From an uncultured delta proteobacterium (GTDB taxonomy: Bacteria; Desulfobacterota; Deferrisomatia; Deferrisomatales; JACRMM01): a DNA stretch of 64,000 nt. Shown piece after piece: positions 1-64,000 of this stretch. Position 1 is the stretch's first letter. The number at the start of each line of letters is the position of its first letter. Below the pieces are notes generated by a model. It searched no databases, had not been told where the DNA came from, and worked only from the letters and a program-made list of their open reading frames with translations. The translations under genes were made by a program, and so were the position numbers. The DNA lies in NCBI GenBank assembly GCA_963707045.1, contig CAVPOV010000015.1:16619-80618 (forward strand), read 5' to 3'.

Positions 1-357
1 GTAGCGCCGCTCGATGACGCGGGCCACTTCCGACTTGAGTTCCTGGAGGTTTCCGGACTTCACGACGTAGGCATCGGCCAGCCACGAGGCGAAGTCGTCC
101 TTGAAGGACCCGTACGCAGTCGAGAGGACCACGGGCAACTGCCGGTGCACCCGCGTGACCTCCTGGAGCACCTGGAGTCCGCTCTCTCCCTTCAACTTGA
201 TGTCGAGCACCATGAGGTGGACCTCATGGTCCGCCAGCGCCTTCCGGGCGGAGGCGCCGTCCGGCGCGCACAGCACGCGGTACCCCTCTTCCTCCAGTTC
301 GGCGCGGTAGAGCGCGCGGATGCTCTCTTCGTCGTCCACGACCAGGATCGTGTACAT
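1..357 (-). CDS. Response regulator receiver protein (3' end outside window)
   Basis: Manual translation MYTILVVDDEESIRALY...LMVLDIKL...LSTAY...YVVKS has the receiver DD, D, T and K residues. SD AGGGAGG lies upstream of the ATG at 357. Missing from the ORF track because it runs off the edge. Confidence 0.9.
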   Translation of the reverse strand, partial: MYTILVVDDEESIRALYRAELEEEGYRVLCAPDGASARKALADHEVHLMVLDIKLKGESGLQVLQEVTRVHRQLPVVLSTAYGSFKDDFASWLADAYVVKSGNLQELKSEVARVIERRY

Positions 358-395
358 CCGCTTCCTCCCTCCGACGGCAGTCCCGAAGCGCCCGC

Positions 396-423
396 ATCAT
401 AACATCCGAGCCCGGCGGATCAA
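396..423 (-). promoter_or_regulatory. Candidate sigma70 promoter for the receiver gene
   Basis: Minus strand TTGATC-N16-TATGAT with an extended -10 TG. Confidence 0.45.
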
Positions 424-447
424 GCGCGCCACCACCCGTACAGGAAC

Positions 448-475
448 GAGGGCGGCCCCCCGAGGGGCCGCCCTC
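448..475 (-). terminator. Terminator-like hairpin after the TRAP SBP gene
   Basis: 12-bp perfect stem GAGGGCGGCCCC/GGGGCCGCCCTC with a 4-nt loop. The U-tract is weak. Confidence 0.55.
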
Positions 476-492
476 CCGCCTTGCCGGCGCCC

Positions 493-1607
493 CTAGAGGC
501 GCACCGCATCCATGAAGGCGCGCTCGGACACCTTGGCCCACGGTTCCACCTGCGACCGGAACGCCCTGTACGCCTCGTAGACCTTCTTGCTCTCGGCGTC
601 GGAAGCGGCGAGTTCCTCGAGGACCTCCCCCGAGAGCTTCCGCAGCCCCTCCAGGACCGCGTCCGGGAAGCGGGTCAACTGCACCCCGTGCTGCTCCACC
701 AGTTCCTTGAGGGCGTTGCCGTTCTTCGCCTCGAACTCGGAGAGGGTCCACATGCTCGAGCGCCAGCCCGCGGTTTCCAGGATGGCCTGGAGGTCCTTCG
801 GGAGGCTGTCCCACTTGTCCTTGTTGACGAGGATCTCGAAGGTGGTGCCGGGCTCGTGCCAGCCGGGGTAGTAGTAGTACTTGGCGACCTTGTAGAAGCC
901 CATCTTGAGGTCGTGGTACGGGCCGACCCACTCCGTGGCGTCGATCACGCCCCGGTCCAGGTTCGTGTAGATCTCGCCCCCCGCGACGAGGACGGTGTTG
1001 CCACCGGCCTTGGAGACGACCTTCCCCCCAGGCCCGGGATGCGCATCTTGAGTCCCTTCCAGTCCTCCATGGACTTGATCTCCTTGCGGAACCACCCTCC
1101 CATCTGCACGCCGGTGTTCCCGCCGGGGATCGGGAGGATGTTGAAGGGGGCGTAGACCTCCTTCCACAGGTCCCAGCCGCCGCCGGCGTACAGCCAGGCG
1201 TTCATCTGCTGCGACGTCAGGCCGAAGGGGATCGCCGAGAAGAACTGGGCGGCGGGCACCTTCCCCGCCCAGTAGTAGGAGGCCGCGTGCCCCATCTCCA
1301 CGGTGCCCTGGCGCACCGCCTCGAACACCTCCAGCGCCGGGATGAGTTCCCCGCCGCCGTAAACGTGGATCTTCAGGCGCCCGTCGCTCATCTCCTCGAC
1401 CCAGCGGGCCATGTGCTCGGCGACCTCTCCCAGCACGGGGAACTTCGGGGGCCACGTCGTCGCCAACTTCCACTCGTACACCTTCTTCGTCACCACAGCG
1501 GGAGCCTGTTCCTTCTTCGGCTCCTCCGGCTTGGAGCAGCCCGCCAGGGTCGCCGCCCCGGCCGCCGCCGCCAGACCCGCGTTCTTGAGGAACTCCCGTC
1601 GCTCCAT
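493..1607 (-). CDS. dctP: TRAP transporter substrate-binding protein (DctP/TakP-like) with Tat-type signal; one frameshift near 1024
   Basis: MERREFLK...LAGC signal, WKLATTWP, GGNTGVQMGGW and GLKMRIPGLGG; continues in another frame as KVVSKAGG...IDATEWVGPYHD...YYYPGWHEP. The break is at a G homopolymer. Confidence 0.9.
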
Positions 1608-1717
1608 GGTCGCCCTCCTCTTCTGTGGGTTGGAAAAACGAAGGAAATCGAGCACGCCACGGATACTCGACGGCTCCCGGGAAGTCAAGGCCCGCGCGCT
1701 GTTGTCGCCCGAAGCAC

Positions 1718-2983
1718 CTACCGGGACGGTCGGCTGTCCCGCGTCAGCAGATACACCGCGGAGCCTAGGGCAAGGCTCCCCGCCAGGAGCCCGAAGGCCG
1801 CCCGATAGTCGCCCGGCCGTGCCTCGAGGACGGCCCCGACGGCCTGCTGCATCAAACCGGGCCCCGACATGACGAAGAAGTTGATCGACGTCACGGCCGT
1901 CCCGACGAGTTCCGGCGGCAAGGACTCCTTCATGTGGGCGTAGAGCAGCGTGCGGAAGGCCGAGAAGAAGCCGAGAGCGGAGAACAAGGCGATCCAAGCG
2001 GCCGGCCCGGAGGGCGTGCCGAATCCGACCAGGGGGAGCAGGCAGAGCAACGCCAAGCCGTTGCCGATCGCAACCACCCACTTGCGCGAACGGAACACCC
2101 GGTCCGAAAGCCACCCGGCGGCCACGCTGCCCACGGCCCCCGCGGCGCTCAGGCCGAGCAGGGCGTTGCCGGCATGGATCCGATCGAAGCCGATCTCCTC
2201 CATGAGGTACGGGCCAGCCCACAAGCCCTGGAGACTGGCGACCGAAGCGTAGCCCACGAGCGCCAGCGGAGCCGTGCACCAGAAGGTGGGCGATGCCGCC
2301 ACCCGGAGGAGTCCGCTCCACCTGCCGCCGACCGCCATTGGCGCCGTGCCGCAGCCGTCCGGCCGGTCCTGTACGGTCGCCCACACCAGGACGCCGGCAG
2401 CCCCGGTGAACAGCCCGACCAGCGCGAAGGTGCCGCGCCACCCCAGCCACCCCACCAACCCCGCCATGGGCGTCGCCGCGAGGAGCGCGCCGACCATGCC
2501 CAGCGAAAGGATCATCCCGGAGAGGGTTCCGAACCGGCCCGCCGGGAACCACCTCGCGATCAGCGTGAGCGCCCCCATCAGCACGGGCGACATGCCGACC
2601 CCCATGAGGACGCGGGCGGCCACGAGGGTCCGAAGGTCCTGGCCCGCGGAGAAGAGAAGCGCGCCGGCGGCGCCCAGGAAGACCCCGAGGATCACGATCC
2701 GCCGGGCTCCGAAGCGGTCCAGTGCGGGCCCCAGCGGGATCTGCGCGAGCGCGAAGGCGTAGAAGAACGCGGCCCCGAGAAGCGAGAGTTCGCCGGCGTC
2801 GAGGCCGAACTCGCCGGCCAGGTCCACGGCGATCAGCGCAGTCGAAACGCGGTAGAAGTGGGAGAAACAGTAGGTGAAAGCCATGACCGAGAAGACGGCC
2901 CAGGCTCCGCGGCGCTGATCCAGGGTCGGCTCCTCCTCGACGCAGGGTGGGAAGACGCTACGCACCCGGGGTGCAACCGTCAA
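1718..2983 (-). CDS. MFS transporter (start uncertain)
   Basis: About 12 hydrophobic segments; motif A GPALDRFGARR and its repeat GWLSDRVFRSRK. Confidence 0.9.
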   Translation of the reverse strand: MTVAPRVRSVFPPCVEEEPTLDQRRGAWAVFSVMAFTYCFSHFYRVSTALIAVDLAGEFGLDAGELSLLGAAFFYAFALAQIPLGPALDRFGARRIVILGVFLGAAGALLFSAGQDLRTLVAARVLMGVGMSPVLMGALTLIARWFPAGRFGTLSGMILSLGMVGALLAATPMAGLVGWLGWRGTFALVGLFTGAAGVLVWATVQDRPDGCGTAPMAVGGRWSGLLRVAASPTFWCTAPLALVGYASVASLQGLWAGPYLMEEIGFDRIHAGNALLGLSAAGAVGSVAAGWLSDRVFRSRKWVVAIGNGLALLCLLPLVGFGTPSGPAAWIALFSALGFFSAFRTLLYAHMKESLPPELVGTAVTSINFFVMSGPGLMQQAVGAVLEARPGDYRAAFGLLAGSLALGSAVYLLTRDSRPSR

Positions 2984-3183
2984 GAGGCGGACCCGCGGGG
3001 GAGTCGGTTCGCGGCGAACGGGAGGCTACTGCGCCCCCGCCCGGTTCCCCGCGATGGAGGTTCGCCCTTCAGAACCGGCGGCTCCGGTCGATCAGTGAAC
3101 CGGACGCACCACAGGGGCGTGCCGACCCGACTCCGGTGGGTGGGTGCGTCGAGCGGGCGGCTCCCCCGACCCAGGAAGCGCCG

Positions 3184-5043
3184 ATGATCTTCCCCCTCAC
3201 CCACGCCGACGATCCGGTCCGTACGAGGCCGTGGTTCACCTACGCCCTTCTCGCCGTGTGCGCCGGCGCGACCCTGCTCGCCCACTGCGGGGCCGAGCGC
3301 CGGATCTCCCGAGGCATGGAGACCCTGGACCGGGCGCTCGAGTACCACGCATCCCGCCCCTACCTGAGCCTCGACCCGCGCCTGGTCCCGCTGGCCCCCC
3401 ACCTGGGAGACTCCTCCGCGCCGGCACCACGAAAGTTCCAGGCGCTGGAGCAGGTGGAACTCGACGGGCTCACGCGGGCCGGCTTCGACGTCCTGTACCG
3501 CACGCCGCAGTGGCGTTTCGGAGTCGTGCCCGTGCAGGAGCCCTCCCCGGGGCTCGTGACCCACCTGTTCCTCCACGCCGGCGTGGTCCCCCTCCTCCTG
3601 AACCTGCTCCTCGTCTTCGTCGCGGCCCCCTTCCTGGAGGAACTGTGGGGGCCGGCCCTGGTCGCCGGGTTCTGCGTGACGGCGGGGATTCTGGGGGCCG
3701 GGGTGTTCGCCGCAGCCCACTCCACGCTGGACGCGTCCTTCCTGGGCCTCTCGGCCGTCGCGTCCGCCATGGTCGGCGCCCTGGCCGTCCGGCGCTGGGG
3801 GCAGAGGCTGCGCTTCACTTACTGGCTTGGCCCCGGGAGGACCGGCGCTCTCGCCGCACCGGCGCCGACGATCCTCGGGCTCTGGGCACTCCGCGAAGCC
3901 CTCGCGATGGTGTTCCCCGACGTGATCGCGCCCGGCAGCCCCCCCCGCTCGGCCGCGTACTGGGCACACCTCCCGGCCTTTGCCCTCGGGGCCGGGGCGG
4001 CGTTCGCCGCCCGCCGCTGCCGGTTCGAGGAGCGCTACCTGGGCATCCCCTTCCCCGACGACGCCGAAGAACCGGAGGGCCCGGCCGTCCCCCGGGAAGG
4101 GTTCGCCAACGGCGAAGCCGACTGGCCCCGCGCCTGGGCGGAGGCGGGTAAGTACCCTGACGAACCGCGGGCCGTGCTCGCGCTGTGGGACCTCGCCACG
4201 CAGCTCGGGCGGGTACGGGAGGCGGTGCCCCTGCTGGTTCGGCTCTTCCGCTCCCAGGTGCAGAGGGGGGACTTGAGCACCGGCCTCGCGGTCTGGAAGC
4301 GACTCCGGGAGGGCCACACCGACGTGAACGTGCCCTTCCCGGTCCTCGCCCAGTTCGCGGAGCGCCTGCAGGACGCGGACGACACCGAGGTACTCGAGGA
4401 CGTGCTGACGGCGGCGGCGGAGCGCCCCGACGGGGCCGAATCCCCGTCCGCCCTCCTCCGCCTCGGCAGACTGGCGACCGGGAAGAGGCTCGACCGCTTC
4501 CGGGCGACGATCCTGGCACGGCCCGAGGTTCCCGCCGCGGTGCGCGCGGAGGTCGCCGGCTGGGACGGGTCGTCGGGCCCGGAACGACCTCGTCGCGCCG
4601 AGCCGTCCGGCACCGGACCGTTGCGGAACGTCCGAATCCTGCCGGCCGTTCCGGTTGCCCTGGCGGACGGGGTTCTCACGCTGAGCTTCGGCCAGAGCGG
4701 CGAGAAGAGCGTTTCCCCCGGCCGGATCCAGGGGGTCGCGGCGGCCCGGGTGGGCGCGGACTCCGACGGTTACGCGCTCCTCGACCTGCTCCTGACCCCG
4801 GGCGCGGCGGACCCGCCCGGCCGCACGCTCCTGCGGCTGGACGGCCGGCGCTTCGACCCACGTACCCTCGTCCCCGCGGAACCCAAGGAAGAGGACGCCC
4901 TATTCTCCCTGGCTGGCGAACTGGTCGCTTCCAGCTCGGCCACGTGGCTCGTGGGTTCCGGGATCGGGCAGCTTCCTCGGTACCCCTCCCTTCGGGACTA
5001 CGAGGCGTCCCTGCGCGGCGCCCTGGGGCTGCCCGACGACTGA
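3184..5043 (+). CDS. Rhomboid-family intramembrane protease with long C-terminal extension
   Basis: MIFPL...PWFTYALL, THLFLHAG...N, LEELWG, GLSA and AYWAH motifs, followed by about 330 aa of soluble helical sequence. Confidence 0.8.
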   Translation: MIFPLTHADDPVRTRPWFTYALLAVCAGATLLAHCGAERRISRGMETLDRALEYHASRPYLSLDPRLVPLAPHLGDSSAPAPRKFQALEQVELDGLTRAGFDVLYRTPQWRFGVVPVQEPSPGLVTHLFLHAGVVPLLLNLLLVFVAAPFLEELWGPALVAGFCVTAGILGAGVFAAAHSTLDASFLGLSAVASAMVGALAVRRWGQRLRFTYWLGPGRTGALAAPAPTILGLWALREALAMVFPDVIAPGSPPRSAAYWAHLPAFALGAGAAFAARRCRFEERYLGIPFPDDAEEPEGPAVPREGFANGEADWPRAWAEAGKYPDEPRAVLALWDLATQLGRVREAVPLLVRLFRSQVQRGDLSTGLAVWKRLREGHTDVNVPFPVLAQFAERLQDADDTEVLEDVLTAAAERPDGAESPSALLRLGRLATGKRLDRFRATILARPEVPAAVRAEVAGWDGSSGPERPRRAEPSGTGPLRNVRILPAVPVALADGVLTLSFGQSGEKSVSPGRIQGVAAARVGADSDGYALLDLLLTPGAADPPGRTLLRLDGRRFDPRTLVPAEPKEEDALFSLAGELVASSSATWLVGSGIGQLPRYPSLRDYEASLRGALGLPDD

Positions 5044-5273
5044 CCCCGCCGCCACATCCTCCCTGCCCTCCCACGCGTCACCCCCGCTTCCGCCGGGCCG
5101 GATAGCCGAACGGTTCGCCAAATGGAACCGTTCGATCCCTTGCACCCAGGATTTCCTCGTGCAAACTGGGAAATGAACGAGGCGGAGCCGACGGCGCAGG
5201 CGGTGGCTCATCCGCCGCCGAGCCGCGCTTGGCCAAGAGCCGGCTCGGCGGGCGGGAGAAGGGAGGAGCGGAC

Positions 5274-5681
5274 ATGAAGCGATGGCTTGGGGCGGCGCTC
5301 GTCCTGGCTGCGGTGACCGCGGCACTCGGCCACGCCCCGGCGGTCGCCGGGCGGGAGGACTTGCCGAGGCTCTCTCCGGAGGGCCTGAGCAACGCCCCCA
5401 GGGTCGTAGTGGTGGACGTGCGCCAGGCGTTCCACTGGGAGTCGAGCGAGGCACAGATCGCCGGGGCACTTCGGGAGGACCCGGGCGAGGTAAAGGCCTG
5501 GTCCGCGAAGTACGAAGCGGAGCAGCCCATCGTCGTCTACTGCTCGTGACCCGGTGAGGCCACGAGTGCCCGTGTGGCACGCCAGTTGATCGAACTCGGC
5601 TTTCGCGAGGTCTTCGTCCTGGAGGGCGGCTGGCCGGCTTGGCACGGCGCCGGCCTTCCCGTGGAGCCGAAAGGAATCTGA
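5274..5681 (+). CDS. Exported rhodanese-like selenoprotein (UGA at 5547-5549 read as Sec; 135 aa)
   Basis: Signal peptide, then VVDVR...IAGA...IVVYCS-TGA-PGEATSARVARQLIELGFREVFVLEGGWPAWHGAGLPVEPK. The rhodanese fold continues in frame past the TGA. Confidence 0.9.
5547..5585 (+). promoter_or_regulatory. Putative SECIS element
   Basis: Hairpin GTGCC-CGTGT-GGCAC (5566-5580) with a G/U-containing loop that starts 21 nt after the UGA. Confidence 0.7.
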
Positions 5682-5837
5682 AGTTCGGACCCGGACGACG
5701 GCCAGATCGGACTCCGCCTCCGCGCCGAGGCTCCCGGCCCAGTGGGTATGCCTCGGAACGGCTGGCCTCCCATCCCCCGCCTTCCTGTACAATGCGCGCG
5801 CATTTCCCCACGGCTCCCAACCCCAGGAGTGCCCCGC

Positions 5838-7586
5838 ATGTTCCGGATCCGGCGCGTCTACGACCCCACGCTGCCCTCCGACCAGGACGCCGTCTCCCAG
5901 GTCCAGCGCATCCTGCAAACCCAGTTCTCGCTCGTGGACGAGGCCGACGTACGCAAGATCCCGGCGCAGATGCTCGACCCCCTCAAGTACCGCTTCCGTG
6001 CGGTCCTCTTCGTGGCCGAGGACGGGCGCCAGGTGAAGGGCTTCGCCCTGCTGCTGCACGCGCCCGACCTCCGCTTCGCCTACCTCGACTTCATCAGCGC
6101 AGCGCAGACCCGTACCGGGCGGGGAATCGGCAGCGCGCTGTACGAGAGGGTGCGCGAGGAGGCCCTGAGCCTGGGCTGCGAAGGCCTGTTCTTCGAGTGC
6201 CTCCCCGACGACCCGGCGCTGTGCCGTGACCCCGCCACCCTCAAGCAGAACGCGGCGCGCCTGCGGTTCTACGAGCGCTACGGGGCGAGGCCCATCGCCG
6301 GAACGAAGTACGAGACTCCGTTGAAACCCGGGGACGACTGCCCCCCCTACCTGGTCTTCGACGACCTGGGGCGGGGTGCGCGGCTGCCCCGCGACCGCGC
6401 CCGCGCCGTCGTCGAGGCCATTCTCGGTCGAAAGTACAAGGGTGTGTGTCCGCCCGAGTACAACCGCATGGTCCTCGAATCCTTCGTGGACGATCCGGTC
6501 CGCCTGCGCGATCCCACCTACCCCCGGGGCGAGGCGTCGATCCCCGTGCGGCACGTGCCGTCCGTGGACCGCAGGATCGCCCTGGTGGTCAACGACCGCC
6601 ACGAGATCCACCACGTCCGCGAGCGCGGGTACGTGGAGGCGCCCGTGCGCATCAGCTCGATCCTGCGAGAGGTGGAGAAGACGGGGCTGTTCGAGCGCCG
6701 GGAGCCCTCCCACTACTCCGAGAAGCACATCCGGGCCGTCCACGACGGCGACTTCGTCGACTACCTGCGCAAGGTGTGCGCCCACGTGGCGCCGGGCACC
6801 TCGGTCTACCCCTACGTCTTCCCCCTGCGCAACGCCGCGCGCCAGCCGACCGAACTGCCGGTGCGGGCGGGCTACTACTGCATCGACACGTTCACGCCCC
6901 TCAACCAGAAGGCCTACGAGGCCGCGAAGCGCGCCGTGGACTGCACCCTCACGGCCGCCGATGCCGTTCTGCGGGGCCACCGCTTCGCCTACGCCCTCGT
7001 CCGTCCCCCAGGGCACCACGCGGAGCGGCGGGCCTTCGGTGGGTTCTGCTACTTCAACTCGGCGGCGGTCGCCGCACAGTACCTGGCCCGCCTCGGGAAG
7101 GTGGCGGTGCTCGACGTGGACTACCACCACGGAAACGGCACGCAGAGCATCTTCTACGAGCGCCCCGACGTGCTGACCGTGTCGCTCCACGGCCACCCGC
7201 GCTTCGCGTACCCCTACTTCACGGGCTTCGCCGACGAGAAGGGCTCGGGCCCCGGTACCGGGTACAACCTCAACATGCCCCTGCCGGAGAATCTCTCCCC
7301 GGACGCCTACCGGGAGGCCCTGGCAACCGCGCTCAAGCGCATCACCCGCTTCGCGCCCAAGATCCTCATCCTCGCCCTCGGCCTCGACACCGCCAAGGGC
7401 GACCCCACCGGCACCTGGAGCCACTCGGCCAAGGACTTCGCCGCCATCGGCCGGATGGTCGGCGCCCTGCGGCTGCCGACGCTCGTGGTCCAGGAGGGCG
7501 GCTACCGCATCCGCTCCCTCGGGGTAAACGCCCGAAACTTCTTCGACGGACTCTGGATGGGGGCGTTCGGGCGCAACCACGGCTAA
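5838..7586 (+). CDS. GNAT acetyltransferase - Zn-dependent deacetylase (HDAC/acetylpolyamine amidohydrolase family) fusion
   Basis: GNAT motif A RTGRGIGSALY and RFYERYG; HDAC motifs RPPGHHA, GGFCYFN, LDVDYHHGNGTQ, GLDTAKGDP and QEGGY. Confidence 0.9.
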   Translation: MFRIRRVYDPTLPSDQDAVSQVQRILQTQFSLVDEADVRKIPAQMLDPLKYRFRAVLFVAEDGRQVKGFALLLHAPDLRFAYLDFISAAQTRTGRGIGSALYERVREEALSLGCEGLFFECLPDDPALCRDPATLKQNAARLRFYERYGARPIAGTKYETPLKPGDDCPPYLVFDDLGRGARLPRDRARAVVEAILGRKYKGVCPPEYNRMVLESFVDDPVRLRDPTYPRGEASIPVRHVPSVDRRIALVVNDRHEIHHVRERGYVEAPVRISSILREVEKTGLFERREPSHYSEKHIRAVHDGDFVDYLRKVCAHVAPGTSVYPYVFPLRNAARQPTELPVRAGYYCIDTFTPLNQKAYEAAKRAVDCTLTAADAVLRGHRFAYALVRPPGHHAERRAFGGFCYFNSAAVAAQYLARLGKVAVLDVDYHHGNGTQSIFYERPDVLTVSLHGHPRFAYPYFTGFADEKGSGPGTGYNLNMPLPENLSPDAYREALATALKRITRFAPKILILALGLDTAKGDPTGTWSHSAKDFAAIGRMVGALRLPTLVVQEGGYRIRSLGVNARNFFDGLWMGAFGRNHG

Positions 7587-7934
7587 GCGTCTGGAGCAAT
7601 CAGCCCGCCTGTCGCTTCCAGACTCGGACTCCGCCGCACGTGGAGGCCAGGCGAGGAGAGAAAGTGCGGCAGGGCCCCAGGCAAAGGGTACTGCCCGAGT
7701 TCCGCGTCACCGTGACGCCGATGGCGGCCCCCGGTGGGAGCAGCGAACTCGGGCAGCGGGAGGCATACCGGGGCTGGGAGCGCTCGAGGCGGTTCCGGTC
7801 GTGGGCCGCGCCAACGCAGGGGTTCGCCGCCGCCGAGGCCCCGAGGCGAACGAGCCTCACGGGACGGCAGACAGAAGCAAGGGGGCCGGGGTCACTCCGC
7901 CGACAGCATTGCAGCCGTCAGCACCCTGGCGGCC

Positions 7935-10900
7935 CTAGAACTCGGCTTCCAGAGCCCGCTCGGCAACCACGGGGGTCTCGGCCGGCCCCCCCAGCTCCCT
8001 CTTGAGTTCGAAGTTCCACTTCCAGAACTCGTAGACCACCGGGTAGACCATCAGTTCCAGCAGGAAGGACGTGAAGATGCCGCCCACCATGGGCGCCGCG
8101 ATCCGCTTCATCACGTCCGAACCCGTCCCGGTCGCCCAGAGGATCGGGACCAGCCCCAGGAACGTCGTCGCCACGGTCATGAACTTCGGCCGAATCCGCT
8201 TGGCCGCCCCGTTCACGACCGCTTCCCTAAGGTCGGCGAGGCTGCCCAGTCGCCCCTTCTCCTTGGCATCTTTGTAGGCCAGATCCAGGTAGAGGAGCAT
8301 GAACACCCCGGTCTCAGCATCCACCCCGAGAAGGGCGATCAGACCGACCCAGACGGCCACGCTCATGTTGTAGCCGAGGAAGTGCAGGAACCAGAAGGCG
8401 CCGATGGCCGAAAAGGGCACGGCGAGAACCACAATGAGCGTCTTCGCGATGGACCTGGTGTTCAGGTAGAGCAGGCCGAAGATGAGGAAGAGCGTGACGG
8501 GCACCACCACCGCCAGGCGCTCCCGCACGCGCACCATGGCCTCCCATTGCCCGCTCCACGTCGCTGCATAGCCGGCCGGCAGTTGGATCCGGCTCCGCAG
8601 CAACTCGTCCGCCTGCTCGATGTAACGGCTCGGGTCCAGCCCCGCCACGTCCACGTACACGTAGCCGGTCAACAGACCGTCCTCGTCCCGGATCATGGAA
8701 GGCCCAGCGACGGCGCGTACCGTCGCGAGTTGGCCCAAGGGGATCTGGCGCCGCCCCCCGGAGGCCGGCACCAGGACGTGGTCGAGGGCGTCGAGGTCGG
8801 AGCGGAAGTCCCGCATGTAGCGCACGTTCACGGGGTAGCGCTCCCGGTCCTGGATCGTGGTCGTGACGTTGTCGCCGCCGATGGCGCTGGTGACCGCCTG
8901 CTGCGCCTCCTCCACGCTTAGGCCGTACCGGCCGAGTTCGCTCCGGTTCCACTCCACATCGAGGAAGTAACCCCCGCCGGTGCGCTCGGCGAACACGCTG
9001 CGGGTGCCCCGGACCGACGGGAGCAGCGCCTCGATCTGCGTCCCGATCTGCTCGACCACCGCCAGGTCCGCCCCGGAGATCTTGAGCCCCACCGGGGTCC
9101 GGATCCCCGTGGTGAGCATGTCGATCCGGCCCTTGACCGGCATGGTCCAGGCGTTGGACACCCCCGGGAGTTGAAGGGCCTCGTTCAGCTCGGAGACCAG
9201 CTGTTCGGAAGAGATGTGGTCCGGCGTAACGTGGCGGAGAAGGGCCTTCAGCCACTCTGGCGCCCAGTCGGAGTACCAGGTCGGCACGCTCCGCCACTCG
9301 GACTTCAGCTTGAGGGTGATCACCGTCTCGAGCATCGAAAGGGGTGCCGGGTCGGTCGACGTCTCCGCCCTGCCGGCCTTCCCCAGGACCCGATCCACCT
9401 CCGGGAAGCTCTTGATGATCCGGTCGGTCACCTGCAGGAGTTTCTGGGCCTCCCCGATGGAGATGCCGGGCATGGTGGTGGGCATGTAGAGGATCGAGCC
9501 CTCGTCCAGGGGCGGCATGAACTCCGAGCCGAGCCCCCGGTAGACGGGAACCGTCGCCGCCAGGAGCACCAGGACCCCGCCGAGCACCGCCCACTTCCAG
9601 CGCAGCGACCAGCGCACCACCGGCTCGTAGAGCCGGATCAGGAGCCGGCTCACGGGGTGGCGCTCCTCCGGGTGGATGGTGCCCACGAAGATGCCGTTGG
9701 CGAGCCGGCACAGCCACGCGGGCCGGAAGTCCCGCTGCCTGACCTGGGTGAGCCACACCCGCAGGGCGGGGTCGAGGGTGATCGCCAGCACGGCGGCGAC
9801 GATCATGGCGAGGGTCTTGGTGTACGCCAGGGGCTTGAACAGCCGCCCCTCCTGGGCCTCCAGGGTCAGCACCGGCAGGAACGAGACGGCGATCACCAGG
9901 AGGCTGAAGAAGCTCGCCCCACCCACCTCCTTCACGGCCCGCACCACCACGGAGCGCACCGTCTCGGTCCGCTCGCCCCGCCCCCACTCCTCGAGCTTCT
10001 TGTGGGTCTGCTCCACCACCACGATGGACGCGTCCACCAGGGCCCCGATGGCGATGGCGATGCCCCCCAGGGACATGATGTTGGCCGAGAGGCCCATGAG
10101 GCGGAACGGGATGAACGCGATGAGCACCGCCAGGGGGATGGTCACCACCGGGATCAGGGCGCTCGGGATGTGCCAGAGGAACAGCAGGATCACCAGGGCG
10201 ACCGTGACGATGACCTCCACCAGGGTGGAGCGCAGGTTGTCGATGGCGCTGCGGATCAGGTCCGAGCGGTCGTAGATCGGTACGATCCGGACGCCCTCCG
10301 GCAGGCCGGGCTCGATCTCCCGAATCCGCTTCTTCACCCGGTCGATCACCGCCAGCGCGTTCTCCCCCTGGCGCATGACCACGATGCCCGAGACCACGTC
10401 GCCGGTGCCGTCCAGGTCCGCGACACCCCGCCGCAGGTCCGGCCCCAGCACCACCTGCCCCACGTCCCGGATGCGGATCGGCGTGCCGGTCTCGCTCGCG
10501 GACAGGACGATCTCCTCGATGTCCCGGACCGACTTGGCGTAGCCTCGGCCCCGCACCATGAACTCGGTGCCGCCGAACTCCACGAGCCGCCCCGCGACCT
10601 CCGCGTTGCCGGCGCGCACCGCCTCCACGACCCGGCTCAGGGGAATGCCGTACGCCTGGAGCCTGTTGGGATCCAGATTCACCTGGAACTGCTTCCCGAA
10701 GCCCCCGAGCGGCGCCACCTCTGCCACGCCCGGCACGGACTTCAGGTAGTAGCGCAGCGTCCAGTCCTGGTATGCGCGAAGATCCGCCAGGCTGTAGGTG
10801 CCGGAGCGGTCCTCGAGCACGTACTGGAACACCCACCCGAGCCCCGTGGCGTCGGGCCCCAGATCCGTCTTCACCCCCGGCGGCAGTTGGGAGAGTACCC

Positions 10901-11243
10901 CCGAGAGGTACTCGAGGGTGCGGGAGCGGGCCCAGTAGATGTCGGTCCCGTCCTCGAAGATCGCATAGACGTAGGAGTAGCCGAAGTCGGAAAAACCGCG
11001 GACGGCCTTTACCTTGGGCGCGCCCACCAGCGCCTGGACGATGGGATAGGTGACCTGGGCCTCCACGAGATCGGGGCTTCTGTCCCACCGGGAGAAGACG
11101 ATGACCTGCGTGTCGGAGAGGTCCGGTATGGCGTCGAGGGGTACCCGTTGGAGCGACCACCAGCCCGCCAGCGCGGCGGCGGCCACGAGCACGACGACGA
11201 AGAACCGGTTGCGGACCGAGAACTCGATGACGCGGTCGATCAT
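7935..11243 (-). CDS. cusA: CusA/CzcA heavy-metal RND efflux permease
   Basis: MIDRVIEFSVRNR, DAIPDLSDTQVI, LGPDATGLGW, GSEFMPPLDEG, KAGRAETSTDPAP and RIRPKFMT. Confidence 0.95.
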   Translation of the reverse strand: MIDRVIEFSVRNRFFVVVLVAAAALAGWWSLQRVPLDAIPDLSDTQVIVFSRWDRSPDLVEAQVTYPIVQALVGAPKVKAVRGFSDFGYSYVYAIFEDGTDIYWARSRTLEYLSGVLSQLPPGVKTDLGPDATGLGWVFQYVLEDRSGTYSLADLRAYQDWTLRYYLKSVPGVAEVAPLGGFGKQFQVNLDPNRLQAYGIPLSRVVEAVRAGNAEVAGRLVEFGGTEFMVRGRGYAKSVRDIEEIVLSASETGTPIRIRDVGQVVLGPDLRRGVADLDGTGDVVSGIVVMRQGENALAVIDRVKKRIREIEPGLPEGVRIVPIYDRSDLIRSAIDNLRSTLVEVIVTVALVILLFLWHIPSALIPVVTIPLAVLIAFIPFRLMGLSANIMSLGGIAIAIGALVDASIVVVEQTHKKLEEWGRGERTETVRSVVVRAVKEVGGASFFSLLVIAVSFLPVLTLEAQEGRLFKPLAYTKTLAMIVAAVLAITLDPALRVWLTQVRQRDFRPAWLCRLANGIFVGTIHPEERHPVSRLLIRLYEPVVRWSLRWKWAVLGGVLVLLAATVPVYRGLGSEFMPPLDEGSILYMPTTMPGISIGEAQKLLQVTDRIIKSFPEVDRVLGKAGRAETSTDPAPLSMLETVITLKLKSEWRSVPTWYSDWAPEWLKALLRHVTPDHISSEQLVSELNEALQLPGVSNAWTMPVKGRIDMLTTGIRTPVGLKISGADLAVVEQIGTQIEALLPSVRGTRSVFAERTGGGYFLDVEWNRSELGRYGLSVEEAQQAVTSAIGGDNVTTTIQDRERYPVNVRYMRDFRSDLDALDHVLVPASGGRRQIPLGQLATVRAVAGPSMIRDEDGLLTGYVYVDVAGLDPSRYIEQADELLRSRIQLPAGYAATWSGQWEAMVRVRERLAVVVPVTLFLIFGLLYLNTRSIAKTLIVVLAVPFSAIGAFWFLHFLGYNMSVAVWVGLIALLGVDAETGVFMLLYLDLAYKDAKEKGRLGSLADLREAVVNGAAKRIRPKFMTVATTFLGLVPILWATGTGSDVMKRIAAPMVGGIFTSFLLELMVYPVVYEFWKWNFELKRELGGPAETPVVAERALEAEF

Positions 11244-12910
11244 CCCTGCCCGCCGCCCATCTTTCCTCCCATCGGGACTTCCCTGCCCCTGCCGCCGGGA
11301 GTGGTCGGAACGTCCGGCGGCGCGCCGCTCGGCTCCAGCTTCATGCCGTTCGCACCGTGGCCATGGTTCATGGGCATGGAGCCCGGCGCGTCCCCCGAGC
11401 CCCTCTTCATGAGCGCCGGGCCCCCGGGGCTTGCGGAGCCGCTGTCCCACTCGGCGGGCACCTGCCCCGCGGCCGGGTCCCCCGCCGCCGGGCCGTTGCG
11501 GGTGTGGTGCTCCGGCGCCGCCGAGAACTCCCTCTGGCACGCCGCGGAGCAGAAGTGGTACGTCCGCCCCCGGTACTCGGCGGTTCTCCCGGCGGCCGTC
11601 GTGCGCTCCACGTCGATGTCCATGTCGCAGACGACGCACCGGCCCGGCGTGCCCTGGATTCCGAGGGAAGCCGCCCGCATCCGGCTTTCGGAGTCGAGGA
11701 GGAAGTTGCCCGAGACGACGATCCTCTCCCCCTCCATGAGCCCCCGGGTGACCGCCACCCGATCGCCGAACCTGGCCCCGGTCTCCACCCTGCGCGGCTC
11801 GAAGTAGCCGTTCTCCAGGTCGACGAACACGGTCTTGCGAAGCCCCGAGTCGAGCACCGCATCCACGGGCACCGCGAGCGCCGACGGCACCTCGACCGGG
11901 ATCTCCACGTCCACGAACATGTCGGGTCGGAGCACGTCGTCCGGGTTGTCCACCTCGACCCGGAGCTTCAGGGTCCGGGTCGTCCCGTCGAACACCGGTT
12001 CCACTTGGCTGACCTGCCCCTGGAAGGTCCGGCCCTGGTCGGGGAGCGTGACCCTTGCGGGCAGGCCCGCCTTGGCCGCCTGCACGTCGGCGCCGAACAG
12101 GTCCCCGAGCACCCACACCCGGCTCAGGTCCGCGATCCGGTAGAGCTCCGCCCCCTTGTCGGAACGCTGCTCGGCTGCGATGTCGCGTGCCAGCACGATG
12201 CCCGAGACCGCCGAGCGGACCTCGATCACGTCCGGAAGGACGCGCGTCCGAGTGAGCTCGTCGATCTGACGGTCCGTCAAACCCTCGTTTCGAAGGCTGT
12301 TCCGGAAGGTCTCGATGTTCCACACCCCGAGCCGGAGCTGCTCCATCGGCGGTGTGGCTCTGGACGGGACTTGAACCGAGCTGTCCAAGCGTGCGAGGTA
12401 GCCCTGGACCAGAGGGATGAGGTCGCCGGGGGGGTAGATCGTCGCCAGCAGCTCCCCCTTGCGAACCTTGCTGCCGGTCGTTGCGGGAGAGACCGTCTTG
12501 GCCCACCAGTCCTTGGCCGCGGTCACCCGGTAGACCCGGTCCTCATCGGGCACCACCCGGCCGAGCAGTCGCACCGTGCGCGCGGCAGGCGCCCGCTCCA
12601 CGGTCGCCACCCGGACGCCGATCAACTGCTGCCGCGCGGGCGACACCTTCACCGTGCCGAAGGGCAGACCTGCGTCGGCCGCGGACGAAGCCGGTCCGAC
12701 ACCCTCCGCGTACACGGGTTCGAGTCGCATGCCGCAGTCCGGCGCCAGGCCGGGACTGTCGGACCGATACGCCGGGTGCATGGGATCCACCCAGTACAGG
12801 ACTTCGGGGCTCGCGCCGTCCTTTCCCCGTCCTCCGCCCCTCCAGACGCCGGCGGCAAAGGCGGCGGCCAACGAGGCCAGAAGCAGAATCCACTTCCCGG
12901 GTCGTGTCAT
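11240..12910 (-). CDS. cusB: CusB-type periplasmic adaptor with heavy-metal-binding and YHS domains
   Basis: DPMHP...PDCGMRL, IADLSRVWV, LRPDMFV, YHS-like YRGRTYHFCSAAC and a Met/His-rich tail. Overlaps the cusA start by 4 nt. Confidence 0.93.
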   Translation of the reverse strand: MTRPGKWILLLASLAAAFAAGVWRGGGRGKDGASPEVLYWVDPMHPAYRSDSPGLAPDCGMRLEPVYAEGVGPASSAADAGLPFGTVKVSPARQQLIGVRVATVERAPAARTVRLLGRVVPDEDRVYRVTAAKDWWAKTVSPATTGSKVRKGELLATIYPPGDLIPLVQGYLARLDSSVQVPSRATPPMEQLRLGVWNIETFRNSLRNEGLTDRQIDELTRTRVLPDVIEVRSAVSGIVLARDIAAEQRSDKGAELYRIADLSRVWVLGDLFGADVQAAKAGLPARVTLPDQGRTFQGQVSQVEPVFDGTTRTLKLRVEVDNPDDVLRPDMFVDVEIPVEVPSALAVPVDAVLDSGLRKTVFVDLENGYFEPRRVETGARFGDRVAVTRGLMEGERIVVSGNFLLDSESRMRAASLGIQGTPGRCVVCDMDIDVERTTAAGRTAEYRGRTYHFCSAACQREFSAAPEHHTRNGPAAGDPAAGQVPAEWDSGSASPGGPALMKRGSGDAPGSMPMNHGHGANGMKLEPSGAPPDVPTTPGGRGREVPMGGKMGGGQG

Positions 12911-13031
12911 CGCGTCGCCCTACCCCCTCCTCCCCGATCCTGGAACGGACCTACCCAAACCGAGACGCGCCGAACATGTTGGCCGGAAATGGCCGGGGGC
13001 TCAAGATCTCAGCGGACAAGGACTCCGCGGC

Positions 13032-13724
13032 TCACTTGACGTCGAGAAGCTCCAGCTCATAGACGAGGGTTGCGTTCGGCCCGACGTATCGGCCGGATCC
13101 CTGCTCCCCGTAGGCCAACTGGGGCGGGACGAAGAGCTGCCACTTGGAGCCCTCGGGCATGAGCAGCAGGGCCTCGCGCCACCCCTCGATGATCCCCCTT
13201 CGCAGCGTGAACTGCACGGGCCGTCCCCTGCGGTACGTGCTCTCGAACTCGGTCCCGTCGACGAGGTTCCCGCGGTAGTGGCACTCCACCGTGTCGGCTT
13301 CAGTCGGCGTCCTGCCGGCGCCTGGCTGGAGAATCTTGTACTGGAGCCCGCTCGGCAGAGTCACCACCCCTTCCTTGCTCCGGTTCCCCGCCAGGAAGGC
13401 GGCCCCCGCCCTCCCGTTCTCTTCCGCCGCGCTCCTCGCGTCCGCCGCTTGCCTGCCCTTCAGTTCGGCGTGGAAGGCGTCCTGCGTTACGCGAAGCTCC
13501 GCTTCGCTCAGGAGGAGCGATTCTCCCGAGTTCACGTCCCTCACGGCTCTCAGCAGCAGTTCCAGATCCAGGTCGAGCCCGAGGCGCCGGAAGTCCCTCG
13601 CCGTCTCGACGCCGATCCCGTAGCTCACCCTCCCTGCCTGCGTCTCGATCGCCGGCGCCTCCGCGGCGCCGGCCGGGCCGGCCAGGACGAAGATTTCAAC
13701 TGCGACCATCCACTTCCGCTTCAT
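13032..13724 (-). CDS. FKBP-type (Mip/FkpA-like) peptidyl-prolyl isomerase, exported
   Basis: VSYGIG, LPSGLQYKIL, CHYRGNLVDGTEFES, IEGWREAL and GPNATLVYELEL. Confidence 0.93.
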   Translation of the reverse strand: MKRKWMVAVEIFVLAGPAGAAEAPAIETQAGRVSYGIGVETARDFRRLGLDLDLELLLRAVRDVNSGESLLLSEAELRVTQDAFHAELKGRQAADARSAAEENGRAGAAFLAGNRSKEGVVTLPSGLQYKILQPGAGRTPTEADTVECHYRGNLVDGTEFESTYRRGRPVQFTLRRGIIEGWREALLLMPEGSKWQLFVPPQLAYGEQGSGRYVGPNATLVYELELLDVK

Positions 13725-14266
13725 CGACTCCTCGATCGGGTTTCGTTGGTGCGTTGCCGGCCCAACGAGACTCACCCCCCGCAAACCCCTGACAACCCGG
13801 GAGGAACGCGAAGAAACGCAGGACGAGCTTCTTGTCCTCTGTCCGCCTCGCACCCACCGTCACCCCCTTCGTCGGCTCGGCGGCGAGAGGAGCATCCAGC
13901 GGGCCCGCGGTTTGCAGCCCGGAAGCGGAGGACCCGCTCCCCCGTCTCTTCGGCCACCGCCGGGCAACCCTGCAGCGATTTCTGAACTCTGCGGCCCAGG
14001 TGCGGAGCCCTCGTTCCCGCCACGCCCCGCGAGCAAGGTGCTCCAAGCCGTTGTGCAGCACCCGAGGACACCGGGGATGGCCAAGGAGCGCGGCGTCGTG
14101 GGCCCGGAGGACGGCATTGGCGTCAGGGCCGGGCGCGGCGCCTTGCGGAGGGTCCCGGTCGGCCCGGGCAAGTCCCCCGGCACCCCGGGGAGGAGGCGGG
14201 CAAGAAAGACGTCCTTCGTGCGACCCCTTCGCACCCCCTGGGGGGCCTTGGAGGCGGCGCCCACCC

Positions 14267-15397
14267 TCACTGCCCGACCATCGTCGCCCCGAAGAACGTC
14301 AACACGTCGTCGATGGGATTGGCGACGGCGAGGGTGCTGCTCCCCGCGTAGAGGAGGCCCACTGCGCGGGGATTCGTAGCGGTGTCCTCCACGAGCACCG
14401 CGCCCGAATCTCCGCCGGCGAGGAAGCTGCCGTCCCGGTTCTTGACGACGGTCTGGCCGGTGAAGACCTTCGTGAACGCCGTGCCTCCGGCGCACTCGTC
14501 GTCGTAGTCCACCGACACCGTGGCGTTGAGGGCGGAGACGGTGCTCCGGGTCAGGCCCGTCGTCCGGCCGCTCTTCTTGACCTTCTGCCTCAGGAAGGCG
14601 TCGGCCGTCGTTGCGGAGAGGACCCCGACCTCCAGGACGGCGCCGTCGGGGCTCACCATGCCCGGAACCACCCGGGCGACGGCGGCGTCCACGTTGCCTT
14701 CCGGCAGGGAAGCGGACATCACCAGGTTCGCCACCGCCTGTGCCCCACCCGCACTGCACCCCACGTCCATCAGACCGGGCTGGAGGATCGGGTCTTCTTC
14801 GGTGGCCGTGTCGTTGTTCCCCCCGGGGACGATGTCGGCCTCGAAGACGTGGTAGTTGCTCAGGACGTGCCGGACTCCGTCGATCTCCACCAGCGCCCCG
14901 AGCGTGCCGCCGCAGCAGTACCCGTTGGCCAGGTCGTAGCCCCAGCCGCCGGAGGTCCCGAGCTGAATCGGGGGCGCTTGCGGTGCCGTGTGGCTGACCT
15001 CGACGGAGGGCGTCTTCACGCGGCGCTGGGCGCGAAACGGCTCGGTGAGCTCGACGACCACGGGCGCGCCCCGGATCGCCTTGGGCAGGGCCCGGACGAC
15101 CTCAGCCATGGCCTTGCCGCGCTGATTCACGTAGACGACGAGGGCCACCTCCCCTTCCTCGTCCACCCCGGTGGCGGTGCCGAGAATGCCCTCCGACACC
15201 ATCAGGAAGGGCGTGATCTCCTCCTGGATCCCCATGACCTGCTTCACCTTCGCGTGCTGCTTGTCCAGCACCCCCGGCGGAGGCCCCCCTCCGAAGGCGA
15301 CGCCTGACGCGAGGAGAAACCCCGCGAGAAGAGTCGGGCACCCGAACACAACCTTCCTCTGCCGGTGACCCGGTGAACCGCTAGAGAGCGTGCTCAT
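14267..15397 (-). CDS. Secreted trypsin-like (PA clan) serine protease with prodomain
   Basis: Signal peptide; GGTLG, LSNYHV (His), VDAAVA (Asp), KSGRTTG and GGDSGA (Ser). Confidence 0.85.
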   Translation of the reverse strand: MSTLSSGSPGHRQRKVVFGCPTLLAGFLLASGVAFGGGPPPGVLDKQHAKVKQVMGIQEEITPFLMVSEGILGTATGVDEEGEVALVVYVNQRGKAMAEVVRALPKAIRGAPVVVELTEPFRAQRRVKTPSVEVSHTAPQAPPIQLGTSGGWGYDLANGYCCGGTLGALVEIDGVRHVLSNYHVFEADIVPGGNNDTATEEDPILQPGLMDVGCSAGGAQAVANLVMSASLPEGNVDAAVARVVPGMVSPDGAVLEVGVLSATTADAFLRQKVKKSGRTTGLTRSTVSALNATVSVDYDDECAGGTAFTKVFTGQTVVKNRDGSFLAGGDSGAVLVEDTATNPRAVGLLYAGSSTLAVANPIDDVLTFFGATMVGQ

Positions 15398-15536
15398 CGT
15401 CGATTCCTCCTTGAGTCGCCCCCCTCGACGTCCGGCGGGACCGGCGCCAGGTACGGGGTTTCGGTCCAACGATCGGGACCCGTTGCACCGTCGCCAACTC
15501 CACGCAGGCGAACGTGGCGTGCGTGGGCATGTGGTG

Positions 15537-15567
15537 AAAAAAACGGGGAGGGATTGCTCCCTCCCCG
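15537..15567 (-). terminator. Intrinsic terminator after the multicopper oxidase
   Basis: Minus strand CGGGGAGGGA-GCAA-TCCCTCCCCG followed by T7. Confidence 0.85.
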
Positions 15568-15590
15568 ACAAGGCTGCCCCTGCGTCCTAC

Positions 15591-18500
15591 TTAGGGACCC
15601 GTGCGGATGGGGAACGGCAGGGCGTTCGTCCAGTCGGATGAACCGCCGAGGCGTTGTTCGCCCGGATCCGGTAGTAGTAGATTGTGTTCTCCTCACGGTC
15701 TGCGTGAGCTCCTGGGGCGCCCGCAACCGTGGAGGTGTTCAGGCCGGTCGTGAAGGATAGGTTCGTCGGCACGCTGGATCGTGAAGTTGGTCGGGTCGCC
15801 GCCGATACCACCCAGTTCAGTGTAGCCGTAGTAGTTGTTGCCGTTAGCCTGGCACGGCCATCACAGTGAAACTGGTGGGCGCAGCCGGAATCGCAGGCAC
15901 GCCACGGATATGCGAGCGTTACTGTACGCCGACGACCCGCCCGCGTTCACCGCCTTCACCCGGTAGAGTAGCTGTTACCGACCGCTACCGTGGTATCCAC
16001 GTAGGTCACGTTGCCGGTGTTGTTTCTCGGTCCCGCCGCGGCGATCTGGGCGAAGTTGCCGCAGGCGGCCAGTGGTCGCGGTGCAGCGCTCGACCACAAA
16101 GCCGGTCTCGTTGATGGCGTTGTCCCTCCAGCGTCAGGCTCACCTGCGGTCCGGACTGCCAGGGTCGCCGTCAGGTACGTCGGAGCTGCCGGCGCGTGTC
16201 CGGCGCGGTCCCGACAGGACTTGACCGTGTTGGAAACAGAGTCGGCAGACATGGTGGGGAAGCCTGCCGTTTGCACGTCGCCGACCGTGACCGCCGATCG
16301 CGAACACCCTGTACCAGTACTGGTATCCCTCGCGACGTTGTGTCTTGATATGTCACTGTATTCGGTACCGAACCGTGGTTGGGTCGCAACGTACTGAACG
16401 TCGTCAGTCCCGTCGTGAAATTGGCATCCGTTGCCCTTTGGATGGTGAACCGTGTCTCTTTCAGGGAGTTGTCAGTCCAGGATCAAGGTCGACTCTCGGG
16501 TTGTTGCCGGTGCCGGTCACGGTGACAGAGCAAGGCGCGTGGGTGCCCTCGGCGGAACCGCGAACACCAGGGTGTGCATCATGTCCATCTCTTCGTGGGA
16601 GAGGATGTGGCAGTGCCACACGTACTCCCAGCCGAAGTTGACGAAGTGGTTCAGGATCTCCGGGATCGGTTGCCCTGCGGGTCGAACCATCCCGCGGGCG
16701 CCGGCGGGATAAGCGTGGCCCCCTCCGGCAGCGTCGGATCGATCAGCCGGACAGCTGTCGGGCACCTCGAACGGGACCTGGTCCGGAGTGGGAACGGTCG
16801 GCCTCATCGCCAGGTAGGTGATCTCCAGCGGGTTCACCTTGAAGGTGTCTTTCCAGCCCAGCTCGATCGGGTCCACCTGATCCGGGTCGTACCACTGGCC
16901 GCTCTGGTCAACGCGGTTGATGAGCTGGCAGTGGAACAGGTGGGTGTGGATGGGGTGGGTATCCACGCCGTTGTGGAAGATCCTCCAGATCTGTGTGCCG
17001 TCGGGCAGCACCCCGATTGGCGTCCCCTCCACTGAGCCCTTGACGAGATCCGTGGGCGGGCTCGCCAAGGGGTAGGGGATCAACACATGGTTGGGGGAGT
17101 TCAGGAGACTGAGTCCCGAGCATCCCGCTCATCCGGCCGAACAGGGTGTCGTACACGCCGCCCATCTCGTCGTGCATGGCCTTCATCTCGAGCGGCATCG
17201 TGACGGCAGGCTGAAGATCCCCGGCGTCGTCGATGGGTTGGAAGGTCTTCTCGTAGATCGGCGATCTGGATGTACTGCTCCGTGGCGCCGGCCGGGAACG
17301 GGGTTGTTGTAGGCGGAGTTGTAACGCGGCCTGCGGGATGATGATCGGGTCCTGGTGAGGCCTCGAAGACGCCGCGCTTCGCGTCTCGTCTTCGCGAACA
17401 CCGCCTCGAGGTTCGCAAGGGTAACGTCTGTTGTCGGGCGTCGTACAGCGGTTCCGCACCCGGATCTGCATGATGGTTCGGGTGTTGGGGCCGTAGCCGG
17501 GCTGCGTGTTGGGCGCGCCGCCGGCATCCATCTGGTTTCCGTTGCCCGTGTAGAAGTCGAAGGGCGCTGCACCCGCCGGGACAGGCGCCGGGGAATCGTT
17601 GTAGAGGATGAGGGTCTTGCCGGCGTAGGCGCTGAAGTCAACGATCACGTCGGCCCGCTCCGCTGATCCCAGGAAAAGCGAGTGTTGGTTGACGATGCCG
17701 AAATTGAAGTAGCCCGTGTCGAGGTTATAGCCGATGGGCTGCTGGGGCACCACGACCGGCTTCGGCATGAAGCCGCCCTCGGTGCCGATCTGGATCCAGG
17801 GGGGTCCTGCCGTTGCCGGATCGGGAATGCCGCTCGGCGTGTCCGCAACTGGTTCGCCGGCGCCACACTGACCGGGACCATCTTGACTTCGGTGCAGTAC
17901 GTCGGGTCCGCACCCAGCTCCGTCGCAGAGGACGGTGCCGGTGGTGGCAGCGCGTGGTCGGAGTCAGGTCTTGTCCGCGGCCACGTAGAGCTGCAGGTTG
18001 AAGAACCGGTCGTTGGCGGCGTTCAGGATGCGGAACCGGTAGGCCTTGGGCTCCACCTCCAGGTACGGGTAGGCGGTGCCGTTGACGATCGGGGTGTCCA
18101 GGAAGCTCTCGCCCGGCATGGAGGGGTTCGGCACCCCCGGCATGAATGGCGGCTCCCAGGGAGCATCAATCGGGTCATAGTACTCGGTTCGGCACGGGTC
18201 CGACCTCGATGCACCCCACCGGGAGCCCGTTCACGCACGCGGGGACCGGCGGGTTGAACCAGGGGCCGTAGTGCCACCGGCCGAAGGCGTTGGTGCCGGT
18301 CAGGTCCCACGGATTCTGGACCGTCATGTAGACATGGGGGTACCAGAGGTCGCCGGTGACTGCGTCGGTGATGTTCCCGTTGCCGGGTCTCTCGGCCCTG
18401 TTCCCGAGTTCCAGGTGGGGTCCTGAGCGAAGATTGTGTCGGCGTCCACGAAGGTCCTGTCCTGGATGACCAGGGGAATGCCGAGGTCGGGGAGGACCTG

Positions 18501-20489
18501 GAGAACTCCGAGGTCCAGCGCATCGAGGTTGACGCCGGACACGATTGGTGCCGTTGATCATGTCCTGCTCGACGGCGTCGGTCAGCACGTATCCGGCCGC
18601 CTCGCCGGCATACACGTTGAGACGCGTGATGCCCATGGCGTGGTCGTGGTAGAACTGCAGCCGGGCGCTCTGCGCGTTGGTGTAGAAGAAGGTCATGCAT
18701 CCGCTGCTCCCGGGCAACACGGAGCGGTCAGGATCCGACGGCGCAGCCATGCCATGTCCGGCACGTTCCGCGCGCTGACACCCGCGGGGTAGGGGGTGAT
18801 CTTCGTCGGCAGGGGTAATCCACTGGTGAACGTTGCCGTCGCTGATCCAGACGGTGTTGTTGCCGTGGAGGTGGACGGTGGCCCGGTTCTGCGTGTACTT
18901 TTCACCCGCCGTACCCGGCAGGGCCGGCCCGTACCCGGCACCCATGATGGTTTCGTCCACCGGCAGGAAGAGGTCTCCGCCGGCGAGCCGGCGGGAAGCA
19001 GGTTGTAGAACTTGATGCGAACCGGCCTCGGATCGCCTTCCAGGCCCGGCACGCCGTGTGCTCTGCCCTTCGCAACGATGATGGGCCCCAGGAAATGGGG
19101 GTTATCGACGGCCACTGCCTGGGTGACCCCATCGGGCATCATTATGGGAGTGCCGTCGGGGTTGGCCAGCGGGATTTGACACCCGGGACGACTCCCGTCG
19201 ACAACTGCACGTAGCCCCTCTGCCGGGTCGGCGGCAGGTCCGAGTGCATCTGCTCTTCGTACTCGACCAGGGCGATCTCGTAGTAGTCGGAACCCAGCAT
19301 ACGTCGTGGTGTCCGGGACGGCGACCGGGATGTACTGCCCGAGGTTGTTCACCCCCGCAGGAGTGAGCTGGGGCAAGCCGTCGACGAACTTGAGAAGGCC
19401 CCCGGCGAGGGGGCCGCCGATGGCCGCGTCGGCGGTCGCGCCCGCGCCGGTTCCCGGCACGGGGGTGTCCGTGATGGTGACGGTGGGAGCGGTGTACGCG
19501 GTGCCCGGGGCATCCACCACGATGCCAAGGATTTCGCCCGTCGCCGGATCGAAAGTCGCTGTCGCGGCGGCGCCGGTGCCCGTCGGATCGGTGATGGTGA
19601 CGATCGGCGCCAGATAGCCGGTGCCTGGAAGCACGACCACGATGGACTCGACGGAGGACGGGGCCAGCGTCGCCGTGGCCCCTGCGCCGGTGCCGCACAG
19701 CAGGGGGTCCGTTCCGCAAACAGCGGTGTCATCCACAATTTCGACGGTGGGAGCGGTATACCCGCTGCCCGAGGCGTCCACCGTAATGCCAAGAATTTCG
19801 CCCGTTGTCGGGTCGAAAGTCGCCGTCGCCGTGGCACCCGCACCCGTCGGGTCGTTGATGGTGACGATCGGCGCCACGTAGCCGGAGCCTGGGGCGTCGA
19901 CGGCGATGGACTCGATGGAGGACGGGGCCAGCGTCGCCGTGGCATCAGCGCCTGCGCCCGGTCCGGGCACCGTGTCCGTTATTCTCACGACCGGCGCGCT
20001 GTACCCTGTCCCCGGGTCGACGATCGCAAGGCCGGTCACGACGCCCGCCGCATCGACCGTCGCCGTGGCCGTCGCGCCGGACCCAGTGCCGTAGGCGTCG
20101 CCGATGAAGACGACGGGGTTGGTGTACCCACCCCCTCCGCCGGTCAGCGTCAGGGTCGCGACGCCGCCGGTTGGCAGGGGGCTGAACGCCCAGTTGCCGT
20201 AGGGGCCGAAGTAGTGCGGTATCCCGCCCGGGCCGTCGATACCCGGCAGGGGCGCCGCAGCGGCAAAGGGCGCCATGCCCGCCACGCCCGGCAAGAGCCC
20301 GAGGTCCTGGGCCCGCTTGGCGGCGGCCTTCTGCTCCGCCGGCGTCACCTTGTTGAACTTCTTGAGCATCTGTTCCTGCTTGACGCCGTTGCCGCCCGGC
20401 GCGGCCGAGCAAACGGCCGGGCCGATGGCCAGGGATAATGCGACGATTCCCCACGCCACGAGTGTCGGGACCTTCCATCGTCTGGTCAT
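15591..20489 (-). CDS. Large exported multicopper oxidase (MofA/OmpB-type) with N-terminal repeats and C-terminal fibronectin III domains; many frameshifts
   Basis: All four Cu-binding motifs are recoverable across frames: TVHLHG, FYHDHAMG, HPIHTHL and WHCHILSHEEMDMM. Family-type PHYFGPYGNWAFSP, KFVDGLP and NNLGQYIPVAVPD are present. FN3-like YYYRIRANN...PFPIRTGP ends at TAA 15591-15593. Confidence 0.85.
19420..20170 (-). repeat. Tandem Gly/Thr/Ala-rich repeats within the oxidase N-terminus
   Basis: About five copies of G[ST]GY.AP.V.I.D...GATATAT. The DNA duplication GATGGACTCGAYGGAGGACGGGGCCAGCGTCGCCGTGGC occurs at ~19641 and ~19905. Confidence 0.85.
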
Positions 20490-20657
20490 GGCACCTCTCC
20501 TCTTCTCCTCTCCTGACATCCGACTCCTCCGCCTCTCGAAGACCTCACGATCCACGTACGTCTTCTCCTCTCCCACCACTTCCCTCCCGTTTGGATCTCA
20601 CATCTCCCATCGGCCGCTGAACTGCCTCAGGCCGGATGAAACCTGCCGGCCGCCGAC

Positions 20658-21074
20658 TCAAGCGGGCACGGCCGCATCTTCCTTCTCCTGCGCCCGGCTC
20701 AGCCCGGCGCCCACCACTTCGGCGATCCGCTCCGGCTTGAGGTCCGCCTTGGTGATGAAGCACGTCGCGCCCGCGCGCGCTGCGGCGTCGCGGTACTCCG
20801 GGATGTCGTAGCTGGTGCAGAGTGCGATCGTGGCCTCCTGGGATTCCCTGCGGAGTTCCTCGACGAGGGCAAAGCCCTTGCCGTCGGGCAGGCACACGTC
20901 GATAAGAGCCACGTGGGGACGCTGCTCGCGGATCTTCCGACGGGCTTCTGCGAGATCCTCCGCCTCGACCACCGCCACTCCCGGGTAGCGCGACGCAATG
21001 AAGTCGACGAAGATCTCCCGAAACAGGCGGTCGTCGTCCACGACCAGGACGCTCAGGCAGGACTTCGTGCGCAC
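20658..21074 (-). CDS. Single-domain response regulator
   Basis: VLVVDDD, ALIDVCLPDG, CTSY and FITK; GTG start with an upstream SD. Confidence 0.88.
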   Translation of the reverse strand: MRTKSCLSVLVVDDDRLFREIFVDFIASRYPGVAVVEAEDLAEARRKIREQRPHVALIDVCLPDGKGFALVEELRRESQEATIALCTSYDIPEYRDAAARAGATCFITKADLKPERIAEVVGAGLSRAQEKEDAAVPA

Positions 21075-21302
21075 GTCGTGTCCCTTTCCGCGGGCACTCC
21101 GGGGGCCGATCGCGGCGCCCAGGAGGCCGTGGATACCCAACCTACTCGGTCAGGACTGGCCGGCTATGGGGACAGACCCCCGTTCTTTGCCTTGCGGTGG
21201 GGGGATCCCCCACCGCCCTCGGGGGAGGTCGAACTCGGACGGGAGTAGGAGGGGGGCCCGAAGGCCGTGGTAGACTCTTTCGACACGGAGGAGGAGTGCG
21301 TC

Positions 21303-21959
21303 ATGGCGGGGCAGGCCAGGCTGCTGATTGCGGAAGACCACACCATCGTGCGCGAAGGGCTGCTTCGCATCTTTGCGGAACAGGAGGACTTCTCGGTGGT
21401 CGGGGAAGCGGTCGACGGCGAGGAGGCGGTCAGTCTGGCCCTGAAGCTCGCACCGGACGTGGTGCTCTTGGATCTCTCGATGCCGCGCATGAACGGGCTG
21501 GAGGCCCTCAAGCAGATCAAGCGGCGACTGCCGGATACGCGGGTGGTGGTGCTGACCGTCCAGCGGACGGAGGAGTATGTGTTCGCGGCGTTCCAGGCGG
21601 GAGGGGACGCGTATCTCCTGAAGAACTGCTCTTCGGCTGAGTTGCTCCTGGCCGCCCGCAAGGTGCTCGACGGGGATCGGTACTTGTGTTCCCAGATCTC
21701 CGGCTCGGTGATCCGGGGGTACCTGAACGCCGGCCCCCAGGAGCCCGCATCGGCCGCGTGCCCCGAGCTCAGCGCCCGGGAGGTGGAGGTGCTCACTCTG
21801 GTGGCGCAGGGCCGGAAGAGCCGGGAGATCGCCGATCAGCTGTGCATCAGCGAGAAGACGGTGGAGAAGCACCGGTCGAGCCTGATGCGAAAGCTCGACC
21901 GGCGCTCCGTGCCCGCCCTGACCGCCTACGCCATCGACAAGGGGCTCGTCACGCCCTGA
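21303..21959 (+). CDS. NarL/LuxR-family response regulator
   Basis: LLIAEDH, LLDLSMP and the HTH LSAREVEVL...IADQLCISEKTVEKH. Confidence 0.95.
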   Translation: MAGQARLLIAEDHTIVREGLLRIFAEQEDFSVVGEAVDGEEAVSLALKLAPDVVLLDLSMPRMNGLEALKQIKRRLPDTRVVVLTVQRTEEYVFAAFQAGGDAYLLKNCSSAELLLAARKVLDGDRYLCSQISGSVIRGYLNAGPQEPASAACPELSAREVEVLTLVAQGRKSREIADQLCISEKTVEKHRSSLMRKLDRRSVPALTAYAIDKGLVTP

Positions 21960-23653
21960 GTCGGGGCGGGCGCCACAGGCCAGTTGGCGACGACGACGGT
22001 TCCGGTGGGACTCGACACCACGCGCAGGGTGCCGCGGGACTGCCGGGCGCGCTCCTTCATGTAGCCCAGGCCTAGCCCCCCCTTCGCACCCGTCTCCAAC
22101 CGGGGCCGCACGGCGTCGAACCCCCGGCCGTCGTCCTCGACCCTGAGCTGAAGCGAACCGCCGCCGTCCTTCGCGATCGAAACGCGGACGGCCTCGCCTC
22201 CGCTGTGCTTCACCGCGTTGTTCACCGCCTCCTGCAGAATCCGGAACACCACGAGCTTGAGTCGATCGGGGATGTCCTCCTCGAGCACGTCGAGGTGCCA
22301 CTCGATCCGGACCCCCTCGTGAGCGTCTCCGATCTCCCGGCAGAACCACGACACCGTGGGGAGCAGGCCAAGGTCGTCGAGCACGGAGGGATGAAGCCCC
22401 ATCGAGATCCTGTGCAGTTCGTCGATCCCCGTCCGGACGGTGGTCAGCAGGGACTTGAGCTGCCGCACGGAATCACGCCTCTCGTCAGGCCTCACCTCGC
22501 CAATCTCGCGTTCGAGCACGAATTGGATGGCCGTCAGGGTCTGCCCGACACTGTCGTGGAGCTCTCGGGCGAGGCGTTCCCGCTCCTCTTCCTGCGCTCG
22601 TATGAGCTGCTCCGAGAGGTGGCTCAGTTCCGCCTGGGACTGCGCCAGCGCCCTCTCGGCCAGCTTCCGCTCCGAGATGTCCAGCACGTGCCCCAGGATC
22701 GAGAAGCCACCCCGGTAGTCGATCGGAGCGCTGCTGACGAGAACCCAGATCGTCTGGCCGCCCTGCGTCACGAAACGAGCCTCCAGGTCCCCGCGCGCAC
22801 TGGCCTTCGTCGCCTTCGACCCCCAGTGTTCGGACAGCCAGACCCAGTCCTCGGGTTGGACCAAACGGTCGAGAGGTCTCTCGGAGAGCGCACTCGCCGA
22901 ATACCCGAGCATCTCTCCCAACCGCCGGTTGGCAAATGCGATCCTGCCTTCCCTGGCGATGAAGATTCCGGCGACGGAGTTCTCCACGACGCTGGCGTAC
23001 TTGGCCTCCGAATAGCGAAGAGCGTCCTCCGCCCGTTTCCTCTCCGTCACGTCGCGGACGAGCGCCAGCAAGACGGACCGCTTCTCCCACTCGAGCACCT
23101 GCGCGCGCACCTCCACCGGGAACGTGGAGCCGTCCTTGCGACGGTGCACGTACTCCACTGGGGGAAGAGAACCATCATCGCGGTGGTTCCAGACCTGCCG
23201 GAGGCCGGTGGTCGGATCCTCGGCCTCGATGTCGGCCAGGGAGAGGGTGACGAGATCGTCGCGGGCGTACCCGAGAGAGCTCGCGGCTTGCGGGTTGGCA
23301 TCCAGGACGCGCCCCTCCCGATCCACGACGAGGATCGCGTCGGGAGCGCTCTCGAACAGGGCCCGCAGGCGTTGCTCGCTGTCGCGCAGGGAGGCTTCCG
23401 CGAACTGGCGCTCCCGGATCTGGCCCGTCATCGGGCGAAAGAGGAAGAAGTAGAGCAGCGGCGACACCGCGAGGGCGAGCGCCAGCGGATCCCCCCAGGC
23501 TTCCAGCGCGTCCGGCACGTCGAGCAGCACCTCACAGACGAGCATGATCGCCAACTCCACCGCGAAGATGCACAGGGAGACGATCACGAGAAGACGCGCC
23601 GGCGACGGGGCTGCGTCTCCACGCCCCCGGCGTGATGCCTGCTTGTCGCTCAA
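21926..23653 (-). CDS. Membrane PAS-PAS sensor histidine kinase (HisKA_3); start at TTG 23653 or further upstream
   Basis: Two TM helices, two PAS/PAC domains, EEERERLARELHDSVGQ, QEAVNNAVKHS, VEDDGRGF and GLGL. Confidence 0.92.
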   Translation of the reverse strand: MSDKQASRRGRGDAAPSPARLLVIVSLCIFAVELAIMLVCEVLLDVPDALEAWGDPLALALAVSPLLYFFLFRPMTGQIRERQFAEASLRDSEQRLRALFESAPDAILVVDREGRVLDANPQAASSLGYARDDLVTLSLADIEAEDPTTGLRQVWNHRDDGSLPPVEYVHRRKDGSTFPVEVRAQVLEWEKRSVLLALVRDVTERKRAEDALRYSEAKYASVVENSVAGIFIAREGRIAFANRRLGEMLGYSASALSERPLDRLVQPEDWVWLSEHWGSKATKASARGDLEARFVTQGGQTIWVLVSSAPIDYRGGFSILGHVLDISERKLAERALAQSQAELSHLSEQLIRAQEEERERLARELHDSVGQTLTAIQFVLEREIGEVRPDERRDSVRQLKSLLTTVRTGIDELHRISMGLHPSVLDDLGLLPTVSWFCREIGDAHEGVRIEWHLDVLEEDIPDRLKLVVFRILQEAVNNAVKHSGGEAVRVSIAKDGGGSLQLRVEDDGRGFDAVRPRLETGAKGGLGLGYMKERARQSRGTLRVVSSPTGTVVVANWPVAPAPTQGVTSPLSMA

Positions 23654-24201
23654 ACAGCAATCCTTCAAACCAAAGTTCCTATGAACGGGTCCGACGTGCA
23701 CATTGCCAACGACCGTGTCCGCACATTCGTGCACCACGGGAGCGGCAGCTTACCTCATCGACTTGCGGGCGAAAGAGGACGAGCTTCGCGCAAGCGAGAA
23801 TACGGGGACGGCCAACAACGCATGGCGACGCACCTTGTCCGTGGACGACCGCCTGCTGGACGCCCCTCGTCACCGTGTCCGAGGCGGCCGGAACCCGGGC
23901 ACAGAGCGAACCCTGCTCGGAGTGCTGCCCTCATCACCTTCTCCCTGACCGGAAAGCTCACGGAACCGTTTGCACATCCCTCCCAGGCAAGGGGCTCACT
24001 CTCCGCCACCCCCCTCGCACGGCTCCCCTCGCAGTGAACGCCCGAATCTTTTCGACGGACTCTGGGAGGGGACATTCGGGGTTGCGCGGTCCTGACGCCG
24101 GCCCCCGACGGGGCGGCGGAGAAAAAGTGGCTGCCACACCTCGACAAATCCTCTTCCCCCCCCTAGGCTGACAGGGAACCCGGGCGGAAAGGAGGTGAAA
24201 G

Positions 24202-24630
24202 ATGGGCTTCTTCAACAAACTGTTCGGAGGAAAGACGGATTACCCCGAACTCCAGGCCGGCAGCCCGGCCACCCGACGCCTGGAGGGGAGCAAGGAAGCG
24301 CTCGCCTCCCTGGCCGAGCAGGTGCACGACGCCCTCGAGGTCGTGCCGACCGCGGAGAAGACCTTCGTGTTCATCGGGAAGCCGCCGAAGGAGTTCGGCC
24401 TGGCGTGGATCGAGGGCCAGGAGGTGAAGAACCTCAAGAGCCTCGTGAAGGACGAGGGCCTCGACGCCTCCCAGATGAGCAAGCTCGTCGAGAAGCTCCG
24501 CGCCGCGTACCGGCACCACGAGGAGGAGCAGCGGTTCAAGGCCCAACTCGCGGGGCGCGAGTTCGTCGTGACGCCCTCCGAGGCCCTGGGACGAGAGGTG
24601 AAGGAGATCGTCGAGAGCGCAACCCACTGA
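24202..24630 (+). CDS. Hypothetical protein, 142 aa
   Basis: Strong SD AAGGAGGT, typical codon bias and a downstream terminator; N-terminus MGFFNKLFGG. Confidence 0.85.
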   Translation: MGFFNKLFGGKTDYPELQAGSPATRRLEGSKEALASLAEQVHDALEVVPTAEKTFVFIGKPPKEFGLAWIEGQEVKNLKSLVKDEGLDASQMSKLVEKLRAAYRHHEEEQRFKAQLAGREFVVTPSEALGREVKEIVESATH

Positions 24631-24705
24631 ATCCTGCCGGCGGGATCCCGCCCGGGAACACCACCCGTCCGGCCATGCCGGGGCACTGCCTGCGCCCGGC
24701 ATCAC

Positions 24706-24745
24706 GAGGCCCGGCCCCCGGGGGAGCCGGGCCCCTCTTTGTCTT
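24706..24745 (+). terminator. Intrinsic terminator
   Basis: GGCCCGGC...GCCGGGCC stem followed by CCTCTTTGTCTT. Confidence 0.6.
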
Positions 24746-24805
24746 CCACCCCGCTCCGGGACTCGGCACCACGCTGCCCCCACCACTCCGGCGCAGGGCG
24801 GAGGG

Positions 24806-25033
24806 TCAGCGCCTCCCGGCGCGCCCGCGGCGCAGCCGGAACCCGACCCACACCACGGCACCGGCCACGGTCAGGCCCGGCCCCACGAGCCGTTCGAACG
24901 CCGGAAGGCCGAAGCGCTGCCCCGCGGCGGAGACCAGGATTCCCAGGACGGCCACCGACACCGAGGCGATCGCCCAGCGCACGGTGCGCGCTTGCTCCCG
25001 GGCCGGGGATGCGGGGGCGCCCGTCCCGGTCAC
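24806..25033 (-). CDS. Small two-TM membrane protein (75 aa)
   Basis: GTG after GGAAGGAAG; hydrophobic WAIASVSVAVLGILVSAAG and LVGPGLTVAGAVVWVGF segments; basic tail. Confidence 0.5.
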   Translation of the reverse strand: MTGTGAPASPAREQARTVRWAIASVSVAVLGILVSAAGQRFGLPAFERLVGPGLTVAGAVVWVGFRLRRGRAGRR

Positions 25034-25061
25034 GGCTTCCTTCCGGCCGACTCCGGCCGCG

Positions 25062-25639
25062 TCACCAATTCTCCCCCAGAAGCTCGAAGTGTGCCTTGGG
25101 ATGGACGCAGGCCGGGCAGGTGTCCGGCGCATCGGTCCCCTCGTGAAGGTAGCCGCAGTTGCGGCAGCGCCAGACCACGGGCTCGGCCCTTGAGAACACG
25201 CGGCCGGCCTCGATGTTGTCCGCGAGCTCTCGGTAGCGCTTCTCGTGCTGCTTCTCCGCCACGCGAGATCGCTCTCCCAAGCGTCCGCGATGGCCTCGAA
25301 GCCCTCCTCGCGGGCCACGGCGGCGAAGCCGGGGTACATCTCGCTGTGCTCGTAGTGCTCCCCGGCGGCGGCCGCTCGGAGGTTCTCGAGCGTGCCGCCG
25401 ATCACGCCCGCCGGGAACGACCGCCGGATCTCCACCTCGCCGCCCTCGAGGAACTTGAAGAAGCGCTTGGCGTGCTCCTTCTCCTGGTCGGCCGTCTCCT
25501 CGAAGATGTCCGCGATCTGCACGAAGCCCTCCTTCCTCGCGGCCCCCGCGAAGTACGTGTAGCGGTTGCGGGCCTGGGACTCTCCGGCGAACGAGGTCAG
25601 CAGGTTCTTCTCGGTCCTGGTTCCCTTGAGCCGACTCAT
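25062..25639 (-). CDS. rbr: Rubrerythrin (frameshift near 25270)
   Basis: FAGESQARNRY, QEKEHAKRF and GEHYEH, then EKQHEKRY...WRCRNCGY...CPACVHP in a second frame. Confidence 0.93.
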
Positions 25640-25867
25640 CAGCTGGATTCCTCCTTTCCGACGCCTTGGGATGCGTGCTCGGGCCGTGGATCGGAACCCG
25701 ACGCTACCCCAGCCGGTCTCGGATGGGAAGGGCTGCCGGAAGGCGTCCCTTCACGGAGCATGACCCTCCCGGCCGGAAGACGCCCGTTGCGTCCGGGCTC
25801 CGGTCCGGTAGGGTTGCAGCGCGATGCCGCCACGAACCGTCTCCCTTCCCGACAAGGAGTCTGCGCC

Positions 25868-26488
25868 ATGGACCTCTTCGATGCCATCCGCACCCGCCGC
25901 AGCGTCCAGGAGTACGCTCCGGGCCGACGCATCCCCCCGGAGGACTGGGAGAGGCTCTTCGCCCTCACGGTGCAGGCGCCTTCCTCCTGGAACCTGCAGC
26001 CGTGGAAGTTCCTGGTGATCGAGGACGAGGCCCGGCGTGCCGCCATCCGCGAACTCGCCTGGGGGCAGCCGAAGGTCACGGACGCCTCCGCGCTCGTCTG
26101 CGTCCTCGGCAACACGGATCCCCACGCGGACAAGGAGGAGATCTTCGAACAATGGAAGGCCAACGGCATCATCGACGACGCCACGCGCGCCCGGTGGATG
26201 GAGGCCGTGGGCACGGTCTACCCCACCGAGTACGAAAGGCACGAGTTCGCGATCCGGAACTCCGCCTTCGCCGCCATGACGTTGATGCTGGCCGCGTGGG
26301 GGATGGGCTACGGGACGAGCCCGATGATCGGCTTCGACAAGAAGGCCGTGACCCAGCGGATCGGCGTGAAGCCCCCGTGGATCCTGTCGTTCCTCCTGTG
26401 CGTCGGGACCCCGGCGGCCTCGTGGCCCTCGTTTCCCCGCCAGCAGCGGTACGGCATGGACCGGGTCGTGGCGTTCGAGACGCTCTGA
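25868..26488 (+). CDS. Nitroreductase family protein
   Basis: RRSVQEY, APSSWNLQPWKF and LMLAAWGMGYGTSPMIGFD. Confidence 0.93.
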   Translation: MDLFDAIRTRRSVQEYAPGRRIPPEDWERLFALTVQAPSSWNLQPWKFLVIEDEARRAAIRELAWGQPKVTDASALVCVLGNTDPHADKEEIFEQWKANGIIDDATRARWMEAVGTVYPTEYERHEFAIRNSAFAAMTLMLAAWGMGYGTSPMIGFDKKAVTQRIGVKPPWILSFLLCVGTPAASWPSFPRQQRYGMDRVVAFETL

Positions 26489-26540
26489 ACGTTCCCGGAA
26501 GGGGCGGGAAGCACGCACCGGAGCGGTGCGCGGGGGGGGG

Positions 26541-27668
26541 TCAGGCCACCGCGGCCCGGGCGGGCTGCGCCGCGTCCCGGGCGGGTACCTCGCGGGGGGC
26601 CTCCTCGGGGTTCCCGTACGCCTCGCGGATCTCGGCGAAACGCGCCTCCTCCCGGAGGAACGCATCCACCACGGCCGGGTCGAAGTGCCTGGCCCGCTCA
26701 GAAAGGATGATGCGCCGCGCCTCCCCGTGGGAAAGGGCGTCCTTGTAGGAGCGCTTCGTGCTGAGGGCGTCGTAGACGTCCGCGAGGGCGACGATGCGTG
26801 CCGAAAGCGGGATGTCCTCGCCCCGCAGGCCGCCCGGGTATCCGCCGCCGTCCCACCGCTCGTGATGCCGCAGCGCGATCTGCTCGGCCATCTCCAGGTA
26901 GGTGCGCTGCCCGATCTGCCGGCGGATCTCCGCGATCGCGGCTCGGCCGTTCTCCGGGTGCAGCTTGATGATGGCGAACTCCTCGGGCGTCAGGCGGCCC
27001 GGCTTGAGGAGGATCGCGTCGGGCACCGCCACCTTGCCGATGTCGTGCAGCACGCAGGAGAGAAGCAGATCGCGGATTCGTGCCTCCTGGAGGTAGTCCC
27101 GGTGCGGGCCCCCGGCCATGGAGCGGGCGAGCACCTCCGTGTAGCGCCGGATTCGCAGAAGGTGGTTGCCGGTGTCCTCGTCGCGGTACTCCGCGAGCTT
27201 GGAGAGGCCCACCACCGTGGCCACCCGCTCCCTCTCCTCGAGCGCGGCGTTCCTTTCCGTCTGCTTGCCCACCACGTAGCCGGCCAGCACGAGGAAGCCG
27301 CCCCAGGCCATGATGTGGAAGCTCAGCTCCTGCCCGGTCTCCGGCGCGGTGAAGAGGTCCGGGGCCGCGATGGCGTACATCGCGACCAGCAGAACGCACA
27401 GGAACGCGCCCGTGACGGAGGTGCGGACCCCGGCGAGGTAGCCGGCGACGATCACCGGGAGGAAGTAGAAGTTGATGAACGCGATCTTCTGGGGGGCGAC
27501 GTAGTTGATCAGCACCACCGACGCCAGGCTGATGAGGACGAATCCCTGGTCGAGGTGTCTTCGCAGGTAGCCTGCGAAGGCCGACGCGCTCCGTCGTTCC
27601 GACGGGCCTGCGGCCTCTGCGCCCGCGCGGGTCGCGGGGGACGGGTCTGGCGGTTGCGGGGACTTCAT
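26541..27668 (-). CDS. Membrane-anchored HD-GYP phosphodiesterase
   Basis: N-terminal TM helices; DTGNH, LHDIGK, HHERWDGGGYP and ADVYDAL. Confidence 0.92.
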   Translation of the reverse strand: MKSPQPPDPSPATRAGAEAAGPSERRSASAFAGYLRRHLDQGFVLISLASVVLINYVAPQKIAFINFYFLPVIVAGYLAGVRTSVTGAFLCVLLVAMYAIAAPDLFTAPETGQELSFHIMAWGGFLVLAGYVVGKQTERNAALEERERVATVVGLSKLAEYRDEDTGNHLLRIRRYTEVLARSMAGGPHRDYLQEARIRDLLLSCVLHDIGKVAVPDAILLKPGRLTPEEFAIIKLHPENGRAAIAEIRRQIGQRTYLEMAEQIALRHHERWDGGGYPGGLRGEDIPLSARIVALADVYDALSTKRSYKDALSHGEARRIILSERARHFDPAVVDAFLREEARFAEIREAYGNPEEAPREVPARDAAQPARAAVA

Positions 27669-27712
27669 CCTGGGGTCTCCCCTGGAGGCTCCGAAGGAAC
27701 GGCCGCGGCGCT

Positions 27713-28030
27713 CTACCCGCGCTCCGGGGGCAGATGGACTCCCCCCTCCACCGGCGCATCGAACGCGACGGCAAAGCCCCACTCCTCGCACCGCACCACC
27801 TCGCCACCCGTGGCCAAGCGCTTGCCGATCCCGGTGAGATCCACCCGTACCCGGACGCGCGCACCGGCCACCACGAACTCCTGGGAGACCACGTACACGC
27901 CGCCCGCGCTGACGTCGCGCGTGCTCCCGGCCACCACGGCCTTACCGGGCGGGGACTGTCCCAGAACCTCCACGACGGCCGGTACGTTGACCCGGAAACG
28001 CGGCCACCGGCGCTCCACGGCGTAGGCCAT
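27713..28030 (-). CDS. PilZ domain protein
   Basis: RRWPR (RxxxR) and DVSAGG (DxSxxG). Confidence 0.88.
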   Translation of the reverse strand: MAYAVERRWPRFRVNVPAVVEVLGQSPPGKAVVAGSTRDVSAGGVYVVSQEFVVAGARVRVRVDLTGIGKRLATGGEVVRCEEWGFAVAFDAPVEGGVHLPPERG

Positions 28031-28173
28031 GCTCGCCCTCGTCTCTCCTGCGCTCTCCTTGTGCGGTGTAGGCTCTCATCGGCCCCGTGCGACAACGCCT
28101 TGAGCACCGGCGCCTTCGCCCGCGGCCGGGCACCGGATCTCCGACCCCCGGCGGGGCCGCCGCGCTGCCCCCC

Positions 28174-28213
28174 GACGAAGACGGGGAGGCCCCGAACCTC
28201 CGAGGCCTCCCCG
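28174..28213 (-). terminator. Terminator-like hairpin after the ankyrin gene
   Basis: 10-bp stem CGGGGAGGCC/GGCCTCCCCG followed by TCTTCGT on the minus strand. Confidence 0.55.
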
Positions 28214-28261
28214 CCCGTGTGGACTCCTTCCGAGCGTCGCCCGGCGCCCCCTTCCCCCGGG

Positions 28262-28945
28262 CTACCGCAGGAGCCGGCGCACCTCCTCGGTCCGCGCGAG
28301 TTCCATGGCCGTCGCCCCGTCGGTTGCCCTGGCTCCCCTCTCGGCCCCCCTGTCGAGGAGCACGCGGACCACCTCGGGGTGCCCGGCCTGGCCGGCCCGC
28401 ATCAGGGCGGTCCGGCCCCGGTCGTCCGCCGCGTTCACGTCTCCGTGCTCCACGAGCAGTGCCACCAACTCGACGTTCCCCGCGGCGCTGGCCCGCATGA
28501 GCAGCGTGCGCCCTCCGAAATCCCTCGTGTCGGCGTCGGCCCCCCGCTCCAGGACCCACGCCACCGCCGCCCGCACCCGGATCCGCTGTTCGGGGTGCGA
28601 ACTCTCGAAGACCGGCGACGCGCTCCACAGAACGGAGGAGAGGTCCGCCCCCCGCTCCCAGAGCTTTCCAGCCAGGGAGAAGTGACCATTCAGGAGGGCG
28701 GCGGCCAGCGCGTCCTCCAGGCCCTCGCCAGCGCGCTCATCGAGCAGAGCCAACGCCCGGGCCCCGTCGCCGCGGGACGCCGCCAGGAACAGAGGGTCGG
28801 GCGCGAGGTCGACCCCGGGGCATCCGACCGCCGTCGCCCCGGAGACTTCCTTGGCCCACGCCTCGCCGTTGTCCTCTCCCGGCGCCCCGATCGCCACGCC
28901 GAAGACCAGCGCCGCCCCGAGAAGACCCGCACCGTATCCGCGCAT
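28262..28945 (-). CDS. Exported ankyrin-repeat protein
   Basis: Signal-like N-terminus; GRTLLMRAS, GRTALMRAG...VRVLLDRGA and GATAMELA. Confidence 0.85.
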   Translation of the reverse strand: MRGYGAGLLGAALVFGVAIGAPGEDNGEAWAKEVSGATAVGCPGVDLAPDPLFLAASRGDGARALALLDERAGEGLEDALAAALLNGHFSLAGKLWERGADLSSVLWSASPVFESSHPEQRIRVRAAVAWVLERGADADTRDFGGRTLLMRASAAGNVELVALLVEHGDVNAADDRGRTALMRAGQAGHPEVVRVLLDRGAERGARATDGATAMELARTEEVRRLLR

Positions 28946-29036
28946 ACCGCACCTCCGTGGGCTGGCCCCGCCGCCTGCGGCCGGCGGGGTTGGCTGGAAG
29001 ACCGCCCGTCCGTGGGCAGACCTTATGCCCCTTCAT

Positions 29037-29052
29037 AGCAACCGGCGTGCCC
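29037..29052 (-). promoter_or_regulatory. sigma54 (-24/-12) promoter upstream of the ankyrin gene
   Basis: GGGCACGCCGGTTGCT versus consensus TGGCACG-N4-TTGCW. Confidence 0.65.
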
Positions 29053-29219
29053 GATTCGCCGGCGGACGCGGCAGACCCGGAAACGCGCTTGGTTACCGGC
29101 TCACAATGGAACGCTCGGGCGGCCGACTCCGCTGGAGTGGGTAGCCGACGCCACCGTGTGTGTCATTCCCTTCCCTCTGGGCAATGCACTACCCACTCGA
29201 GGGAGGGCCGGTCCTACGG

Positions 29220-29792
29220 TCACGGCAACGTCCCGCTGTCCCGCCTCTGTCGCCCGAGCTCCAGCCCGACGTTGCGTCGCAGCTCCCGTTGGTGGGCCCG
29301 GATGTGGAGTTCGTCGAGGCGAAGCGCACGCCCCAGGTCGAGGGGGCCTGCCACGGGGTGGCGACAGACCGCGCGCCGCAGTTCGGCCGGCGCGGTCTCC
29401 CCCAGGTGTGCCTCGACCCGGGCCAGGCGGTCGGCCCATTCCGCCACGAGGCTCTCGGGGAGAACATCGCCCGTCGGCTCCATGTCCCTGGAAACAACCG
29501 GGACGCGCACGTTCAGCCGCAGGACGGCGATCACGACCCCGTAGAAGAGTCGATCCTTGAGCGTGCGGCGGGGCCCGGTCCTACCCGGAGGGTCGAAGAG
29601 CCCCGCCAGGACCGACCGCTCCGCCCGGACCACGTGCTCCAGAACCTGCACCGTGGACCACATCCCCGGACCGGGACGCCGGAAGAGAGACTCCCCGTCT
29701 CCCCCGGCAAGCGCTCCGAGGAATGCGTCCCGTGCCCGGTGGACGGAGGCGAGTCGCCTCCGCACCCGCTCCAGGGGATCGGACTCAGCCAT
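29220..29792 (-). CDS. DinB family protein
   Basis: WSTVQVLEHV...HPVAGPL...HIRAHQ. Confidence 0.85.
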   Translation of the reverse strand: MAESDPLERVRRRLASVHRARDAFLGALAGGDGESLFRRPGPGMWSTVQVLEHVVRAERSVLAGLFDPPGRTGPRRTLKDRLFYGVVIAVLRLNVRVPVVSRDMEPTGDVLPESLVAEWADRLARVEAHLGETAPAELRRAVCRHPVAGPLDLGRALRLDELHIRAHQRELRRNVGLELGRQRRDSGTLP

Positions 29793-31128
29793 CGCTCAAC
29801 TTCCGGAACCTGCCGGACTCCCCCATCCGGTCCAGCGCGAATTTGAAGGCCACCGGCCCGACGAGCTCGTTCAGCGTGATGCACGCCACAAGGAAGGCGG
29901 CCGCGGCACCGCCCCAATCCGGGAAGCGGCGCGCCAGTTCCTGGGCGAGACCCAGGCTCACCCCCGCCTGGGTATAGAAGGCCAAGCCGGCGAAACGCCG
30001 GAAGGCGACGCCCTCCCCCGCGAGGCTACCCCCGAGGTACCCGGCCGCGCTCGCGGCCCCCATGCGCGCCCCGGCGAACACCAGCGCGGCCGCCCACGCC
30101 GCCGCCAGGGCGCCCAGGTCCAACACGACGCCCGCGACCGCGAAGAAGACGACGAAGATGGGGAGGGAGATGGCGTGCAGGGCCCGATTCAGCCGATCGC
30201 CCTCGCCGGTGAAGTTCTGCACGGTGAAGCCGGCCGCGATCGCGATCAGCAGCGGTTCCAGGTGGAAGCTCACGCCCAGGTTCGCGTCCAGGGTGTGCGC
30301 CAGCCAACGGGAGGCCTCCGCCAGGAAGAACGCCAACACGACCAGCAGGATGGACAGGTCTCTCTTCTCGAGGCGGCGGATGTAGAACCCCACGCCTTTG
30401 CCCACCAGGGCCCCGAGGAGCACCGACGCCGCCACCTGGCCGGCCACCGTGGCGACGAACCCCAGATCCACCGACCCGGTCGCCCCCGACACCGCCTCTC
30501 CGAACGCGACGGCCACGGCGAACAGGAGGATCACCAGGGAGTCCATGGCCACGGTCACACCGAAGACCGTGTCGGTGAAGGGGCCGGCAGCTCGGCAGTC
30601 GTTGATGACCGCGATCGCCGAGGTCGGGGACCGCGCGAGCGCGATGACGGCGATCAATGCGCCGACCACCAGCGTCTCGGTCGCCCCGAGCTCGCGGGCG
30701 AAGGGCAGCCACGGCCGGGCCAGGACGAAGGCCCCCCCGATCGCCAGGGGCACGACGGCGAGCAGGCACGCTCCCACGCTCAGGATGCTGCGCTTACGCC
30801 TCACCAGGGCGGCCAGACGCAGCTCGGCCCCGGCCGTGAGGGCGATGAAGGTCAGCGCGAGGTCGTCGATGAATCGCATCCGCAGCGCCAGTTCGGCGTC
30901 CACCAGGCCCAGCACCCACGGGCCGCACAGCGCCCCGGCCACCAGGTAACCGCTGATCCGGGGAAGCCGCACCCGCGCGAAGAGCGCACCGACCAGTTGG
31001 GCTTCCATGAGGAGGAACCCGAAGGTCAGCGACAGGCGGGCCGGCTCCGCCAGGTCCCACCCCTGCGGGAGACGACCGAGCAGGACCATGACCGCGGGCA
31101 GCAGGAGCGCGAAGAGCGGCGTCAGCAC
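29785..31128 (-). CDS. Cation:proton antiporter
   Basis: LPRISGYLVAG...GP, ARSPT, FFAVAG, QAGVSLG and NELVGP. Confidence 0.88.
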   Translation of the reverse strand: MLTPLFALLLPAVMVLLGRLPQGWDLAEPARLSLTFGFLLMEAQLVGALFARVRLPRISGYLVAGALCGPWVLGLVDAELALRMRFIDDLALTFIALTAGAELRLAALVRRKRSILSVGACLLAVVPLAIGGAFVLARPWLPFARELGATETLVVGALIAVIALARSPTSAIAVINDCRAAGPFTDTVFGVTVAMDSLVILLFAVAVAFGEAVSGATGSVDLGFVATVAGQVAASVLLGALVGKGVGFYIRRLEKRDLSILLVVLAFFLAEASRWLAHTLDANLGVSFHLEPLLIAIAAGFTVQNFTGEGDRLNRALHAISLPIFVVFFAVAGVVLDLGALAAAWAAALVFAGARMGAASAAGYLGGSLAGEGVAFRRFAGLAFYTQAGVSLGLAQELARRFPDWGGAAAAFLVACITLNELVGPVAFKFALDRMGESGRFRKLSDG

Positions 31129-31131
31129 GGG

Positions 31132-32322
31132 TCACGCCCTCCGGGCCTGCCGGGTGAAGTACGCCGACGCGAGCAGGCCGTTGAGCAGGATGGCCACGAA
31201 CACGACGGAGACGGCGAGGTGGGTGGCCGGATCGGAACGCAGGACGAGCAGGCTGACCATGAGGGCCACGGCCATCTCGCTCTGGGCCACGAGTCCGAAC
31301 CCGTAGCCTCCGAAGCGCCGGTCCGGCCCGAGGACGACGGGCAAGGAAATCCGGCCGCCCGCCCACTTGCCGGCGAGCCGGACGGCCACGTAGAGGAGCG
31401 CCAGCCCGACGGACGCCGCCGGCGGGGCTTCCCACAGAGCTCCGGCCAGCACCGCCATCAGGACGTAGAGGGGCTTCTCCACGGTGAGCAGCCGCCGGTG
31501 GTAGCCGGCGCCCCGCCGGCTCAGATTGGCGAAGAGCACCCCGCCGATCAGGTTGGTCAATACCGGGGAAAGCCGCAGGTGTTCCGCCAGGCCGCCGCTG
31601 AACAGCACCGCCCCGACGAGGAAGAGCAGGACCTCCCTCTCGCTCAGCCGAAGGGAGGCCACGGCGAGGAGGAGCCCTCCGGAGAGCACCCCGACGGCGA
31701 CGGACGCGAGGACCCACAGCAGCCAGACCCCCCCGCCACCGGCCGGAGCCGCCGCCCCCCGTAGCCAGCAGACCGCCACCCCGAACAGGACGACTCCCAC
31801 CAGATCCTCCAAGACGGAGCAGAAGCGCAGGAAGGGGAACACCTTGGATCGAGAAGGCCGGAAGTGCCGTTCGAGCACGAAGAGGAAGGAGGTCGACGTC
31901 CCGGCCGCGGCGGCTGCCATGGCGAGCGCCAGGGGCCCAGTGGGTGCCCCGAAGGGAGCCAGGCGAGACAGCGCGAACCAGAGGACCGGCAGGAGGACGG
32001 CGACGCCGGCCAGGGCCTGGGCGGCCGCCGCGGCGAAGTGGTTGCCGGGGACGTCGCGCAGGGTCCTCCTCTCGAACTGCATGCCGAACACGAATCCCAC
32101 GTAGCCGAGACCGAGCCCCAGGAACGGATCGAGCAGGGCGATCGTCTCCGCGTCGATGACCCCGGTGGCACGGGGGCCCAGGACGGCCCCGAGGATCAGG
32201 AACTCGGCACCGGCCAGGTGCAGGAAGAACGCCCTGCCCCCTCCCCGCGCCCTGCCCAGCACCGGCCGCGACGCGAACAGGCCGATGAGCAGGAGCAGCG
32301 CGAAGCCGAGGAGCGCTCTCAC
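31132..32322 (-). CDS. Cation:proton antiporter (divergent paralog)
   Basis: EFLILGAVLGP, FVFGMQFE, VLEDLVG, VRLAGK and AQSEMAVAL; about 12 TM segments. Confidence 0.75.
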   Translation of the reverse strand: MRALLGFALLLLIGLFASRPVLGRARGGGRAFFLHLAGAEFLILGAVLGPRATGVIDAETIALLDPFLGLGLGYVGFVFGMQFERRTLRDVPGNHFAAAAAQALAGVAVLLPVLWFALSRLAPFGAPTGPLALAMAAAAAGTSTSFLFVLERHFRPSRSKVFPFLRFCSVLEDLVGVVLFGVAVCWLRGAAAPAGGGGVWLLWVLASVAVGVLSGGLLLAVASLRLSEREVLLFLVGAVLFSGGLAEHLRLSPVLTNLIGGVLFANLSRRGAGYHRRLLTVEKPLYVLMAVLAGALWEAPPAASVGLALLYVAVRLAGKWAGGRISLPVVLGPDRRFGGYGFGLVAQSEMAVALMVSLLVLRSDPATHLAVSVVFVAILLNGLLASAYFTRQARRA

Positions 32323-32358
32323 CGGGGTGCTCTCTCCGCCGGCAGGGCGCCGGCCGGT

Positions 32359-32748
32359 TCAGCCGGCATCGAGGACGTGCCGGTCGAGGACGAACGCGGC
32401 GAGGGTCCCCTCCAGGACCGGCCTTCCGTCCACGGTGACGGCGACGGAGACCACGCGCTTCCGGCCCTTCGTCTCGGCAACGCGGGCCTCGGCCACCATG
32501 CGCTGCCCGACCCGGACCGGCGCCAGGAAGCGGACGTCCGCGCCGCCGAGCACCACGTTGGGGTCGTTGACGGCCACCATCGCGGCGTAGTCGGCGAGGC
32601 CGAAGGTGAAGCCTCCGTGGACGAGTCCCTTCTCGTCCGCCGCCATGTCCGTGCGCGCCGCCAGGGAAACCCGGCTCTCCCCGGGGCCCAGTTCCTCCAC
32701 GACGCCCACGAGGCCCGCGTGGATGCCCAGGTGCGTGTTCTGCTCCAT
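32359..32748 (-). CDS. PaaI-type hotdog-fold thioesterase
   Basis: GLVHGGFTFGLADYAAM and RFLAPVRVG. Confidence 0.88.
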   Translation of the reverse strand: MEQNTHLGIHAGLVGVVEELGPGESRVSLAARTDMAADEKGLVHGGFTFGLADYAAMVAVNDPNVVLGGADVRFLAPVRVGQRMVAEARVAETKGRKRVVSVAVTVDGRPVLEGTLAAFVLDRHVLDAG

Positions 32749-32846
32749 TCCCGTCTCCTTTCCTTTTTGCCTTTTGCCCGCCCCCCCCGCGTTGTATAGT
32801 CCGCGCCCCGAGAGCCCAGGCCACGCAGAACCCGCCCGCGGAGACC

Positions 32847-33986
32847 ATGCCCGACCCCAGCCTGCTCGTGCACCTGGTAGACCGCAGCGCCCTGGAGGGC
32901 CGCTGGGAGCGGGTGCTGAGGCTCCTGGACCGACTCGAGCCGCTCCTGGCCTCCCGAGACCCGGAAGCGCTCCCCTTCGCCCTCTACCAGCGCGGTTGCG
33001 CTTTCCTGGGTCTCGACCGCCACGAAGAGGCCGCATCCACCCTGGAGCGGCTCGTCCACCTCCCGGGCTCCAGCGTGGGCGAGCGGCTCCTGCTCGCCGA
33101 CGCCCTGATACGCTGCGAGCGCTGGGAAGAGGCGATCCGCCATCTGGAGCTCGGACTCGTCGAGGTTCCGGGTCACCCCGGCTGCCTGTGCGCCCTGGGT
33201 TGGACCCTGTACCAGATGGGCGACCGGGAGGAAGGCCGCCGACTGATCGAGCAGGCCGCCAGCGAAAACCCCCAGTACCCCCCCGCGCACCTGGATCTCG
33301 GCTTGATCCACGCCGCCGAAGGCCGCTGGGAGTCCGCGGAGGCCCATCTGAGCCGCGCGGTCTCCACCGCACCCCACGACCCGGAGATCGGCGAACTGCT
33401 CGAAGCGGTTCGGGAGAACCGGGTGCGGGCGGCTTGGGAGAGGCGGAGGGTCCGCAGTTCGCTCCCCCAGGTCCGCGAGCAGCGCCGGACCCTGCTCCCC
33501 GGAGAAGTGCGCCTCCTGCGTCGGTTGCGGCGTTCCCTTCAGGCACTGGGAGCCGGGCATCTGGAGGTCGTCCTGGCCGAGAACCTCTGGGCCGACCTGG
33601 CGGCGGCGCTGCCTTCTCGGCGCCCCCTGGCCCCTTCCTGGGGCGCGGCGGCAACCCTCGCCGCGCTTCGCCTGAACGGCCGAAGCACACCCCGGAGGGA
33701 GGTGGCCCGGGAGTGGGACGTGAGCCTCTCCTCCCTGGACCGCTGCCACCGCCGCCTGCGCTCCCTCCTGAACCTGGCCGCGCCCGACTCCCGCTACTGC
33801 GCGAAGGTCGAACGGCTCTCCCCCGCCCGCACAGTCGCCTCCCGCGCCGGATCACCGCCTTCGGCCGGAAGTCTCATCCCGGTCGACTTCCTCGCTCGGC
33901 GCCGGCTGTCCGATTCCGACGCCTGTCCCTGCGGGAGCGGCGTCACCGCGTCGCACTGCGAGCACTCCCCGCCGCGGCGGACCTGA
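32847..33986 (+). CDS. TPR protein with a C-terminal HTH-like region and SEC-C-like motif
   Basis: Several TPR repeats (ALYQRG, LGWTLYQMG, AHLDLGLI); C-terminal CPCGSG...HC. Confidence 0.8.
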   Translation: MPDPSLLVHLVDRSALEGRWERVLRLLDRLEPLLASRDPEALPFALYQRGCAFLGLDRHEEAASTLERLVHLPGSSVGERLLLADALIRCERWEEAIRHLELGLVEVPGHPGCLCALGWTLYQMGDREEGRRLIEQAASENPQYPPAHLDLGLIHAAEGRWESAEAHLSRAVSTAPHDPEIGELLEAVRENRVRAAWERRRVRSSLPQVREQRRTLLPGEVRLLRRLRRSLQALGAGHLEVVLAENLWADLAAALPSRRPLAPSWGAAATLAALRLNGRSTPRREVAREWDVSLSSLDRCHRRLRSLLNLAAPDSRYCAKVERLSPARTVASRAGSPPSAGSLIPVDFLARRRLSDSDACPCGSGVTASHCEHSPPRRT

Positions 33987-34002
33987 ACGGCCCCAGCCTG
34001 CC

Positions 34003-35082
34003 TCAGGCGCTTCGCAGCAGGCGCGACCCCCCGGCCAGCAAGTCGAGGATCCGCTCCGCGAGTCCCGGGTCGAGGCTCCCCATGCCGCAAGCGGGGGTGA
34101 CGAGGCACTGGCGGCGCAGCAACCCCTCGTCCAACCCCTGGGCTGCGAAGCGGCGGATCCCCTCTTCCACCCGGCCGGCGACCGAGGCCTCCGTCTCGGC
34201 GCGCGCGTCCTGCGACGTCGGGACCGCACCCCAGGCCAGGATCCCTCCCCCGGAGAGGTACGCCTCGGCCTCGCGGGGATAGAGGAGCATCCGGTCCAGG
34301 TACCCGCACGCATCGAAGTTCACGATGTCGGCCCCCGAGCGGAACAGAAGCGCCCAATCGGTGTTGCCGCAGCAGTGGATCCCCACGAGCACGCCCTCGT
34401 CGTGCAGCGCCTCGAGACTTGGCCGCCACAGGCCCAGGACCGTCTCCTCGTCCAGGGTGGAGTACGCGGAGCCGAAGACCTCCATGACCGGCTCGTCCAG
34501 GAAGACGATCACCGGCACTCCGAACCGGCGCAGGCGCCGAGCCTGCCACACGGCCTTGCGCGCCACGAACGCCCCGACCACCTCCCGCAGGGTGTCGTCG
34601 TGGAGCACCTCCCGCCCCCGGGCGTCGCGCAGGGACGAAGCCAGGGTAACCGGGCCGGTCGCGTGCCCCTTCACCGCCGAGAGCGCCGAGGGAGGGGCCC
34701 GCTCCAGGGCCTCCTCGAACGCGTAGAACCCGGCGGCCCGCTCCGGGGAGAGCGAGAAGGACTCCACCGCCCCGGACAGGAGCCTCTCGTAGAATTCCGC
34801 CACCTCCTCCACGGCCTCCCCGCCTCCCCGCGCGGTCGGCTCGGCGCCGGGCGCGCTCTCGTCCAAGGCCGGGAACCCCTCGAGGTACTGGAGGGTCATC
34901 CCCTCCAGCGGCGTTCGGCGGGGCAACTGCGGCCAGAACGGGATCTCCGGCAGGCGGGCCAGCACGGCGCCCACGGCGCCGCGGGGGTCCCGGTGCGGGA
35001 GACTTCCGATCCCGGTGGCCAGACCTCCCGGCACGAACCGGCCGGGAGCGACGGTGTCGGAACTTCCGGAGGGGGCGCGCAC
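34003..35082 (-). CDS. Core (MetE C-terminal/URO-D fold) methionine synthase-like protein
   Basis: ATGIGSLPH, PFWPQLP, KGHATGPVTL, FLDEP; Zn ligands in GIHCC and TPACG. Confidence 0.75.
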   Translation of the reverse strand: MRAPSGSSDTVAPGRFVPGGLATGIGSLPHRDPRGAVGAVLARLPEIPFWPQLPRRTPLEGMTLQYLEGFPALDESAPGAEPTARGGGEAVEEVAEFYERLLSGAVESFSLSPERAAGFYAFEEALERAPPSALSAVKGHATGPVTLASSLRDARGREVLHDDTLREVVGAFVARKAVWQARRLRRFGVPVIVFLDEPVMEVFGSAYSTLDEETVLGLWRPSLEALHDEGVLVGIHCCGNTDWALLFRSGADIVNFDACGYLDRMLLYPREAEAYLSGGGILAWGAVPTSQDARAETEASVAGRVEEGIRRFAAQGLDEGLLRRQCLVTPACGMGSLDPGLAERILDLLAGGSRLLRSA

Positions 35083-35198
35083 GGCGTCGGGACTCCTCTC
35101 TGCCCGCGTTCGCGGTGGGTGGAGGGGAAGAGCAGGGGTCCGGGGAGTGTAGAGGCCGGCGGGCGGCACGGCAAGCGCGGCAGGGCCCGCGCCGCCGG

Positions 35199-35675
35199 TC
35201 ACCGCCTGGGGGGCCTGGCGCAGGAGGTTCGCCGACGCAGGGCGCCTTCCCACCGCCTCCGGTCCTCGTCGCTCTCGAGCGCCAGGGAAGGGATCGCCGT
35301 GGGCCTTCCGTGGTCGTCCAGGGCGACGAAGGTGAGGTACGCCGAGGCCGTGTGCCGCACGACGCCCGATCGCAGGTCCTCCGCCTCGACGCGCACCCCC
35401 ACCTCCATGCTCGTCCGGCCCACGTAGTTCAGGGAGGCCTTGAGGACCACCAGGTTGCCCACGTAGACCGGGGCGTGGAACTCGAGCCGGTCGATGCTCG
35501 CCGTCACCACGTTGCTGCGCGCGTGCCGGATGGCCACGACGCCGGCCGCGTCGTCGATCATCTTCATGATGACCCCGCCGTGCACGTTGCCGGCCGGGTT
35601 CGCGTGGTGCGGCTGCATCATCTCCGCCGCCTCCACGCGGGTGTCGGAGACGCGTCTAACCCGGCCCGGATCCAT
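35199..35675 (-). CDS. Acyl-CoA thioesterase (YciA-like)
   Basis: NPAGNVHGGVIMKMID, VVTASID and GRTSMEVGV. Confidence 0.92.
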   Translation of the reverse strand: MDPGRVRRVSDTRVEAAEMMQPHHANPAGNVHGGVIMKMIDDAAGVVAIRHARSNVVTASIDRLEFHAPVYVGNLVVLKASLNYVGRTSMEVGVRVEAEDLRSGVVRHTASAYLTFVALDDHGRPTAIPSLALESDEDRRRWEGALRRRTSCARPPRR

Positions 35676-37365
35676 CGCTCTCTTCCCTCCCGTCCACCGC
35701 CGGCGACGGCGGCTGCCCGTGCCCGCGCTCCGCGCCCTCCTCCGGCCAGAACCGCTTCTCCAGAGATTCCAGGAGGGGACCGAAGGTCGAAGGGTCGCGG
35801 GCCGACACGGCGATGCCCCCGTGGGAGGCAGCCAGCGCCGACGCCTCTCCCGGCGGCAGCAGGTCGATCTTGTTGAAGACCCGCAGCACGGCCTTCGTGC
35901 CGAGGCCCAGTTCCTCCAACAACTTCTCCACCGCCTCGATCTGCTCCTCGAACGCCTGGTTCGACGCGTCGACCAGGTGCAGGAGCAGGTCGGCGTCCTG
36001 GAGCTCCTCGAGGGTCGCCCGGAAGGCCCCGACGAGCCCGGCGGGCAGGTCCCGCAGGAACCCCACGGTGTCGGTGACGATCGCCTCGCGCTCCCGGGGG
36101 AAGCGCAGGCGCCGGCTCGCCGTGTCGAGCGTGGCGAAGAGCAGGTCCTCGGTGAACACCTCCGAGCGGGTGAGCGCGTTGAGCAGGGTGGACTTGCCGG
36201 CGTTCGTGTAGCCCACGATGCTGACGATGGGGAGTCCGGCGCGCACCCGCCTCGACCGCCTCTGGGAGCGCCCCTTCGCCATCTCCCCCAGACGGCGCTC
36301 CAGGTTCGCCACGCGGTCGCGGATCCGCCGCCGGTCCATCTCCAGCTTGGTCTCGCCGGGACCCCGCCCGCCGACGCCCCCCATGAGACGGCTCATGGCC
36401 GTGCCCTTGCCCACCAGCCGCGGCATCAGGTACTTGAGCTGCGCGAGCTCGACGCGCACCTTGCCGTCCTGCGTGTGGGCCCGCCGGGCGAAGATGTCGA
36501 GGATCAGCTGGGTCCGGTCCACGACCCGCACGTCGGTCACCGACGAGATGCCCCGCACCTGCCCCGGCGAGAGCTCCTGGTCGAAGATGAGGAGGTCCAC
36601 GCCCTTCTGCAGGGCCGAGGCGATGACCTCGCGGATCTTCCCCTCCCCCATCAGGTACTTGGGGTTGAACTGCCGCGGCCTCTGCACCACCACGTCCACG
36701 ACCTCGACGCCGGCCGTGCGCGCCAGCTCCCGGAGTTCCGCGAGCCTGTCCTCGACCTCGTGGCGCGCCGCCTGGCTCACGCTGACGAGGATGGCGCGGT
36801 CTCGACCGCTGCGAACCGCGAGCGCGCGCCCCTGCTTGGAGGCGATCTCGTCCTCCAGCGACTCCACGAAGGACAGGAAGGGGAAGCGGAACGCGTAGAA
36901 ATCCGCGGGAGGGAGGACCCGGTACGCGGTCCCCTCGGGGTTGGGCGGCAACAGGTGGGCGACCTGGACCCTCCCCGGGCGCCCCTCGGGCGTCACGCCG
37001 AGGGCGACCATCGCGTCGAGGCGCAGCAGCGACAGGTCCGCGAGGTCGTCCTCCGACAGGGGCTCCTGGCGGAGGTGCGTGTGCACGCACCGCAGGCCTC
37101 GGAGCTTGCCTCGTCCGAGCCCGTAGCCGGAGAGGTCCGGGATCAGGATCTCCTGGTCGTCCCCGACGATGACGTGGACCACCTGGCCCTTGCGGTCGAG
37201 GATCAGGCCGATCTGGCGGCCCGCGTCCCGGCTCAGCCCGGCCACGTAGGCGGCGAGCTCCGCCGTCACCAGGTCGTCGGGCGGCACCTTCCTGCGGTAG
37301 ATGCGCTCCAGGCTCCGGATCTGGCTGCTCTTGAGCCCCGTGAGGTTCCCGTGTACGTCGGCGAT
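35656..37365 (-). CDS. hflX: GTPase HflX (long form; probable ATC start at 37365)
   Basis: GYTNAGKST, LFATLD, DTVGF, NKID and GPGETKLEMDRR; N-terminal DVHGNLTGLKSSQ. Confidence 0.93.
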   Translation of the reverse strand: MADVHGNLTGLKSSQIRSLERIYRRKVPPDDLVTAELAAYVAGLSRDAGRQIGLILDRKGQVVHVIVGDDQEILIPDLSGYGLGRGKLRGLRCVHTHLRQEPLSEDDLADLSLLRLDAMVALGVTPEGRPGRVQVAHLLPPNPEGTAYRVLPPADFYAFRFPFLSFVESLEDEIASKQGRALAVRSGRDRAILVSVSQAARHEVEDRLAELRELARTAGVEVVDVVVQRPRQFNPKYLMGEGKIREVIASALQKGVDLLIFDQELSPGQVRGISSVTDVRVVDRTQLILDIFARRAHTQDGKVRVELAQLKYLMPRLVGKGTAMSRLMGGVGGRGPGETKLEMDRRRIRDRVANLERRLGEMAKGRSQRRSRRVRAGLPIVSIVGYTNAGKSTLLNALTRSEVFTEDLLFATLDTASRRLRFPREREAIVTDTVGFLRDLPAGLVGAFRATLEELQDADLLLHLVDASNQAFEEQIEAVEKLLEELGLGTKAVLRVFNKIDLLPPGEASALAASHGGIAVSARDPSTFGPLLESLEKRFWPEEGAERGHGQPPSPAVDGREESDGSGPG

Positions 37366-37369
37366 GGCG

Positions 37370-38067
37370 TCACACCTCCGGCCGGGGCCGCGACGCCTCG
37401 GAGCGCCGGCCGGCCACCCGCGCCTCCAGGTACCCGAGCCAGCCGTCCAGGCCCTCCCCCGTCCGGGAGGAGACCCGAAACGCCCTCAGGTCCGGGTTGA
37501 CCGAGCGCGCGTTGCGCTCGAGGGCCTCCACTTCCAGGTCGAGGTGGGGCAGCAGGTCCACCTTGGTCACGAGCAGCACCGAAGCCGCGTGGAAGAGGGC
37601 CGGGTACTTGAGGGGCTTGTCCTCCCCCTCGGTCACGCTCACGAGCGCCACCTTCTCGTCCTCCCCGAGGTCGTAGGCGGAAGGGCAGACGAGGTTGCCC
37701 ACGTTCTCGATCGACCAGCAGGTCGAGTTCCCCGCCGGTCCTCTCGGCCAGGGAGCGGAAAGCCCGCCGCACCATGGCCGCGTCCAGGTGGCACGCCCCG
37801 CCGGTCACCACGGCCTCCACCGGCATGCCGGTCGCTCGCGATGCGCTCGGCGTCGTTCTCGGTCTGCACGTCCCCCTCCACCACCCCCACCCGCATCCGG
37901 TCCGCGAGGCGGCCGCAGGGTCGCCTCCAGGAGGGTCGTCTTCCCCGTGCCCGGGCTCGAGATCAGGTTGACGGCGTACGCCCCGGCCTCGCGGAACAGG
38001 GCGCGGTTGGCCTCGGCCAGGCCGTCGTTGCGGGCCATGACCTTCGCTCGACGACGATCTCCTTCAC
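37370..38067 (-). CDS. hypB: Hydrogenase nickel-incorporation GTPase HypB (frameshifted)
   Basis: NLISSPGTGKTT, VVEGDVQTENDAERI, TGGACHLDA, GNLVCPSAYDLGE, EGEDKPLKYP and TKVDL, across several frames. Confidence 0.92.
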
Positions 38068-38414
38068 TCGGGCACCTCCATCTCCGCCAGGCTCAGCTCG
38101 TCGCCGGCGACCAGGTCCGCCTCCAAACGCCCCGCACCGAGGACACGGGTCGGTGCGCGCGCGCCCTTCGTAGCCGTGGTCCGCACGACCGGCACGCGAA
38201 CAGCGGCTCCACCGACTCGATCTCCACGCGGCAGCCCTCCGGCAGGGCGCCATCCTCGGTGAGCACCACCAGGGCGAAGCGCAGGCTCTCCACCTCCACC
38301 CCGGACCACTCGCCCACCCGCAGCCGCAGCGCGGTCACCCGCTCCGCACCGGCCGCCGCGGCCTCCTGGGCGGCGATGCGCACGATCTCCGCAGCCAGTC
38401 CCCATCTCGTGCAC
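38064..38414 (-). CDS. hypA: Nickel metallochaperone HypA (frameshifted)
   Basis: MHEMG, LRVGEWSGVEVESLRFA, CRSCG, CPRCG and GDELSL. Confidence 0.9.
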   Translation of the reverse strand: MHEMGTGCGDRAHRRPGGRGGRCGAGDRAAAAGGRVVRGGGGEPALRPGGAHRGWRPAGGLPRGDRVGGAAVRVPVVRTTATKGARAPTRVLGAGRLEADLVAGDELSLAEMEVPE

Positions 38415-38434
38415 GTCTCCCCTCCCAAGCCGCC

Positions 38435-38464
38435 CTTATAGGCTCGGGCCGGAGAGGGTGTCAA
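38435..38464 (-). promoter_or_regulatory. sigma70 promoter for hypA
   Basis: TTGACA-N18-TATAAG about 20 nt upstream of the start. Confidence 0.6.
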
Positions 38465-38594
38465 CGAGCCCGCCGGCCGCGGGGGACCGCGCCGGCGGCG
38501 TGCTTTTCCGGGGCGCGGGGCCTATGGTATAGGGCGGTCTCACGCCGCGACGCGCCGGCGACGCGCACTCCTGCCGACCCCGAGGGAGCACTCC

Positions 38595-39890
38595 ATGAGC
38601 CGACATGAAGCAGATGTACCGCACCGTGATGGACGACCACTTCCCCGACGAGATGACATCCGCTTCGGCGACCAGACGCTGGTGTACCGCAAGCGCACCT
38701 GGAAGCTGCCCGACGCACGGGCGAGCTGGTGGAGAAGGGCCTGCGCTACGGGGAGAACCCGGGCCAGGAGGCCGCGCTCTACGAGCTGGTGGGCGGCAAC
38801 CTCGTGCCTCGGCGGGTGCCGCGTTCATCGACCCGGGCTCGGGCCTCGTCTCGGCCCTCACCGAGGAGCACATGCTCCAGGCCGGCAAGCACCCGGGCAA
38901 GACCAACCTCACCGACGTGGACAACGGCCTCAACATCCTCAAGTACCTGATGGACCGGCCCACCGCGGTGATCCTCAAGCACAACAACCCCTGCGGCGCC
39001 GCCGAGGCCGGGACCCTGGCCGCAGGCCTACGACAAGGCCAACCGGGCCGACCGCATCGCCGCCTTCGGGGGCGCCCTGGTCGTGAACCGTGCCCTGGAC
39101 CGGGCCACCGCCGAGGCGGTGGTCGCGAACTACCTGGAGGTGGTGGCCGCCCCGGACTACGAGGAGGGCACCCTGGAGATCCTCAAGCGCACGCAAGGAC
39201 CTGCGCATCCTTCAGGTCCCCCGCATCGACCGCCTGGCCGAGTACCGGTCGCAAGCGCTTCGTGGACTTCAAGTCGCCTGATCGGACGGCGGCATCATCG
39301 TGCAGCAGTCCCCCCTCAACGCCGTGACCCGCGTCGAGGACTTCCAGCCCGCCGTGGCGCGACCGCGGAAGGCGCCGAGCTACGGGTGGCCCGCCCGCCC
39401 ACCCCGGCCGAGCTGGCCGACCTCCTCTTCGGCTGGGCGTGGAACAGGGCGTCACCTCCAACTCGGTGCTCTACGTCAAGGACCGGTGCACGGTGGGCAT
39501 CGGCACCGGCGAGCAGGACCGGGTGGGCGTGGCCGAGATCGCCGTGTTCAAGGCCTACACCAAGTACGCCGACCCGCTCTGCTTCGAGCGCCACGGCATG
39601 CCCGATGAAGGACCTGGAGCTCCGGGTGGCCCGCGGCGAGGCCGAGCGGGAGCGCTGGACGAGACTCGCCAGGAGACCGCCCGGGCCAAGGGAGGGCTCG
39701 ATCGGGGTCGGCGATGATCTCCGACGCCTTCTTCCCCTTCCGCGACGGCGTGGACGTGGGGCTGCGGGAGGGCGTCACCGCGGTGTGCCAGCCCGGCGGC
39801 TCCAACCGCGACTGCGGAGGTCATCGAGGCCGTCAACGAGGCCGGGCGCCGACCATGGTCTTCACCGGCCAGCGCTGCTTCAAGCACTAG
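38595..39890 (+). CDS. purH: PurH-like AICAR transformylase-domain protein (frameshifted)
   Basis: [45 protein letters not shown] and FTGQRCFKH. Confidence 0.85.
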
Positions 39891-39972
39891 ACCCGGGCCG
39901 CGGGCTCCGGAGGCTCCGGGCCGGGCTCGCCCCGGGCCGTTCCGCCTCCCGGTCCTCCCCATGCGAGACGCC

Positions 39973-41152
39973 ATGCACGTGTCCCAGAAGGCGAGCCGGT
40001 TCACGGAGTCGGTCATCCGCGAGATGACCCGCCACGCTCTCGCCCACGGCGCGGTGAACCTCGCCCAGGGCTTCCCCGACTTCCCCTGCCCCGCGGAGAT
40101 CAAGGAGGCGGCGTGCCGCGCGATCCGCGGCGGACGTCAACCAGTACGCGATCACGTGGGGCGCCCGGAACTTCCGCGAGGCCCTGGCCGCCAAGACCCG
40201 GCTCTTCCTCGGCCTCGAGGTCGACCCCGACACCGAGATCACGGTGACCTGCGGTTCGACCGAGGCCATGATCGCGGCCCTGCTGGCCCTGGTGGACCCC
40301 GGGGACGAGGTGGTCGTCTTCGAGCCCTTCTACGAGAACTACGGGCCCGACGCGGTGCTGTGCGGGGCCGTGCCGCGGTACGTGCCGCTCCGGCCGGCAG
40401 GGCGCGGGGCCGGCCTCGGGTGGGAGTTCGACCCCGACGAACTGCGGGCCGCCTTCGGCCCCCGCACCCGGGCGATCGTCCTCAACACCCCCAACAACCC
40501 CACGGGCAAGGTCTTCAGCCGCGACGAACTCGAGGCGATCGCCGCCCTGTGTCGGGAGTTCGACGTCCGTGGCGATCACCGACGAGATCTACGAGCACAT
40601 CCTCTTCGACGGTGCCGAGCACGTGGCCCTGGCGGCGCTGCCGGGCATGCGGGAGCGGACCGTCACCGTCAACGGGATGAGCAAGACCTACTCGGTCACC
40701 GGCTGGCGGGTCGGCTATGCGATCGCCCCGCCCCCGCTGACCGCGGCGATCCGCAAGGTGCACGACTTCCTCACGGTCGGCGCCGCCGCCCCCCTGCAGG
40801 AGGCGGGCGTCACCGCGCTGGGGTTGCCGGAGGCGTACTACCGCGACCTGGCGCGGACGTACGAGCGCAAGCGCGACCGCTTCCTTCCGGCGCTCGAGAA
40901 GGCGGGATTCCGCTGCTTTCCGCCCCAGGGCGCCTACTACGTGATGGCGGACATCGCCGGCATCGCCGAAGAGGACGACGGGCGTTCGCCATGCGGCTCG
41001 TGCGGGAGGCGAAGGTCGCCGCGGTGCCGGGCTCGAGCTTCTTCTCCCGCCCGGAGTCGGGCCGCCACCTGGTGCGTTTCTGCTTCTGCAAGAAGGACGA
41101 CACCCTGGACGAAGCCGCCCGGCGGCTCGACCGCTGGTCCGGCGCGCCCTGA
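39973..41152 (+). CDS. PLP-dependent aminotransferase, class I/II (frameshifted)
   Basis: NLAQGFPDF, NTPNNPTGKV, DEIYEH, SKTYSVTGWRVG and VRFCFCK. Confidence 0.93.
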
Positions 41153-41194
41153 CCACCGCCCCCCGGCAGGCGGGGCCACCGCATCGGAGGAACC

Positions 41195-41383
41195 ATGCCC
41201 ATCGTGAACATCGACTGGCTCGAAGGCCGCTCCGTGGAGCAGAAGCGGGACATCGCCCGGCGTGTCACCGACGCCTTCGTCGACGTGGCCCGGTGCCCGG
41301 CCGAGGCCGTGACGGTCATCTTCACGGACCACCCCCGCCACGACATCGCGAAGTCCGGGAGGCTGCTCTCCGACCCTGCCTGA
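41195..41383 (+). CDS. 4-oxalocrotonate tautomerase family protein
   Basis: Pro-1 (MPIVNI), EGRSVEQK, 62 aa; GGAGG SD. Confidence 0.92.
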   Translation: MPIVNIDWLEGRSVEQKRDIARRVTDAFVDVARCPAEAVTVIFTDHPRHDIAKSGRLLSDPA

Positions 41384-41503
41384 AGCAGGGGCCGCGCCTG
41401 CCGCCCGGGGGCTTTGCCCCTGGCAGTGGGAGGGGTACCCTGGTACCCGGAAACCACGGGGCCGACCGGGCACCGGTCGACCCGACCGAGAGGGAGCGGG
41501 AGC

Positions 41504-42696
41504 TTGCGACGGAAGCGCGGAGGAGACCTGTGCCACCTGGCGTTCCGCCAGACCCTGGACCTTCTCAAGGTCACCGACGAGGCGTTGGCGGAGTTGTGCC
41601 ACGAGTGCCCGGAAATGCCCGACCTGGACAGCCTCGTGCTGCGGGCCATGAACGAGATGGCCCTGGGGGAGGGGGAGTCCGGCGCCCGCGCCCCGACCCA
41701 CGTCTTCCTGTGCACGGGCAGCCCCCCGCCCTCACCGGCACCGTGTACGGGTCCACGGGCGACGGCTACCGGCCGGCGACGGCCCCCTTCGAACTCGACG
41801 CGGGGCGCTCCTACGCGTACTCCGCCGGGGCCGGGGGCGTCGTGGTGTCGAACCACGAGGACGAGGACGCGAGCCTCGCGTCCTACCAGGACCGCTTCCA
41901 CCCCGCGGTCCGCGAGGCCGTGGGGGCGGCGATCCGCAACTTCATCACCTACCGGATCGTGGGGGACCAGCCCGGCGCCATCGTGGCCTTCAACTACCCC
42001 GGCCGCGCCACCCGCTACGAGGGGCAGGTGCTCTCGGCCCTGGCCATCACCCTGGGGTCCCTGTGGACGCTGTCGTCCCGGGTGGCCCAGGTGGAGGAGG
42101 CGTTCATCTACCTCGTGGGAGCCTTGGCCCGTGCCAGCGAGGTGAACGACATGGTGACCGGCGACCACATCCTGAGGGTCAGCCGTTACGCGGAGACCCT
42201 GGCCCTGGCGGTGGGGTACGACGCCGCCGAGGCCCGCACCATCGCCTACAGCGCCGAACTGCACGACGTGGGGAAGATCCACACCCCGGAGGCCATCCTG
42301 AAGAAGGAGGGCCCGCTAACCCCGGACGAACTGGAAGAGATGAAGGTCCACACGGGGCAGGGGGAGAAGATCATCGGCACCTCCCCCCGTCTGGCGATGG
42401 CCCGCCGGATCGCTGCGGCGCACCACGAGAACTGGGACGGTTCGGGCTATCCCCACCGCCTCGCCGGGGAGGCGATCCCCCGGGAGGCGAGGCTGTGCAA
42501 GGTGGTGGACGTGTACGACGCGCTGCGGTCCGAGCGGCCCTACAAGCGCGCCCTGTCCCACGCGGAGGCGTGCCGCGTGATGCTGGAGGGAGACGACCGC
42601 ATCCGGCCCCACGCCCACTTCGACCCGGAGATGCTCGACGCCTTCCGGCGCATCCACTCCCGGTTCCAGCGCATCCACGCCGAGATCCAGCCCTAG
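41504..42696 (+). CDS. HD-GYP domain protein with an N-terminal sensor region (frameshift near 41730)
   Basis: TGDHILRV, LHDVGK, HHENWDGSGYP and DVYDAL. Confidence 0.88.
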
Positions 42697-42739
42697 CGGG
42701 GCTGAGGGGGGCGGGGCCGGCGGCGTCCCCCGAGAGGCT

Positions 42740-44353
42740 TCACGCGGGAGAGCGTTCTGCGTTCGGCGGCGCCGCGCCCCGGTCCACGAGGCGCCGGACC
42801 GTGGCCAGGAACTCCACCCGGTCGATGGGCTTGACGAGGTAGGCGTCCGCGGCGGTCCGCAGGCCGCTGCCGCCCCGATCCAGACAGGAGACCACCACGA
42901 CGGGAACGTCGCGGGTGGCGGGTTCCTCCCGCAGGCGCCTGAGCACTTCCCGGCCGTCCACGTCCGGCATGAGGAGATCGAGCGTCACCACGGCGGGAGT
43001 CCTCTCGGCCGCCCGGCGGAGCCCCTCGGCCCCGTCCCGCGCCGTGGCCACCTCGTAGCCCGACGCCGCGAGGATCTTTTCCAGGAGTTCCCGCGTCGCC
43101 GGGTCGTCCTCGATCACCAGGATCCGTGGGCGCCCGGCTTCCCCGCCCACCGCCGGAGCGGTGGCGGCTGGGACGAAGAAGGAGAACGAGCTCCCCCGGC
43201 CCGGCTCGCTGTCGACCGCGATCCGTCCGCCGAGCAGTTCCACGAGCATCCGGCTCAGGGCGAGGCCCAGCCCCGTGCCCCTCCCATCCCCGCCACGGGC
43301 CTGCGGCCCCTGGCGGAAGGGGGCGAAGATCGCGTCCCGGTCCCCCTCCTTGATGCCGACGCCCGTGTCGCGTACCTCCACCCGGAGCCGGTCCCCCTCG
43401 AGACGCGCCGCGCACACCACCTCCCCCCGCTCCGTGAACTTCACCCCGTTGGCCAGGAGGTTGATCAGGACCTGCTTCACCTTCTCCCGGTCCGACGCGA
43501 AGAGGCCCACCTCCGGCGAGACCTCCGCCCGCAAGGCGATCTGCTTGCGGTACGCCGCCGGGATCACCGTCTCCACCGCCTCCTCGACCAGGGCCCCCAC
43601 GTGGAAGGGCTGGACCTCCACCTCCATCCGGCCCGCCTCGATGCGGGTCATGTCGAGGATGTCGTCGATGAGCTTGCGCAGGTACCCGGCGCTCGACAGG
43701 ATCCTTCCCAGGTCCCGGCGCTGCTCCTCGAGCACCGGCCCGTCGACCCCGTCGCGAAGAAGCTCGGCGTAGCCGATGATCGAATTGAGGGGGCTGCGCA
43801 GCTCGTGGCTCATGTTGGCGAAGAACCGGCTCTTGAACGCCGCGGCCTCGGAGACCTGGGCGTAGCGGTCGTGCAGCTGCGCGTGCGCCGCCTCCAGCTC
43901 CGCCGACGTGGCGCGCAGTTCCTCGACGTGGAGCGCCTGGTAGACGTCGCTGAACCGGTGGATCGCCCGGTCCACGGCTCTCGTGACGAGGCGGAGGCCC
44001 TGGCGCAGCTCCTCCCCCGACAAGGCAGCCGCGAGGACCGGCTGGGCCGCCTCCCGGAAGGTCGCGAAGGCCCGCTGCACCTCGGAGGGGGGAAAGCGCT
44101 GGGGGAAGCGCCGCCGTGCGATCTCCCGGACGAACGCCTCCATGGGGGCCCAGTCGCCCGTCCCGAGGACTTCCAAGTAGGCGTCCACGGCCCGCGAGGC
44201 GGTGCCCTGGAGCTCTTCGGCCGGCCGGTGGCCGTAGCGGGGCCCCGCCTCCCCGCGGATCAGCCTCAGGTGCTCTCGTACGAGATGCTCCCGCGCGGCG
44301 CGCAGGGTTTCCCCCAGCCGTGCGTCGAGATCACCCCCGGCCTCCGGGTTCAA
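42740..44353 (-). CDS. Hybrid histidine kinase (helical RsbR-N-like sensor, HisKA, HATPase, receiver)
   Basis: FFANMSHELRSPL, NLLANGVKFT, DTGVGI, GTGLGL, ILVIEDD and TLDLLMP. Confidence 0.93.
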   Translation of the reverse strand: MNPEAGGDLDARLGETLRAAREHLVREHLRLIRGEAGPRYGHRPAEELQGTASRAVDAYLEVLGTGDWAPMEAFVREIARRRFPQRFPPSEVQRAFATFREAAQPVLAAALSGEELRQGLRLVTRAVDRAIHRFSDVYQALHVEELRATSAELEAAHAQLHDRYAQVSEAAAFKSRFFANMSHELRSPLNSIIGYAELLRDGVDGPVLEEQRRDLGRILSSAGYLRKLIDDILDMTRIEAGRMEVEVQPFHVGALVEEAVETVIPAAYRKQIALRAEVSPEVGLFASDREKVKQVLINLLANGVKFTERGEVVCAARLEGDRLRVEVRDTGVGIKEGDRDAIFAPFRQGPQARGGDGRGTGLGLALSRMLVELLGGRIAVDSEPGRGSSFSFFVPAATAPAVGGEAGRPRILVIEDDPATRELLEKILAASGYEVATARDGAEGLRRAAERTPAVVTLDLLMPDVDGREVLRRLREEPATRDVPVVVVSCLDRGGSGLRTAADAYLVKPIDRVEFLATVRRLVDRGAAPPNAERSPA

Positions 44354-44739
44354 TTCACGTCCTCGCGCACCTGGACCGAGGAGGGCGCCAGCCGCAGGGG
44401 CGGGAGGAGCAGGGGCGGCAGCCCCGCCCGCAGGGTGAGGTGCGCCACCTCGTCGCGCAGATAGGGGTACAGACAGGCGGGCCCCGGCCCCCGGGCCACC
44501 GCACCGACCGTCTCCCCCGCCTCCAGGTGGAACCGCCCCTCCACCGCCAGTTCCAGACGAAAGGGAGGGCTGGGGTCGCCCTCGAAGAAGCGGGCCACCA
44601 TCAGGACCGACGCCTTCCCCTGACCCGCCCCCCGCGCGTGCACCCGGATCTCGCAGGGGGTCTGGCGACCCTCCAGGCCGCCCTCCCCCGTCACCTCGAA
44701 CTGCACCCGCTGGACGCGGATGGCTTCCAGCACGGCCAC
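44350..44739 (-). CDS. SecB-like chaperone
   Basis: FRLELAVEGRF...PACLYPYLRDEVAHLTLRAGLPPLLLPP matches the SecB C-terminal signature. Confidence 0.75.
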   Translation of the reverse strand: MAVLEAIRVQRVQFEVTGEGGLEGRQTPCEIRVHARGAGQGKASVLMVARFFEGDPSPPFRLELAVEGRFHLEAGETVGAVARGPGPACLYPYLRDEVAHLTLRAGLPPLLLPPLRLAPSSVQVREDVN

Positions 44740-44855
44740 GGCGTCTCTCCCTCCTCCCCCTGGGTCCTTCCAGGATACGGCTCCGGGGCGCGGCCGCAAC
44801 GGCACCGGGCCCCGCCGGCTTCTCGCCCCGCCCGCCCCTCTGCTATCCTCGCGCC

Positions 44856-45503
44856 ATGGGACAGACCGGCGAGATCCTCCGCGGAGCGCTGCGCCCGGAA
44901 CGCTGGGACCGCATCCAGGCCGTGCTCGCGCGCCGCCTCGGCGCGGTGCGGGCCGTCGTCGAGAACCTCCACCACCCCCACAACACCAGCGCCCTGCTGC
45001 GCACCTGCGACGCCCTGGGGGTGCAGCACGTGCACGCCGTGGAGGCGGCGGAGGACTTCGTGTTCAGCCGCCGGATCACGCTCGGCGCCCACAAGTGGCT
45101 CACGCTGCACCGCCACGACACCTTCGAGGCGTGCGCGGAGCAGCTGCGGGAGTCGGGCTTCCGGGTGTACGCCGCGATGCTCCACCCCGACGCGGTTCCC
45201 CTGGAGGAACTCCCGCTGGACCGGCCGATCGCACTGGTGTTCGGCAACGAGAAGGCGGGGGTGAGCGCCGCCACCCAGGCCCTGTGCGACGGGGCCTACA
45301 CCATCCCCATGGCCGGCTTCTCCCAGAGCCTCAACATCTCGGTGGCCGCGGCGGTGAGTCTCTACAGCGTGACCCGCCGGGTCCGCTCGGAGCGGCCGGA
45401 CGGCGGGCTGCTGACCGAGGCGGAACGGGCCGCCGTGCTGGAGGCCTGGCTCCCCAAGAGCCTCCGGTGCGGCCGCCGGGTGGCCAGGGCGCTCAAGACG
45501 TGA
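44856..45503 (+). CDS. trmH: tRNA (guanosine-2'-O)-methyltransferase, SpoU/TrmH family
   Basis: HNTSALLRTCDALG, GAHKW, VFGNEKAG and IPMAGFSQSLNISVA. Confidence 0.88.
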   Translation: MGQTGEILRGALRPERWDRIQAVLARRLGAVRAVVENLHHPHNTSALLRTCDALGVQHVHAVEAAEDFVFSRRITLGAHKWLTLHRHDTFEACAEQLRESGFRVYAAMLHPDAVPLEELPLDRPIALVFGNEKAGVSAATQALCDGAYTIPMAGFSQSLNISVAAAVSLYSVTRRVRSERPDGGLLTEAERAAVLEAWLPKSLRCGRRVARALKT

Positions 45504-46662
45504 GCAGGGTCGCGGCGGCGAGCAGGACGCCGACTCCGATCGGCAGGCACTCCTCGTCGATCGAGAACCGGGGGCTGTGGAGGGGCTCCGCCGCTCCGGG
45601 ATCGGCCGCGCAACCGAGCTGCACGTAGCACCCGGGGACCCGCGCCAGAACCAGTCCCATGTCCTCCGACCCCATGCTGCGCTCCGCCTCGCGGACCGCG
45701 CCGGAGCCGAGCACCTCGCCGAGGCGCACCTCCAGGCGACGGGTGGCCTCCGGGTCGTTCCCCGTCACGGGGTAGCCCTCGTCGACCTCCAGCTCGAAGC
45801 GGCCGCCGTGGGCCGCCGCCACCCCCGACCCGACCCGCTCGATCCCCCGGAGCAGGGCTTCACGGGTCGAGGCGACGTAGTACCGGATCGTCCCGTCGAG
45901 GTCGACGCGGTCGGGGATCACGTTGGGCGCGGTGCCGCCGTGGATGGCGCCGACCGTCAGCAGCGCGGGCTCGAGGGAGTCCACGCTTCTGCTGACGAGG
46001 GTCTGGAGCGTCACGACGGTCTGCGCCGCCATCACCACCGGGTCGACGCAGCGGTGCGGGTACGCGCCGTGGCCGCCCCGCCCGACCAGCCCCATCCGCA
46101 CCCGGTCCATCCCCGCCATCGTGGGTCCGGCCCGCAGCCCCACCGTGCCGACGGGCAGCCCGGGCCAGACGTGCAGGGCCGCCGCGAAGGACGCCGGGTG
46201 ACGGTCCAGGAGCCCCTCCCCGAGGAGCCGCGCACACCCCCCCGCCCCTTCCTCGGCCGGCTGGAACACGCACGCCACCCGCCCCCGGAAGGTCACTTCC
46301 CCGGAGGCCAGGGCGTCCGCCGCCGCGAGGAGCATGGCGGCGTGGGCGTCGTGCCCGCAGGCGTGCATGGTCCCGGGGTGGCGCGACCGGTACGGGTGGT
46401 CGCCCTCCTCCGTCACCGGCAGGGCGTCGAGGTCCGCGCGCAGGAGGGTCACCGGCTCGCCGCTTCCCACCACGGCCACCCCGCCGGTCCCCGAGGGAGA
46501 GGGCTCGAAGGGGATCCCCCGCTGCGCGAGAAACCCCGCTACGTAGCGGGTGGTCTCCCGCTCCGCGAAGGCCAGTTCGGGGATGCGGTGCAGGTCCCGC
46601 CGGAGGCGGACGACGAGTTCGGCCCGGGCCCGCGCGGCCCGCAGCAGGGGATGGGGGTCCAC
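45493..46662 (-). CDS. M20 amidohydrolase
   Basis: LHRIPEL, LRADLDAL, MHACGHDAH, FQPAEEG, GSEDM and LHSPRF. Confidence 0.94.
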   Translation of the reverse strand: MDPHPLLRAARARAELVVRLRRDLHRIPELAFAERETTRYVAGFLAQRGIPFEPSPSGTGGVAVVGSGEPVTLLRADLDALPVTEEGDHPYRSRHPGTMHACGHDAHAAMLLAAADALASGEVTFRGRVACVFQPAEEGAGGCARLLGEGLLDRHPASFAAALHVWPGLPVGTVGLRAGPTMAGMDRVRMGLVGRGGHGAYPHRCVDPVVMAAQTVVTLQTLVSRSVDSLEPALLTVGAIHGGTAPNVIPDRVDLDGTIRYYVASTREALLRGIERVGSGVAAAHGGRFELEVDEGYPVTGNDPEATRRLEVRLGEVLGSGAVREAERSMGSEDMGLVLARVPGCYVQLGCAADPGAAEPLHSPRFSIDEECLPIGVGVLLAAATLLTS

Positions 46663-46669
46663 GGCCCGT

Positions 46670-47119
46670 TCACGCTCCCGCGGAGCGCAGGAACACCATC
46701 TCCGTGAGCCGGGCGACTTCCGCCCCGTCCTGGGCGACCTCCACCAGCACCCGGGCGATGCGGCCCTGGGTGTCGACGACCCGCGCGTGGGCCGTCAGGT
46801 CGAGCGAGGGATCGGCACCCTTCAGGAAGTGGATCTCGCAGTTGAGCGGCAATCCGACGTAGCCGAGGGAGTTCGCGGCGGCCGCCATGACCTGTTCCGC
46901 CAGCGTGAAGAGGGCGCCGGTGTGGGTGTACCCGAGGAAGTTCCGCAGTTTGGGGCCCGCGGGCAGGCGGGCCGAAGCGCGGCCCGCGTGGAACTCCTCG
47001 AACTCGATGCCGAGTTCCCGGGCCAGGGGAGACGCCTCCAGGGCTGCCCGCACGTCCTTCAGACTCTCGCTTCGGATCGCCTCCTGCACGGCTTGTTCCT
47101 CCGCTCGTCTCGTCGTCAT
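46670..47119 (-). CDS. PaaI-family thioesterase
   Basis: LGIEF...NFLGYTHTGALFTLAE...IHFLKG. Confidence 0.85.
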   Translation of the reverse strand: MTTRRAEEQAVQEAIRSESLKDVRAALEASPLARELGIEFEEFHAGRASARLPAGPKLRNFLGYTHTGALFTLAEQVMAAAANSLGYVGLPLNCEIHFLKGADPSLDLTAHARVVDTQGRIARVLVEVAQDGAEVARLTEMVFLRSAGA

Positions 47120-47400
47120 CCGCTTCTCCGTCGTCCCCCGATCGCGGTGGCAGGGGGGCTGAGCAGTACCACAGCGCCCTCCCCGCTGCAACACCGTCGG
47201 CTGCGCCCCCGCGCACGCACGCGCCGGCGCGTGCCCCCTTGCGAAATCGCTGCCGGAGAGATACTGAAGGACACGCATGCGTCCCGTTCCCGCCCGCAAC
47301 CGAAAAGGGCCGTGATCCCCCGGCCGGGTCCCGCGGGGTTCCACCGGATCCGCCGTCGTCGGCCCCGGTCGACGCCCCGCCGAAGAGAGAGGAGAGCCCC

Positions 47401-48172
47401 GTGAAGGAGCGCATTCGCCAGTTCGCCCTGGACCTGGGAGTGGACGACGTGGGGTTCGCGTCGGCGGCAGGTGCGGCGTACTCCCCGCACGCCCGCCGTG
47501 GACTCCCTCCTGCCGGGGGCGCAGACGGTGGTCGTGCTCGCCTACAAGGAGCTCTCCTCGTGCGAGAGCCCCAGCCCGGAACTCGCCATGAACGGCCGCC
47601 TGGACGTCATGGAGTTCTCGCGCTCCTGCGACTACAAGGTGGCGCGCTTCGTGGAGCGGGAGGCCCACGCCCGCGCCCTGACGGTGGGCGCCTCCTACCC
47701 CATGCGCATGAGCGAGGACACGAAGGGCTCCGTAGGCGAGCTCTCCCTGCGCCACGCCGCGGTGGCGGCCGGCTTGGGAGGCTTCGGCCTCCACAATCTC
47801 GTCCTCCACCCCCGCATGGGGAGCCGTGTGATCTTCAGCGCGGTGCTCACAGATCTGGCGGTCCCGCCCGACGCGCCCCTCCCGGAAAGCCCGTGCACCC
47901 AGTGCGGCGCGTGCGTGGAGAACTGCCCGGGTCGGGCCCTGGACGAGCCCGGCAGGACCGAGGTGATGAAGTGCCTGCGAAACTCCCAGCCCCACGGCCT
48001 GGGCGCCAACATCCGCTTTTGGAGCCGGCTCCTGGCCGCCCCCCCGGAAGAGCAACGGGCCCTGTTGCGGGACCCCGAGTACTGGCGCCTCTACCAGGCC
48101 GCCTTCATCGGGTTCCAGTACTTCTGCTTCCGGTGCATCGCGACCTGCCCCGTGGGGTGGCGCCGGGCGTGA
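47401..48172 (+). CDS. QueG/epoxyqueuosine-reductase-like 4Fe-4S protein (frameshift ~47470-47500)
   Basis: LGVDDVGFA, LSLRHAAVAAGLG, VLTDL, CTQCGACVENCP and CFRCIATCPVG. Confidence 0.8.
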
Positions 48173-48200
48173 GGCAGGCCCGGCCGGGGGCCCGCCCGGA

Positions 48201-48560
48201 CTACCCCGCCGGCCCGGTCTCCGTGTTGTCGCCGAGGATCTTCCCCTCCGCGTCGCACGCCACCGCGTAGACCCGGGCCGGACCCCGGTACGGGTTGTCG
48301 CGCGCCGGGCCCTCGGGACCCCGCGTCCGGTCGAAGCACGCCCGCATCTCCTCCACCGTGTCGAAAAAGACGAACCCGAAGCCGTCGTGGAACAGCTCGG
48401 CGTGTCGCCCCTCGTCCAGGTAGGGCACGGCCTTGAGCATCTCCCCGACCGGGTCGTCCGCCTCGTCGGGGAAGTCGAAGCGCAGGTACATCCCCGGCCG
48501 GTTCTCCGCCCGGCAGAGGCGCTGGAGCATCTCGCTGTGGTTGCGCACGATCACGTTCAT
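48201..48560 (-). CDS. Hypothetical protein, 119 aa
   Basis: SD AAGGAGGAG before the ATG; typical GC3 codon bias. Confidence 0.75.
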   Translation of the reverse strand: MNVIVRNHSEMLQRLCRAENRPGMYLRFDFPDEADDPVGEMLKAVPYLDEGRHAELFHDGFGFVFFDTVEEMRACFDRTRGPEGPARDNPYRGPARVYAVACDAEGKILGDNTETGPAG

Positions 48561-48693
48561 CGACTCCTCCTTCGTCCCCGGCGGGGCCATCCCGCACCCG
48601 ATCCATGCCACGAACCGGCTGTCCCGTCCAGTCCCGGAGCCCGCTTCGGGGCGCGCCCGAACGCTTCCCCCGCGCGCGCCGGCTGGAACCCCG

Positions 48694-50094
48694 TCACGGT
48701 TCGGCCGGCAGGCCAGGCCCTTCCCCGGAGAGGAGGCCGAGGAAGCACCCGCCCCCTCCGTCCGCCCCTGCGTCCGGAGGCGGCGGCGCGCCCTCCCGCT
48801 CCAGGACCACTTCGAAGGGGGCCGGGTCTTCATGCTCGGATACATTGACCACGGCAAGGTACAGGATCTGCGGAGGCACGGAGCCCGTTCTCGCCGTCAC
48901 CTCCCCGGGGGTTCCGGAGCGCGAGGTTGCCACCCGGAACTCCGCCCCGGGCGCACTCTCCACCGCCACGCGCACGTCCCAGGGTCCCGCCGGGACCGAG
49001 ACGAGGGTCGCGCCGAAGCGGCCCGGCGCCGTGGCCGGACTCGCCGCGACGCTCACCGGCGGGGCCCCCGGCTGGAGCACCCTCGGGCTCTCCGCGCCGC
49101 GGTACGCCGCCCCGTCCTCCCAGAGGTCCTCCGGATGGGCGGCGGCAGCCCAGAACTCCGCGAGGGTCGCCGGGAGTTCGGTCCCCCGGGCCCGCAGGGC
49201 GTCCGCGAGGGCGGCCTCCACCCCAAGGCTGTGGGCGTCGCGCAGGACCTCGCGCCAGAGGCCCGGCCCGTGGCGGGCCCAGAGGAAGCCGGGGAGGATG
49301 GCGGCGCCGTACTCCCGGCGCCCGTCCCGGAGGCCGAGCGGCTGCTCCGGACGCGCCAGGAAACCGCGCACGAAGGGCACGTAGTCGTCGGCGTCGGGTT
49401 CGCAGACCTCCTCCATCCAGGTGGCGGTCGCCTCGAACCACCAGCCCTCCCGCGCCCAGCGCGACGCCGGGACCTCGAGGCGGTCGTCCCAGGGGTACTC
49501 GGCCCGCTGCACGGCGTGGAACAGCTCGTGGGCGGCGACGGCGCGCAGGACGGCGACCTCGTCGCCGGCCGTGCCGGAGAAGTCGGCTCCGAACACGAAG
49601 TAGGCGGCACCGGCACCGGGGTCCACGTCGGCGTACCCGTAGAACCCGGGCCCGAGCCGCACCGGCGAGCCGTGGGCGGTCGCGCCCGTGTCGGCGACGT
49701 AGACGTCGAGGAGGTAGCGGTCGGCGCCGTAGGGCTCGGGAAACCCGAACCCCCCCTGGACGAGCCGCGCCGACTCCAGCGCCTCCCCCAGTTCCCGGAC
49801 CCAGCGGGGGACGCCGTCGGGCCCGGGGGCCCAGTCGGGGTCGCCCCGCGGGTGCTCCTCCCCCCAGAGGATGCGAAAGTTCGGGGTCAGCGTGGCGTGC
49901 ACACCGGGCTCCGGAGCCTGCAACGACTCGCGGCCGAGGACGCCGCGGCGCAGCGGAGGGGCGGGGGAGATCCGCCGGTCACCCGCCTCCCGGGGCCCGA
50001 TGGCGCACCGGGCCGCCCGGGCAGTGCCCGGCAGGCACAGCGCCACGAGAGTCAGCAGGACGGCAGCGAAGATCCTGGAAGCGGGATGGTGCAC
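48694..50094 (-). CDS. Exported zinc metalloprotease (MXAN_6640-like) with a Gly-rich Cys tail
   Basis: Signal peptide; AHELFHAVQ, WWFEATATWME and C-terminal DGGGGCFL. Confidence 0.8.
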   Translation of the reverse strand: MHHPASRIFAAVLLTLVALCLPGTARAARCAIGPREAGDRRISPAPPLRRGVLGRESLQAPEPGVHATLTPNFRILWGEEHPRGDPDWAPGPDGVPRWVRELGEALESARLVQGGFGFPEPYGADRYLLDVYVADTGATAHGSPVRLGPGFYGYADVDPGAGAAYFVFGADFSGTAGDEVAVLRAVAAHELFHAVQRAEYPWDDRLEVPASRWAREGWWFEATATWMEEVCEPDADDYVPFVRGFLARPEQPLGLRDGRREYGAAILPGFLWARHGPGLWREVLRDAHSLGVEAALADALRARGTELPATLAEFWAAAAHPEDLWEDGAAYRGAESPRVLQPGAPPVSVAASPATAPGRFGATLVSVPAGPWDVRVAVESAPGAEFRVATSRSGTPGEVTARTGSVPPQILYLAVVNVSEHEDPAPFEVVLEREGAPPPPDAGADGGGGCFLGLLSGEGPGLPAEP

Positions 50095-50174
50095 CGGCGA
50101 TCCCTCCGCGGGCGCGGGAAACGCGCCCCGGAAGGGTCGTCCGATTCACGGAAAAGCTTGAGGCGGCGGGACCC

Positions 50175-50963
50175 TCAGCGGCGCCGGCCCACGGAGGCCC
50201 AGTCGACCTCGCCGGCGTCGAACACCGGCCCCTCCTTGCAGACGCGCAGGTACGCTTGGGAGGTGCCGGGCACGACACAGCCGAGGCAAGCCCCCACGCC
50301 GCACGCCATGTGGGCCTCCAGCGACACCTGGCAGGGGACCCCCGCCCGTTCGCACAACCGGGCCACCGCCGCGAGCATGGGGGCGGGACCGCAGGCGTAC
50401 ACCGCCACACCCTCCGCACGGGCCTGCAACTCCCGGTCGAGAAGCGCCGTCACCAACCCCGGCTCCCCCATCGACCCGTCCTCGGTCGCCAGGGCGTAGG
50501 GCACGGCCAGGCAGCGGAAGTCGTCGTGGCAAAGGACGTCGCGGTCCGCTCGGGCGCCCAGCAGGAGCTTCGGGCGGGTCCCGTCCCCGAGGAGGCTCTC
50601 GGCCAGGAAGAGCAGGGGCGCCACGCCGACGCCCCCGCCCACCAGGAGCGGGCGCTCCCCCTGGCGCCGGAAGCCCCGGCCGAGAGGAGCCAGCACGTCC
50701 ACGCGGTCCCCGACGTGGACCCGGGCGAGGCGCTCGGTGCCCGCACCGACGACCCGGAACAGGAGCTCGAACTCCCCCGACTCCCCGCCGCTCAGCCGGT
50801 GGATGCTGAACGGCCGCCGCAGCAGGGGGTCGATCCCGTCGCCCACCTTCACCATCGCGAACTGACCGGGCTGCGCTGCGAACGGCTTCGCCGGCCTCAG
50901 CCGGAGGCGGAAGTACTCACCCCCGACGCTCTCCCGGTGCACGACCCAGGCGCGGTCGTCCAT
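50175..50963 (-). CDS. pyrK: Dihydroorotate dehydrogenase electron-transfer subunit
   Basis: PGQFAM, LRRPFSI, GGGVGVAP, ACGP and MACGVGACLGC...VCKEGPVF. Confidence 0.92.
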   Translation of the reverse strand: MDDRAWVVHRESVGGEYFRLRLRPAKPFAAQPGQFAMVKVGDGIDPLLRRPFSIHRLSGGESGEFELLFRVVGAGTERLARVHVGDRVDVLAPLGRGFRRQGERPLLVGGGVGVAPLLFLAESLLGDGTRPKLLLGARADRDVLCHDDFRCLAVPYALATEDGSMGEPGLVTALLDRELQARAEGVAVYACGPAPMLAAVARLCERAGVPCQVSLEAHMACGVGACLGCVVPGTSQAYLRVCKEGPVFDAGEVDWASVGRRR

Positions 50964-50995
50964 GCGGCACTCTCCCCTTTCCGAAGCGGCCGAGC

Positions 50996-52918
50996 TCAAC
51001 GGGGTCCCCCCGCGCCCGGCGCGGCGGCCCCGTCCAGGCGGGCGCGCACGGCATCCGCGGCCGACCCATCCAAACCGGCCTCCAGCGCCCGGCGGTAGGC
51101 CAGCAACGCCTCGTCGCGCCGGCCCTCCGCCTCCAGGAGCGCTCCCAGGCGGGCCAGGGCCGCGGCCCGAAACGGTCCGGCGTCGTCGGCCTGCGCCGCG
51201 AAGGCGGCCCGCGCCTCGTCCGCCCGCCCCAGGGCCCAGAGCGCCTCGGCCTCCTGGTAGGCCGCCCGCCCCGGCTCCCCCCCCTCCCTGGCCAGGGGCG
51301 CCCACCGGAGGACTCCTTCCCAGTCCCCGGACCGGAAGGCCCGGTCCACGAGCTCGGAGGCGGCCCCCGGCGCCCTCGCCGGGTCCCGGGTCTCGGCCAC
51401 GGACTCCAGCGAGGAGACGTAGGCCCCCTCGTCCCCGGCGTCCTTCAGGTGGCGGGCCCGCCTCTCCAGGAATGCGGCGCGGTCCTTCCCGTCGGGCGAA
51501 CCGGCGGCCAGCCGCAGGCAGAGCCCGGCAGCCCGGACCGGATCGGGGACGGCCTCCGCCGCGGACAGGGCGGTGAGGAGGACCTCCCCGGACACCCCCT
51601 CCGACGCGAGCAGGGGCTCGAGGCGGTCCAACGCCTCGCGGGCGCGCGCGGCGCCGAGCAGCGCCCGGGCGGCTAGCAGACGGGCCTCCTCGTAGCCGGT
51701 GGCTCCCGGCGGCACCCCATCCCAGTGGACCACGGCCTGGTCGATCCCCCCGGCCGCCGCGGCCAGGGTGAGGCGGACGACTCCGCGCTCCTCCGCGGTC
51801 AACTCCTTCTCCCGGGCCAGGAGCTGGGAGGCGTGGCGGGCCGCACCGGCGGCGTCCCCGGCAGCCACCGCGACGGCCATGGCCGCCTTGCGCACCTCCA
51901 GCAGCCTCTCCTTCACCGCGGGGTCGTCCGGCCTCGCCAGGGCGGCCTCCAGGTGGCGGAGCGCACCGGCCAGGTCCCCCGCGCTCCGGAGCACGTCCGA
52001 GAGGGCGAGATGGGCCTTCACGGCGAGGGGCCCCTTGGGGTCCTCCCGCAGACACGTCTCCAGGGCGGAACGGGCGCCGGGAGCCTCCCCGACCCGGGCC
52101 CGGGCCAGCCCCTCCTCGCAAAGTGCCCGCGCGCGGACCTGGCGGTCCCCGGCCCCTGCGGCGAGGGCGGCCCACAGCCCCGCTTCCCCGGCGGGGTCGC
52201 CCTGCTGGCGGGCCGCCTCGACCCCGGCGAGCACCACCGCCTCCAGGGCCTCGGGCTCGGCACGGAGGGCCGCGTCCGCCAGGGCGTCGCCGACCGCGGC
52301 CCGCACCGCCCCGGCGCCGGCGGGTCGGGTCGCGGAGACCCGCCCGGCCCAGGCGACGGCGCGTCTCGGGTCCCCCGGGGCCCCCTTCAGGAAGGCGCCG
52401 TAGCGCTCCGCCCGCCGCGCGGGGGGCTCCACCCCCTCCGAGAGCTCCGCGGCGAGGAACAGGGCGTCGACGCGGCGCTCCCCCCCCTTGGCCCCGAGGT
52501 AGCGGTCCAGCAGCGCGAGCGCCTCCTTGCCCTCGCCGGCGCGGGAGGCCACCCAGGCGAGCCAGTAGCCCGCCTCCCGGCCCGACGGCCCGCCGAGGGC
52601 CCGGACCTCCTCCCAGACCGCACGGGCGGCCTTCCAGTCGGAGCGGGCCATCTCCACCTGGGCGAGGACGCGGAGCACGTCGGGGCGGCGCGGGTCTGCC
52701 GGCGCAGCGGCGAGGAAGGCGCGAAGCTCCTTGGAGGCGAGGTCGTGGAAGCCGTCGCGGTAGGCCTTGAGGCCGACGGTCAAGCGGTCCTGGGACGAGG
52801 CGGCCCGGGCGGGCACCGTGCCGCCCGGCGCCCCCGAGAGCAGGAGGGACGCCCCGAGGACGAGGCAGAGCCCGAACCGCCCTGTCGCCCCCCTGCCGCC
52901 GGTCCGGCGAGCCCCCAC
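50996..52918 (-). CDS. Exported TPR-repeat protein
   Basis: Signal peptide; multiple Ala/Leu-rich TPR-like helices over about 600 aa. Confidence 0.8.
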   Translation of the reverse strand: MGARRTGGRGATGRFGLCLVLGASLLLSGAPGGTVPARAASSQDRLTVGLKAYRDGFHDLASKELRAFLAAAPADPRRPDVLRVLAQVEMARSDWKAARAVWEEVRALGGPSGREAGYWLAWVASRAGEGKEALALLDRYLGAKGGERRVDALFLAAELSEGVEPPARRAERYGAFLKGAPGDPRRAVAWAGRVSATRPAGAGAVRAAVGDALADAALRAEPEALEAVVLAGVEAARQQGDPAGEAGLWAALAAGAGDRQVRARALCEEGLARARVGEAPGARSALETCLREDPKGPLAVKAHLALSDVLRSAGDLAGALRHLEAALARPDDPAVKERLLEVRKAAMAVAVAAGDAAGAARHASQLLAREKELTAEERGVVRLTLAAAAGGIDQAVVHWDGVPPGATGYEEARLLAARALLGAARAREALDRLEPLLASEGVSGEVLLTALSAAEAVPDPVRAAGLCLRLAAGSPDGKDRAAFLERRARHLKDAGDEGAYVSSLESVAETRDPARAPGAASELVDRAFRSGDWEGVLRWAPLAREGGEPGRAAYQEAEALWALGRADEARAAFAAQADDAGPFRAAALARLGALLEAEGRRDEALLAYRRALEAGLDGSAADAVRARLDGAAAPGAGGPR

Positions 52919-52928
52919 CCCGGCGCTC

Positions 52929-56196
<3,268 letters not shown>

Positions 56197-56297
56197 GACT
56201 CGGCTCTCCGCTGGGCGGCCGGGCGGCTGGGCGGCTGGCGGTGGGGGGCCGGGGCGCCTCGGCCCCGGGATCCTCGGCTGCCCGGCCGCCTCGCGGC

Positions 56298-57437
56298 CTA
56301 GCCGTTCTTTTCCATCATCTCGATGAAGCGGCGGAACAGGTAGGCGGCGTCGTGGGGGCCCGGGCTCGCCTCGGGGTGGTACTGGACGCTGAAGAGCGGC
56401 AGTTCCCGGTGCGGATGCCCTCCACGGTCCGGTCGTTGAGGTTGACGTGGGTGACCTCGACGGCGTCGCCGTGCTCGGAGCGCTCGAGGCTCTCCAGGTC
56501 GACGACGAAGTTGTGGTTCTGGCTGGTGATCTCGACCTTGCCGGTGGACAGGTCCTTCACCGGCTGGTTGCCGCCGTGGTGGCCGAACTTGAGCTTGACG
56601 GTCGTTGCCGCCCGAGCGCCAGGCCGATGATCTGGTTGCCGAGGCAGATGCCGAAGATCGGCACCTTGCCCAGCAGCTCCCGCACCGCCTCGACGGCGTA
56701 GGGAACCCCCTGCGGGTCGCCGGGCCCGTTGGAGAGGAACACGCCGTCCGGGGATCAGGGCCAGCACCTCCCGGGCCGAGGTGTGGGCGGGCACCACCGT
56801 CACGTCGCACCCCACCGCCGTGAGGCGGCGCAGGATGTTGTACTTGACCCCGAAGTCGTAGGCCACCACCTTGTACCCGCCCGGGCGCCGGGGCTTCTCG
56901 TAGCCCCACCCCGAGCGACCAGTCCCCCACCTCCCACCGGTAGGGCTCGCGGCACGTGACCTCCCGGACGAGGTCGCGCCCCTCGATGCGCCGGAGCGGA
57001 CCGCGGCCCGGTCCACGAGGGCGTCGGCGTCGGCATCCTCCCGGTGGCGATGACCCCGATCATCGACCCCTTCTCCCGGAGGCGCCGGGTCAGCGCGCGG
57101 GTGTCGATCCCCTGGATGCCGACGACGCCCTGGTCGGCCAGGAACCGGTGGAGGCTCTTGGTCGCGCGCCAGTTGGAGGGGGTCTCCCACGCCTCCTTGA
57201 CGATGAAGCCCTCCACGTGGATGCGCGACGACTCGAAGTCCTCCTCGTTCACCCCGTAGTTGCCGATCTCCGTGTAGGTCATGGCCACCATCTGGCCCTT
57301 GTAGGAGGGGTCGGAGAGCATCTCCTGGTAGCCCATCATGCTCGTGTTGAACACGACCTCGCCGACGGTCTCCCCTTCGGCCCCGAAGGACCAGCCCTGG
57401 AAGACGGTCCCGTCGGCGAGGGCCAGCAGCGCCTTCC

Positions 57438-57441
<4 letters not shown>
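56298..57441 (-). CDS. carA: Carbamoyl-phosphate synthase small subunit (frameshifts)
   Basis: [34 protein letters not shown] and [12 protein letters not shown]. Confidence 0.95.
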
Positions 57442-59688
<2,247 letters not shown>

Positions 59689-59690
59689 GG

Positions 59691-60284
59691 TCAGCTCCCG
59701 TCGCCCCGGCGGTCCGGCATGCCCGGCAGCCAAGGGCCGCTCCCCGGCTCCAGCAAGGCCAGGGAGTCCTCCCCGCTCGTCTCGCGCAGCCGGAGCTCGA
59801 CCCGCTGGTCGCGCACCGTGCGTACCACGTGCCCCACGTAGTCCGCCTGGATCGGGAGTTCCCGGTGCCCCCGGTCCACCAGCACCGCGAGTTGCACCGC
59901 CCGCGGCCGTCCGAAGTCCATGAGGGCGTCCAGCCCCGCCCGCACCGTGCGCCCCGTGAAGAGGACGTCGTCCACGAGGACCACGACCCGGTCGTCGAGG
60001 TCGAAGGGGATGTCCGTGGGCTTGGGGACGGGGTGGCGCCCCGGCAGGGAGACGTCGTCGCGGTACAGGGTGATGTCGAGCCGGCCCAGGGGCACGTCCA
60101 CGCCCTCGGCCTGGCGGATCAGGTCGCGCAGGCGCTCCGCCAGGAGGGCCCCCCGGGTCACCACGCCGACCAGCACGAGCCCCTCGGTGCCGCGGTTGCG
60201 CTCCACGACCTCGTGGGCCATTCGTGCGAGGGTCCTGCGCACGGAGTCTTCGTTGAGGAGGAGTCGGTCGGCGGCGTCCGTCAC
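59691..60284 (-). CDS. pyrR: Bifunctional pyr regulator/uracil phosphoribosyltransferase
   Basis: [30 protein letters not shown] and [15 protein letters not shown]. Confidence 0.95.
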
Positions 60285-60288
60285 GGCG

Positions 60289-60360
60289 CTAACTCAAAAA
60301 AAAGCCTTCTCGCGTCGCTGGAGAAGGCTCGTTTCGTCGGAAGATTCGGAGGGCGGCCAT
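60289..60360 (-). CDS. Putative 23-aa leader peptide MAALRIFRRNEPSPATREGFFLS
   Basis: SD GAGGAAGG next to the ATG; four CGA codons; spans the terminator; its TAG ends 4 nt before the pyrR GTG. Confidence 0.55.
   Translation of the reverse strand: MAALRIFRRNEPSPATREGFFLS
60296..60329 (-). terminator. Attenuator terminator in the pyrR leader
   Basis: AGCCTTCTC-N9-GAGAAGGCT running into an 8-T tract, located between the promoter and pyrR. Confidence 0.88.
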
Positions 60361-60396
60361 TCCTTCCTCGGGGGGCCCGGGTCCGAAAGTCGGCGA

Positions 60397-60425
60397 ACTA
60401 TAGCATCCGCTTCGGGGGGGGTCAA
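60397..60425 (-). promoter_or_regulatory. sigma70 promoter of the pyr/car operon
   Basis: TTGACC-N17-TATAGT with an extended -10 TG. Confidence 0.85.
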
Positions 60426-60562
60426 CGCCCTTGCTCCCGATCGGCGGCTCGGAGTGAAATGACGGCACCGGAGAACGCGGCGGGCGTACGCCCCGGTCCC
60501 GGCGCAGCACCCGGCGCGGCCGGGGCGGGTGGGCGGCGGCCCTCCGAATCGAGGAAACGCTC

Positions 60563-61303
60563 GTGGAACGAGACCGGAGACCCCAGCCCGGCGTGCGACG
60601 GCGCAAGGGGCGCACGCGCCGCGGCGCGACCACCGGGGGCGGCACGGGGAAGGCATCCCGCCAGGACCTGGAGCGTCACGTGATCGCGGTCCAGCGCACC
60701 GTGAGAACCTGCGGCGGCTGCGGTCAGTGCTGCACCGAGGGGTACAACGCGGTCCGCATCCTGCCCGCGGAGGCGGTCCGGATCGTTCGCCACCTGGGCG
60801 GCCTCCCGCCGGCGCGGCGGGACCCCCTCCTGCGCCGCGCGTGGGAGTCGGTCGAACGCTACGGCCTGCGCAGCGACGGGCCGAAGGTGCGCTGCACCTG
60901 CCCGTTCCTCGAGGACGACCTGCGGTGCGCCCTGCCCCTCCGCGTGAAGCCGACCGCGTGCCTCTCGTTCAACCCCCTGGGCCCGGGGCGCTGCGGCCAG
61001 GAGCCCGGGTGGTACTTCGCCGTCCACGACCGGGAGGAGATCGAGAACCGCCGCGCGGGGCTCGACGCACGGGACGCGCCGATTCCCGTGGCCGTGCTGG
61101 CGACGCTCCGGGACGACCCCGGGCTCCACGCACCAGGACCGAACGGGCTGGAACCAAAGGCTCCTTCGGGGGTGCACGGCCGGACCAAGCCGTCTGGTGG
61201 CGGTCCACCCCGCGCACACGCCGAATCGGGAATCCGGCCCCGCACGAGCGCCGTCGAACCCCGACCTCCTCGCACACGTCGCCGGCGCCGGTTGAGTGGC
61301 TGA
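60563..61303 (+). CDS. YkgJ-family (CxxCxxCC) cysteine-cluster protein; ends uncertain
   Basis: CGGCGQCC, CPFL...C...KPTAC. Confidence 0.8.
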   Translation: MERDRRPQPGVRRRKGRTRRGATTGGGTGKASRQDLERHVIAVQRTVRTCGGCGQCCTEGYNAVRILPAEAVRIVRHLGGLPPARRDPLLRRAWESVERYGLRSDGPKVRCTCPFLEDDLRCALPLRVKPTACLSFNPLGPGRCGQEPGWYFAVHDREEIENRRAGLDARDAPIPVAVLATLRDDPGLHAPGPNGLEPKAPSGVHGRTKPSGGGPPRAHAESGIRPRTSAVEPRPPRTRRRRRLSG

Positions 61304-61325
61304 CGTGGTCGACCTCCCCTGTTCG

Positions 61326-61742
61326 TCAACTCACATCCCAACCCGCCAAGAACTCGATGGGCGTCAGCACCCCGAGGCCGCCGCGGGGAAAGTCGTCGGG
61401 ATTGCGGGTCACGAGGGCCTCGGCTCCCGCACGCAGGGCCGAGAAATACTGGATCGCGTCCTCGAAGTCGGCGAAGTCCGCGTCCATCGCCTGGTTGAGC
61501 ACTTGGGCCGTCAAGTCGACGGGCTGGAACACGTCCCGAAGAAGGCGCAGCGCCTCCAGGGCTTTGGCCATTCCTGCGTGTCTCCGGATCACGTAGTAGC
61601 AATTGTTGTAACTGATCGCCGAGATCACCCCCGTGACGCGCCCCGCTTCGGCCAGGCTCCACACCCTCGCCGAGGGCGCGTAGAAGGGCTCCCGTGCAGC
61701 CAGCACGTCGAGCAGAACGTTGGTGTCCACGTGGACGACCAT
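61326..61742 (-). CDS. PIN-domain toxin (VapC-like)
   Basis: VDTNVLLD, DFEDAIQY and LVTRNPDDF. Confidence 0.9.
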   Translation of the reverse strand: MVVHVDTNVLLDVLAAREPFYAPSARVWSLAEAGRVTGVISAISYNNCYYVIRRHAGMAKALEALRLLRDVFQPVDLTAQVLNQAMDADFADFEDAIQYFSALRAGAEALVTRNPDDFPRGGLGVLTPIEFLAGWDVS

Positions 61743-61744
61743 CG

Positions 61745-61996
61745 CTACTCCTCGTACCGCTCGGCGAACGCCTCCTCGACGAGTTCCCGGTCGCTCCGCC
61801 CCGCGGGCAGGGTCACGAGCCCGGTGGCCCGCCGGGTCAGCGGGCCCGGCTCCTCGCACCGCGACCGCACCGAGACCGCCGCCTTGACGAAGCGAGCGAA
61901 CATCGAAGACACGCTCGTCCCGCTCTCCTCGGCCAACCACTTGGCCTGGGCCACCACCTCGTCGTCCGCGCTCAGCGTAAGCTTCGTCATCGCCAT
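61745..61996 (-). CDS. Antitoxin, RHH-like (DUF6364-type)
   Basis: TKLTLSADDEVVAQAK...GTSVSSM; lies directly upstream of the PIN gene. Confidence 0.82.
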   Translation of the reverse strand: MAMTKLTLSADDEVVAQAKWLAEESGTSVSSMFARFVKAAVSVRSRCEEPGPLTRRATGLVTLPAGRSDRELVEEAFAERYEE

Positions 61997-62358
61997 GCCG
62001 CACTCCGCACCCTCACGAATACGTACACAGTTTTGAGACTACCACGTATCCGTCCGCTCCTCCAAGCCATTGCCGAAATCCCCGTCAGGCAGATAACCCG
62101 AGCGTGAGCCTTCCTGCCCACGGTCGCCGAGTTGTCGGAGGGGCCCGCCGTGCACGGCACGCCCTCGCAATCCCCACTCCCCCCGCGTCCGGCAGAGGCC
62201 GGGAGATCGGGCACTTTCCGCGGCACCGACGGGCAAGAGGACGGTCCGCCAATCGCCGAGGCCCCGCAGACGTCCGGCGTGTGCCAAGTCCCGGTTGCCT
62301 CGGTCCCTCCGCCCGGGTGAGGATTGTGGACGACCGAACCGCACCACAGGAGATCGCC

Positions 62359-62793
62359 ATGCCCGACACCTACCTCGTCCAATGCGCCGGCTGCGGAACC
62401 CGCAACCGGATCCCCCACGAGAAGGCCGCCCTGGCCGGCCGGTGCGGCCGGTGCGGGGCGCACCTGCTCCCGTCCCACGCCCTGCCCATGGCGGTGACGG
62501 ACGCCTCCTGGGGCGAGCAGGTGCTCGGGTCCTCCGTGCCCACCGTGGTCGAGGTGTGGAGCCCCCGGTGCGGAATCTGCTCGCAGTACGAGGTGAGCGT
62601 TCGGCAGCTGGCGGTGCGCCTCTTCGGAAAGGCCCGGGTGCTCCAGCTCGACGCCGAGGAGAACCCGGCGACCGCGGCCCGCTACGGGATCCAGGGCGTG
62701 CCCACCCTTCTCCTGTTTCGAGACGGAAGACTCGTCTCCACACTCCACGGGCCCCAGGGAGAAAAGGGTATTCGAGAAATCCTGAAGATCTGA
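62359..62793 (+). CDS. TrxC-like thioredoxin with an N-terminal zinc finger
   Basis: CAGCGTRNR...CGRCG, active site WSPRCGIC and YGIQGVPTL. Confidence 0.88.
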   Translation: MPDTYLVQCAGCGTRNRIPHEKAALAGRCGRCGAHLLPSHALPMAVTDASWGEQVLGSSVPTVVEVWSPRCGICSQYEVSVRQLAVRLFGKARVLQLDAEENPATAARYGIQGVPTLLLFRDGRLVSTLHGPQGEKGIREILKI

Positions 62794-62829
62794 CGCCGGG
62801 CTGCCCCCCTTCACCGCCCCCCAAGGGGT

Positions 62830-62913
62830 TGTCGCCCGACGGCGACAACCGGACCCGGCCTCCCGGGCCGCCCGCCCGCCCCAGCCCTTCGCGGGCGTCT
62901 CCGATCGCAGACA
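62830..62913. promoter_or_regulatory. Two putative sigma54-activator enhancer sites
   Basis: TGTC-N10-GACA at 62830-62847 (inside a perfect 10-bp inverted repeat) and CGTC-N10-GACA at 62896-62913. Confidence 0.55.
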
Positions 62914-62978
62914 CTTCCGCCCTCCCAAGAAGGGGGTGGCACCTCCCCGAGCCCCCAGATCCCCGGTCGGGCCGCGGT

Positions 62979-62994
62979 TGGCACCGAGATTGCA
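62979..62994 (+). promoter_or_regulatory. sigma54 (-24/-12) promoter
   Basis: TGGCAC-CGAGA-TTGCA matches TGGCAC-N5-TTGCW exactly. Confidence 0.8.
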
Positions 62995-63004
62995 AAACCT
63001 CGGG

Positions 63005-63110
63005 GCAACGCCGTCCCTCTCCTCCTCGGGCCGGTGCCGGCCGCACTCTGCGGCCCCTCTCTTCCTCTCCTCCTCCTCTCTTGGGGAGGGCCGCCCGGCC
63101 CTCCCCGCAC
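63005..63110 (+). ncRNA. Candidate ~100-nt small RNA with anti-SD CU-rich motifs
   Basis: Starts at the expected +1 of the sigma54 promoter; has three hairpins and CCUCCU-rich loop and linker; no plausible plus-strand CDS follows. Confidence 0.55.
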
Positions 63111-63129
63111 TGTCTCGGGCAACGACGCT

Positions 63130-63633
63130 TCACCCCTGCGGCGCGGCGTCGCCCAGGTAGTGCCGCACCATGGACGGCGTGCAGGGACCGAAGTCGAAGT
63201 GGGGCGCCATGTCCCGGAGGAAGACCTCCCGCGGGTGCAGCAGGTAGAGCCCCTCGGCCTCGGCGAGCAGCGTGCCGTCCGCGGCCTCGAGGACCCCCCG
63301 GCCGACGACCTTGCGCCCCGGCTGCGGCTCGGCCCCTGCCCGCAGCACGAAGCGCTGCCCCAGGCGGGCCGGGGCCCGGAAGTGCGTCGTGAGGCTCAGG
63401 GTGACCGAGGTGGTGGCGAACCGGTGCCCCACCGCCCAGTAGATGACGTCGTCGAGCAGGGCCGACTGGATGCCCCCGTGCAGGATGCCGGGGTAGCCGC
63501 ACACCTCCTCCCCCGGCGACACCGCGCCCACCACGCTGCCGGCGGCGGCGTCCCAGGAGTAGGCGATCCCGAACCCACGGGGATTCCCGCTCCCGCAGAA
63601 GAAGCAGCTCCGAAACGAGGGAAGGCGCTCCAT
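63130..63633 (-). CDS. PaaI-family thioesterase
   Basis: CFFCGSGNPRG and GYPGILHGGIQSALLDD. Confidence 0.88.
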   Translation of the reverse strand: MERLPSFRSCFFCGSGNPRGFGIAYSWDAAAGSVVGAVSPGEEVCGYPGILHGGIQSALLDDVIYWAVGHRFATTSVTLSLTTHFRAPARLGQRFVLRAGAEPQPGRKVVGRGVLEAADGTLLAEAEGLYLLHPREVFLRDMAPHFDFGPCTPSMVRHYLGDAAPQG

Positions 63634-63772
63634 GGACGGCTCCTGTCGGGGCGGCGGCCTCGCTCGCAGGCCTTGAACGTTCGGGCTCGCGGCCTGTAGA
63701 TTCCCCCAGCCGGGTCCCCGTTGCAATGCCGGGCCCCTGCCTACCGAGGATCCCCCAACCCGAGCCGCGCCC

Positions 63773-64000
63773 TTGTCCGCTGACGCCTCCCCCCGCTCCC
63801 CGCTCGCCGCCGCGGCTTTCGCGTACGCGGTCGCCTGCGCCGGGGGGCTGGCGGTCCTCCCCCACCTCGAGCGCCCCCTCTCCACCTACGGGGCCCTTCA
63901 CGCCGGGGCCGTGCTCCTGGGGCGCGATCCCCTCCAGGGCCTGCTGTGGGGCCTCGGGCTGGGAGCAGCGCTGGCGGCGACGGGCGAGGGCCTGACGCGC
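63773..64000 (+). CDS. Membrane protein N-terminus (partial; possibly a CPBP/CAAX protease)
   Basis: Open hydrophobic frame LAAAAFAYAVACAGGLAVL...LLWGLGLGAALAA running to the window edge. The family assignment is a guess. Confidence 0.55.
   Translation, partial: MSADASPRSPLAAAAFAYAVACAGGLAVLPHLERPLSTYGALHAGAVLLGRDPLQGLLWGLGLGAALAATGEGLTR

Follow-up and report, generated by a model that had tools for sequence, protein, structure and literature searches.

A leader open reading frame that runs through an intrinsic terminator: a probable translation-coupled attenuator of the pyrR-pyrB-pyrC-carA-carB operon in an uncultured bacterial class

The window analysed here is the whole stretch of DNA, 64,000 nucleotides in length, and its pyrimidine biosynthesis operon is read from the minus strand. 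A promoter, a short leader open reading frame (ORF) and an intrinsic terminator precede pyrR, which is followed by pyrB, pyrC, carA and carB:

60397..60425, minus strand: promoter, with the –35 element TTGACC (60425-60420), a 17-nt spacer, the extended –10 TG (60405-60404) and the –10 element TATAGT (60402-60397).
60361..60391, minus strand: 5′ untranslated region (UTR) of about 30 nt, carrying the leader Shine–Dalgarno sequence (SD) GAGGAAGG at 60369-60362.
60345..60387, minus strand: predicted hairpin UUCGGA...UCCGAA, whose apical part contains the SD and the AUG.
60289..60360, minus strand: leader ORF of 23 codons plus TAG, encoding MAALRIFRRNEPSPATREGFFLS; ATG at 60360, TAG at 60291-60289.
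60296..60336, minus strand: intrinsic terminator, with the A tract CGAAA (60336-60332), the stem GAGCCUUCUCC (60330-60320) and GAGAAGGCUU (60311-60302), the loop AGCGAC, and U8 at 60303-60296.
60285..60295, minus strand: junction, with GAG (60295-60293), the leader stop TAG (60291-60289) and the spacer CGCC.
59691..60284, minus strand: pyrR homologue of 197 amino acids, with a GTG start at 60284.
52780..59733, minus strand: pyrB, pyrC, carA and carB, recognized by Pfam matches on ORF pieces, each gene being split over several frames.

The pyrR assignment is supported by a match to NCBIfam NF003549 (229 bits against a cut-off of 138) and by matches of its product to solved PyrR proteins at E values of 1e-57 to 1e-61. 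The class to which the organism belongs is uncultured and small, and our comparison covers one order, four families and 21 species; pyrR is the first gene in all 21 of these genomes. Over 2,226 columns aligned with the congener L002 (92.6% identity), the window shows 10 one-base gaps. These gaps, mostly an extra base in the window and outside homopolymers, all lie downstream of 59230, and none falls in the leader or in pyrR. The splitting of pyrB, pyrC, carA and carB looks like assembly error rather than gene decay. The genome assembly comprises 31 contigs at 69% G+C, with a marker-gene completeness of 70%; in a search of sequencing runs, a fraction of at most 0.27 of the sampled words was present in any run, and two RNA runs gave 0.04.

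The initial annotation, made from the sequence of the window, had placed a strong sigma70 promoter ahead of the leader, and this holds: the site has 10 of 12 consensus matches in a promoter scan and is the single promoter-like site within 59600-61400, where shuffled sequences yield a mean of 0.0. The TTGAC and TG-TA-A elements are invariant across 16 aligned class leaders, and we infer a transcription start at about 60391-60389. One A separates GAGGAAGG from the leader ATG, the SD-A-ATG arrangement already described. The hairpin UUCGGA...UCCGAA, which may serve as a pause or SD-occluding element, is confined to genus g1 among the class leaders folded, and the whole-leader z-score of only –0.54 lends it little weight. 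Divergent from the pyr promoter, at 60563-61303 on the plus strand, is a Cys-rich ORF of 246 amino acids (CGGCGQCC and further Cys pairs) with no Pfam match at E ≤ 0.001. At 61326-61996 on the minus strand, a DUF6364 protein (61745-61996) and a PIN-domain protein (61326-61760) overlap at their ends and likely form a toxin-antitoxin pair.

The leader ORF runs through the terminator, and its TAG lies 4 nt past the U tract and, as the initial annotation had noted, 4 nt before the pyrR GTG. The same annotation saw no clear SD for pyrR. The site is indeed weak but not wholly absent, a remnant GAG being left at the junction where relatives keep GAGGUG 5–7 nt before the start. A further caution, that the length of the T8 run sets the frame of the last leader codons, finds its answer in the congeners L002 and L003, which share both the T8 length and the leader frame (I-F becoming I-L).

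Conservation of the ORF was scored by a rule that asks for an SD word 4–11 nt before an ATG or GTG, a start 27–45 nt from the terminator 5′ arm and, as a further condition, a frame open to within 10 nt of that arm. The search for a conserved start codon proposed with the initial annotation finds SD and start kept in 10 of 12 genus representatives, compared with 0.55 expected from dinucleotide shuffles (Poisson-binomial P = 3.5e-13). This P value overstates the case, because the rule was written after the data had been seen and the genera are related; the effect is large even so. Nine of the ten passing starts are ATG and one is GTG. The two representatives that fail are L014, which has an ATG with no SD at the right spacing, and L020, where an ATG lacking an SD lies 54 nt before the arm and the frame of an alternative TTG closes before it.

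What is kept across the class is the presence and position of the ORF, with the start 30–41 nt upstream of the 5′ arm; its sequence and frame are not kept. All three frames are used, the leader peptides are unrelated between genera, and the upstream nucleotide sequence is not conserved between families even though the layout is. The leader stops lie –31 to +10 nt from the pyrR start in class relatives, and this placement holds even where 50–156 nt separate the terminator from pyrR (L011-L014). Long ORFs that stay open past the terminator, as in these four genomes, are weak evidence by themselves, because by our arithmetic about 37% of 46-codon stretches stay open by chance at this GC content. 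Overlaps of the ATGA or GTGA type join the leader stop to the pyrR start in L004, L014 and L019. Judged by these sequence comparisons, the leader ORF and terminator are a real, conserved unit.

Departures from the layout occur within the class. In the upstream sequence covered, the standard terminator was not found before pyrR in L006, L007 and L010, the last of which ends at a contig end. Within genus g2, to which L005 also belongs, L006 has another hairpin with U8 about 130 nt upstream of pyrR, and L007 has two similar units in tandem with a weakened T run (CTTTTTCTC); going by these three genomes, the pyr leader changes fast inside one genus. In genus g7 (L010, L011, L012 and L013) a second element lies between the terminator and pyrR, 20–60 nt before the latter. 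In it, pyrimidine-rich repeats on the pattern CCAGCCUUCUAGC, such as CUUCCUAGCCUUCCAGCCUUCUAGCC, are arrayed in tandem ahead of AAAGGGUCCUCCC-AUG, and the leader ORF passes through the element. The leaders of family f3 (L017, L019, L022 and L023) open with AUG-GG(A/G)-N3-CC(C/A), that is MG-x-P, which could form a tiny GGG/CCC hairpin just past the start codon, and in L017 and L019 the SD lies inside a local GAGG-AAU-CCUC hairpin.

The terminator hairpin of the window, GAGCCUUCUCC/GAGAAGGCU with U8 (60330-60296), has a folding energy of –17.5 kcal/mol (z = –3.44), and two of 200 shuffled sequences fold as well; a simple terminator scan of 59600-61400 reported no site. Runs of at least eight T or A residues are rare in this genome, with only 27 in 3.56 Mb. 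In the alignment of 15 class terminators, five pairs (CCUUC/GAAGG) are invariant and one pair shows a compensatory change, and A:U pairs join the A tract to the U tract. The 3′ arm G-N-GAGAAGG, the T run (U8-9) and the GAG that follows are invariant in 16 class leaders. The upper stem and 5′ arm shift register across the class, while the 3′ arm stays fixed. Pairing alone fails to explain this invariance, and the 3′ arm could represent a binding site.

A scan of genome contigs for the motif CCTTC-N4-20-GAGAAGG-Y-T8 yielded at least 120 loci. Among the matches listed, 106 are unrelated terminators without a pyrR, for the most part from Bacteroidota, and 14 precede pyrR, two of them in class members. 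This set is uninformative on conservation of the arm outside the class, because the loci were chosen by the motif itself. Within the genome under study (70% complete) the pyrR copy of the motif is the only one, so there is no sign of a regulon.

The initial annotation had pointed out that the leader SD can pair with CCUUCUC, the 5′ arm of the terminator. This pairing is possible on paper, with 7 pairs and one bulge, but is absent from the nascent RNA fold of the window. In an RNA-only switch the ORF would be incidental, and antitermination would come from pairing of the SD-like element with the pyrimidine-rich 5′ arm. Such a model could draw on this complementarity and on nascent folds in which the arm pairs with the SD element (L017, L020 and L022) or with another 5′ GGAG-like element (L009, L011 and L018). 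In L014, however, the arm pairs with nothing, and any SD is complementary to any CCUCC-like arm. Nor would such a switch explain why the start keeps a fixed spacing in 10 of 12 genera or why the leader stops are placed at the pyrR start. We regard this switch as very improbable, and a conserved SD:arm antiterminator was dropped as inconsistent across genera in the nascent folds.

The leader carries four Arg codons (60348-46, 60339-37, 60336-34 and 60312-10), all of them CGA, which accounts for 5.8% of Arg codons in the genome (283,778 codons from long ORFs with high GC3). The initial annotation was right that this codon is rare locally and that CGA-CGA, codons 8 and 9, sits just before the terminator 5′ arm. 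From these two observations and from the presence of carAB in the operon it had proposed that, when arginine is scarce, a ribosome stalls at codons 8-9 and masks the 5′ arm, thereby raising expression of carAB and the pyr genes. The geometry would allow masking in genus g1, as codons 8-9 end 3–6 nt before the GC core, within the range of ribosome repression given in PMC4824070. Among related leaders, L013 also has CGA-CGA before the arm, L004 has CGA-CGC, and L011 and L012 each have a single CGA.

The wider comparison speaks against stalling on Arg codons and a link to arginine supply. Genera g1 and g3 have three Arg codons before the stem, g2, g5 and g10 have two, g8 and g11 have one, g7 has one or two, g6 at most one, and g4 and g9 lack them. 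In family f3, which is richer in AT, Lys takes their place in four of the five leaders scored, with no or one Arg codon, and L017 has none. CGA itself is kept only in g1, g3 and g7. The alignment of codons beside the terminator thus gives 0–3 Arg codons per leader, and the hallmark of an amino-acid (Arg) attenuator, a conserved cluster of Arg codons at the controlling position, is not seen in these leaders. Arg makes up 25 of 183 codons (13.7%) before the arm in the class leaders, close to the approximately 15% expected, by our arithmetic, from random sequence of this composition. A is the third base in 19 of the 25 (CGA or AGA), which lie in a stretch that is 25–67% A over its final 12 nt. 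Codon 9 lies in the CGAAA A tract, which pairs with the U tract, and codon 17 in the class-invariant arm GAGAAGG. An Arg stall is also not needed, because the leader ORF itself crosses the terminator, so that a moving, coupled ribosome already blocks the hairpin; a stall further upstream would raise termination, according to PMC5021804.

Supply of the decoding tRNA is a further point against the arginine model. The genome has a tRNA-Arg(ACG), and another ARAGORN call, an odd tRNA-Arg(TCG) of 101 nt, would decode CGA directly. The latter is one of two long tRNA-Arg calls (ccg, 93 nt; tcg, 101 nt, anticodon at position 38), which could be introns, indel errors or false calls. On balance we consider masking by an Arg stall most improbable, and arginine very unlikely to be the signal sensed. 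The case warns against inferring amino-acid sensing from rare codons that the A tract of a terminator imposes.

The initial annotation found no clean Bacillus-type PyrR loop and proposed a Rfam scan; neither Rfam nor a model of our own brings one to light. The Rfam PyrR model (RF00515) has no match at E ≤ 10 in window positions 55000-64000 and none in 20 class loci, and it matches three of ten loci from the phylum (L021, L024 and L027) at 47.8–53.8 bits, against a gathering score of 54. We built a covariance model of the loop alone (R1) from 18 canonical loops of other lineages and ran it with filters off. On the 20 class loci it gives three matches at E values of 2–7.5, none of them in the leader 5′ UTR; as controls, it matches its 18 training loops by construction and misses the loop-like locus L169. 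Likenesses to the loop were picked out by eye, among them CCCGGG(A/G), shared by families f1 and f4, and the CCCCUGGGAGAGG of L015; they were dropped, as R1 gives them no support.

The loop-bearing loci come from the motif scan (Nitrospirota, 'delta proteobacterium' and others) and from PyrR homology within the phylum. Their canonical loop reads CCUUUAA-stem-CNGNGA-stem-AAAGGGAG, and in 15 of the 18 loci its 3′ strand (AAGGGAG) is the SD of a short ORF. These 15 ORFs stop at the foot of the terminator (five), inside it (four) or past it (six).

The loop has a counterpart in the protein. Arg-146 and Lys-152 of B. subtilis PyrR are reported to be RNA-binding residues (Savacool and Switzer 2002). 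Solved PyrR proteins read PIRADYVGKN in this segment, and solved and loop-associated proteins together follow PI-R-AD-Y-VG-K/R-N. In the PyrR of the window, Q occupies the PI-R-AD position and H-V replaces K/R-N, and across the class the segment reads PI-Q-(A/P)-D-Y-x-G-H/Q/L/M. Among 64 distinct loci, R/K together with K/R-N is found in 17 of the 18 that bear a loop, the alignment being cut in the 18th, and in two of the 46 with no detected loop, L067, with its upstream sequence truncated by the end of the contig, and L169, loop-like when inspected by eye. The combination is absent from 21 of 21 class loci: the first position is Q in 20 and R in one, and K/R-N occurs in none. The class thus lacks both the loop and the motif while the ORF, terminator and junction are kept, and loop and protein partner appear to have been lost together. 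In other lineages, L110, L039 and L045 from the motif scan parallel the class studied here: their pyrR, whose product has Q in place of R146, follows a CCUUCUC...GAGAAGG-U8/9 terminator, and a binding loop is lacking. By eye, L110 has a longer leader ORF that reads across this terminator and whose stop overlaps a possible pyrR start as ATGA.

A diverged PyrR (Q146, H152) might still bind the leader RNA at a changed site, either the purine-rich SD element (GAGGAAGG and the like) or the terminator loop and 3′ arm N-G-N-G-A-GAAGG, such that high uridine nucleotides would cause PyrR to block leader translation or to stabilize the terminator, a form of Thermus-type gating. The unbroken retention of pyrR as first gene fits such gating, as do an N-terminal VRRxLARMAHE that resembles solved PyrR proteins and the constancy of the 3′ arm G-N-GAGAAGG despite the register shifts of the 5′ arm. 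In addition, the 6 nt before GAAGG read N-G-N-G-A in 15 of 15 class terminators and resemble the hexaloop C-N-G-N-G-A, but this likeness was spotted after the fact in sequence that is invariant anyway. Against a changed site stand the two models, which detect no loop-like structure, the lack of the loop-associated protein motif throughout the class, and the single copy of the RNA motif in the 70%-complete genome, with no sign of a regulon. We consider such gating doubtful.

The reading that we prefer, and hold to be probable, is that the unit is a translation-coupled transcription attenuator of the pyrR-pyrB-pyrC-carA-carB operon, similar to that of pyrBI and derived from a PyrR-gated one. The polymerase would start about 30 nt upstream of the 23-codon leader ORF, which crosses the strong intrinsic terminator (hairpin and U8) and has its stop codon 4 nt short of the pyrR start. 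A ribosome that keeps close to the polymerase would sit over the 5′ arm, so that no hairpin forms and the operon is transcribed, and the same ribosome, terminating beside the weak pyrR start site, would probably re-initiate there. With the leader untranslated, or the ribosome lagging, the hairpin would form and transcription would stop. The parts of this unit, their conservation and their geometry are observed directly; from them we infer that the ribosome suppresses termination. Re-initiation at pyrR is suggested by the placement of the leader stop next to a weak start.

Published work on other leaders is consistent with these steps. For E. coli pyrL it is established that tight coupling keeps the terminator from forming (PMC5021804). 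According to PMC4824070, termination efficiency is approximately 90% with a stop codon 28 bp upstream of the terminator and under 10% once the stop codon is moved to 5 bp, and beyond 27 nt the stop codon is without effect on the terminator. The abstract of PMC4833913 proposes a re-initiation role for leader genes. The ribosome-mediated attenuation put forward in the initial annotation is therefore retained as the best reading of the conserved ORF and terminator, and pyrBI-type coupling fits better than stall masking because the ORF reads through the whole terminator.

As to what is sensed, nucleotide-dependent coupling of polymerase and ribosome is a possible signal, held tentatively; a diverged PyrR site is a doubtful one, and general translation status is unlikely. 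The stretch from the AUG to the hairpin has no U-rich pause region and no U run (T fraction 0.15 in the window, 0.02–0.18 across the class), so UTP sensing would have no visible handle except the U tract. Autoregulation is hinted at, because pyrR remains the first gene.

Textbook accounts of pyrimidine operon control set PyrR with an RNA loop (Bacillus and the like) against ribosome–polymerase coupling (enterobacteria). The loci compared here form a continuum, in which many lineages combine both solutions and the class keeps the ribosome part alone. The design of a leader ORF through a terminator is already known, and what differs here, as far as the sequences tell, is the loss of the PyrR loop. 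We tentatively suggest, as a possibility short of even likelihood, that this uncultured class has turned a PyrR-gated attenuator into a ribosome-only one, losing the loop and the PyrR surface and keeping the ORF, terminator and junction. If true, the class would represent a natural intermediate on a route by which PyrR-type attenuation can give rise to the pyrBI type. In a bolder variant, the invariant G-N-GAGAAGG-U9 arm would be a new recognition site for the altered PyrR (Q146, H152) or for the polymerase, and the pyrimidine signal would be read directly at the terminator. Either way, the locus offers a concrete, testable case of regulatory turnover, and PI-R/K-x-D-x-x-G-K/R-N a simple candidate rule for predicting which PyrR homologues still bind RNA.

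The unit shares with the Bacillus-type PyrR attenuator (RF00515) its position upstream of pyrR and the pyr genes, with an intrinsic terminator directly upstream of the operon, a pyrimidine-rich 5′ arm and a long U tract. The phylum relative L024, with its RF00515-like score, has the same CCUUC...GAAGG-U9 terminator as the class does. The window differs in having no binding loop (CCUUU/AAAGG stem, hexaloop C-N-G-N-G-A) or anti-antiterminator, the translated ORF taking the role of the antiterminator, and the basic PyrR surface (Arg-146 and Lys-152, the reported RNA-binding residues) appears to be missing from its sequence.

Among the closest known arrangements is the pyrR-pyrB-bbc-pyrC leader of Thermus strain ZO5, reportedly described by Van de Casteele et al. 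in 1997 (J Bacteriol 179:3470), in which a PyrR box is said to lie on the leader SD and a translating ribosome was reportedly proposed to replace the antiterminator. On this description, the features in common are pyrR as the first gene, a leader ORF that overlaps and invades the intrinsic terminator, and a translating ribosome, in place of a long antiterminator, proposed to prevent the hairpin. The same layout with the canonical loop is seen in 15 of 18 loci of neighboring lineages. The window differs in that no loop, and no PyrR site, is detectable over its SD and start, and its PyrR has no R/K plus K/R-N. In the open full-text literature searched, we found no paper on the Thermus leader or on a loop-less pyrR leader ORF.

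Like pyrL-pyrBI of E. coli and Salmonella, the window has a leader ORF that crosses the terminator hairpin and ends close to the first structural gene; the unit lies ahead of pyrimidine biosynthesis genes, which it would control, and would need no RNA-binding regulator. UTP-sensitive pausing at U-rich sites before the hairpin is a defining feature of pyrBI, and the E. coli pyrL ORF has 44 codons. The leader of the window, in contrast, has 23 codons and no U-rich pause region before its hairpin, and its operon begins with pyrR and also holds pyrC and carAB. Its origin would be an independent one, from a PyrR-type attenuator; having lost the loop and the accompanying PyrR motif, the unit would work like E. 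coli pyrBI, where readthrough is determined by how the lead ribosome is coupled to the polymerase (PMC5021804 and PMC4824070).

With trpL, hisL, leuL and pheL the unit shares a short translated leader before an intrinsic terminator, whose fate depends on the position of the ribosome. Unlike those leaders, it has no conserved run of regulatory codons and no conserved 2:3-type antiterminator, and its ORF extends across the terminator, whereas theirs end upstream of it.

Follow-up and report, generated by a model that had tools for sequence, protein, structure and literature searches.

What does a perfect sigma-54 promoter transcribe when it lies between two convergent genes, with no plus-strand gene close behind it? 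The question is raised by a locus on contig C15 of G000, a 3.56-Mb MAG of the order Deferrisomatales; the whole 64,000-nucleotide stretch of this contig that was analysed is called the window here, and G001 is a sister species of G000. The original prediction had read the locus as a small RNA (sRNA) gene, controlled by sigma-54 and a bEBP, whose product blocks ribosome-binding sites. All the sequence features that it had pointed out were found where it had placed them, and its interpretation fared unevenly: the part on transcription control has gained comparative evidence, whereas the mechanism is still something that we infer. On balance, we lean slightly towards an independent sRNA gene of about 105 nt under sigma-54 and GlrR-like control, the product of which would act against Shine-Dalgarno sequences through a CU-rich loop and tract and would be kin to a family of CU-tract RNAs. 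The features of the locus are as follows:

62359–62793, plus strand: Trx2-type thioredoxin gene (Pfam Thioredoxin and Zn_ribbon_Thio2)
62830–62847: site 1, TGTCGCCCGACGGCGACA, an exact TGTC-N10-GACA, centred at about −166
62829–62848: extended site 1, TTGTCGCC-CGAC-GGCGACAA, the dyad around TGTC-N10-GACA
62896–62913: site 2, CGTCTCCGATCGCAGACA, a CGTC-N10-GACA variant, centred at about −100
62979–62994, plus strand: sigma-54 promoter TGGCACCGAGATTGCA, −24 TGGCAC and −12 TTGCA
63004–63110, plus strand: predicted sRNA, about 105 nt, 5′ end from promoter geometry and 3′ end from the terminal hairpin
63009–63036, plus strand: hairpin 1, CGCCG.CCC / GGG.CGGUG with loop UCUCCUCCUC, from folding
63039–63055, plus strand: hairpin 2, GGCCGCA-CUC-UGCGGCC, from folding
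63056–63082, plus strand: 27-nt C/U tract, unpaired on folding in both orthologues
63083–63106, plus strand: terminal GC hairpin GGGGAGGGCC-GCCC-GGCCCUCCCC, 10–11 bp, from folding, presumed terminator
63130–63633, minus strand: 4HBT/PaaI-like hotdog thioesterase gene, the convergent flank
from about 63773, plus strand: CAAX-protease-like gene, the next plus-strand gene

The sigma-54 promoter and its setting

The convergent thioredoxin and thioesterase flanks were confirmed by their Pfam matches (4HBT in the case of the thioesterase). The sigma-54 consensus, TGGCAC-N5-TTGCW, is marked by GG in its −24 and GC in its −12 element. The perfect TGGCAC-N5-TTGCA noted at 62979-62994 proved to be the sole match in the window, and shuffling the window 100 times gave a mean of 0.01 matches, with any match at all in 1/100 shuffles. 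Across the G000 genome there are 16 perfect TGGCAC-N5-TTGCW sites, with about 2 expected (arithmetic from base composition); one of them lies 57 nt before a NifH-family match and another upstream of glnA. Moreover, the genome encodes rpoN (Sigma54_DBD at C5:148502-148951) and contains 28 PF00158 matches, about 20 of them full-length. In G001, the promoter is identical at 13/16 positions, and all 3 differences fall within the N5 spacer. As transcription from sigma-54 promoters starts 11–12 nt after the GC of the −12 element, we set the predicted +1 near 63004/63005.

A small-protein reading of the locus (plus-strand ORFs 62936-63160 and 63034-63699) was rejected, because indels of 1 nt and 2 nt in G001 leave no conserved reading frame in the predicted sRNA. 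Taken together, the comparison of the two genomes supports a plus-strand non-coding gene, whose predicted control combines a genuine sigma-54 promoter and activator sites further upstream.

Fold and conservation of the predicted RNA

Folding reproduced hairpin 1, hairpin 2, the 27-nt C/U tract and the terminal hairpin as originally described. The predicted RNA folded better than its shuffles (200/200, z −5.39), and the G001 copy reached z −4.08. The tract is part of a pure pyrimidine run of 29 nt (63054-63082), contains two overlapping CCUCC motifs, and is the longest pyrimidine run in G000 except for an 84-nt poly-T run. A long-range closing helix, present in the fold of 63005-63120, was discarded, as its pairing is broken by two differences in G001, at 63027 and 63117, and it is gone in the 63004-63110 RNA.

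Could the minus strand be the functional one instead, as a thioesterase 3′ UTR that sponges CsrA through a purine tract and a GGA-rich hairpin loop? The genome contains csrA, and the reverse complement is rich in GGA motifs. However, the minus-strand fold is no better than that of shuffles (z −1.56), the promoter is directed the opposite way, and the promoters and T runs of the RNA family described below lie on the CU strand. We regard this possibility as very improbable, and the plus-strand RNA as the product to be considered.

Between G000 and G001, the predicted sRNA is identical at 98/102 positions (96%), as compared with 77% and 83% at third codon positions and 54–72% in the spacers between the elements. 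None of the 4 substitutions within it disrupts a base pair. Three of them, at 63014, 63018 and 63027, affect unpaired positions of hairpin 1, namely the bulge and the ends of the loop, the core of which, CUCCUCCU, is invariant; the fourth, C63041U, seen in G001 and in sequencing run X8, leaves its pair in hairpin 2 intact as G-U. The original prediction had looked to relatives for a conserved promoter and covarying stems. The −24/−12 element and the stems are indeed kept in G001, whereas covariation of the RNA itself is not to be had, since the sigma-54 RNA has only two orthologues, those of G000 and G001.

The search for the element elsewhere gave little. A metagenome scan with the promoter plus hairpin-1 pattern produced 0 matches, and one with the hairpin-1 pattern produced 5, with no further orthologue among them; they lie in unrelated, apparently coding sequence and fit R1, a model built from the two sigma-54 copies only (C15 and G001), over hairpin 1 only. 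The Deferrisomatales genome L038 has an orthologue of the thioesterase (62% identical protein), but the syntenic gap that follows it lacks the element. In G002 (89% complete), the RNA locus was not found; this absence is uninformative, because the thioesterase gene is missing there too. The Rfam search suggested at the outset matched no known RNA family, giving only five chance-level matches to unrelated families in 62000-64000 at E ≤ 10.

Where the RNA ends is a matter of its terminal hairpin, which lacks a U run and in which a terminator scan called no canonical terminator; the convergent thioesterase gene could make use of this hairpin as well. With the next plus-strand gene about 670 nt downstream, these properties would suit a long plus-strand transcript that runs antisense through the thioesterase gene, perhaps into the CAAX-protease-like gene, and has the hairpins and the CU tract as its leader. 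Yet identity falls right after the hairpin, to 83% with a 3-nt indel at 63107-63129. Moreover, the same module ends in terminators in several relatives, with T5–T6 after the hairpin on the CU strand, and the paralogues in the same genus likewise have weak U tails. A long transcript appears quite unlikely to us, and we continue with an sRNA that would end at the hairpin.

Parts of the stretch occur in 10 public sequencing runs, and the DNA contigs of runs X1, X2 and X3 show zero differences from it. The sole RNA-library record is an X8 contig of 154 nt (62929-63082, depth 3.9), which extends 76 nt past the predicted +1 on its upstream side and could stem from carried-over DNA or from a thioredoxin transcript that reads through. 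As no discrete start, end or strand is visible in this contig, it allows no conclusion on expression or habitat.

The upstream sites and a GlrR-like regulator

Two TGTC-N10-GACA-type palindromes had been reported about 166 and 100 bp upstream of the +1, and both are present, the second as the CGTC variant. Site 1 lies within a 10+10-nt perfect inverted repeat (62827-62850), and site 2, with its palindromic core at 62897-62912, is positioned 66 bp after it. In G001, site 1 is identical at 17/20 positions, with the half-sites kept and the centre changed, and site 2 at 17/18. The ordered site pair occurs at 6 places in 4/21 genomes, while a reversed-pattern control gave 0. In G000, it recurs on contigs C28 and C5, with the counterpart of site 2 placed 65–66 bp after that of site 1 and the order kept; it is also present at G001:C22, G002:C115 and G004:C12. 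At the C5 locus, the pair (66 bp apart) is accompanied by GGGCCC-N5-TTGCA. These comparisons point to the two upstream sites as candidate activator sites, conserved in G001 and recurring at two other sigma-54 promoters.

The inverted repeats of the locus could also be viewed only as terminators of the convergent genes, in a gap without any functional RNA, the sigma-54 match being silent or fortuitous. Each of the two genes is followed by a perfect palindrome, the thioredoxin stop by site 1 at a distance of 36 nt and the thioesterase stop by the terminal hairpin at 24 nt. By itself, TGTC-N10-GACA is about as frequent in the 64 kb as chance predicts (1 found, 0.75 expected). Such a view leaves unexplained, however, the perfect conserved −24/−12 element with its variable spacer, the 96% identity over the 102 nt between both terminators, the ordered site pair at two other sigma-54 promoters, and the paralogous family. 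We give it hardly any credence, and favour a regulated sRNA gene.

Which bEBP could act on this gene? On C28, a site-1-type 18-mer (G000:C28:6949-6966) lies beside a GlrR-like bEBP gene (G000:C28:6975-8657), which encodes a two-component response regulator of REC-AAA+-HTH architecture and has a kinase gene upstream. The site pair follows directly after the stop codon of the bEBP gene and precedes, by 316 bp, a perfect sigma-54 promoter of a heptahaem cytochrome c gene (7 CxxCH); the distance between sites and promoter is thus about 230 bp larger than at the C15 RNA locus. The best NCBIfam match of the C28 bEBP is GlrR (NF011695), aligned over profile positions 5-444 of 445, with a score of 620 bits that lies below the NCBI equivalog cut-off of 763; NtrC is next at 419. 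None of the 10 other bEBPs among the 11 tested has GlrR as its best match or scores above 348 bits against it; nine further PF00158 loci, mostly larger or partial, were outside this set.

The GlrR/QseF analogy drawn by the original prediction has therefore turned out better than a loose resemblance, with GlrR the best match by about 200 bits and the site pair beside the bEBP gene. We propose that the C28 GlrR-like bEBP probably acts on the RNA promoter through both sites, although its gene and the kinase gene are unlinked to the RNA gene, on contigs C28 and C15, respectively. In the proposed mechanism, the two TGTC/CGTC-N10-GACA sites, centred at about −166 and −100, would be occupied by the response regulator, and sRNA transcription would start near 63004/63005 from the sigma-54 promoter. 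The same regulator probably also drives the heptahaem cytochrome c gene and the gene of a MopE-motif protein, with start regions at C28:6550 and C5:292134, respectively; with these shared targets, the sRNA would serve an envelope/redox regulon as its post-transcriptional arm. At C1:129889, a lone site 264 bp before a sigma-54 promoter at C1:130153 is a weak regulon candidate only.

The closest known parallel is GlmY and the Yersinia-type GlmZ, under GlrK/GlrR (QseE/QseF). According to the accessible text of PMC3045617, GlrR binds TGTCN10GACA motifs upstream of glmY, and these sRNAs combine a sigma-54 promoter with TGTC-N10-GACA sites more than 100 bp upstream. The likeness extends to the REC-AAA+-HTH regulator with GlrR as its best family match. 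In contrast to the GlmY system, as far as that text describes it, there are two sites here and not three, and one of them begins with CGTC. By Rfam, the RNA is unlike GlmY and GlmZ, the regulator gene does not adjoin the RNA gene, and the score of the regulator falls short of the equivalog cut-off for GlrR. Moreover, the predicted co-regulated genes encode a multihaem cytochrome and a MopE-motif protein instead of rpoE, and the host belongs to Thermodesulfobacteriota and not to Enterobacteriaceae.

The CU-tract family and the proposed mode of action

The search for paralogues in related genomes, which the original prediction had recommended, revealed what it had itself overlooked: the 3′ module of the RNA is common to a multicopy sRNA family that extends across the order. 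The module, a CU tract followed by a GC hairpin, is found at 3 more G000 loci. A second model, R2, detected the family at E ≤ 1e-5 in 14/21 Deferrisomatales genomes, 10 of them outside its seed, and at E ≤ 1e-4 in 0/146 genomes of other orders in the phylum; an Rfam search of seven paralogue or relative loci gave no meaningful match. In the main subfamily, compensatory changes affect 13/20 stem pairs while the CU tract is constant. Main-type members share two traits: GGUGGCAG is the invariant loop of their 5′ hairpin, and their promoter, of the sigma-70 type, comes with direct repeats of TTCTCA(T/C)G. In the single-contig genome G010, family copies are located at C1:433589-433674 and C1:3247802-3247889.

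As the C15 and G001 copies were included in the R2 seed, the match of the C15 copy to R2 is by construction. The sole independent link to the family is given by R1, which matches family members of G018 and G008 at E 0.0035 and 0.015. The C15 copy has the family trait, an intergenic pyrimidine tract of 20–30 nt directly 5′ of a GC-rich hairpin, whereas its 5′ domain and promoter differ from those of the main type, outside which it stands. The sigma-54 RNA may be a member of this order-wide family that is specific to one genus, or else a copy that arose by convergence, the others being of the sigma-70 type.

By analogy with known sRNAs, the likely mode of action is anti-Shine-Dalgarno pairing: the CUCCUCCU hairpin loop and the 27-nt single-stranded CU tract would bind to mRNAs at their purine-rich Shine-Dalgarno regions, and such pairing would block translation initiation. 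The 16S 3′ end in G000 reads ...CACCUCCUUUCU, and Hfq is encoded in 17/21 genomes of the order, both genus mates included. The target prediction that had been suggested proved unspecific. When RNAduplex was used to scan 2950 crude start regions, obtained with a GC3-based gene caller, for pairing with the 29-nt tract, mean duplex energies were −20.3 for start regions and −16.6 for coding interiors (sd about 7). The enrichment is weak, and the start-region set is biased, since a match to the Shine-Dalgarno sequence is among the criteria by which the caller chooses a start. The cytochrome start region ranked 102/2950.

This lack of a specific partner would also suit a protein decoy, that is, a real sigma-54 RNA whose CU tract and loop titrate a protein that binds pyrimidines, for example Hfq, a cold-shock protein or ribosomal protein S1. 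GlrR-controlled GlmY is, in the published description available to us, a decoy for RapZ and not a base-pairing RNA, the CU tract greatly exceeds the usual length of a seed, and Hfq is present in the order. On the other hand, no candidate protein has been pinpointed, the RNA does not resemble GlmY or GlmZ (no Rfam match), and its CCUCC repeats fit the anti-Shine-Dalgarno logic proven for NfeR1, the CCUCCUCCC motifs of which silence mRNAs at start regions, as reported in the accessible part of PMC10746234. A decoy seems rather unlikely to us; unlike GlmY, the RNA looks like a pairing RNA.

NfeR1 and CcsR belong to the Cuckoo/alpha-r14 sRNAs of Alphaproteobacteria, which are likewise multicopy and expose unpaired CCUCC-type anti-Shine-Dalgarno motifs; as far as the available text of PMC4615179 goes, they consist of 2–4 adjacent hairpins with CCUCCUCCC in each loop. 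The RNA described here has one such loop (UCUCCUCCUC), a CUC loop in hairpin 2 and a 27-nt linear tract before the terminator, and it has no Rfam match. The NfeR1 promoter, moreover, bears no sigma-54 signature in the accessible part of PMC10746234.

Listeria LhrC1-5, as far as the descriptions at hand extend, are also multicopy sRNAs with CU-rich regions under two-component control; they are RNAs of Firmicutes without sigma-54. Control of a regulatory RNA by a bEBP and sigma-54 is also found in Qrr, CrcZ/CrcY and NrsZ, whose RNAs and regulators are unrelated to those described here and in which we know of no long CU tract. The motifs of LhrC1-5 are short and of the UCCC type.

The small RNA gene is undescribed, and the family is not in Rfam. 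Riboregulation in Thermodesulfobacteriota is almost unexplored, and sRNAs are the subject of none of the 12 titles listed, out of 90 papers found under the name of the order's type genus. We tentatively suggest a modular system in Deferrisomatales, in which a long CCUCC-rich single strand and its terminator are retained while promoter and 5′ domain are swapped, which would connect the module to different signal pathways; after its capture by a GlrR-type two-component system in one genus, that system would turn the multihaem cytochrome up and, by way of the sRNA, mRNAs with purine-rich ribosome-binding sites down. If this were true, the link between GlrR, sigma-54 and an sRNA would be ancient or repeatedly invented outside Enterobacteriaceae. 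If confirmed, the locus would add a new sRNA family to Rfam and the first predicted regulon (cytochrome c, MopE-motif protein and sRNA) of a GlrR-like system outside Enterobacteriaceae, and would provide a clean natural case of one seed module under several promoters.

A predicted structured RNA behind a sigma-54 promoter

The promoter, two dyad sites, three hairpins and CU tract of the original prediction were all present at the locus, which belongs to a genome assembly (G000) of 3.56 Mb (31 contigs, 70% complete, 69.4% G+C). The window corresponds to C15:16619-80618 of this assembly.

Features of the predicted sRNA locus
62359-62793, plus strand: Trx2-type thioredoxin gene, flanking the locus
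62830-62847: site 1, exact TGTC-N10-GACA, upstream of the sRNA promoter
62896-62913: site 2, CGTC-N10-GACA variant, upstream of the sRNA promoter
62979-62994, plus strand: perfect TGGCAC-N5-TTGCA, sigma-54 promoter of the predicted sRNA
Within the 63004-63110 RNA, plus strand: hairpin 1, loop UCUCCUCCUC (by folding)
Within the 63004-63110 RNA, plus strand: hairpin 2 (by folding)
Between hairpin 2 and the terminal GC hairpin, plus strand: unpaired CU tract, 27 nt (by folding)
63083-63106, plus strand: terminal GC hairpin, 10-11 bp (by folding)
63130-63633, minus strand: 4HBT thioesterase gene, flanking the locus, convergent

The TGGCAC-N5-TTGCA sequence occurred once in the window, compared with 0.01 occurrences expected. 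In the whole genome there were 16 perfect TGGCAC-N5-TTGCW sites, against a chance expectation of ~2 per genome by our own arithmetic from base composition, and most of them, as judged by eye, had a purine-rich ribosome-binding site (RBS) and an ATG within the next 40-100 nt. One lay 57 nt ahead of a NifH-family match at C3:69411 and one upstream of a glutamine synthetase gene on contig C8. The genome encodes rpoN and has 28 matches to Sigma54_activat (PF00158), ~20 of them full-length. The NifH-family match (C3:69411-70226, plus strand) is broken across several frames, which suggests frameshifts or assembly errors. Three other perfect sites, at C3:3119 (plus), C5:204277 (minus) and C9:104 (plus), have no start codon within the next 130 nt, and may precede long leaders or further non-coding transcripts.

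Folding of the 63004-63110 RNA reproduced the predicted two hairpins, C/U tract and terminal hairpin, with an energy of -52.2 kcal/mol versus -37.1 +/- 2.8 for shuffled sequences (z -5.39). The copy in the sister species of the same genus (G001) adopted the same fold (z -4.08), and the minus strand was not outstanding relative to its shuffles (z -1.56). The pyrimidine run of this RNA (29 nt) is the longest in the genome except for an 84-nt poly-T run at C25:111497-111580, probably an assembly artefact. The element was unchanged in DNA contigs from public runs of three studies. One metatranscriptome library yielded a 154-nt contig spanning 62929-63082; since the promoter region is part of this contig, it is no proof of the predicted transcript. 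Farther upstream, two overlapping minus-strand ORFs (61326-62003 and 61745-61996) resemble a PIN-type toxin and its antitoxin by eye.

Conservation in the sister species

Among 21 genomes of the order, the locus was found outside G000 only in G001, with 82% identity across the 331-nt query and unchanged gene context. Promoter elements and stems were kept in this one relative.

Identity of locus segments between G000 and G001
Predicted RNA: 98/102, with 2 nt inserted in the tract
Site 2: 17/18
Site 1: 17/20, differences central
-24/-12 element: 13/16, 3/3 differences in the N5 spacer
Segments between elements: 54-72%
Flanking genes, third codon positions: 77% and 83%

The four substitutions within the RNA were structure-neutral, affecting a bulge (63014), loop ends (63018 and 63027) and position 63041, where a C-to-U change retains a G-U pair. 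With two sequences only, this pattern is one of conservation and not covariation; it indicates purifying selection on a non-coding element together with its promoter and activator sites. A conserved reading frame was ruled out by 1-nt and 2-nt indels between the species. The locus likely encodes a sigma-54-driven non-coding RNA.

A candidate GlrR-like activator

In E. coli, GlrR recognises three TGTCN10GACA motifs located over 100 bp ahead of glmY and switches on the sigma-54 promoter of that gene, as described in PMC3045617. The original prediction had likened sites 1 and 2 to such GlrR/QseF sites, and this analogy is backed by a matching regulator encoded in the same genome. Searching for this type of site revealed a TGTCGCC-N4-GGCGACA at C28:6949-6966 that is almost the same as site 1; CGTCTC-N8-GACA comes 65 bp later, in the same order as at the sRNA locus. 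The pair starts 8 nt past the stop codon of a REC-AAA+-HTH enhancer-binding protein (bEBP) gene (C28:6975-8657, minus strand), which is preceded by a histidine kinase gene. The pair is followed, 316 bp on, by a perfect sigma-54 promoter (C28:6650). The gene behind this promoter encodes a cytochrome c that has 7 CxxCH motifs and looks secreted. The whole arrangement (C28:5453-10587, minus strand), from the histidine kinase through the GlrR-like bEBP, two sites, sigma-54 promoter and cytochrome c to a glucosaminidase-domain gene, is kept in G001 and in G002, another genome of the order.

The best NCBIfam match of this bEBP was GlrR (620 bits over the whole profile; equivalog cut-off 763), with NtrC second (419). 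Ten other bEBPs, response-regulator-type or similarly sized (nine further PF00158 loci lay outside the comparison), scored at most 348 bits against GlrR, which was the best match of none (0/10). The ordered site pair occurred at 6 places in 4/21 genomes of the order, all in one family (f1): the RNA locus (G000, G001), the bEBP-cytochrome locus (G000, G001, G002) and a single locus in G004. A sigma-54-type promoter lies downstream at every one of these places, and a reversed-pattern control gave 0 matches in the 21 genomes. A third G000 locus (C5:291415-292467, minus strand) carries the ordered site pair at C5:292467 and 292401, with a spacing of 66 bp. Behind the pair come GGGCCC-N5-TTGCA and a gene whose product has Pfam Cu-binding_MopE motifs and whose RBS is a 13-nt purine run. 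Judging from adjacency and motif sharing, the C28 bEBP probably controls the sRNA.

The CU-tract family and the predicted action of the sRNA

The paralogue search found a 22-26-nt CU tract directly 5' of a strong GC hairpin at three more G000 loci (tracts at C1:65421, C25:95470 and C27:92245).

CU-tract paralogues in G000
C1:65346-65487, plus strand
C25:95427-95566, minus strand
C27:92205-92345, minus strand

The C27 RNA may derive from the 3' UTR of the gene of a 179-aa ORF just upstream (C27:92352-92891, minus strand), whose purine-rich RBS ranks within the top five predicted partners. A covariance model of the sigma-54 copies from both species (R1) weakly matched similar RNAs in G018 and G008. 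A repeat that may be an insertion sequence, with four nearly identical copies (C1:371326, C18:96653, and C14:93977 and C1:204390 on the minus strand), gave spurious matches to R1. A model of the 3' module (R2), built from 7 sequences, gave full-length matches at E <= 1e-5 in 14/21 genomes of the order, 10 of which had contributed no seed sequence; by family, these were f1 8/8, f2 1/1, f4 5/6 and f3 0/6. Under stricter filters, 146 genomes of other orders (an even phylum sample) yielded 0 matches at E <= 1e-4.

We aligned 14 of 24 fetched hits, picked for a common 5' loop motif and excluding the sigma-54 copy. In these, the 5' hairpin loop GGUGGCAG was invariant and the CU tract constant, and 13/20 pairs of the terminator stem showed compensatory changes. 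Main-type tracts were 20-30 nt long, and T5-T6 followed the stem in many members; therefore the CU strand is the transcribed strand. The promoters of these members had no sigma-54 site; they comprised a -10 box and 3-4 TTCTCA(T/C)G direct repeats with ~11-bp spacing, which presumably resemble OmpR/PhoB-type sites. A search of family members against Rfam gave no family match. The Deferrisomatales CU-tract sRNAs are a multicopy family of the order absent from Rfam. The sigma-54 copy has only the 3' module in common with it, which may reflect either shared ancestry or convergent evolution of a low-complexity module.

Pairing with purine-rich RBSs would be the most likely action of the sRNA, a reading to which we give about an even chance, because three CCUCC motifs lie outside stems in loop and tract, the 16S 3' end is canonical, such motifs in alphaproteobacterial NfeR1 silence mRNAs at start regions (as described in PMC10746234), and Hfq is encoded in 17/21 genomes of the order, including G001 and G002. 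Hfq was not found in the incomplete G000 genome. An RNAduplex scan of 2950 start regions gave a small shift (-20.3 versus -16.6 kcal/mol in coding interiors, sd ~7) without singling out a target, and the start region of the co-regulated cytochrome ranked 102/2950; a decoy role like that of GlmY is possible. Third among the duplex partners of the CU tract was the RBS region of a 620-aa ORF, at a locus (C2:115469-117424, plus strand) where this RBS carries a 26-nt purine tract downstream of a perfect sigma-54 promoter.

Taken together, a previously undescribed sigma-54-dependent sRNA gene is well supported; its GlrR-like activator is plausible, and the effector module relates the sRNA to a new sRNA family that is order-wide. 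It is of a known kind, a bEBP/sigma-54-controlled regulatory RNA with an anti-Shine-Dalgarno seed; what is new is the family and the regulon.
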